Origin: Isurus oxyrinchus
Taxonomy: Eukaryota
Direction of reading: 5' to 3'
Assembly: GCA_026770705.1 (NCBI GenBank)
Contig: JANJGN010000016.1
Coordinates: forward strand, 53,754,001-53,818,000
DNA length: 64,000 nucleotides
Below are positions 1 to 64,000 of this stretch, one piece after another (within the stretch, counting starts at the first letter, position 1; the number at the start of each line of letters is the position of its first letter). The notes beneath the pieces are model-generated. The model ran no database searches. It was not told where the DNA came from and worked only from the letters and a program-made list of their open reading frames with translations. A program made the position numbers and the translations under genes.

Positions 1-11700: not shown

Positions 11701-14700
11701 CTCTGTACCCCATGAAGTCTCATGGTATCAGGTCAAACATCGGCAAGGAAACCTTCTGCTGATAACCACGTACTGCCCTCTCCATCTCTCCACAGATGCT
11801 GTTAGACCTGCTGAGTTTTTCCAGCATTTTTTGTTTTTGATCCGAAATGACATAGCTGCTAGAATGGGTCTGTGGCAGGTGGTGAGGGAACCAACAATAG
11901 AAAAGAACATACTTGACCTCATTCTCACCAATCTGCCTGTCGCAGATGCATCTCTCCATGACAGTATCGGTAGGAGTGACCACCGCACAGTCCTTGTGGA
12001 GACGAAGTCCCACCTTCACATTGAGGAGACCCTCCATCGTGTGATGTTTTACTACCACTATGCTAGGGGAGATAGATTTTGATCAGATCTGGCAATTCAA
12101 GACCAGGCAACCATGAGGCACTGTGGCCTATTAGCAGCAGCAGAATTGCACTCCACCACGATTTGTAACCTCAGGCCTGGCATATCCCCCACTCTACCAT
12201 TACCACCAAGCCAGGGGTCATGCCTGGCTCAATGAAGAGTGTAGGAGGGCATGCCAGGAGCAGCACCAGGCATACCTAAAAATGGTGAAGCTACAATGCA
12301 GGACTACCTGCATACCAAACAGCAGAAGGAGCAAGTGATAGTCAGAGCTAAGTGATTCCACAACCAAGCTCTGCAGTCCTGTCACATCCAGCCATTAATA
12401 GTGGTGGACAATTATACAACTCACTGGAGGAGGAGGCTCCACAAATATCCCCATCCTCAGTGATGGGGGAGCCCAGCACATCAGTGCAAAAGACAAGGTT
12501 GAATCATTTGCTACAACCTTCAGCCAGAAATGTCAAGTGGATGGTCCATTTTGGCCTTCTCCGGAGGTCCCCAGGATCACAGATGCCAGTTTTCAGCCAA
12601 TTTGATTAAGTCCATGTGCTATCAAGAAACAGCTGAAGACACTGGATACTGCAAAGGTTATGGACACTCACAATATTCCAGCAATGGCACTGAAGATTTG
12701 TGCTTCTGAACTTGCCGCACCCCTAGCCAAGCCGTTCCAGTACAGCTACAACACTGACATTACCCAGCAATAGGGCACCAAGGAGCCCTAGCAATACTGG
12801 AGTCAATGGGAATCAGAAGGAAAACTCTCCACTGGTTGGAGCACAAAGGAAGATGGTTGTGATTGTTGGAGGTCAGTCATCTCAGCTCCAGGACATCACT
12901 GCAGGTGTTCCTCAGGGCAGTGTCCTAGGCCCAACCATATCAACGACCTTCCTTCCATCATAAGATCAGAAGTGGGGCTGTTCGCTGATGATTGCACAAT
13001 GTTCAGAACCATTCGTTACACCTCAGATACTGAAGCAGTCCATGTCCAAATGCAGCAAGACCTGAACAATATCCAAGCTTGGGCTGACAAGTGGCAAGTA
13101 ACATTTGCACCATATAAGTGCAAAGCAATGACCATATCCAACAAAAGAGAATGTAACCATTGCCCCTTGACATTCAGTGGCATTACCATTGCTGAATCCT
13201 CCACTGTAAAGATCTTGGGGGTTACTATTGACCAGAAACTGAACTGGACTACTCTTATAAATACTGTGGCTACAAGAGCAGGTCAGAGGCTAGGAATCCT
13301 GCAGCGAGTAATTCACCACCTGACTCCCCAAAGCCTGTGCACCATCTACAGGCAGGAGTGTGATGAAATACTCCCCACTTGCCCGGATGAGTGCAGCTCC
13401 AACAACACGGAAGAAGCTTGACACCATCCAGGATAAAGCAGCCTGCTTGATTGGCACCCCATCCACAAACATTCACATCCTCCACCACCGACACACAGTA
13501 GCAGCAGTTTGTATCATCTATAAGATGCACTGCAGGAATTCACAAAGGTTCCTAAGACAGCACCTTCCAAACCCACGACCACTGCCATCTAGAAGGACAA
13601 GGGCAGCAGATGGATGGGAGCACCACCACCTGGAAGTGCCTCTCCAAGTCACACGCCATCCTGACTTGGAAATATATCGCCGTTCTTTCACTGTCACTGG
13701 GCTAAAGCCCTGGAATTCCCTCCCTAACTGCACTGTGGGTGTACCCACACCACATGGACTGCAGTGGTTCAAGAAGGCAGCTCACCACCATCACCTCAAG
13801 GGCAATTAGGGATGGGCAATAAATGCTGGTCTGGTCAGCGATGCCCACATTCTGTGAATGAATAAAGAAAACTCCCATCATTCTCTCACCCATTCACTCA
13901 CTCACCCATTCACTGACTTACTGAAAGATGTTGACCTTTAATAAGTTACCTGAATATGCAGCTACTGTTATGCAAAGGGGACATGTCGTCCTTTCTACCA
14001 TATCTTCATGAAACCGATGATCTTCGCTGGGTTGTCTCTGACCCTTCAATGCTTCAACTGGGATCAAAAGATATGGCTGCAAAATTGTAAAAGGGTTGGG
14101 TCACAGAAATCTTTGGCAGTGTCAATGCAATCAGTATCGACCTGGATGACCTGGGTCACTGTCTTCAGTATTGGTTTCAGCTACTTTTTGAGATATGCTA
14201 GATATTTCCTGGTGCAAATGCACTATCTGGCTTTATTTCATAATTTCTATCATTAATATGATTTAGGGAATTACTGGAGATTGTCACTATATGGATGGGA
14301 TTCACTGGAGCAGGTGGTTGTGTTTGTTAATGGTTATTAACTTGCCCCTTGAATTATTTGTTTTACAGATAGTAATGCCTTTACTGTAATGTATTTGGCC
14401 ACCTCTGGTACTAATGATTTACCTGAGTATCTTGGTGTGGGAATGATTAATGGAGTTTCAGTAGCCTATTATGACAGTGGTACCCACCAGATTGTTTCCC
14501 GACAGCAGTGGATGGCAGACTCTTTTGATGCAGAGTACTGGGAATATCTCACAAATCGAGGCAATAAACACTGTGCCATTGCAAAGGAGAATCTGAAGAT
14601 GATAATGAAGAATACAAACCAGACGTCCGGTAAGAACAGTGATGCACAATCTCCCATTTGTCCTTTTACCTCCTGTCTCCTCACCATCCAAATTTGAATC

Positions 14701-17700
14701 TTTGGAATTCTCTTCCTCAAAAGGCGGTGGAGGCAGAGTCTTTAAACATTTTTTGAGGTAGATAGATCCTTGATAAGCAAGGTGGTGAAAGGTTATCAGG
14801 GATCGGCGGGAATGTGAAGTTGAGGTTACAATCAGTTCAGCCATGGTGCTGTTGAATAGTGGAGGAGACTCGAAGGGCCAAGTGGCCTACTCTTGCTCCT
14901 AATATGTTGGCCCCAAACACTCATTCCAAGCGATACAGTGAATTACGCGTACTTCTTTCAATTTAGTATACTTTATTCACTGCACACAATGTGGTCTTCT
15001 GTACACTGGGGAGACCAAACACAGACTGGAAGGCCACTTTTCAGGCCACCTCTATTCTGTCCACAAGTATAACCCTGAGCTTCCTGTCGCTGTCATTGTT
15101 AATTCTCCACCTTGCTCCCACTCTGACCTTTCTGTCCTTGGCCTGCTACAGTGTTCCAGTGAAGTTCAACATAAGCTCGAGGAACAGTACCTCACCTTTC
15201 GATTATGCTCTTTACAGCCTTCTGAAACCACGTAGAGTTCAGCTATTTCAGTCTGTAATCTCTGCTCCCATTTTTTTTCTCCTCAGTTTTCATTTTTCCT
15301 CGCGTTTTCCTCTTTTTTTTGCTCTTTTTTAGCCTTCAAGAGCATCATTCTTCCAATCAAACTGCCTACAGATTAATGTCAGTGGTAGGAATAACTCTGG
15401 AATCCTTACTAAAGAAGAGAAGAGATGAATCTCTAGAAAAGATAAATACAACAATGAATAGTCAGCATGGATTTCCAAAGGGAGAACCTTGCTTGGCTAA
15501 CATTATTGATCATTTCGAGGAGGTTGCAGAAGGAGTGGACAATGCTAATGCATTTGAGACTTTTTTTCTGGATTTTCAAAAGACCTTTGACAAGGTGCCT
15601 TGTAATAGATTAATGAATAAGGTCAGAGAATGTGGAGTCAGGGGACAAGTGGCAGAATGGATTGCTAGCTCTTCAAGGCTGAAAGCAAAAAGTGGAATAA
15701 AGGGCAGAAATAAATTCAGAGTGGCAGAAGGTGGAAGTGGTGTTCCACAAGGATCAGTGCTGGGACAATTGCCATTCACAATTTACATTAAAGATTTGAA
15801 CTTTGGAGACAAAAACACAATTTCAAAAATTGCAGATGACACCAAATTGTTGGGGAGGTGGGATGAGGGAATCAATACTGAGGACTGCAACAAATTACAG
15901 GAGGTCATCAATAAACTTGCAGAATGGGCAAATAACTGGCAAATGAAGTTCAGTACAGATAAATGTGAGGTAAAAAACAAAGAAAACTGCGGATGCTGGA
16001 AATCTAAAACAAAAACAGAATTACCTGGAAAAACTCAGTAGGTCTGGCAGCATCGGCGGAGAAGAAAAGAGTTGACGTTTCGAGTCCTCATGACCCTTCG
16101 ACAGAACTTGAAGTTCTGTCGAAGGGTCATGAGGACTCGAAACGTCAACTCTTTTCTTCTCCGCCGATGCTGCCAGACCTACTGAGTTTTTCCAGGTAAT
16201 TCTGTTTTTGTTTTAAATGTGAGGTAATACGTTTTGGTAGCAATAGGGAAATAGCCTATTACTCGGAAAGTGAGGATCTAGGTTGAGGGCAACAACAAAG
16301 GGATGAGATTACAAATACATTAATCATTAAAATTTGCGCCACAGGATATAATAAAAAAGCAATCCAAGCACTAGGCTTTATTTCTACAGAGATCAAATTG
16401 CAAATAGGGAAGATATACTATACCCTTATCGAACCTTGGTTAGACCACACTTAGAGTACTGTGTGCAGTTCTGGTTGCCATATTACAAAAATGATAAAGA
16501 GCACTGGGGCATTTGGAGAGAGGGCAGAGAGGATTTACAAGGATAAAAGCAGAAATTTGTGAGTATACAGATCAGAAAAGGATTGACTGACTATGTCTCT
16601 TTTCCCTTGCAAAAAGAAGTCTGATGGGTGACCTAATAGAGATGTTTAAAATTGTGAAAGGTTTTGATAGAGTGGACACAGAGAGAAGGTTTCCTCTTGT
16701 GGAGAAAAGCATAATTAGAGGCCATCAATTTAAGGTAGACACCAAGGGATCCTACAGGGATCACCCAAAGAGTGGAGAGAATGTGGAACTCAGTACCACA
16801 AGGAGGTAACTGCCCTTTATTCTTACTCTCTGCTTTCTGGTTGAAGCGAATAGTATAGATGCATTTGAGGGGAAGCTAGACAAGTATATGATGGAGAAGG
16901 GAACACAGAATTATAGTGATAGATTTAGATGAGGAAAGAAAGGGATGGAGGCTTAAGTGGAGTATAAACACCAGCATGGACTGGTTGGGCCTGTTCTGTG
17001 CCAGAAATCCTACGTAGTCCTTCACAAACACATCTTTTGTTTCTTTATTTGCCCTAATATCACTCCCTTTGGCTCAGCAACACCAACTCTTTTGTCACTT
17101 AACCTCTCCTGTCTTCCAACCTATCACTGATCTCTTTTGTTCCTTTCATACTCTTCCCCCACACCCCCCTTTCAGTTGCTCAAAACCAATTACTTTTCCC
17201 AGTCTGATGTAAGGTTACCGACCTGCAACTATTTCTCTCTCCGTGGATGTTAGCTGACCTGTGTTTTTTTTAATATATATCTTCCAATAATTGCTCCGTT
17301 TAATGATATCCAGCCAGAGTTGTACTGCAGCCTGTGACACTGGGATGTACAATATTTGGGCCACCCTGGCAACACCTGTTATACAGGTATCTTGACATCT
17401 AATAGGCAGGCTAATTCCACATTTTTTAATGCTTTCATGAGATGTGGGCGTTGCTGACAAGGCCAGCATTTTTTGCCCATCTCTAATTGCCATTGAACTG
17501 GTTGGCTTGCTAGGCCATTTCAGAGGGTAGTTAAGAGTCACAACCACATTACTGTGCATCTAGCATCACAGTAGGCCAGACCAGGTAAGGTAAGGATGAC
17601 AGATTTCCTTCCGAAAGGATATTAGTAAACCAGATGTGTTTCATGGCTTCAATACTGAGACCAGGTTTATATTCCAGATTTTATTAATTGAATTTATGGC

Positions 17701-20700
17701 TTCTTTCAGGCTGTGACCTGTGACCTCAGTTTGCAGTCAAACATTACATCAGGGAGGTCAACCAGGCTCTACGCTATGAGCGTAGAGTGAGGACGAGAGA
17801 CTCACTAGACTTTACCCATATTTCAGGTTTCTTGATGGTGAAAGGTGTCATTGAGTTCACCTATATTCCACTGCCTCTCCCCATTGAACCCTGTGGGGGG
17901 GTGGGGGGGAGTTTTACTGTCCCCTGCCAGTGGGTTTGAAGATGGGGTGGGGGGGGCTTCCTAAAATACAATACGCCACTTGCCTGCCCGCCATGACCTG
18001 TCACCCATTTTACAGGTGGCCACGGAGGGGCCTGGTGGCCCACCTGCCCTTGGGTCTGTTGAGGACCTCAAGTAGCCAAATAATGGCCATTTAAGTGCCT
18101 CATCCCACTATTTTACCCACAGCATGGTGAGACCCACGCTACATGGGTCGACCAGCAGCTTTTAGTAGGCGAGCCAATGTCGGGCAAGGAGGAGTGCTGG
18201 GGACCTCTTTTGGGGGTCTCCTGTGCTCATTGAACCAACTCCTGCATCCGCAAGGCCTGCCACAGCCCCGCAGCCACCCCCCCGACCCACTCCCCCCACT
18301 TAACTCTCCCCGTTAGCCCCTCAAAACCGCCTGCCATCAAGGCCCGGCTGACATCCTCGACATATCTGAACTCCAGCCTCCATTCACTCCTCCACTACAG
18401 AGACTGGCTGTACTCCTAGCAATGGCCACCACTCAAACCTGGTGCTGCTAACACTACAGCTCTCTAAAGCAGGACTTCCTCCCAATGGAGGGGCTGAAGT
18501 CCCATCTCTAGCCAATTAACATGCATAGAGCTTTAAATGACCGCAGGTCAACCGGTATGCGTTCCCCCCAACTCTTCGGGTGGCGGGGTGAGAATCCTGG
18601 CCAAGTGAAAACTCCTGTCCTGGAATATTCATCAATCTTTAGCGATTTCGCTCCCTTGAATGTAAGGCTGGTTTGTGACCACATGCAGCACATCATGCAG
18701 GCCTGTGCCTGCTACCCTGGCAGCAGTCCTGATTCTTTCAGTGCTGTGCCAGTGCTCTGCATTGCCTTTGGTTCAAAGAGGTCATCGGATTACAGGCTGG
18801 GTGACAAGGGTATATGCCTGGATATGACTCGCCACTCCTGTACGAAAGCCATGCATAACTACAGTGCAAATGTTACCTGGAAGATGACTTCTCCATGAAG
18901 GGAAGAGGATTTCCTTTCTCCTGTAGACCATCAAGACCAGGACATACAACAAGGTTTCTGAAAAGCAATTTGGAGATATCCACAGAAAATAGATTCCTTA
19001 ATGGACACTTTCTTCAGCACTGCACATAGGCTCAGTTTTACATTAATAGCTGCCACTGTGAGATAACCAATAAAATAATCTATGCTGGTAAGCTCAAAGA
19101 AGGACCTGTTACTGCAATATGGATTCTGCAGAGAGATCTATTACTGTAATAATGAGTTCTCAGAGAGATCCATTACTATAACACTGAGCCCACAGAGAGA
19201 TCCATTACTGTAACACTGAGCCCACAGATAGATCCATTACTGTAACACTGAGCCCGTAGAGAGATCTATTACTGTAACACTGAGCCCACAGAGAGATGTA
19301 TTACTGTAACACAGCCCACAGGGAGATCCATTACTGTAACAGCCCACAGGGAGATCCATTACTGTAACACTGAGCCCACAGAGAGATGTATTACTGTAAC
19401 ACTGAGCCCACAGAGAGATCCATTACTGTAACACTGAGCCCACAGAGAGATCCATTACTGTAACACTGAGCCCACAGATAGATCCATTACTGTAACACAA
19501 CCCACAGAGAGATCTCTTATTGTAATACTGAACCCACAGAGAGATCTACTTCTGTATAATTGAGCCCATGGAGAGATGCATTACTGTAACACAGCCCACA
19601 AAAAGATCTATTACTATATTACTGAGCTTACTGAATAAAAAATACCGTAATATTGAGCCCACCGAGAGATCCATTACTGTAATACTCAGCCCACAGTGAG
19701 ATCTATTGCTAATAACACAACCCACAGGGAGATCTTTTACTGTAATACTGAGCCCACAGGGAGATCTATTACTGTAATATTGAGTGCACAAAGAGATCTA
19801 TTACAGGAACACTGAGACCACAGACAGATCTATTACTGTAACACTGAGCCCACAGAGAGATCTATTACTGCAACACAGCCCACAGAGAGATCCATTTCTG
19901 TAATACTGAGCCCACAGAGAGAGATCTATTACTGTAACACAGCCCACTGAGAGATCTGTTAATGTAACACTGAGCCCACAGAGAGATCCATTACTGTAAT
20001 ACTGAGTCTACAGAAAGAGATCTATTACTGCAACACAGCCCACAGAGAGATCCATTTCTGTAATATGGAGCCCACAGAGAGAGATCTATTATTATAACAC
20101 AGCCCACAGAGAGATCTATTACCGCAATACTGATCTCACAGAAAGATCTATTACTGTAATACTGAGACCACAGAGAGATCTATTACTGTAACAGCCCACA
20201 GAGAAATCTATTAGTGTAATGCTAAGCCCACATAGAGATCCATTACTGTAACACTGAGCCCACAGAGAGATCTATTACTGTAACACAACCCACAGAGAGA
20301 TCTGTTACTGTAATACTGAGCCAACGGAGAGATCCTTTTATATAATACTGAGCCCACAGGGAGAGTTTTATTACTGTAATATTGAAACCACAGAGAGATC
20401 TATTACTGTATTGCTGAGCCCACAGAGCAATCCATTACATTAATACTGAGCCCACAGAGTAAACTGGCAATGTAATAAGGGACTTTTTAATTAACAATTG
20501 ATTTTTATTTCTCTGCTGATCTTTGACAGGAATTCACATTTTCCAATGGATAAGGACTGTTGAGGTCGCTGAAGACGGTTCCATTAAGAGATCAATGCGC
20601 TTTGGATTTGATGGAAAGGACTATATTAGTTTAGAGTCAGACAGAATGAGATGGGTCGCATCCAATCACATTGCAGTGAAGACTATGGAGAAATGGAATT

Positions 20701-23700
20701 CGGATGAAGCCTGGAATAAATATTGGAAATGGCAGTTGGAAGTAGAACTTGCTGAACGTTTAAAACTACGTTTACACTTTGGAAAGGAATACCTTAAAAG
20801 GAAAGGTATGTATTTCAGTTTGGATCCCATGTTCTGATCTAACTTCACTGGTCTATGAAAGTGTTCTCCCATTCCGTTCAGTGTCTGTCTATTGTTTGTG
20901 TTTTCACCCTTTCCCATTACAGTTCAGCCTGAAGTGTTCATCTCCAGAAGTGACCCCAATAATCAGTACAAGCCGCTCACTCTCTCCTGCCTGGTTACTG
21001 GGTTTTATCCTGTAGACATCGAGGTGAGCTGGCTAAGGAATGGAGAGGTAATGTCTGAGACACTATCTTCGGGGGTTCGACCCAACCACGATGGGACCCA
21101 TCAGATCCAGAAAGAGATTGAAATAAATGCTGGGGATGAGGATCAATACTCCTGTCAAATTGAACACAGCAGCCTGGCAGAGACCCAGCTCTATCAGTGG
21201 GGTAAGGAACTGTTCTAGATGTGTGTGTGTGTATAGATAAAAGTGAAAGAGCCTGTGTGACTGAGAGGGTTGGATGAATGAAATATAGACAATAACATGC
21301 AAGAGGAACTAAGGCCGTGTCAAGGAAACATTCAAAATAGAATGAAAGATTGAGAGCCTTGGAAAATTAAAATGAATCGCATCACCAAGCAAGTGATATA
21401 TTGTCATGTTTTGGGATTTTCCCATGTTTGACTTCAGGAATTTTTGATCTTATTTATATTGCTATGTAGCTGTTCAAGTAAATTTAACAGACAAATCTGG
21501 CTAGTCTTTGAAATGCTCCTGAAATTGACAACATAAGCAGAGGCTTTGAAAATCTACTTTGGAGGAAAAACTGCTCAGCTTTCAATCCCAAAAGTGTCAA
21601 TCAAGCAAAACTATTCATAGTATCAAAGTCAAAAACTTTCATACAAACATATGAATTAGGAGCAGGAGAACGCCACTCGGTCCTTCAAGCCTGCTCCACC
21701 ATTCAATAAGGTCTTGGCTGATCTGAATGTAACCTCAATCCCACATTCCTGCCTATCCCTGATAACCTTTCACCTCTCCGTTAATAAAGAATCTATCTTG
21801 CTCTGCCTTAAAATAGTCAAAGACACTGCTTCCACCATCTTTTGAGGAAGAGAGTTCCAAAGACTCATCTCTGTCTTAAATGAGCAACCCTTATTTTTAA
21901 ATGGTGACCCCCAGTTCTAGATTCTCCCACAAGAGGAAACATCCTCTCCATATCCACTCTGTCAAGTCCCCTCAGGATCTTAAAGATTTCAATTAACTCT
22001 TACTCTTCTAAATTTCAGTGGATACAAGTCTAACCTGTCCAGCCTTTCCTGAACATAACACTCCAGATGTGGTCTCACTATTGCTTTGTATAATTGAAGC
22101 ATAATCCTTCTACTTTTGTATTCAATTCCCCTCACAGTAAATAATAATATTCTATTAGCTTTCCTAATTACCTGCTGTATCTGCAAATTAACCTTTTGTG
22201 ATTCATGCACTAGTATGCCAGATCCCTCTGATTCTCAGAGCTTTGCAATCTTTCACCATTTAGATAAATGCTTCTTTTTTGTTCTTCCAGCCAAAATGAA
22301 TTTCACATTTTCCCACATTATACTCCATTTGCTAGATCTTTACCCACTCACTTAACCCATCTATGTCACTTTGTAGCCTCCTTTCACCCTCTTCACAATT
22401 TACTTTCCTACCTGTCTTTACGTCGTCAGCAAATTTAGCAGCCATTCCTTTGGTCCCTTCATCCAGGTCATTTATATATATATATTGTAAAAAGTAAAAA
22501 GGGATCAGTGCCATACCTGCCAACTAGCAAAAGACCCATTTATGCCAACTCTCTGCTTCCTGTGAGCCAGCCAATCTCCTATCCATGCCAATATGTTACC
22601 CTCTACACCATGAGCTTTTATTTTCTGTAATAATCCTTGATGTGGCACTTTATCAAATGCTTTCTGGAAATCTAAGGACAGTACATCCACCAGTTCTCCT
22701 TTATCCACAGCACATGTGACTCCTTCAAAGAACTCCAATAAATTGGTTAAATATGATTTCCATTTTACAAACCCATGTTGACTCTGTCTGATTGCCTTGA
22801 TTTTTTTCTAAGTGCCCTGTTATAACATTTTTATTATAGCTTCTAACATTTTCCCTATGACAGATGTTAGGCTAGCTGGCCTGTAGTTTCCTGCTTTCTG
22901 TCTCCCTCTCTTTTTGAATAAAGGAATTACATTTGCTATTTTCCAATCTCATGGAACCTTCCCCGAATCTAGAAAAATTAAATCCAGTGCATCAACTATC
23001 TCACTAGCTACTTCTTTCAAGATCTTAGGGTGAAGTCCATCCTGACCTGGGGCTATGTCAGCCCGCAGCCCCAACAATTTGCTCAATACCACTTCCCTGG
23101 TGATTGTCATTTTCCGAGTTCCTTTGTCCCTTCCACTTCCTGATTTATAGCTATTTCAGGGATATTACTTGTCTCCGTTATGGTGAAGACCAAAGCAAAA
23201 TACCTGTTTAATTCATCCGCCATCTTCTTACTTTCCATTATCAATTCCCCAGACACACTTTCTATAGGACCAGCACTCACTTTGTTAATTTTTTCTTATT
23301 GAAATATGAATAGAAACTTAATCTGTCTTTATATTACTAAACAAAAACAAAAATAAAAATACCTAGAAAAACTCAGCATCTGTGACAGCATCTGTGGAGA
23401 GGAACACATATGACTCTTCAACAGACCTGGCTTTCTCTTGTACTCTAACTCTTCCCTCCTTATTAATCTTTTTGTCATTCTTTGCTGTTCTTTATATTCT
23501 TTCCAATGTTCTGACCTGCCACCCATCTTTGCGTAATTGTATGCTTTTTCTTTAAATTTGATACTGTCTTTAACTTTTTTAGTTCACCACAGATGGTGGA
23601 CCCTCCCCTTGGAATTTTTCTTTCTCATTGGCATGTATCTATTTAGTGTATTCTCAAATATCCCTTTAAATGTCTGCCACTAAGCCGCTATTGACCCATC

Positions 23701-26700
23701 CCTTATTCTCATTTGCCAGTTCAATTTAGCTAGTTCCACTTTCATGCCCTCATAAATGCCTTTATTTAAGTTTAAAATACTAGTTTTTGACAAACTAATT
23801 TCTCCCTCAAAATGAATGAAAAATTCATTCACATAATGCTGCTACATATGGGTGCCTTCACTGAAGTTCTCAATTAATCCTATCTCGTTGCTCAGTACAA
23901 GGTCTGGTGTAGCCTGCTCTCTGGTTGGCTCCTGAACGTGCTGTTCTAAGAAATTATCCGGAAAACATTCCATGAACTCCTCATCTATGCTACCTTTGCC
24001 CACCTGATTTTTCCAGTCTACATCTTGATTAAAATCCCTCATGATTATTGCTGCACCTTTCTGGCAAGCTCCCATTATCTCTTCTTTTATACTCTGTCCC
24101 ATTATGTAGTTACAATTAGGGGACTTATATACCACTCCCACAAGTTACTTCTTGCCTTTATGATCCCTCGTCACAACCCAAACTGCTTCTATATCCTGGT
24201 TTCCTGAAATTCGGTCATCCCTCTCTCAAGTGCTAATACTATTATTAATTAACAGAGCCACCCCTGCACCTTTTTGTAACTTCTGTCCTTCCTAAATATC
24301 ACATAGCTTTCAATATTCAGGTCCCAATCTATGTCATCCTGTTGTCATGTCCCTGTAATGGCTATCAGATCATACTTATTTATTTCTATTCGTGCTATCA
24401 GTTCATCTGTTTTGTTTCGAATGCTATGTACGTTTAGATACAGGGCCTTTAGTTTTGTCCTTTTATTATTTTTATAGCGTCTAGCCTTATCTGCTGATGT
24501 ACTCTTAGAACTGTTCCATCTGTTCCTTCCTGTCACAGACTGTTTATCATTTCCCATATTAATACTTTTCTCTCTTGCCTTGTCTCTACTCTTTGGTTTA
24601 CCACATCTTCCCAAATTTCATCCTTTGCCCCACTATTCAGCTTAAAACCATCTCTAATTCTCTAGTTATGTGGCTCACGAGGACACCAGTCCCATCACAG
24701 TCCCAAATGTACAGATCCCACTTTCCCCATGCTGGTGCCAGTGCCCCATGAGCCGGAACCCACTTATCCCACACCTCTTAATCTTGTGTAAATGAACTCA
24801 AAAGAATTGAAAGACCACATCAAAAAAAAGAATAACTTATTACAAGGCAATAAAGATGTCAATCAAACAAAGCTTGCACTCCCTGGTAAGCCGTGTCAAC
24901 AGATCCCTGCTGAACTAAGTGCATTAGCTATTCTTGGAGCTCAGCCAAGCATTTGTAATGAGGCCATCTGAAGAAAGATATCTAGCCATCTGTTCTATTT
25001 CTGAAGAAAGGTCACAGCCTGAAACATTAACTCTGTTTCTTTCCACAAATACTGCTGAAGGGCTGAGTATTTCCAGCATTTTCTGTTTTATTTCAAATTT
25101 CTGGCGTGTGCAGTATTTTGTTTTTGGACTGGGGTGAACTTATTCAAAATAGTGCCCTAAGTCCACTTGAGAGGACAGAGAGGCCTCATTTTCATATCTT
25201 GTCAAAAGATGGCACCTCTCACAGTGCAGTAATCTCTCAGTACTGCCCCTCTGACAATGCAGAACTCTCTCAGTACTTGCCCTCCGACAATGCACTGCTT
25301 CCTCAGTACTGTCCATCTAACAGTTCAATGTTCCATTAATAATGCCCACCCAGTAATCTCTCAGTGTCCCCCTTCTAACAGGGTGTTACAGTTTCAGCAC
25401 TGCCCTTTTGAAAGTGGAGCACTCCCTGAGTACTGATCCTATGATAGTGCAACACTCCCTCAGTACTAACAATCTGAAATTGCAATGCTCCCTCAGTACT
25501 GTCCCTCTAACAGTGCCGTGCTTCCTCAGCACTGACCCTCTGACAGAGCCGTGCTTCCTCAGTGCTACAATGGAGTGACAGCTTAGATTTTGTGCTCAAG
25601 TCTCAATTGTGTCTCAAATGTGCTCGCTGCTACCTCAATCCCAGCACTAACCCAGTGCAACCCAGTGCTGTCAGGCTGCTAATCTGAGACCCAGGGGTGG
25701 ATTTTAACTTGCTGCTCATGTGTAAAGTTTGCTTTTATTTCAATGGAAATTGGGCATTTGCAGTCAGCTGACATGTGAGAATCATCAATTCCATTGACTC
25801 CTGGGCCATACAGTGCAATCCTGGGAAAAACAACACAAACAGAATAAATCTGAACTGGAATGGACCCCGGAACAATAAGATGATCTTGATATTATTTAAA
25901 TGTGTTTCAGAAATCCTGGAAAACAGTTGGGGACACTTGTATCCTGGATTTATAACAGGATTAGTGATCGCTGCCCTGGCTATTTTATTCGGGATAATCG
26001 GAAAAATCATCTGGAAAAGGTCATGGAGAGGTAAGAATCAGAGAAAGGGGAATGTAGAACTAAGGGGACAGAGTGAATGTAGGGGAATCTCCAGTACTGG
26101 GAGTACAGGACACTGAGAGGGGAGAGTGAGAGAGGGGGGAATGTGGAACTGAGGGGGCAGAGTGAATGTAGAGTAATCTCCAGTACTGGGAGTACAGGAC
26201 ACTGAGAGGGGAGAGTGAGAGAGAGGGGAATGTAAAACTGAGGGGACAGAGTGAGTGTGGGGGAATCTCCAGTACTGGGAGTACAGGACACTGAGAGGGG
26301 AGAGTGAGAGAGAGAGGAATTATATAGAATTTATAGAAAAGAACTGGGCCAACAGTTTTATGCCAATGTTTTTACTTCACACACACACGCCTCCTCCTAC
26401 CATACTTTATCCAAACCTTTCAGCATGTTGTATTACTCTTTTCTTTGTATTCACTATTGTCACTTTACCCCTTAATGTCCACATGCTGTGTATGCCTTTT
26501 CCTTCGGTTTCAGATTTTCTCTTATTGCTTTATTCATCAATACCCTGTCACTATTTGGTCATTTGTTCTTTTTTTAATTGAATTGGAAATGAAAATTCGA
26601 TTTAAAAGATACAGTGTGATGACCATGTGAGACTAGGTTACAAACGGGACAGGACTAGGTGATGAATACATCATGGTTTAGATTGTAAAAAGTTGAAAAC

Positions 26701-29175
26701 CCAGCATTGATCCTTGTGGCACTGTACCAGTTACAGCATGCCAATCTGGAAAAAACCATTTATCCCTACTCTCTGCTTCCTTTAATCCATGCTAATATGT
26801 TACCCCCTACACCACGTGATCTTATCTTGTGTAGTAACCTTTGATGTGACAACTTATAAAATGCCTTTTGGAAATCTAAGTACACAAATCTAAGTACCGG
26901 TTACCCTTTATTTGCCTTAAATGTTACTTTGTCAAAAGACTCTAATAGATTAGTTAAACGCGATTTTCCTTTCACAAAGACATGTTGGCTCTGCCACATC
27001 ACATAGTGATGTTCTAAGTACCCTGCTATAACCTCCTTAATAATGAATTCCAGCACTTTTCTTATGACAGATATTAGGTTAACTGGCCTATAGGTTCTTG
27101 TTTTCTGCCTTCCTCCACTCTTGAATAAAAGTGTTTCATTAGCCTGTTTTGCAATCTGCTGGGACTGTTCCATAAAATAAGGAATTTTGGAAAATTGTAA
27201 TTAATGCATCTACTATCTGTGCCTCCGCTTCTTTTAAGGTACAAAGATAGGTAGCAAAGTAAGTTGTAAGGAAGCTATAAAGAGTCTGCAAAGGGATATA
27301 GATAGGTTAAGTGAATGGGCAAGAATTTGGCAGATGGAGTACATTGTGAGGAAATGTAAGGTTGTCCACTTTGGCAGGAAGAATAGAAAAGCAGCATGTT
27401 ATTTAAATGGAGAAAGACTGCAGAATACTATTGTATAGATTGTTCTGGGTGTTCTTGTACATGATTCACAAAAAATTAGATATCCAGCAAATAATTAAGA
27501 AGGCAATGTGAATGTTGACCTTTATCACAAGGTGTGGGGGGGCGGGGGTGTTGGTGGTGCAGAGGAGTACAAAAGTTGCAAAGTTTTTCTACAACTGTAT
27601 AGGACTTCGGTCTTCTTAATTAAGGAGGGATATATTTGCATTGGAAGCAGTTCAGAGAATGTTCACTAGGCTGATTCCTCAGATGAAGGGGTTATTTTAT
27701 GAGGACAGGTTGAACAAGTTGGGCCTTCAACTCATTGGAGTTTTGAAAAATGAGAGGTGATCTTATTGAAACATTTAAGATTCTGAGGGGAGCTGACAGG
27801 GTAGATGCTAAGGGAATGTTTCCCATTGTGGGAAAATATAGAAGCAGGGAGCTCAGTTTAAAAATAAGGGGTCTCCCATTTAAGATGGTGAGGAAGAATT
27901 TCTTCTCCCAAAGGGTCATTAATCTTTGAGGTTCTCTTCTACACAAAGCAGTGAAGCCTGGGTTATTGAATATATTCAGTGCTGAGTTAGACAGGTTTTT
28001 GATCTAAAAGGGAGTCAAGGGTTATGGGTGGGAACCAGGCAGAAAAGTTGAGAAGAGGCCACATTAGATCAACCATGACCTTATTGAATGGTGGAGGAGG
28101 CTCAAGGGGCTCAGTAGCCTATTCCCACTCTTATTTCTTAGCATCATGCTTGCATTGGAGGCAGTACAGCGAAGGTTCACTGGATTGCTTCCTTGGATGA
28201 GAGGATTATCCTACAATGAGAAACTGGGTCTATATTCTCTGGAATTTAGAAGAATGAGAGGCAATCTCATTGGAACATACAAGATTCTGAAGGGGCTTGA
28301 TATGGTAGATGTTGAGAGGTTGTTTCCCCTGGCTGGGGAATCTAGGACATTGGCAGGTGTTTAGGGGGGTGGGTGGGGGGGGTGCAAATTCTCAGGATAA
28401 GGAGATGATCATTTAAGGTTGAGATGAGAAGATATTTCTGCAAAGGATGGTGAATCTTTGGAATCCTCTACCCCAGACAGTTATGGATGTTCCATTATTG
28501 AATACCTTTAAGGGTGAAATAGACAGATTTTTGGTCCCTTGGGGCATCAAGGGGTCTGGGGAGTGAGTGGGAAAGTGGAGTTGAAGCCCAAGATCAGCTA
28601 TGATCATATTGATTGATGGAGCAGGCTTGACAGGCCGTTTAGTCAACTCCATGTTCCAGTTTCTCGTGTTCTTATGTTCCCGGTTTTCTATCGTAACCTC
28701 TTAGACACTTTTTCCCAGGATGTATCACAAACAGAGTAAAAAATATAGTTCAGTAGAAAATTCTCTAGAGTTATCACAACTCAGTGGGTAACATGTGGTG
28801 GAAAATGATTTTCAATTAAAGCTCCTTACTCTTGTGCATAGAAACTGATAAAACAGGAATCCCACAGCAACCATTCCATATGAATCCTGGGAAAGGACAT
28901 CAAATCGGTGAGATTCCAAGTTTTACAAACTACTGTTTAAATTATTGGACTATTATTGTCCGCATTTACACTTTTCCTGAATATAGCGCAGTTGACTATG
29001 TTTAATATTTTCGTTAGTTTCAGCACAACCATTCCTGAAGATCGACCTCGCTCACCACCACCCAGAAACCATGGATAATAATATGGAACTGAAGTTGACT
29101 GAATCCTACATTCCGCTCACCACGGAGTCTTTTCAGAGAGAGTCACAATCCGTAGCACATGTGGAAGGTAATTAA
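8651..29175 (+). CDS. Non-classical MHC class I heavy chain, whole gene: join(8651-8702,14369-14629,20530-20805,20923-21201,25911-26030,28842-28907,29024-29175), 1206 nt, 401 aa
   Basis: Leader, alpha1, alpha2, alpha3, TM and two cytoplasmic exons. All introns are GT-AG and phase 1, and the spliced frame is open to TAA at 29173-29175. Confidence 0.9.
8725..9365. repeat. CT/TG-rich low-complexity microsatellite in intron 1
   Basis: Directly visible. Confidence 0.9.
9389..10206 (+). mobile_element. Penelope-like element, 5'-truncated (GIY-YIG endonuclease end plus 3' repeat), young
   Basis: [18 protein letters not shown]...[17 protein letters not shown]; flanked by duplicated atttaaagt (9380-9388 and 10209-10217). 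Confidence 0.9.
10255..10462 (+). mobile_element. LINE 3' end (same family as 11047-13870)
   Basis: Closely similar to 13665-13866 (WNSLPN...RFKKAA, gggcaataaatgctgg). Confidence 0.85.
11047..13870 (+). mobile_element. LINE (APE + RT, CR1-group-like, no visible ORF1) with a tRNA-derived 5' head
   Basis: A box TGGTGTAGTGG 11058-11068, B box GGTTCGAATCC 11122-11132; APE motif LDLILTN...SDH; RT motifs [10 protein letters not shown] and LFADD; internal deletions; small Penelope-tail piece at about 11780-11840. Confidence 0.85.
14369..14629 (+). CDS. MHC class I exon 2 (alpha1)
   Basis: ttttacag|AT...G|gtaag; [34 protein letters not shown]...QQWM...EYWE...NQT (N86 glycan site). Confidence 0.97.
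14690..14905 (+). mobile_element. CR1 3' end fragment
   Basis: [14 protein letters not shown] and ggcctactcttgctcc tail. Confidence 0.75.
14915..15235 (+). mobile_element. Old Penelope-like GIY-YIG fragment
   Basis: Degenerate match to 9389-9650. Confidence 0.75.
15974..16214. mobile_element. Palindromic (head-to-head) Penelope 3'-end insertion with TSD
   Basis: Perfect inverted arms 16006-16109 and 16111-16214 around a single G at 16110; TSD (t)aaatgtgaggtaa at 15960-15973 and 16214-16227. Confidence 0.95.
16112..16150 (+). ncRNA. Minimal type I hammerhead ribozyme-like motif (Penelope-associated); mirror copy on - at 16070-16108
   Basis: AGTT-CTGTCGA-A-GGGTC(ATGAG)GACTC-GAAAC-GTC-AACT: stem I AGTT/AACT, stem II hairpin, palindromic ACGT stem III; core variant CUGUCGA. 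Confidence 0.6.
17030..17275 (+). mobile_element. Old Penelope-like 3' repeat remnant
   Basis: tctgatg..aggtt..gacctg..ac followed by ctctctcc..gatg...gacctg tail motif. Confidence 0.55.
17422..17695 (-). mobile_element. SINE-like element sharing its body and tail with the 11047-13870 LINE (tRNA head not seen)
   Basis: Reverse strand: ...tggcctagcaagccaaccagtt joined directly to caatggcaattagagatgggcaa (LINE tail). Confidence 0.8.
17909..18615. mobile_element. GC-rich non-autonomous DNA element (MITE-like)
   Basis: Imperfect TIR ggagttttac / gtgaaaactcc. Confidence 0.45.
19105..20458. repeat. Minisatellite with a 30-34 bp unit (consensus CCATTACTGTAACACTGAGCCCACAGAGAGAT), about 40 copies
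   Basis: Period of 32 visible, e.g. 19201/19233; ends about 70 bp before the alpha2 exon. Confidence 0.97.
20530..20805 (+). CDS. MHC class I exon 3 (alpha2), lacking both canonical cysteines
   Basis: tttgacag|GA...G|gtatgt; [24 protein letters not shown]...KTMEKWN...[14 protein letters not shown]. Confidence 0.97.
20923..21201 (+). CDS. MHC class I exon 4 (alpha3, Ig C1-set)
   Basis: [17 protein letters not shown]...PNHDGTHQ...[10 protein letters not shown]; canonical splice sites. Confidence 0.98.
21640..24780 (-). mobile_element. CR1 LINE, near full-length decayed ORF2 plus ORF1 end
   Basis: [10 protein letters not shown] (APE), [17 protein letters not shown]; a Penelope tail fragment is nested at about 23335-23425. 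Confidence 0.9.
24995..25125 (+). mobile_element. Old Penelope 3' remnant with canonical hammerhead core
   Basis: CTGAAGA-aaggtcacagcct-GAAAC at 25001-25025, followed by the PLE tail. Confidence 0.6.
25145..25605 (-). repeat. Deu-SINE remnant with an internally amplified unit of about 30 bp (cagtactgccctctgacagtgcagcactccct-like)
   Basis: SINE flanks match 4200-4310; about 10 degenerate tandem units. Confidence 0.7.
25911..26030 (+). CDS. MHC class I exon 5 (connecting peptide and TM)
   Basis: tgtgtttcag|AA...G|gtaaga; [40 protein letters not shown]. Confidence 0.9.
26042..26318. repeat. 89-bp tandem repeat x3
   Basis: ccagtactgggagtacaggacactgagag at 26091, 26180 and 26269. Confidence 0.95.
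26675..28680. mobile_element. CR1 cluster: minus RT fragment (about 26675-27235), then plus 3' parts (about 27236-28145 and about 28146-28680)
   Basis: [12 protein letters not shown] on -; [17 protein letters not shown] and two CR1 tails on +. Confidence 0.85.
28842..28907 (+). CDS. MHC class I exon 6 (cytoplasmic; [22 protein letters not shown])
   Basis: ccttactcttgtgcatag| ... G|gtgaga; 66 nt, phase 1-1, open frame in non-repeat DNA. Confidence 0.7.
29024..29175 (+). CDS. MHC class I exon 7 (terminal cytoplasmic exon with YIPL)
   Basis: ttttcgttagtttcag|; [51 protein letters not shown] possible donor G|gtaatt at 29167/29168 could extend the gene further. Confidence 0.7.
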
Positions 29176-29554
29176 CCCACAACTGAACAGGAACAGAGAT
29201 CAGTCCAAATAGACACTTCAAATCCTGCAAATAATGTTTCTGATGTAAACACAGTAAAATGTAATCGAGGTAACAACATGACAAAACTCCTAACAAACCA
29301 AGAGGAAAGGGAAACAACACAGAGTTTACTGTGATCCACATTGAAAAAAAGCCCTGGAAATGAATTATTAGAAAACTAATCAAGACCCAAGAGTTCAGAG
29401 AGACTAGCCGTCATTGCAAGGGACATGGGAACTGAAACAGATGAGGATGACCAGCTGTATTCACAAGATCTGAAAACATTTACAATTGTATGAAAAGAGA
29501 AGCCATTCACCAATTAATACAAAATTGAAAAATATATCATTTGTCATATGTCAT

Positions 29555-29915
29555 GTCATTGGTCTACCAGTATTCATTACAAGCCCACCGACTCCCATAG
29601 CTACCTTGACTACACCTCCTCACACCTTGTTTCCTGTAAGGACTCCATCCCATTCTCCCAGTTTCTCCATCTCTGTCACATCTGTTCCAATGATGCTACC
29701 TTCCACAATGATGCTTCTGACATGTCTTCCTTTTCTCTGAGCCAAGGTTTCCCCTCCACTGTGGCTGACAGGGCTGACAACCATGGCCAATCCATTCCCA
29801 CACTTCTGCCCCCACTCCTTCCCCTTCCTCCCAGAACCACGGTAGGGTTCTTCTTGTCCTCATCTTCCACCCCACCAGCCTCTGTATTTAAAGGATCTTC
29901 CTCTGGCATTGCCAC
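29555..29915 (+). mobile_element. Penelope-like RT C-terminal fragment
   Basis: STSIHYKPTDSHSYLDYTSSH..CKDSIPFSQFL.L..ICS. Confidence 0.85.
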
Positions 29916-31296
29916 CTGGCGACCTTCACTTTACTAGTAGTTTTCAGGTACACATAGATGCCTCTTTTGCATACCTTGAACCGTGGTGATGAGAGATCTT
30001 GGTGCTTCCGTAAAGCTGTGCCAGGGCTGCTGCATGGAGGCAATACCAGCAGGGAGGGGGAAGGCAGAGGCATGGTTAAGGCTGGAGAGTGAGTGAAACA
30101 AGGGAGGCAAGGGGGGAAGGCACAGGAAAGACTGGTGGTGGAGTGGGTTAGTGAGTGGAGCATGGGAGGCATGACTGGGGTGGAGAGTTAGTGGAGCCAG
30201 GGAGGGAAGACTGGAATGCAGACACATGACTGGGAACTGGTTGCCAAAGGTACAGACAGTGGGGCTGAGGCCATGCTGTCAGGAACAGAATCAGAAGATA
30301 GTCCTGGCTAGAGACTGTTGGGGCAGAATCAAAAGACACTCCTGGGGCTGAGTGGGCCTTTCTAGAAGACTCTGCATGGCAGAGACATCTTCTTCCCAGT
30401 CCTGGGAGTCGGAAGGATAATGCTTTCTGGACAGTGAAAGTCGGGCACAGCATGATGTGCTGGGCATGGTCAGTGTGCCATAGAGAGGTTAGTGCTGGAG
30501 GTTGGAGGATCCATACTGGGAAGCAGCTGGTACAGTTATGGTCAGTGAAGACTTCTGATCTGATAAAGTGGAGATGGTAAGTCATGGATGGGTTTTGGAA
30601 GGTTGCATGGTGGGGGGCGGGTGGGGGGGGGGCGGTTGCGGGGTGGGGTGGAGAAGGGGAGGGGTCAGGTCAACATAAGACATTGGGACATCAACAGAAA
30701 AGAATTCATGGGGGAAAGACAGGATTATCAACCACAATCACTATTGGCTCCCGGGTTACAGGGGGAGGCAGGAGAGTGATCAGAGGAAGGGGAATTTGGA
30801 TGTGGTGAGGATGGAGGAGGACAGGAGGGGCTTGGAGGTAAGAGGAGGAGGCTGGATGCTGGTATCAAAGAAAAATTGCAGCACCAGCCTCTCGAATAGG
30901 AGCTGGAATGACGCAGTTGAAAAATTGAAAGTTTGAAAAAATTATCTTGGGGGAGGTCTGAGAATGCTTGGGAGGAGTCAACTACTGTAATTTTGGGTCG
31001 ACTGAGGAGTCACCCCAATAATTTTCAGCTCAAGTCCTGCAGCTCTTGGTTCACCTGTGATCTGTTGACATGTGTTTAATTCCAGTTGAAGCAGTTTGGC
31101 ACCCGAACTCATGGAACGCATTCATGCTAGAATCCATTAATGCTTGGGGAAGCAGTTGATTTGATCTGATTGCCTACATGTCCGTAAAGAAGGCATGTAA
31201 AGAGGAAAGGGGGTGCAAACAATTAAGGAACCACAGCTGTTGTACATAAGCAAAAAGCACTAGACAATGGTCCACATCATCATTTCAAACTCCACA

Positions 31297-31888
31297 GTGC
31301 GGAATTTTGCCCTTGTTGGGTGGGCTTGGCGGGGCTGGTGGGGAAGCCGCCCGCCACCCGCAATTGGGGCCGCACCATGATTTCACACTGGTGGGCCAAA
31401 TAAGGCCAGCCCAGCGTGAAGGCTCAGCGCTGCCTGTGAGGGGTGGGGGGGTGTGGGGGGAAAGGAGAGCAAGCAGGGAACGTTGCGCAGGTGTGCACTG
31501 GAAAAGCTCCCTGAGGCACAGAGCTGCCTCAGAGAGATGAGGAATTCCGAAGAACAAAAATAAAGAATTTTTAAATGTTACAAAAACATGTCCCCCTCAT
31601 GTGACTCTGTCACATGAGCAGGGACATGTTGTGAATGAGATGTAATTTTTTTTTATTTTATACTGTTGGAAACCTCATCCCGCCCATGGATGAGGTTTCC
31701 CTAAAAAATGCAAAGGCCGCTTGGGCTTTTCGCCTGCCCACCAACCATAAGTTAATTAATACTTTAATGGCCTTAATAGGCCTTCTAATTGTCGGCAGGT
31801 GTGCTGCCGATTCCCAACATCATCACGCGTCATTTCACACTCCAGCAGGTCGGATGTGCGCCCACCCACTGAGGTGAAAATTCTGCCC
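31297..31888. mobile_element. Harbinger-type MITE
   Basis: TIR-like gcggaatttt ... aaaattctgccc; the right end is identical to the end at 37890-37901. Confidence 0.65.
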
Positions 31889-31899
31889 ATACTGTTCAA

Positions 31900-32305
31900 A
31901 GAATGAGGGATGATCTCAATGAAACCTAACAAAATACTTAAAGGAATAGACAGGATTGATGCAGGCAAGATGTTTCCCCTGGTTGGGGAGTCTAGAACCA
32001 GGGGACACAATTTCACAATAAGGGGGAAGCCACTTAGGACTGAGGTGAGGAGAAATTTCTTTACTCAGACGGTTGTGAATCTTTGGAATTCTCAACCTCA
32101 GAGGGTTGTTTAAGCTCAGTCATTTAGAATGTTTAAAGTCGAGGTTGACAGTTTTCTAAATACCAATGATGTTAGAGATGTGGGGATAGTGTGGGAAAAA
32201 GGCATTGAGGTGGATGATCACCTGTGATCGTATTGAATGGCGAAAAAGGCTCAACAGGTTCGATAGGCTGAATGGCCTACTCCTGCTCCTATGTTCCCAA
32301 GTTCC
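31900..32305 (+). mobile_element. CR1 3' fragment
   Basis: [13 protein letters not shown]...RRNFFTQTVVNLWNS. Confidence 0.85.
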
Positions 32306-32589
32306 TAATGGTCAAGGCTTACAGGCCACAACGCTTGCAGTCATGAAATTGGAGCAAGGCTGGGCTAGCGTCTAGGCGAAAGGAGACAGGCTAACAGTAG
32401 CCTGACTAAGGATAAGAGCACATGGCTGTATTCAGCCTGATCAAAGCCTCTTTGTGAATGTACTGTCATGTTGGAGGGAGATGTTCAGCCACCTCTGAAC
32501 CTTCAGCTGTTAGGGGTGGCCTGGGGATGACATGTCAGGAATGAGGGCAGGCCTAGGGCTTCACACTGGCTTCCTGTCTTGTTCCATTA

Positions 32590-32850
32590 CAATCAACCCC
32601 ATCTGAAGCCTGCAACGCATTGTGGAAACACCGGCTCGCCAGTCTCAAACAACCCCCAGCGATGGAAATTCTACCGGATGAAAGCCTTCCCCCAGGAGCT
32701 AATTGCAACTGGGCAACCTGGAAGTGCCTTAACAGAGTTAGGACTGGTGTAGGTCATTCAAAGGTGTCACTAAGCAAATGGGGATATACAACCAGCCCGA
32801 CAACTTGTGAATGTGGAACTGAGCCACAGACTATGCAACATCTTCTGCAG
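32590..32850 (+). mobile_element. Vingi/Ingi-like LINE C-terminal fragment
   Basis: WKCLNRVRTGVG..L.KWGY...CECG..QTMQHL zinc-knuckle region. Confidence 0.65.
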
Positions 32851-32949
32851 GATAAGGTGCTATCATCTCTCCATTGTATTTGGCCAAAGATACAAGGAGG
32901 AGTGTAGAATGCTGTCTGTAACACTGCAACATTGCCTTCTTGATAGCTT

Positions 32950-35900
32950 TGATGTGAGTGAGGAGAAGAAGGGCCCGTCGCTATTTGGTCGAGCTCAGGG
33001 AAGAGTGCTGCCCTGAGGTGCAAGAGCCGGCGGGGGCTGAGGAAGACCCAGATGTTAGTGAGGAGGGACCATGTCCATGGAGGCCTTTAACACGACAAGG
33101 CTCTACAAAAGACACCTATCATACATGGGGATGAGTGAGAGACAGTGCCTTAGCTTGTCAAAGGGTGGCCACGTTCTCAGTGAGGATCTCACTCCACATG
33201 GATTGTGAGGCCACCCAATGCCAATCACACTGAAAGTAACTGCCTCTCTCTGCCAGCGGATCATTCTAGTGCTCCACTGGGGACCTCTGTGGAATATTGC
33301 AATCGTCCACTCATAAATGCATAAGGGAGGTGACCGATGCCCTTTTCAGTAAGGTACACAATTATGTTCGGTTTTCCATGGTTGAAGCCAACCAGGCTGC
33401 CAGAGCAGTGGGATTCGCAGCTATCTCAGGCTTCCCACAAGGGCAGGGCACCATTGACTGCACATATGTAGCCTCGCAGCCAGTGAGATTTATCTTTCGA
33501 AAAGGATGGCACCCTCTCAACATGCAACTGAGCTGTGATCACCAAAATCAGATAATGCAGGTCTGCTTGAGGTACCTCTTGAGTCACTCGCAGGTGACAC
33601 TTATCTTTGAGGACCCGCTGCACGTTCAGAGTTGCCTCATCGGTGCAAAAGATGTGGCTAAAGACCTCCATTCAGCAGCCACAGAGTACATCAGAGAAGT
33701 GCAGTGTGGCACGTTCTGCAACACAGTCCTTAACTGAGTAGGTCATTGGTATGTTGAAGATGTGTTTCAGATGTTTGGACTAATCAGGCAGTGCTCTCCA
33801 GTTCTCTCAACAGAGAGTGTCCTGCATCATCATGGTTTGCTGCGTGCTATACAACCTGGCACTGCAAAGGGCTGGGGGGGTGGTGGCGGGTGTTAGTGGT
33901 GCTGGTGGTGGTGGTGGGGGGGTGTCGGGTGGGATGAGTTACCACATGGAGGGATGGAGGTGGTGCATGCCTCCTTAGATGAGGAGGATGCAGAAAGGGA
34001 TGACATCGAAAAAGGAACAGGCCATTGTACAGGCATGGCAGGGCAGATGTGCTCATGAGACCCTCACAGCAACAAAGTTCCAGGGTGATTAAGGTTAAGA
34101 GTAGATCATACGAGTGCATTTCTCCTGTCGCTTCAATGCAGAGTAGTCATTAAGACTTTCTTTGTGATCGCCAACATCTCAATGAAGGACATCAATCTCA
34201 GAATGAATAGTCACAATTGAGCATAACGCTGGTCTCATCCGTGGATGGCTGAGCACCCTTGGAGCATGTGATCATTCTGTAATGGAATAAGAACTCCACC
34301 AGCGCTCAATCTGAAGCAGGTAGACGAGGTGATGTGCTTTAAAGCATTGCGCCAACATCTCACTGGCCATGGCAGCCTTCAAAAGGCAGGAAAGCCACTG
34401 CATTCCTGCATTAATGGCAGTGTGCCAGGAATATAGCAAGGTGCCTCAAGGAGGACAATCCTCAGTCACTGGTTATCACTTGACTGCCTGAGGACTGATC
34501 TAACTCCGACAGCAGCATTTCTCCAAATGCCATCCCTCATGCATGAATAACACTCAGGCCTCATCCTGATGCTGAGCCCCCAGGATGATATCGCTCTTCA
34601 GGGTGCTGTGATCTGTCACTCTACAGCATGGAAGCCAGTCTACGAGTCACCTTACCTTTGTAAGGACATGGACTGCTTCAGTGGACCATCATGTGATCAT
34701 TGACAAACAACACCAGGAGCTTCCCAAGTTCACGTCTTAGCTTGGCAACTGGGAGAGCTGTGGCACAGTCTCAACACAGCGTTTATGTATTTAGTGCCCT
34801 TTTAAATACTAAAGACCACTCAGGACATGTATATGAGCTTCACTCTCATCTCATTAGAGTCTCACATTACAGTTACAGTCCTCCACATTTTCATTCTGCC
34901 AGATAGCAATATGTACGAGGAAGTCTAAAACACTGATGACACTGTCACGTTCAGAGAACCATGGCGATTGCCCTTCTGAGACCTGGCACAGGGATTAGCC
35001 AGGCCATCAGGTGCACACTAGCATCCCCACATGTAATAGGCCAGCATCATGAAACTAGGCACACACCTATAACACTGCAGACTCATTGCTGTCTCGCAGT
35101 CGATTCAAGAGTCACCAAGTGCAAACTATTTCCATTGCTCTGCATCGTGCGGCATGTAGAGAATAGAAACTATTAAAGGAGTAATGATATGCCTTAAACA
35201 GGGTAACGAGTTAACACTGCAGGCAGGCATGAAGGGCTACGGTCCTCAATGATTAATTAAACTGTCACCCCAGCCTCGCAGTCATTACATGGAAGCTACT
35301 GAAAAGTACACTTGGTTGGAACGACTCTAACGTCGTCACAATAAACAACTATAACATACACTGAGAACAGACTTCAGTGCAGCCAAGTCAGAACAATCCA
35401 TAACTTTCCAAGAACTACATTCATGAGGCCACATTATATAATAATCTGACAGGAGGCTTACATTTGCATTGTCCAACCACCATGTTCAGATAGGAATTGG
35501 TTTTGTTCATGTCGCTTATGTGGACATTAAGGTGACTGATCTGAGATTGAGTGAGGCAACATAAACCTGAGGGACACAATGGGAGATACTTGGGGAGGCG
35601 GTGGGGGGGTGGGGGGGGCGGTGGGGGTGGATAGGATGGATGTTGGGGTGGGTGGGGTGGATTTGGGGGCTGGGGTGGATGTGGGGGGGTGGGGTGGATT
35701 TGGGGGCTGGGGTGGATGTGGGGGGGTGGGGTGGATTTGGGGGCTGGGATGGATGTGGGGGGGGTGGGGTGGATGTAGGTGGTGAGGTGGATGTGGGGGG
35801 TGGGATGGATTTGGGGGCTGGGGTGGATGTGGGGGTTGGGATGGCATCTGTTACACTTGTATGACAGTGGAACATTGTATCACATTAAAGAGTCACTCAG

Positions 35901-37901
35901 TACCTGAGACTTGGATGGAAACAAGAAAAATATATTTACAAAGGTGCAAAGTATATACAGTGATTGAACACCCAGCCACCAGTACAGTCTCAGTACTTCT
36001 TACTTTTTCTTACCCTACCACTACATCTAGATGCATTCCCGACATCCACAGCAGAGTTGGAGGCAGCATCCTGACTGCTTTTCCCTGTCGTCCGAGATGA
36101 CCATGGCGGGATTTCCACTGGAGGCTCGAGGCCTGGAGGACCCCGGCCTGCCATGGGTCTCGTGCTCTGGGATAGGTGTGCCTTCCTCGGCGTGACCTGT
36201 TGGAGTGGATTAGGTCACAGGCCGAGGGGATTTTGGGTGGATGGCCCTGGGGTTTCTGGCTGAGACCCCACCTCCCCTTGGGTGCCTTGGGCCCCTCCCT
36301 GACTCCCTGAGGAGAAGGGGCACCTGGAGGGAGGTCGGGGTGCTCTGACCCCTCCCGCCCAGCCACTGGTGGATCACCCTTCCAATGGTGACCTCACTGC
36401 GCTCGCATGCTGGAGCCACAACATCAGACAGAACGCCCCAGTAAAGGCTGATAGACCCATCCATCCTTCGTTCTAATCTCCTGACGGCCTCTGACAGCCC
36501 TGCCTGATGTTCCCCTGCCTGCCTTTCCATTTCCAACATCTCTCTGAGGACCGATACCAGAGGTTCGTCACCGGACTCGGACTCAGCAGGGGCCTGATGG
36601 CCAGCAGTCCTCCGAGTGTCAGAGACCTCGCCTCTCACTGCCTCCGTTTCTGTGCTATATTCACTAGTTTGTGACCCCAAGCCAGCTCTTGAACAAGGTC
36701 CCACTGAGGTGTGTGTCTCTGCACTGGTGGAGAGTGCAGGTGAATGCAGTGATGGGGCTTCATCAGATGCCTCCTCATCCAAGGTGCTCTGGGGGCTGGG
36801 GCTGATGTGCTGGCTAGTGTTCTCTCTGCTTTTTCTTGCTGGTGGCTGGAATAGAGAGAAGAGATTATCATTGACTACACAGTCACCAACACTATAGGTC
36901 ATTAAGAGTTATTGTCTCCGTATGGTTGACGTTTACTGCACGGACTCTCACGGGCTTGTTGGGAACACCAGTCTCGCCTTCCTCATAGGAACAGAATCTG
37001 TCCCCACCAGCCAGGTCTTCCACCTGATCCTTGTAGGGGGAGAGTGGCCTCAACTCTGCATCCCCCTCCGGTCGTTGATTTCTCCCCTGTTGTTGTGGAA
37101 GATCTTGATCTGAATAAAGACAGATGGATTGACTGTGAGCATCGTGGATGACAGAAGCAGGCACGTCTGCTGTGTGTGCTGAGTGCTCCCCAGTAAGGGC
37201 TGAAGACGTGACTCATGCAAGATGTTAACGGAGATGGAAATGTTAAAGTGTCTGTCAGGCAATCAGAGCTGATGACCCTTCTGCTGCTAGTGTGTGAGAT
37301 CCCTGTGGACTGTAAAGCTCAGAATGCCTGATGGCCTTATGGGAGTGTCAGTTTGAAGTGAGGAGAAGGTTGACTTACCCCGGCCAAGCGGATGAGAGCA
37401 TTCCTTCTCTTCCTGCACTGCAGGGCAGTTCTCTTTTGGGGTCCATGGGCACTGACCTGCCTGGAGAACACCTCTCAGGCCGGAGTGGTTAGGTTGATAG
37501 ACCTCCTGCTGCCATCTCTGGGATCGAGGACCTCCCGCTAGTCCTGAGCTGCCTGGAGGTGTCTCTCCAGGGAGCTGTTGCTGAACTTTGGGACAGATGG
37601 TTCGAATCTTCTGGCAGCCATTTCCAATCGGTTCCCCACACACCTGTCGGGCAGTAAGTGAGTGTGCGTTCAGGCACTGTTTAAATATAGCGCCGGGACC
37701 TTTGACCCCCCCATGAGGTAATGGCAGGATGGACAAATCGCTGCTCGTCCCACCACAGCATTCGATAAGCTCTTCGCTGATGCATAATGAGCTGAAAAGC
37801 GGATGATCAGTCTCAAGAAACCACCCACTGCCCAGCAGGAAACATGCCGATTTTCCCACCCGCGCCGCTGCACTTAGTCACCAGAACGGAAAATTCTGCC
37901 C
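32950..37901. mobile_element. Large decayed Harbinger transposon: transposase on + (about 33050-33870), spliced Myb/SANT gene on - (ATG 37621, exon 1 37379-37621, further exons about 36950-37110 and 36080-36850), right TIR 37890-37901
   Basis: KCIREVTDALF..GFAAISGFPQGQGTIDCTYVA..RKGWHPLNMQLSCDH; on - PKFSNSSLE..RTALQCRKRRN with in-frame stops. Confidence 0.85.
35590..35842. repeat. G-rich tandem repeat (about 36 bp, gggtggatttgggggctggggtggatgtggggggt), G-quadruplex prone
   Basis: Directly visible. Confidence 0.9.
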
Positions 37902-38029
37902 ATCATTACTGAGGAACAGAGAATTGTACAACAGGTATTGTGGGTGATACGAGTTTCACAAATAAATAAATACCAACTGGAAACTCTTTTCTCTCAAGAA
38001 CTTCAGAAATTTTCAAAGACCAGGACAAA

Positions 38030-38503
38030 TGAATGTTGCCAGGGTTAGAAAAGTGTAGCTATGAGGAGGGATTGGGTAGGTTGGGATTATTTTTCTTAGA
38101 ACAAAGAAGGTTGAGAGGTGACTTGATTGAGGTGTACAAAATTATGAGGGGAATAGATAGAGTGGACAGGATAAAATTGTTTCCCTTGGTGGAGAATTCT
38201 GGAACCAGGGGACATAGATTCAAGATAAGTGGCAGAAGGTGTAGGGGGGACATGAGGAAGAACTTTTTTACGCAGAGGGTGTTGGGTGTCTGGAATTCGC
38301 TGCCCAAGTTGGTGGTCGAGGCAAAAACTTTAAACCCGTTTTAAAAGTACCTGGATCTGCAGCTAAAGTGCTGTAAACTGCAGGGCTATGGGCCGGGTGC
38401 AGGAAGGTGGGATTAGAAAGGGCACCTGGGTGTCCTTGGGCTAGCATGGATGAGATGGGCCGAATGGCCTCCTTCTGTGTTGTAACTTTTCTCTGGTTCT
38501 ATG
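38030..38503 (+). mobile_element. CR1 3' fragment with an open C-terminal frame
   Basis: MLPGLE..SYEE.L.RLGLF.LEQRRLRGDLIEVYKIM. Confidence 0.9.
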
Positions 38504-38549
38504 ATGGAATATTCCTGCTGAAAGCAGCATTGAAACATTAGGTTTTTGT

Positions 38550-38985
38550 AATGAAAACAGAAAATGCTGGAAATACTCAGCAGGCTCAGGCAGCATCTGT
38601 GGAGAGGAACAGATTTAACGTAATAGGTTGTGACCTTTCATCAGACATGGGAAAGGTTAGAAATGTAAATGCTTTTATGTGGGTGAAATGGGGGAGGCGG
38701 GGGGCGGGTGGATGGGGAAGGACAAAAGGGAAGGTCTGTGATAGGGCAGAAGATGGGAGACATTAAATGACAGAAGATTTAATGGGACAGAGCCAAATGG
38801 AGCCAGTAATGAGGCCAGTAAAGAAACAAAAGATGGGTCTAGAGGAGGTGTTAATGGCAGAATCATGAACAGCTGCCGTTCGAAAGCAAGGAGAAAAACA
38901 AGATTAAGGCTGACACGTGGAAAGAAAAGGAAACAAAATGGGGGAGCAGAAATTATGTTCTGAAGTTATTGACTGAAAGATGTGT
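38550..38985 (-). mobile_element. Old Penelope 3' repeat
   Basis: aaaacagaaaatgctggaaatactcagcagg terminus in reverse orientation. Confidence 0.7.
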
Positions 38986-40004
38986 GTCTAACCTGACTGA
39001 GAAAATGTAATATTTTATTGCGAAGTGCTTCATAGGTTTGACTCTGATACTTTCCTTGTGCCAAGGTCCATTAATGACCCTCCCAATCCTTATAAACAAG
39101 AGTTTGAATTTAAATACATAGTTTTAGAAATATTATGACACAGATACTGATCAGATCCTCTTATTCTGGTCTTCAGCAAGTTGTAACAAGCCCTGGACGT
39201 TGAAAAGTTTGAGAATGTATATCCCATCAGACAGCAGTTTGTCCTATAAACTCTGAAGGAATGTTATCAAGAATAACAACTTACATTTAAAATTTGCTCC
39301 AAGGAAATAGGATTCACATTTCACTTATGATGTTAAAAAAGGAAGTTAATTATTTCTAGAAGTTGCTGAACAATTTAATGTATAAAAAGTGAAGATGGAG
39401 GATGCTGCTTATTCAGAATGGTGAAACAGCACCATCTGGTGGCTGAGAGGGGCTGTAGTCACTTTCTCTACTTGGTGATATCATAAATCTGGAATGTAGG
39501 GAATTCAGATCTTAATTGCACCATTTAGATGAGGGGATCTGAGTATAAATCCACTTGAAAAGGAATCCTTCAACCAAACAGAGAAACACAGGTCAGGCAA
39601 CATATGAACTTTGAAAAGTTCTGGAATATATATCCTATCTAACAGTGGGCTAGACTATAAACTATGAAGCAAATTAATCCAGAACAATAACAACTTACAT
39701 TTATATAGAGCCTTTAACCTGGAAAAGCTCCCAGAACACTTCACAGAGGAGTGATGAAACATAAAAGACACTGAACTGAAGGAGATAGCAGAGGGGTGAC
39801 CAAAATTTGGCCAAACAGGAGGATTTTAAAGATAAATGTAATAGTCTAATAATAATAGAAGACAGGTGGACAAAGAAATATACAGAAAAATTAGGAAAAT
39901 GAGTAAAAATCATAGAATAACAATCATGGGGAATATCAACTACCCTGATATTGAATGACTAGAAGAGGTAGGTAAAGGGGACACGGTAGTGGAGTATCCA
40001 ACAC

Positions 40005-40450
40005 CCCATGTGTGAAAGGTGGGGAGCTGGATGGGATACAGTATCTCTGTGAAAGGGTGGGGAGTTGGATGGGATACAGTGTTTGTGTGAAAGGATATGG
40101 AGCTGGATGGGGCACAGCGTCTATGTGAAAGGGTGGGGAGTTGGATGGGGTACAGTGTCTGTGTGAAAGGATATGGAGTTGGATGGGGTACAGTGTCTAT
40201 GTGGGGGATGGGAAGTTTGATGGGTACAGTTCATGTGTAAAAGGGTGGGGAGTTGGATGTGGTACAGTGTCTGTGTGAAAGTGTGTGGAGTTGCATGGGG
40301 TACAGTGTCTGTGTGAAAGGTGGGGATCTGGATGTGTTACAGTGTCTCTATGAAAGGATGGGGAACTGGTTGGGGTGCAGTGACTGTGTGAAAGGGTGGG
40401 GAGTTGGATGGAGTAAAATGTCTGTGTGGAAGGGTTGGGAGTTGGGGAAT
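40005..40450. repeat. 37-38 bp minisatellite (tgtgaaagggtggggagttggatggggtacagtgtctg), about 12 copies
   Basis: Units start at 40011, 40048, 40086 and onward. Confidence 0.95.
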
Positions 40451-40499
40451 TAAAGTGCGTATAAACATAATTTGAGAGCTGAATCTGAATGTGACCCCA

Positions 40500-41800
40500 T
40501 CTGGATTTCATTTGGGCTTGTGCAGGCATGAGAGAACCCCTCTGGCTGAGTCAGGATGTGAATTGAAATAGTTACCAAGACAATTAAGAGTAAATCAGAG
40601 TGACATGGGAGCTAGCAATACAGATCCAACATCCACCTCTGTTGCTGGTCAAGGGCTGGGGACCAATCACTGCGAACATGCACATGCAGGATTTGGGAGC
40701 TGGATTTCAATGTGATCCCTTCTGGATTCCACAGGGGTTTGTAAAAATTTTGCAACTCCTGTGGCTGATCAGGGAGTTAATTGAAGTATTCTCAGAGACA
40801 GTGAAGAGTACATTAGAATGGCAAATGAGCAGCTTATGCAGCTTCACCATCCCACCTCTGTTGCTAGTCAAGGGCTGGGGACCAATCACTGCCAACAGCT
40901 CCAGCAGCAGCAGCAGTAACATCAACAGCAGCACCAGCCATCTTCTCCTCAGCCATACGTAGAGGGAATTATCACTGAATTGCAGCTGGAAGGAAGTGAT
41001 ACCCCCAGTACCGGGTCTACAAGCAGAGGATCATTTCTCTTTGCATCTGTGCATCAGGAAGCTCAAATTTACAACACAAGCTGGGAATGATATCTGCAAC
41101 ATCCCGGAACAAGACCTCATTCTCAGTGAAGAGGGATAGACATTGCCAGTGGGTAACAAGGTGCTTTTCAATGGAGTCCAACCCAACCATCTCATCCCAC
41201 CCCCTTTGTTTCAGCCTTTCGACAAGCTGGGTGCTCTCTCCCCAGCAAGAAGAGAAACCCGGGAGATGAGAGTTCTGGGAATGACATGTACAGAGGAGGA
41301 AAATACAACATTTGTGGAGAGTAGCACTGAGGATGTTTGAGAGATGACAACAGGTCAAGGGGGAGTTCAAGTGTTCAGATGGGAAAATTGAGGTATCTGC
41401 AGAGAGGGTAATGAGGGGAGCAGAATGGAGTGTTGACCAGAAGTGTGCTATGTAATAAAACACTGGGCAAGTTAGAGTGTGGACACTGGCACCTGAAATG
41501 TTACATTCATCATGTCCTGCATCCTCTTCGTGCACTGTATCCGGCTGGGGGGAACACACTCCTGCTGATGACTCCCTTGGCCACCTCCATCCACCTCTGT
41601 TTGCTCTGAGAGTCTGTCCATTATCTCCTGCCCTCCACTGTGTTCACCTGGCTGATGTCCCTCAGCTCCTTCAGCCAGACCTCCAGCTAACAATGAAGGA
41701 AGTTGAGGACAGGTTTCTGAGGTTTTGTCTTCATCCATGTGTGCGCTGCGGCCTGAAAAATACAAACGCTGCTGAGTTTTTTTTGCCACCATGCCTTAAA
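40500..41800. mobile_element. Highly decayed Harbinger-related sequence
   Basis: Patchy similarity to 33000-34100; contains a direct duplication of about 43 bp at 40631/40851. Confidence 0.45.
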
Positions 41801-41989
41801 ACAGAAATCTATTCCATTGGAATAACTGTGCAAGCCCACCCACACCCTAATTGTTACCGGTATCTAGAGATGAACTTTTGTTTTACTCTGGTAAAGAACA
41901 ACTGGAAAATATGAAAATTGGGGATTGTATTCACAACCTTTATATGGTCCACCTATTTCACTAGAGACTGAAGGTAACATTCTGCTCTG

Positions 41990-42618
41990 GCAGGTACACA
42001 CACCACATGGTTAGCAGCAGTTCATAAAAGTGACTCACCATTGACTCTCATTGACAATTAGGGAAGGGCAATAAACGTTCAAACTTATCAAACACTGGTA
42101 TCCTATGAATGAGTAAAGAAAAAGTCTATGTAGACCTCTATGCCTCTATGACTGCCATAGACAGATGCATCTGTGGCAGGCAGGCTGGTGAGGGTGATGT
42201 CAAGTGTGTTTTTCCCTCTCGGTTCCCTCACCACCTGCTGCAAACCCAGGCTAGCGGCGATGTCCTTCAGGACTTGATAAGTTCGGTCTGTAGTGGTGCT
42301 GCTGAGCCACTCTTGGTGATGGACAATGAAGTTCCCCATCCAGAGTACATTCTACAACCTTGCCATCTTCAGTGCTTCCTCCAAGTGCTGTTCAACATGG
42401 AGGAGCACTGATCGCTCAGCTGAGGGGTGATGGTACGTTGAAATCAGCAGGAGGTTTCCTTGCCCATATTTGATCTGGTGCCATGAGACTTCATGGGGTC
42501 CAGAACTGATGTTGAGGACCCCCAGGACAACTCCCTCCTGACTGAATACCACTGTGCCACTACCTCTGCTGGGTCTGTCCTGCCGGTGGAACAGGACATA
42601 CCCAGGGATGGTACTGTA
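41990..42618 (-). mobile_element. Fragments of the 11047-13870 LINE family (APE on -, decayed 3' end on +)
   Basis: IPGYVLFHRQDRPSRGSGTVVFSQEGVVLGVLNI...GDFxVH-like motif. Confidence 0.8.
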
Positions 42619-42619
42619 A

Positions 42620-43300
42620 CCTTTGATTTGGCACCTTATCAAATGCCTTTTGGAAATCCAAATACATCACACCTGCAGGTTCACCTTAATCAACCTTGTT
42701 TGTTAGTTCCTCAAAGAACTCTAAGAAATTAGCTAAACACAATTTCCTTTTTACTAAACTATGTTAACTTAGCCTCGCTCCATAAGGATTTTCCACCTAT
42801 GCAGCTTTAAGCTGATTAATAATGGATTCTAGCCATTTCCCTATATCAGATGTTGGGTTAACTGGCTTTGCTTTCCATTTCCCTGCTTTCTTGAATAAAG
42901 GTGTTATGCTTCCTATTTTCTAATCCACTGGGACCATTCCAGAATCTAAGGAATTTTGGAAGAATATAACCAATGCATCAACTATCTCTGCAGCCATTTC
43001 TTTTAAGACCCAAGGATGCAGGCCAACTGGTTCTGCGGACTTGTTAGCCTTTAGGTCTAATAGTTTTACCAATACCTTTTCCCTAGTTACTGTGATTGTT
43101 TTAAATTTTTCCCTCCCTTTCACCTCTTAATCTTCAATTGGGAAGTTTTCTAAGTCTTCTACAGTGAAGGCAGACACAAAATAATTGTTCAACACTTCCT
43201 CCATTTCATTGTTTTCCAATATTAATTCCTCAGACTCACTCTCAAGAGGACAAACAATCACTTTAGTTACTGTTTTCCTATTTAATATTTGTAGGAACTA
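42620..43300 (-). mobile_element. CR1 RT-region fragment (probably continues at about 46090-46450)
   Basis: KS.EP.GLHPWVLKEMAAEIVDAL..FQNSLDSG.VPVD. Confidence 0.8.
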
Positions 43301-43320
43301 GAGTATGAGAGAAAACTAGC

Positions 43321-46066
43321 TCGGTTATAATCTCTAGATTACTCCCAGTGCCACTTACTAGCGAGCTCAGAAATAGGAGAATAGCACAAATGAATATATG
43401 GCTTAAGAGTTGGTGCAGGAGGGAAGGTTTTATATATCCTGGATCACTGGGATTGTTTCTGGGGAAGGAGGGACCTCTACAAGTGGGACGGTCTACATCT
43501 GAACCAGAGCGGGACTAACATCTTTATGGGCGGGTTTGCTAGTGCTGTTAGGAGGAGTTTAAACTAATTTGTGGAGGTGTGTAAAAACAATAACAATAGG
43601 GTAATTATATTAGTTGATTTCAATTTTCCCAACATTAATTGGGATAGACATAGTGTTAAGGGCTTGGATGGAGTGGATTTCTTGAAATGTGTACAGGAGA
43701 ACTTTTTCGGTCAATATGTAGAGGGTCCAACAAGGGACAGTGCAGTGCTGGGCCTAATTCTGGGGAATGAAGCCGGACAGGTGGCTAAGATGGCGGTGGG
43801 CGAGCATTTTAGTGATAGCGACCACAACATGGTGCAGTTTAAGTTTGTTCTGGACAAAGAAATCAACAAGTTGCAAAAAAATGTTTTGGAGTGGGGGAGA
43901 ATGGATTTTAGTAAAATAAGGCAGGATCTAGCCAAGACTGGGAACAGCTACTTGTGGGGAAATCTACAGAGGAGCAGTGGGGTTGGGGGGGGAGGGGTGT
44001 TCAAGAAGGAAGCGGGGAGGGTACAGGCTCAGCATGTTCCCTCTAGGGTGATAGGAAGGAGTAACAAGCCCAGAGAACCATGGATGGCCAGAGGTATTCA
44101 GGTTTCGATGAGAAGTAAAAGAGAGGCTTTTAGCAGGTACAATGGAAGCAAATCAGCAGAGACATTAGTGGAGTACAGAAAGTGCAGGGTGGAGCTTAAG
44201 AAAGCAATTAGGAGAGCAAAGAGGGGATATGAGAAAGCTTTGGCTGGTAAAAGTAGGGAAAATCCCAAGATATTATATAAGTATATTAATGGGAAGAGGA
44301 TAACCAGGAAAGAGTAGGGCCCATAAGGGACCAAGGGGGCAATCTATGGGTGGAGCCAGAGGACATCGCTAGAGTGTTGAATGAATACTTCACATCCATC
44401 TTCACCCAAGAGAATGAGGATGAAGGTATCGAACTCAGGGAGAGAGACTGTGAGGTTTTAAGCAAATTGATATAGGGATTGACAAGGTATTGGAAGTATT
44501 GGCAGGCTTAAAAGTGGACAAATCTCCAGGTCCAGATGATTTGTGTCCCAGACTGCTGAGGGAGGCAAGGGAGGAGATCGCAGGGGCTCTGACCCAGATT
44601 TTTAATTCCTCTCTGGTCGTAGGGGAGGTGCTGGAGGACTGGAGAACAGCTAATGTGGTTACGCTATTTAAGAAGGCTCGTCGAGATAAGCCAGGGAACT
44701 ACAGGTCAGTGAGTCTCCCGTCAGTGGTAGGGAAACTATTGGAGAAAGTTCTGAAGGAGAGAATGTATCTCCACTTGGAGAGGCAAGGCTTGATCAGGGA
44801 TAGTCAGAATGGCTTTTTCAGAGGGAGGCCATGCCTAACAAATTTGATTGAATTTTTTGAGGAGATGAACAGGTGTGTAGATGAGGGTAGTGTAGTTGAT
44901 GTAGTTTATATGGATTTCATTAAAGCCTTTGACAAGATCTCACAATGGAGACTTTTAAAGAAGGCAAATGCACATAGGATACAAGGTAATTTGATAAGGT
45001 GGATTCAAAATTGGCTTAGTAGTAGGAGGCAGAGGGTGATGACAGAAGGATGCTTTAGTGACTGGAAGCCAGTGTCCAGTGGCATACCACAGGGATCTGT
45101 GCTCGGTCCCCTATTATTTGTCATTTATATAAATGACGTAGATGACCATGTGGGGGGTAGGATTAGTAAGTTTGTGGATGACACAGTGAAGTTGAGTGTC
45201 TTGGGCTACAAGAAGATATAGACAGGATGGTCAAATGGGCAGACAGGTGGCAGATGGAATTTAACCCTGAAAAATGTGAGGTGAAACGCTTTGGAAGGAG
45301 TAATTTGACAAGGAAGTATTCAATGAACAGCATGACACTAGGAAGTTCTGAGGAACAAAAGGACCTTGGCATGTGTGTCCATAGATCTCTGAAGGTGGAG
45401 GGGCATGTTAGTGGGATGATGAAAAAGGCATATGGGACACTTGCCTTTATCAATCGAGGCATAGATTACAAAAGTAGGGAGGTCTTGTTGGAGTTGTATA
45501 GAACCTTAGTGAGGCCACAGCTGGAGTACTGTGTGCATTCTGGTCACCACATTATAGGAAGGATATGATTGCACTGGAGGGGGTGCAGAGGAGATTCACC
45601 AGGATGTTGCCTGGGATGCAACATTCAAATTATGAAGAGAGGTTGGATAGACTTGGGTTGTTTTCGTTGGAGCAGAGAAGACTGAGAGGCGACCTGATCG
45701 AGGTGTACAAGATTATGAGGGGCATGGACAGGGTGGATAGGGAATAGCTGTTCCCCTTAGTTGAAGGGTCAGTCACAAGGGGGTATAAGTTCAAGGTGAG
45801 GGGCAGGAGGTTTATGGGGGATGTGAAGAAAAACCTTTTTACCCAGAGGGTGGTGACAGTGTGGAATGTACTGCCTGGGAGGGTGGTGGAGGAGGGTTGC
45901 CTCACATTCTTTAAAATGTACCTGGATGAGCACTTGGCACATCATAACATTCAGGGCTATGGGCCAAGTGCTGGTAAATGGGATTAGGTAGATAGGTCAG
46001 ATGTTTCTCATGTGTCGGTGCAGATTCAATGGGCCAAAGGGCCACTTCTGCACTGTGATTCTGTAT
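43321..46066 (+). mobile_element. CR1 LINE, relatively young: ORF1 esterase end plus disrupted ORF2
   Basis: DLYKWDGLHLN (SGNH ORF1); [36 protein letters not shown]; tail gattct repeats. Confidence 0.95.
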
Positions 46067-46599
46067 TATTAAAACAGATAGTAAGAATTTCTCCCACACT
46101 AGTCTTTGAATCACACATTCATCTCTCTAGTTTTATTTACCCTACGCCAATCTGCTCATGGCTCAGATAATAATCCACATTTGATGGTCTGCTTTTTAAT
46201 TTATACCTTGGCAGTTTATAATCCCTAAGCCAGACCGCTTTCCTAGTCCTATTTATGTCTTTGGCACACATGTAAACCATGACCACTGTATCCTCCACCT
46301 TCAACTGCAAATTACCCTCCAGCCCCGAAACCTGACACCAGGCAGGCAACACAGCCTTCTGGACTCTCACTCGCAGCTGCAGAGAACTGTATTTTTCCTC
46401 CTGACTATACTGCCCCTACTACCACCACATTCCTGTTAACTACCCCCAACATTATTGGATTCCTTGAGGAGGTAACATAGAGTGTAATTTTACACCAGCG
46501 GGATTTTATGATCCCGTCAAAGTCAATGGAGTTTAGAATGGCTTGCCACATTTTACGGCCCTGTCCCCGCTGTGGCAGGGCTGTAAAATTCCAGTCATA

Positions 46600-47170
46600 G
46601 AGAGTAGACCTCATCTGGATTTTCAAATGGCTTTCAGTAAGGTTCCCCACAACAGTAATGAATAAAAGTTCAGAGAATATGGAGTCAGCAGGCAAGTAGC
46701 TTCAAGACAGAAAGCAAAAAGTGGGAATAAAGTGCAATTATTCAACCTGCCAGGAGGTAAAAACTTTCCACAGGGAACAATGCTAGGCCATTCATGTTCA
46801 CAATTTACATTAGTAATTTGAACTTTAGAATCAAAAACATAATCTTTAAATTTACAGGTGACACCAACTTAGGGGGGGTGTGGGTAGTTGGGTATAACCT
46901 ATACTCAGGAGGACGTTAATAAACTTGCAGAATGAGGTAGTACATTTCGGCAATGAGAATGTGGAGGTCACTTATTACTTGGAAAGTACAAGTCTAGGTG
47001 GAGCAGTGGAACAACAGGATTTCAGACTACAAATACAACAATCACTAAAAATTGTGTGACTGGTTAGCCAGGCCTTAACAAAGCAAACCAAGCTCTAGAC
47101 TTTATTTATAAAGCAATTGAATTGAAAAGTGAGGTTACGCTAAACCTGTAATGAACATTGTTTTAGACCA
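46600..47170 (+). mobile_element. Old CR1 fragment
   Basis: Similar to 850-1500 and 15600-16440. Confidence 0.7.
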
Positions 47171-47244
47171 TAATTGGGACCGGATCTTTGCGCGCAAAGC
47201 AGATGTCTTGAGTTGGGAAATATCTCCATTGGCTCATGAATATG

Positions 47245-47352
47245 AGTCCTGACGAAGAGTCATATTGCACTTGAAACGTTAATCTATTTCTCTCTCCATA
47301 GATGCTGTCAGACTTGCTAAGCATTTCCAGCACTTTCTGCTTTTATTTCACT
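47245..47352 (+). mobile_element. Penelope 3' remnant with hammerhead core
   Basis: CTGACGA...GAAACGTT at 47249-47280. Confidence 0.6.
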
Positions 47353-47614
47353 ACCATGAGTCTGGTTCAGCCTGTAATAGTGGCTGGTGAGTGAATGGAG
47401 TTTCTTCATGGGAAAAGAGATTGTGGTCAGGGTTGAAGACAATGGCTTCAATCTCCTCAGTGTTTAGCTGGAGAAAGCGAAAGTGAAACCCCATCTGGTA
47501 GCCCCACAGAAAAGAGGCAGGAGATCATGGAAAGAACAGAGGTGGATATTACTAACATAGAAGTAGAAATTGACACCATGCTTTCAGATGATACATCAAA
47601 GAGCAGCAGATAGG

Positions 47615-48218
47615 CAAAGAGGAAACAGGGATGTAATGATGGAACTGTATAAAATGCTGGAATTTTGTGTACAGTTCTGGTCACCTCATTACAGGAAGGA
47701 CAACATTGCTCTGGAGACAATACAGAGGAGATTGACAAGAATGTTACCAGGACTTGAAAATTGTAACTATGAGGAGAGATTGGATAGGCTAGGGTTGTTT
47801 TCTTTAGAACAGAATGGGCTAAGGGGTGACCTAACTGAGGTGTACGAAATTATGAGGGGCCTAGATAGGGTAGATAGGAAAGACTTGTTTCCCCTAGCTC
47901 AGGGATCAGTTACCAGGAGGCATAGATTTAAGGTGATTGGTAGAAGGATTAGAGGGGACATGAGGAAAAACCTCTTCACCCCAAAAGTGGTGGGCATCTG
48001 GAATTCACTGCCTATGTTGGTGGTTGAGGTGAAATGCTCAACTCACTTAAAAGGTACCTGGATCTGCATCTGAAGTGCTGTAACCTGCAAGGCTACGGAT
48101 CAGGTGCTGGAAAATGGAGATAAAATGAGCGGCTAGTTTCTTTTTTCTCTTTTTTTGGCCAGAGCAGACACGATGGGCTGAATTGCCACTTTCTGCACCG
48201 TAACTTTTCTATAGTTCT
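47615..48218 (+). mobile_element. CR1 3' fragment
   Basis: LEFCVQFWSPHYRKD..LETIQRRLTRMLPG. Confidence 0.9.
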
Positions 48219-49487
48219 AGGAAGGAGCAATGAAGGAGGGACATATTTTTACACGCTGCAAGATGTCCTACATCATCACCAAGAGAACTTGGATACAAAT
48301 TCTGCAGGTGGTCAGTGTTAGATGTGAAGGGTGACACTGAACCTGCTAGGAGAAACTTGTCGGACAACATGATGAGCACTGGATGCAGAGGACAGATCCC
48401 TCAATGAGTAATGATGAGGACCTCCATGCTTTGCTCTCATAAGCTTCTCTTGTTCCTCTCAGGCTTGAGCGTCGTGATCCCACCTCCAGGAATTGAGCAA
48501 CGCCTTGAACAGCAGGAGAGAAACCTGCCCAAGGAAGTATCTTCACCAGACTAGCTCACCAGGCACCCCAGCAGAGATACATGTACCTCGGTGGCAGTAG
48601 TAGAGTTGATGAGGAGAACAGAACTAGTGTGAAGGAGAACATGTCTGAGGCAGAGGCATTTGTGGGCAGTCTCCTCAGCAGGGAAAGGGTAGTTACTGGG
48701 CAGTGAGATAGGGTCTCGGGGATCAGTATTTGGACCTACAACGGATGCGTGGCCATCTGGCAGAGTTCCCTGAGGCATTGTGAGCTCGTGCACTACGAAT
48801 GGAGGAGACTATGGTGGTGATGAACTCAACCACATCTCAGGTTTCCAGTACATGAAGTCCACTCATGCTAGGGCTCCTTGATGTAGTAGGATCAACATCT
48901 TGGAGTTTCCTTGTACATATTTCTGTAAGGCAAAAAGAGTGAATCATGTCTATGAGGTCCATCAGTTTTTTACTTGACCCCAGTTGTATTAAACTGCTGA
49001 CTACCAATTTTCCCTTTCCTGTTCTCCAGTCTAGCTGACATGAGGTGGTAACTTCCCAGCTCCCCATCATTGTACTGGGGGGCAGGAGATTCCCTAAGAT
49101 GTGCTAGAAAATCCCCTTTGGAGGTTCCTGGATAAAGTTTGCACTGCAATTGCCCAGAAGTGCAGACTTCCCCTGGGCAATTGCCCTGCACTGGGAACCA
49201 TCGAAAATGTGACTTAAGTTGCAAACTTTGGATGGTTCTGACTGGGTTACACCAAAAGTTACCCCAAAAAATTTAGAAGAATTAAAACCAGCACATTTTT
49301 GGCGTAACCCTCCCCAAATGCACTGACCTGGAGTTGAAAGTTACAACTTGCAAGTTGTTGAGAAAGTTTGGTGTTAACTATCAACCTTGGGAAGAAGGAA
49401 GTGACAGCAGAGAATGAGCTGCTGGTTTTACATCCACTCAGTTTTCCTTGCATTCAACAAAGGATATGCATGCAGGATAATGGGTCA

Positions 49488-50257
49488 TTAATCCTCCACC
49501 ATTTCTACCACCACTGCACTCGACCCATTCCATCTCTCCAATTCTAATACTCCATTATGAGGCACAGAAGATATCATGGCATAGTGAGACAGCCACTGCT
49601 TGTTGGGAACTGGAGGCTGGGTGCAATCTAAAGAAGACTGACATCTGGCGTCAATCTCATGGATGGCAGCAGATAAGTTAAAAGCCGTCACATTTTGGGT
49701 GAAGGAACCAAGCCCAAAGAGCCCGAGGCTAATACAAAGAAAGTGAGTGCAGTTAATTTAGTAACTGATGTTGTTTCATACCTTTGGACTGAAGGTAAAG
49801 CCAGATCAAAATCAGCACAGCACCAATTACAATCGCAAGAATCACTGGAACAATTATTGATGGAGATGTGATCCAAGAGTGAGAGTGATCTGTAAATTAC
49901 AGGAAACAATTCACATGAATCATCATAGAAACATCATTGTAGAGAGAACATTTTCACGACTTATTGCTTGATGCAAATTCATTAATACTCCCAATGAAGA
50001 AATATTACCGCTGTGTTTATAATCTCTCTTTCTCACACACACAGGCAGTTACCTCTCACCTGATTCATTTTGACCCATTCACTGCACTGAGAGCTACACT
50101 GATCCCAGGGGCAACTATTGAAATGGATGTCATTGTGATAGTTCGTTCTCTCCCTCCATGGGTTGGTGCAGTAATAGTCAGCCTGAGGACTCACTTGGAG
50201 AATTAAGCTTTGCTTACCCAGAACCCTGACTCTTTTAGATCACTCGTTGGAACTGAG
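49488..50257 (-). pseudogene. Putative type I membrane receptor remnant, class I cytokine-receptor-like: exon 50053-50257, TM exon 49782-49889, cytoplasmic exon from about 49728
   Basis: The TM exon has canonical ttacag| and |gtatga and encodes DHSHSWITSPSIIVPVILAIVIGAVLILIWLYLQSK. The upstream phase 0-to-1 exon reads LSSNE*SKRVRVLGKQSLILQVSPQADYYC...QCSEWVK. Downstream is a Box1-like VPSPK. Confidence 0.5.
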
Positions 50258-51638
50258 CTAAGTATTAACAAGGTATCAAAACCAATGTTCCCTCTAATTT
50301 TATCCATCCACGTGTGGAATGAATTTTGTTATGTGCACCAACATGTGCGGATATGCACCAGCAATAGAAAGAAAAAAACCTACATACAGTATATAATTGT
50401 AATATATATTTTTAGGGAGATACCATGGGGCATGGAAGAAGGAATATTAAAACAAGGGATAATGAACAAGGTGCACTGCTTAAGATGCTAATTTGACATG
50501 AAATCAAGCAAAAAGCAAATTATCACTACGAAATTCTCAGTAAACCTTTACAATTCTAAATGTATACTTTCCTTTGTGGCATAAATTGTCCATTTCCTTC
50601 ATATAGGAAACAGCCCAGATCTTCCTATCCAGGGTTCAAACTCAGTAGGTACCCCAAAAATGTGCTGGGCACCACCACCCCAGCCGACCCGGTTCCCCAC
50701 ACAACGACTGCATGGGAATTGCTCAGGGAGTTCAATCATCTGATGGGCAATTACCCATGCTCCGATTTAAATCAGAGACTTTGGATGGTTTTGAATCTCT
50801 TAGCCGAATAGATACCCAGGGAAAGATTGAAAGATTAAAACCAGTTTTAACTCCTGGGTAACTGTACTAGTGAACCCTCACCCGCCACCCCGACTACCCT
50901 CCCCTGAACCCTTGACTACACCCCACCCCCTAAGTACCCATGACTGACTAGCCACCCCTCACCCATTCTAACCCCCTGACCCGGCCTACCCATCCCCAAC
51001 CCATCCTACCTCCACCGTCTATCGTCCCCCCGCCAACATATTACCCACTTACCTTATACACTTATCTTCTCCCTGGTTTCTCAATGTGGCTGGAATCTTC
51101 AAACCTGGATGGTTTAGGAGTTAATGCAATGAAAAGGGGGCTTAGCTTCACTTCCCCTTATGTTGCTGCCCTGCACTGAAGAGTCTCAGAAGCCAGTGCG
51201 CTGCACATTTCTTCACAGGCCCAAGATGGAAGGTCAGGCGATAAATGAGCAACTCCCGATGGAAGTAGAAGGAGCGCAGTGACTGTGATTGCCACTGCAG
51301 GGAAGTTGTGTCCCAATATTTTGTCAGTATTGATACATGTAATAAAATAATTTTTACACTTTCCTAATGCTTGAAATTACTGTACCAAGTCTTAGTCACT
51401 TAGTAAATCTGAACAATTACCTCCTTCTGGCTGCTTATCGACTCCAGCTCATTGCCTCTCCCAAATCACCAATCTCCTAGCTTGCCATGACAAGTGAGAG
51501 GGATGGCGAGTTGGGAGAGGCAGCAAGCAAGAGGGAAGCAGAGAGTGGGAGGGAAGCGGTGGAGGGAGAGGATCGGGAGGAAAGCAATTAGTGGGGAAAG
51601 GGTGCAAGTGGTAGGAAATTGGCAAGTGGGAGCGTCAG

Positions 51639-52354
51639 TGTTATGGCACGGCTGATGGTAAATGCTAAGTAGCCAAATCCCAAAGGGAAACTTGAAACAG
51701 CTGCCACAACGGTTTTTGCAATTTGTGAAGTATGAGGAGAGGTTCTGAAGTCAGGAAATTATGTCCTTGACTACTTATGATGATTTTAGCAGAGTTAATG
51801 TTTATTAAAAGAATAAAGCAAAAAATTAAATATGCTTAAACACAAGGATGGCTTCACACAATAAACAGTACTTCAAAACAGTTCCACAACTCTTAACTTT
51901 ACCCTCAGACCTAACCTTCCCTTTTACAGTTCAGCAGCTTTCCTTAGATACTTCCCTTTGATCTCCCTATTGTCTCATCCAGTCTTTTCAGGAATGCCTT
52001 TTTCTTGGAATTGATTAGGCTCTACTTTAGCTCTTAGGCTTTTGAAAAAAAATTAAACTTACCCTATTTTTACATTATTTACTTGCACCTTTTTACAATC
52101 TGCATATATCCTCCTTTGAATTAAAACAACTCTATTCAAAAATACCCCTGTTATTGCTTTATGTAAAACTCTGATTGACATTCCTCTTGATTCATTAACA
52201 TCTCAAACTACTTCTTACTGTTGGTTTTACACTCTTGCAGTCACTCTGGCTCTTACTCCAATTACCATGTTTCCAAAACCCAACACCTGTCTTCCAGTAC
52301 ATTAAAAAATGACAGTGATATTACAGTTTCTTGTTTCCTTGACAGTCCGTAACA
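51639..52354. mobile_element. Probable solo LTR
   Basis: Termini TGTTATGG...CCGTAACA (inverted) interrupt a purine-rich flank; no clean TSD. Confidence 0.45.
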
Positions 52355-52695
52355 ATAGCAAGGTGCAAGTGGTAATGACTGGGAGTGTTCAGAAGGTAAG
52401 TGGTGAGCAGGAGAGTTGGCGAGCTCTGCCATGTGACAAGTGTTAATAATCAACTGCATGGTTTACAACATCCATAGCAGAATACAGCATCTACAGCAGA
52501 ATCAATTTCTCCCATAGTTTTATCATTAATCAAATTTTTCAGTTATTCTCAAACAGAAATTAGATATTGTATTTATAATTTCCTCGCCAGAGGCTGCAAC
52601 TGGAGACAGCCACAGCAGAAAGCTGTTGAAACCTTTCCATTCCCTTCTTCAACCTCCAGAAGTAGGTTTCTAAACACAAAACATAAAAATCAATA

Positions 52696-54293
52696 ACAAA
52701 AACAGAATTACCTGGAAAAACTCAGCAGGTCTGGCAGCATCGGCGGAGAAGAAAAGAGTTGACGTTTCGAGTCCTCATGACCCTTCGACAGAACTTGATT
52801 TCGAGTCCAAGAAAGAGTTGAAATATAAGCTGGTTTAAGGTGTGTCTGTGGGGCGGAGAGATAGAGAGAGAGAGAGGTGGTTGTGTGGACAAACAAGCAG
52901 TGATAGAAGCAGATCATCAAAAGATGTCAGTGACAATGGTACAAAAGAACACATAGGTGTTAAAGTTAAAGTTGGTGATATTATCTAAACGAATGTGCTA
53001 ATTAAGAATGGATGGTAGGGCACTCAAGGTACAGCTCTAGTGGGGGTGGGGGGAGCATAAAAGATTTTAAAATATTTAAAAATAATGGAAATAGGTGGGA
53101 AAAGAAAAATCTATAAAATTTATAGGGAAAAAAAGGGGAAAAAAAGGGGGAAACAGAAAGGGGGTGGGGATGGGGGAGGGAGCTCACGCCCTAAAGTTAT
53201 TGAATTCAATATTCAGACCGGAAGGCTGTAAGGTGCCTAGTCGGAAGATGAGGTGTTGTTCCTCCAGTTTGCGTTGGGCTTCACTGGAACAATGCAGTAA
53301 GCCAAGGACAGACATGTGGGCAAGAGAGCAGGGTGGAGTGTTAAAATGGCAAGCGACAGGGAGGTTTGGGTCATTCTTGCGGACAGACCGCAGGTGTTCT
53401 GCAAAGCGGTCGCCCAGTTTACGTTTGGTCTCTCCAATGTAGAGGAGACCACATTGGGAGCAACGAATGCAGTAGACTCCCAATGTGGTCTCCTCGACAT
53501 TGGAGAGACCAAACGTAAACTGGGCGACCGCTTTGCAGAACACCTGCGGTCTGTCCGCAAGAATGACCCAAACCTCCCTGTCGCTTGCCATTTTAACACT
53601 CCACCCTGCTCTCTTGCCCACATGTCTGTCCTTGGCTTACTGCATTGTTCCAGTGAAGCCCAACGCAAACTGGAGGAACAACACCTCATCTTCCGACTAG
53701 GCACCTTACAGCCTTCCGGTCTGAATATTGAATTCAATAACTTTAGGTCGTGAGCTCCCTCCCCCATCCCCACCCCCTTTCTGTTTCCCCCTTTTTTTCC
53801 CCTTTTTTTCCCTATAAATTTTATAGATTTTTCTTTTCCCACCTATTTCCATTATTTTTAAATATTTTAAAATCTTTTATGCTCCCCCCACCCCCACTAG
53901 AGCTGTACCTTGAGTGCCCTACCATCCATTCTTAATTAGCACATTCGTTTAGATAATATCACCAACTTTAACTTTAACACCTATGTGTTCTTCTGTACCA
54001 TTGTCACTGACATCTTTTGATGATCTGCTTCTATCACTGCTTGTTTGTCTACACAAGCACCTCTGTCTCTCTCTCTCTCTCCGCCCCCCCCCCCCCCCCC
54101 GCCTCCCACACACCTTAAACCAGCTTATATTTCAACTCTTTCTTGGACTCGAAATCAAGTTCTGTCGAAGGGTCATGAGGACTCGAAACGTCAACTCTTT
54201 TCTTCTCCGCCGATGCTGCCAGACCTGCTGAGTTTTTCCAGGTAATTCTGTTTTTGTTTTGGATTTCCAGCATCCGCAGTTTTCTTTGTTTTT
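52696..54293. mobile_element. Palindromic head-to-head Penelope insertion of about 1.6 kb with a 15-bp TSD
   Basis: Arms 52696-53460 (-) and 53477-54293 (+) with a 16-nt spacer; TSD acataaaaatcaata at 52681-52695 and 54294-54308; GIY-YIG ORFs on both strands. Confidence 0.97.
54158..54196 (+). ncRNA. Hammerhead ribozyme-like motif (mirror copy on - at 52757-52795)
   Basis: Identical to 16112-16150. Confidence 0.6.
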
Positions 54294-54961
54294 ACATAAA
54301 AATCAATACTTGACTACAAGAAAACAACACAGATTAAATATCTCTCATTGCACACACTGCTGACCATTCTCACATATTGAAGAGTCAGATGTGCCTCAGT
54401 GCGTAACACTCTCTCCTGAGTCAGTAGACTCCGGGTTCAGGTCCCATTCCAGAGACTGGACCACACTCACACTTGTGCACACAAACGTTTCTGCCTCACA
54501 CTCATACATACACACACATATACATATGTACATTTACACAAGCAAACACACACACCACACACACAATCATTCCCACTTAAATTTATTGGTGGGTTGGGGT
54601 TCCCTGTCGGTTTTAGCAGAACAGGGGTGGAAGGCGCAGGGTTGGAGAAACCCCAGTGATGCAGAGATCCTGTCCAATGAAATTAGAATCCTTTTTTTCA
54701 CTCAACAAGGTCTATGGTCCTTGGCAATCGGAGCTTGGGTCTGGGGGCTGGAGGTTGAGGGTGTCAGGATACAGGGCTTGAGGACAGGAGGTCAGTTGAT
54801 TGCAGAGAAGACCAGAGATCAACGTTAGTGTTTTGTGGGTGTGGGGTAGGGGTGAACACCAATCAGAACATCGAGGAAAAGCAGTGATCAGCAGACAGGA
54901 GGCAGCTGACTGATTGAAGGGTTGGGGAAAGCACTCCTACTCCCCCTGGCCCACTGAGAGC

Positions 54962-55415
54962 CATCTTCTTCTTAGGCAGTCCCTTGGGGTCAAAGATGAC
55001 TTGCTATCATGCTAAAAATAAGTTCTCAAGTGACAGCAGAGTCCAATACGCAACCTCTGTCACAGGTGGGTCAAACAGTAGTTGGGGAAACTGGGGGGAC
55101 GGGTGCCTGGGTTGCCATGTGTTCCTTTCGCTATCCTTTAGCTTGGCTTCAGCTAGCTCTTGGCAATGAGTCCCAAGGTGTTCCACTTCGGGTTCTCTTG
55201 GGCCAATGATTCCCAGATGTCGGTGGGGATGTTGAAGTCAACCCGTAGAGGCGGCGATCTTCTACTGGTTTACCTTTCCAGAACAAGATGTAACCAGCAC
55301 CATGCTCCTTGAGCTGGCTTTCCCCTGCCCGCTGGGTCTCACCTAGGGTGATGATATCAATGTCGAATCACCTGTGCTCCTGGGCACCGATAGCACTACG
55401 CCATTCCAGCTGTAA
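54962..55415 (-). mobile_element. RTE-clade LINE fragment (APE N-terminus)
   Basis: DIDIITLGETQRAGESQLKEHGAGYILFWKGK on -. Confidence 0.7.
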
Positions 55416-55849
55416 AAGACACCAACCCACTGGACAGGTCTGCTCCTTTCTCAATTTCACTGCTGGGTTTTCCAAGGCCTGAGAAACCTGGCCAGAAACT
55501 ATTCAATTGAAGTCAAATTCCCATGAATTAATTATGTTAATTAAATACCCCACGTCTTCAGGATATGTACCGTTGCCAACCAGCATTAAAACATGGCAAC
55601 CGGCAGGTTGGCATTACATTCCTGAATTTTCAATTTTACCTCACCAGTGAGTTTGGAGGCAGGTGGGGGGTGGGGAAGTGGAATTAAAATGGGAACAGTC
55701 TGCCTTTGGCTGGAAGTCTGATATCTTGACGTTGCTTCCAGATATTTCCAAGGACAGAGCATGGACTTTTGTCATTGAGACAGTGGGGCACCAATTAAAT
55801 TACTTGAAAGGCCAATTAACTCCAATTTTACAGCACATTTTAGATTTTT

Positions 55850-56370
55850 ACATTGGCTCAAGTGCCTTCAGAGGGAAATTTCAGAGGGAAGGAGGTCCAG
55901 GTATGAAAGGGGCGCATCAGCACCAGCAAGAAGACCACCCTCAGAGTGGGTACACTGGAGAAGGGGGCCAAGGGGCATATGCACAACCATGTTCTGACAG
56001 AAGAGCCTATCCCAGCCAGTGGCCTTCACAAAGAGGAAGAGCTTCCATTCCATCAATGTCCACCCGATCTGGGACCACCAAAAGTGGATCCTGGGAAGCA
56101 GCCACTGTACCTACAAACCTCAGCAGTCCCAGATGCTGCTGCTTTGCCAGCCACCTGTGCATCTTCAAGGATCGATACTTGGAGACAAGATCTACCCACA
56201 TATGTCCTTTTATGCCTGTAAGGAATACCTGCACAGGTGGCGAGGAGGTTACAACACCTGCCACGGGTGTAAGCGAGTGGCCATCAAACAGGCCATTAAG
56301 CTTCGAAAGACGACGTTCAGGTGCCTTCAGGGTCATGGGATGAGCGATTGGGGTTGCAAGTTCTAAGGCA
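55850..56370 (+). mobile_element. Harbinger transposase remnant
   Basis: RKSFHSINV..DHQKWI..ILGDKIYP..YNTCH...IKQAI..K..FRCL. Confidence 0.75.
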
Positions 56371-56371
56371 G

Positions 56372-58700
56372 CATACATACATACGAACTAGGAGTAAGAG
56401 GAGGCCATTTGGCCCCTTGAGCCAGCTCCATCATTCAATAAGATCATGGCTGATCTGATTTTAACCTTGACTTCACATTCCTGCCTACCCCCGTTAATCT
56501 TTCACCCCCATGTTAATCAAGAATCTAACTAGCTCTGCCTTAAAAATATTCAAGGACTCTGCTTCCACTGCTTTTTGAAGAAGTGAGTTCCATAGGCTCA
56601 CGACCCTCTGAGAGAAAAGAATTCTCCTCATCACTGTCTTAAACGAATGACCCCTTCTTTTTAAACAGTGACCCCTAGTTCTAGTTTCTTCCACAAAGGG
56701 AAACATCCTTTCCACATCCACCCTGTCAAGACCCTTTAGGATCTTATATGTTTCAATCAAGCTGCCTCTCATTCTTCTAAATTCCAGCGGATACAGGATT
56801 AACCTACAGTCCAGCCTTTCCTCATAAGACAACTCACCATTCCAGGTATTAGTCAGGTAAACCTTCTCTGAACTGCTTCCAACGCATTTATATCCTTCCT
56901 TAAATAAGGGGACCAATACTTTACACAGTACTCCAGATGTGGTCGCACTAATGCATAACTTACTTACATTTGCATTCAATCCCCCTCACAATAAACAATA
57001 ACATTCTTTTAGCTTACCTAATTGCTTGCTGTACCTCCATACTAGTCTTTTATGAGTCATGTACTAGGACACCCAGACCCCTCTACATTTCAGAGCTCTG
57101 CAATCTCTCACCATTTAGATAATAAGCTTCTTTTTATTGTTCCTGCCAAAATGGACAATTTCACATTTTCCAATAATATATTCAATTTGCCAAATCTTTA
57201 TCCACTCACTTAACCTTTCTATGTCCTTTTGTATCCTCCTTATGTTGCCTTCACAACTTTCCTCCCTATCTTTGTGTCATTAGCAAATTTGGCAACCATG
57301 CATTCGGTCCCTTTATCCAAGCTATCTATACAAATTGTAAAAAGTTGAGGCCCGAGCACTGATCCCTGCAGCTCACATCTTTTTACATCATGCCAACCAG
57401 AAAATGACCCATTTATGCCTACTCTCTGTTTCCTGTTAGCTAACTAATCTTCTATCCTTGCCAATATGTTACCCTTACATCATGAGCTTTTATTTTCCAC
57501 AATAACCTTTGATAAGGTACCTTATCAAATGCCTTCTGGAAATCTAAGTATAGTACATCCACCGGATCCCCCTTATCCACAATACATGTTACTTTTTCAA
57601 AGAACTTCAATAAATTGGACAAACATGATTTCCTATTCACAAACCATGTTGACTCTTCCTGATTACCTCGAATTCTTCCAGGTGCCCTGCTATAATGGTG
57701 GGATTTTCCAGCCCTGTCATGGCAGGACCTGTCATGGGGGTTTTGGCGGCCCAACCAAAAGGCTATTGAATCTCAACAGGACCAGACAATCTGGCAGCAG
57801 GCAGGGCTGGAAATCCTGCCCAACATGTTTAATAATAGCTTCTAACATTTTCCCTATGACAGATGTTAAGCTAAATGGCCTGTAGTTCCCGGCTTTCTGT
57901 CGCCCTCCCTTATTGAATAAAAGAGTTACATTATCTATTTTCCAACCTCATGGAATATTCTCCAAATCTAGGGAATTTTGGAAAATTAAAACCAATGCAA
58001 AATACCAGTTCAACTCATATGCCATCTCCTTATTTTCCATTCTTAATGTCCAGACTCATTTTCCATGGGACCAACACTCACTTGTTAACTCTTCTTTTTT
58101 AAATATCTATAGAAACCTATACTATGTTTTTATATTTCCAAGTAGCTTTCTCTTATACTCTAATTTTTCTCTGCTTGTCAATCTTTTAGTTATTCTTTGC
58201 TATTTTTTATATTCTTTCCAGTCTTCAGACCTCCCAGCCATCTTTGCACAATTATATGCTTTTTATTTAACTTTGATACTATCTTTATCTTTGTTAGTTA
58301 ACCACAGATGGTGGATCCACTCCTTGAAATTTTTCTTTCTTGTTGGAATGTATCTAATCTGTGTATTCTGAAATATCTCCTTAAATGTCCGCTGCTGCAT
58401 CTCTGTTGACCTATTGCTTAACTTAATGTGTCAGTTCTCTTTAGCTAGCTCTCCTTTCATGCCCTCATAATTGCCCTTAAGTTTAAAATACTAGCCTTGG
58501 GCCCACTCTTCTCTCCCTCAAATTGAATTTAAAATTCAATCATATTATGATTGCTACTACCTGGGGGCGCCATCACTATGAGGTCATTAATTATTCCTGT
58601 CTCGTTGCACAATACCAGGTCCAGTATAGCCTGCTCTTTGGTTGGTTCCAGAATGTAATGCTCTGAGAAACTATCCCAAAAACGTTCCATGAACTCCAAT
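56372..58700 (-). mobile_element. CR1 LINE (decayed ORF2) with a nested MITE of about 125 bp at about 57697-57821
   Basis: [30 protein letters not shown]; MITE TIR ggattttccagccctg / cagggctggaaatcc. Confidence 0.9.
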
Positions 58701-58989
58701 GGCAGATGTAGATCAGAGAATTTGGTAATGCAGCTGTACGACAAGCTCCAAGGCCCCATGATATGCACACATGCATTTTTTTTTTGTGTGTTTCAGAGGC
58801 TGAATTCCCAGGTCCCATTTTTGCCTCCATTGGAGACAGCAGGACCATTCTGGAAGAAACTATTGCTCACCTTTACTCCCAAACCCCCACACAGCTCCAC
58901 AATTCTGTGTCCCGCCCACAACTCTTTTTACCATTCACACCCCCTGCCCACACTCTGTGGTCACACCAATTCTCAAGGTTTAAAATGAT

Positions 58990-64000: not shown

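What the first reader, a model, noticed from the sequence alone, without database searches (positions are those of the whole stretch)
20530..20805. Intact MHC class I gene whose alpha2 domain has lost both cysteines of the C101-C164 disulfide
Seen: C101 is Val (GTT 20559-61), C164 is Leu (CTT 20748-50), and alpha2 contains no Cys. Each codon is 2 substitutions from TGY, both replacements are aliphatic, and all 7 exons and splice sites are intact. Known: this bond is near-invariant in class I folds (classical, MR1, CD1, FcRn), and several non-classical lineages (UBA, UCA, UDA, UEA) are described in cartilaginous fish. Inference: this is a selected hydrophobic replacement that gives a more mobile alpha2 helix, either an unusual member of a known shark lineage or a new one.
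Basis: partly seen in the sequence, partly recalled or inferred. Interest (0 to 1): 0.85.

Follow-up and report, generated by a model that had tools for sequence, protein, structure and literature searches.

The report
Shark class Ib gene lacking alpha2 disulfide
This is an intact, transcribed shark non-classical MHC class I gene without the usual alpha2 disulfide, but every member of its large shark-only gene family (very probably the published UEA lineage) lacks that bond too, so it is an ordinary member of an unusual family.

Summary
In the alpha2 exon (20530-20805) the codon for C101 is GTT (Val, 20559-61), the codon for C164 is CTT (Leu, 20748-50), and the exon has no Cys. The gene has seven exons with intact GT/AG borders and sums to 403 codons. 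Transcript contigs of two species show it spliced.

The interpretation needs correcting: the loss is not private to this gene.
- The window holds the lamnid orthologue of an annotated great white shark gene (XP_041069653.1).
- That gene belongs to a shark-only, multicopy, MHC-chromosome family. I found 92 distinct alpha2 sequences from 13 species.
- Position 101 is never Cys in the family (Val in 83 of 89). Position 164 is labile (L, F, Y, C, S, G and others), with at least 24 changes on the tree.
- Outside the family, 142 of 179 distinct alpha2 domains carry the Cys pair, and most of the rest are gapped at one of the two positions.
- So there was one ancient loss at the family root. This gene's sub-lineage then fixed Leu at 164.

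By elimination the family is the UEA lineage of Almeida et al. 2021.

Interest is modest: a new member of a known kind.

The parts
8651..8702 (+). Exon 1: start codon and signal peptide ([17 protein letters not shown]), donor GTAAGT at 8703
   Evidence: tblastn of P0157; sequence read
14369..14629 (+). Exon 2: alpha1 domain, 100% identical in protein to great white XP_041069653.1; holds a conserved unpaired Cys (TGT 14572-14574) and the NQT glycosylation site
   Evidence: (Pfam MHC_I 8e-8)
20530..20805 (+). Exon 3: alpha2 domain without any Cys
   Evidence: (MHC_I 2e-13); covered by spliced transcript contigs
20559..20561 (+). Codon GTT = Val at the position of C101 (family-wide Val)
20748..20750 (+). 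Codon CTT = Leu at the position of C164 (Leu in this sub-lineage, variable in the rest of the family)
20923..21201 (+). Exon 4: alpha3 Ig C1-set domain with its own Cys pair kept
   Evidence: (C1-set 2e-17); joint 20805|20923 with GT..AG in RNA contigs
25911..26030 (+). Exon 5: connecting peptide and transmembrane segment
28842..28907 (+). Exon 6: cytoplasmic ([22 protein letters not shown])
29018..29175 (+). Exon 7: cytoplasmic tail ending at TAA 29173-29175

Best explanation
What it is. The window holds the lamnid-shark orthologue of a conserved, single-copy-per-species member of a large, shark-restricted, MHC-linked family of non-classical class I genes. The family is very probably the UEA lineage.

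How the loss arose. The alpha2 disulfide (C101-C164) was lost once, at the root of the family, when C101 became Val. Val stayed almost invariant afterwards. The partner position 164 was freed and drifted to many residues, mostly bulky hydrophobic ones; eight paralogues keep an orphan Cys. The sub-lineage that holds this gene fixed Leu before the galeomorph and squalomorph sharks split.

How the protein likely works. It is a type I membrane glycoprotein whose alpha1-alpha2 platform has no disulfide at all. Inferred: Val on the floor strand and Leu on the helix now pack against each other where the S-S bond used to be.

The groove. It keeps the C-terminal anchor set T143/K146/W147 and also Y59. 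The N-terminal anchors are gone: Y7 is V, Y159 is Q, Y171 is R, and W167 is R. Y84 is N. The near-invariance of the orthologues then suggests (inference) a monomorphic class Ib molecule that holds one conserved, non-classical ligand or serves as a receptor ligand.

Shown here: the sequence facts, family-wide absence of the bond, orthology, transcription and splicing.
Inferred: V-L packing, beta2-microglobulin pairing, the kind of ligand, and the name UEA.
For: Orthology. The alpha2 exon hits seven shark representatives at 60-80% identity, then drops to about 40%. A full-length search finds more than 100 relatives in 13 shark species and no other taxon above 50% identity. Great white P0157 (XP_041069653.1) matches alpha1 100% and alpha2 90/91.

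Family census. Among 92 distinct alpha2 sequences, position 101 is V 83, A 3, I 2, L 1 and Cys 0. Position 164 is L 29, F 23, Y 11, C 8, S 7, G 4 and others. Outside the family, 142 of 179 are C/C.

Cys patterns. No family member has a possible alpha1-alpha2 disulfide replacement as a rule; 28 of 86 have no Cys at all in alpha1-alpha2.

Tree. The family is one clade (SH-aLRT 99, stem 0.72), apart from a UDA-like clade that holds nurse shark QGX07421.1 and a chimaera sequence, and apart from a UAA-type clade. The gene sits in an orthogroup (support 93; 96* without the horn shark) spanning Heterodontiformes, Orectolobiformes, Lamniformes and Carcharhiniformes, with short branches.

Parsimony. 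Five changes at position 101 against 25 at position 164. Leu is found in 22 of 23 rows of the sub-lineage.

Orthogroup conservation. Most alpha1/alpha2 positions are 7/7 identical.

Expression. Contigs of X15 and X17 (organism A) and X18 (organism B) cover only the two exons. The joint 20805|20923 is GT..AG, and the loose end before 20530 equals the end of the alpha1 exon.

Model. AlphaFold2 gives pLDDT above 90 over residues 20-290, with best fold matches to class I heavy chains (TM 0.9).

Name UEA.
- The literature says sharks have two expanded Ib families, UBA (derived from UAA) and the more ancient UEA. UEA is multicopy and lies with single-copy UDA between brd2/b2m and slc39a7/rxrb (PMC12562908; PMC10751288).
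- The white shark has 16 'MHC-Ib' genes in that interval.
- In the horn shark, the UDA-like model XP_067865848 is followed directly by family members XP_067865849 to 879 on the same contig.
Against: - No sequence carrying the curated name UEA was found. All family members carry NCBI automatic names.
- The two J Immunol papers on UDA and UEA are not held.
- From my memory of its abstract, the UEA paper says the nine invariant peptide-binding residues are not conserved. This gene keeps four of them, which may or may not fit one of its three sublineages.
- Absence from rays and chimaeras rests on databases whose content I could not list.
- No CDS of orthologues was available, so dN/dS was not computed. 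The A-versus-B comparison gives only about 3 synonymous and 2-3 non-synonymous differences.
Confidence: 0.8

Rival explanations
1. The loss is adaptive. Removing the covalent staple makes the alpha2 helix and groove more plastic, or frees folding from oxidoreductase (ERp57/PDI)-dependent quality control. That would let the family load unusual, non-peptide or loosely bound ligands.
For: - The family has kept the disulfide-free state in all 86 genes analysed while expanding.
- Position 164 diversifies by sublineage, with at least 24 changes, as groove-lining positions of Ib families do.
- The bridge normally stabilises the part of the platform that has no Ig-domain support (PMC8236899).
Against: - There is no measurement of dynamics.
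- AlphaFold2 predicts a standard, confident helix.
- The equivalent bridge of the other membrane-distal domain was lost repeatedly in MHC evolution without known functional consequence (PMC8236899), so neutral loss with hydrophobic compensation is just as simple.
Confidence: 0.25
2. The family is a further shark class Ib lineage that has not been named, distinct from UEA.
For: - No curated UEA sequence turned up among over 120 relatives, although a 2019 nurse shark 'nonclassical MHC class I antigen' (QGX07421.1) did. That sequence falls in another clade.
- Retention of T143/K146/W147/Y59 fits poorly with my recollection of the UEA abstract.
Against: - The literature lists only two expanded Ib families in sharks.
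- This family is the large one. It is shark-only, on the MHC chromosome, and next to the UDA-like gene in accession order.
- A family of this size could hardly have been missed by the genome surveys of 2021-2023.
Confidence: 0.1
3. The gene is a decaying or unexpressed copy, and the two replacements are neutral damage.
For: The cytoplasmic tail ends at a TAA that the catshark and horn shark read through. The introns are full of retroelement fragments.
Against: - The ORF is open across seven exons with intact splice sites.
- Spliced transcripts occur in two species.
- The alpha1 protein is identical to the great white's, and orthologues in four orders are 73-90% identical in alpha2.
- Basking shark and great white models end at the same place.
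Confidence: 0.02

Closest known systems
Shark UEA non-classical class I lineage (Almeida et al., J Immunol 2021; cited in PMC10751288 and PMC12562908)
   Same: Found only in sharks. A very large multigene family. On the MHC chromosome in the Ib cluster that also holds UDA. Far from classical UAA (about 31-36% identity). Incomplete set of peptide-terminus anchors. Several sublineages.
   Different: Identity with UEA could not be shown directly, because no named sequence and no paper text were available. Whether that paper states the absence of the alpha2 Cys pair is unknown to me.
Great white shark LOC encoding XP_041069653.1 ('class I histocompatibility antigen, F10 alpha chain-like isoform X1')
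   Same: Orthologue with the same seven-exon product of 403 aa. Alpha1 is identical, alpha2 differs at 1 of 91 residues, and V101/L164 are the same.
   Different: About six differences in alpha3 and a few in the TM and tail. It comes from a different species, and its annotation is automatic with no lineage name.
Classical class I (shark UAA; solved shark structure 6lup, chicken BF2, HLA)
   Same: Same domain order, exon phases, N86-type glycosylation site and alpha3 Ig fold. Y59, T143, K146 and W147 are kept. The predicted fold superposes at TM about 0.9.
   Different: No C101-C164 bond. Y7, Y84, Y159 and Y171 are replaced. The protein is nearly invariant between species rather than fast-evolving. 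It has a long cytoplasmic tail.
Shark UDA lineage (nurse shark QGX07421.1, probable)
   Same: Non-classical, MHC-linked, and neighbouring in accession order.
   Different: UDA keeps the Cys pair and nearly all anchor residues, is present in a chimaera, and forms a separate clade. It is about 34% identical.
Loss of the equivalent bridge in the other membrane-distal domain (pa C11-C74 of class II alpha1 and all class I alpha1; Wu et al. 2021, PMC8236899)
   Same: An ancestral helix-to-sheet disulfide that evolution has discarded while the fold was kept.
   Different: That loss is in the domain supported from below by an Ig domain. Here the lost bridge is the 'well-conserved' one in the unsupported alpha2 half.

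Membership tests
MHC class I heavy chain | alpha1 and alpha2 domains of the MHC_I fold | tested here: met
   Pfam PF00129 matches alpha1 at 8e-8 and alpha2 at 2e-13, both above the cut-off. The AlphaFold2 model has pLDDT above 90, and Foldseek gives TM 0.9 to class I chains.
MHC class I heavy chain | membrane-proximal Ig C1-set domain with its Cys pair, then a TM segment and a tail, one domain per phase-1 exon | tested here: met
   C1-set matches at 2e-17. The motifs LSCLV and YSCQIEH are present. Exon borders were read.
MHC class I heavy chain | alpha2 intradomain disulfide C101-C164 (a hallmark, near-universal) | tested here: not met
   Val and Leu occupy these positions. Outside this family, 142 of 179 distinct alpha2 domains have the pair.
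Classical class I (UAA type) | invariant residues that hold the peptide termini (Y7, Y59, Y/R84, T143, K146, W147, Y159, Y171) | tested here: not met
   Kept: Y59, T143, K146, W147. Replaced: V7, N84, Q159, R171. This comes from the alignments, with HLA numbering taken from established knowledge.
Classical class I (UAA type) | high allelic polymorphism | tested here: inconclusive
   Few differences separate the two species and the runs, but the contigs mix paralogues and no population sample was analysed.
Shark UEA lineage | present in sharks, absent from rays and chimaeras | tested here: met
   All relatives above 50% identity come from 13 shark species. Caveat: I could not list the database's content for rays.
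Shark UEA lineage | large multigene family | tested here: met
   At least 9-11 clusters at 90% identity in the great white and about 18 in the brownbanded bamboo shark. The tree holds 86 gene-level rows.
Shark UEA lineage | MHC-linked, in the Ib cluster with UDA between brd2/b2m and slc39a7/rxrb | tested here: inconclusive
   The evidence is indirect only. All great white members lie on a contig of 115.8 Mb. The published white shark chr19 list (NC_054485.1) has 16 MHC-Ib genes in that interval, but I did not confirm that the 115.8 Mb contig is that chromosome. The horn shark UDA-like XP_067865848 is followed by family members 849-879.
Shark UEA lineage | clusters with the named UEA reference sequences | not testable with these tools
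   No protein named UEA was found in any search. The paper is not held.
Shark UDA lineage | clusters with nurse shark UDA and has chimaera orthologues | tested here: not met
   About 34% identity to QGX07421.1. The two form separate starred clades.

The most novel reading that the evidence does not exclude
The complete absence of any alpha1-alpha2 disulfide is an undescribed structural hallmark of the whole shark family, with Val fixed at 101 and position 164 used as a sublineage-specific groove residue. It would have a functional meaning, for example folding and loading that bypass the thiol-oxidoreductase step of the peptide-loading complex. On this reading, the gene's orthogroup is a deeply conserved specialised presenter. 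It is nearly invariant across four shark orders, carries a conserved free Cys on the alpha1 helix, and keeps only the C-terminal anchor set.
Probability: 0.12. Interest if true: 0.6.

Novelty: new member of a known kind. Interest (0 to 1): 0.3.

Why it matters
The C101-C164 bridge is one of the most constant features of class I and class II peptide-binding domains. Mutating it in mammalian class I impairs maturation (established knowledge, not tested here). A whole gene family that has done without it since before the modern shark orders split shows that the platform can be held together without covalent help. That makes the family a natural test case for what the bond contributes.

For this finding the practical message is narrower. 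The trait belongs to the family, not to this gene, and the family is almost certainly already in the literature.

Tried and rejected
- Reading the two key J Immunol papers (UDA 2020, UEA 2021) by PMC id, DOI and PubMed id: not held.
- Five full-text searches for a statement on the alpha2 cysteines of shark Ib lineages: nothing found. Reading PMC12562908, PMC9586880, PMC6523485 and PMC4364491 gave nothing either.
- The supplements of PMC10751288 label genes only 'MHC-Ib', without lineage names. The sheet with named query sequences was cut off.
So I had no orthologue DNA, no dN/dS and no coordinates.
- Three cluster look-ups for curated names gave only automatic NCBI names.
- Earlier notes of this scan hold nothing on this trait.
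- I first took a signal-peptide-like ORF at 14008 for the leader. tblastn with P0157 placed the real leader at 8651, so I dropped it.
- I first took PDB 7cpo for a shark structure. It is Anolis.
The exons were searched one by one by reference, and the database orthologue P0157 stood in for the whole protein in the tree and the fold.
- Complex prediction with beta2-microglobulin was not run, because the session held no shark beta2m sequence.
Full report
**Observation.** The stretch 20530-20805 is a phase-1 exon flanked by AG and GT. It translates without a stop to a class I alpha2 domain, with Pfam MHC_I at 2e-13. Alignments to solved class I chains place Val (GTT 20559-61) opposite C101 and Leu (CTT 20748-50) opposite C164. 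The domain has no Cys.

**Gene model.**
- I used the great white shark protein P0157 (XP_041069653.1) as a guide and read each border.
- The exons are: leader 8651-8702, alpha1 14369-14629, alpha2 20530-20805, alpha3 20923-21201, TM 25911-26030, and cytoplasmic exons 28842-28907 and 29018-29175.
- All introns are GT..AG and all exons are phase 1. The lengths add to 1212 nt, which is 403 codons plus the stop.
Exons were searched one by one by reference, and P0157 served as the full-length proxy.

**Expression.**
- I laid contigs of four public runs on 20470-21400.
- Two runs of organism A (X15, X17) and one of organism B (X18) cover only the two exons, with zero depth in the 117-nt intron and in the flanks.
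- X15 and X17 carry the exact joint 20805|20923 (GT..AG).
- The letters hanging off before 20530 are the last 30 bases of the alpha1 exon.
- So the gene is transcribed and correctly spliced in two closely related species. None of the four runs shows a variant at codon 101 or 164.
- A fourth run (X8) has amplicon-like depth over alpha2, the intron and alpha3, with many paralogue variants.

**Relatives.**
- A full HMMER scan of 1.84 billion representatives with the alpha2 exon gave seven shark proteins at 60-80% identity, then a drop to about 40%.
- A full-length search with the best hit listed 120 proteins. Those above 50% identity come from 13 shark species of seven orders and from no other taxon.
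- All carry NCBI automatic names.
- The window's alpha1 is identical to the great white protein, alpha2 differs at one residue, and alpha3 at about six. The window is therefore a sister lamnid's orthologue of an annotated gene.

**The disulfide in the family.**
- I found 92 distinct alpha2 sequences at least 50% identical to the window's.
- Position 101 is V in 83, A in 3, I in 2, L in 1, and never Cys.
- Position 164 is L 29, F 23, Y 11, C 8, S 7, G 4, D 3 and a few others.
- Of 179 distinct alpha2 domains outside the family, 142 have C/C. Most of the rest are simply gapped at one of the two positions, and only nine have another residue at either position.
- No other Cys pair replaces the bond. 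28 of 86 family ectodomains have no Cys at all in alpha1-alpha2, 19 have a lone C42, and this gene's orthologues have a lone C69.

**Tree.**
- I built a maximum-likelihood tree of 102 ectodomains.
- The family is one clade (SH-aLRT 99, stem length 0.72).
- It is apart from a clade that holds nurse shark QGX07421.1 and a chimaera sequence. That clade keeps the Cys pair and nearly all anchors, as the literature describes for UDA.
- It is also apart from a UAA-type clade.
- The window's orthologue sits in an orthogroup with horn shark, zebra and bamboo sharks, catsharks and Mustelus. The orthogroup has short branches, and most alpha1/alpha2 positions are identical in 7 of 7 species.
- Parsimony needs 5 changes at position 101 but 25 at position 164. 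Leu occupies position 164 in 22 of the 23 rows of the sub-lineage that includes Heptranchias and Pristiophorus.
- The simplest history is one C101-to-Val change in the family ancestor, release of the partner position, and early fixation of Leu in this sub-lineage.

**Which named lineage.**
- Reviews state that sharks have two expanded Ib families: UBA (derived from UAA) and the older UEA. There are also single-copy UDA, UFA and UGA genes (PMC12562908).
- UEA is multicopy and lies with UDA in the cluster between brd2/b2m and slc39a7/hsd17b8/rxrb/col11a2 (PMC10751288).
- The white shark table lists 16 'MHC-Ib' genes in exactly that interval.
- The family has 9-11 clusters in the great white, all on a contig of 115.8 Mb. 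I did not confirm that this contig is chr19.
- In the horn shark, the UDA-like model XP_067865848 is followed directly by family members XP_067865849-879 on the same contig.
- The whale shark models for the two kinds are three accession numbers apart.
- By elimination the family is UEA. I put this at about 0.85-0.9, not more, for three reasons. No named UEA sequence was found, the paper is not held, and coordinates could not be fetched.

**Structure and mechanism.**
- AlphaFold2 on P0157 with a 94-sequence alignment gives pLDDT above 90 over residues 20-290, with both alpha2 helix segments intact. Its best structural matches are class I heavy chains at TM about 0.9.
- No member of this family has a solved structure.
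- The groove keeps Y59, T143, K146 and W147. It has V7, N84, Q159, R167 and R171.
- Wu et al. 2021 (PMC8236899) call this bridge well conserved, and note that it stabilises the half of the platform with no Ig domain beneath it. The same paper shows that the twin bridge of the other domain was lost several times without harm.
- So a neutral loss with hydrophobic compensation and an adaptive gain of plasticity both remain open. I favour the first as the default.

**Verdict.** The gene is intact and expressed, and its protein is strongly conserved between species. The family is known, and the gene is annotated in sister species. Whether the missing bond has been pointed out in print I could not check. 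Interest is modest.

Noticed in passing
window 29173-29331: The tail ends at TAA 29173-75 (VEGN*), as in the great white and basking shark models. The next 52 codons stay in frame and resemble the longer tails of the catshark and horn shark, up to ...ETTQSLL (58% identity across the stop). This looks like a lamniform-specific truncation, or a stop bypassed by splicing from the AAG|GTAAT at the same place.
   Followed up: partly
window 14572-14574: An unpaired Cys (TGT) on the alpha1 helix, at shark position 69 (about HLA 71). It is conserved in all 7 orthologues but is Ser, Thr or Ala in most paralogues. Many paralogues instead have a lone Cys at position 42.
   Followed up: partly
window 20470-21237 (run X8, organism B): Small runs of 25-45 million letters hold alpha2, the intron and alpha3 at depths of 10^4-10^5, with hundreds of variant contigs. 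This looks like PCR amplicon typing of this gene family in a related species (studies P3 and P4).
   Followed up: no
window about 19200-20460: Intron 2 just upstream of the alpha2 exon appears to be a long tandem array of a unit of about 40 bp (ctattactgt..gagcccacagag..). It gives repeated '[16 protein letters not shown]'-like ORFs on the minus strand.
   Followed up: no
window 21990-24620 (minus strand) and 15319-16041: Reverse-transcriptase and endonuclease-like ORF fragments of retroelements fill introns 4 and 2. The gene spans 20.5 kb for 1.2 kb of coding sequence.
   Followed up: no
window 26040-26300: Directly after the TM exon donor there are about four tandem copies of a unit of about 62 bp (ggggaatgtagaactaaggggacagagtgaatgtaggggaatctccagtactgggagtacaggacactgagag).
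   Followed up: no
PDB 9ch4_A: The best solved-structure match of the alpha1 exon (E 4e-11) is an entry called only 'Ig-like domain-containing protein' (268 aa). It is a class I-like chain. It is no closer overall than bird class I, and its origin was not identified.
   Followed up: no
P0344, P0152, P0153, P0291, P0303, P0340, P0280: Several NCBI gene models of 600-830 aa fuse two neighbouring class I genes. The whale shark LOC109922012 joins this gene's orthologue to its nearest long-tailed paralogue. LOC109923802 joins the UDA-like gene to a very divergent class I-like gene.
   Followed up: partly
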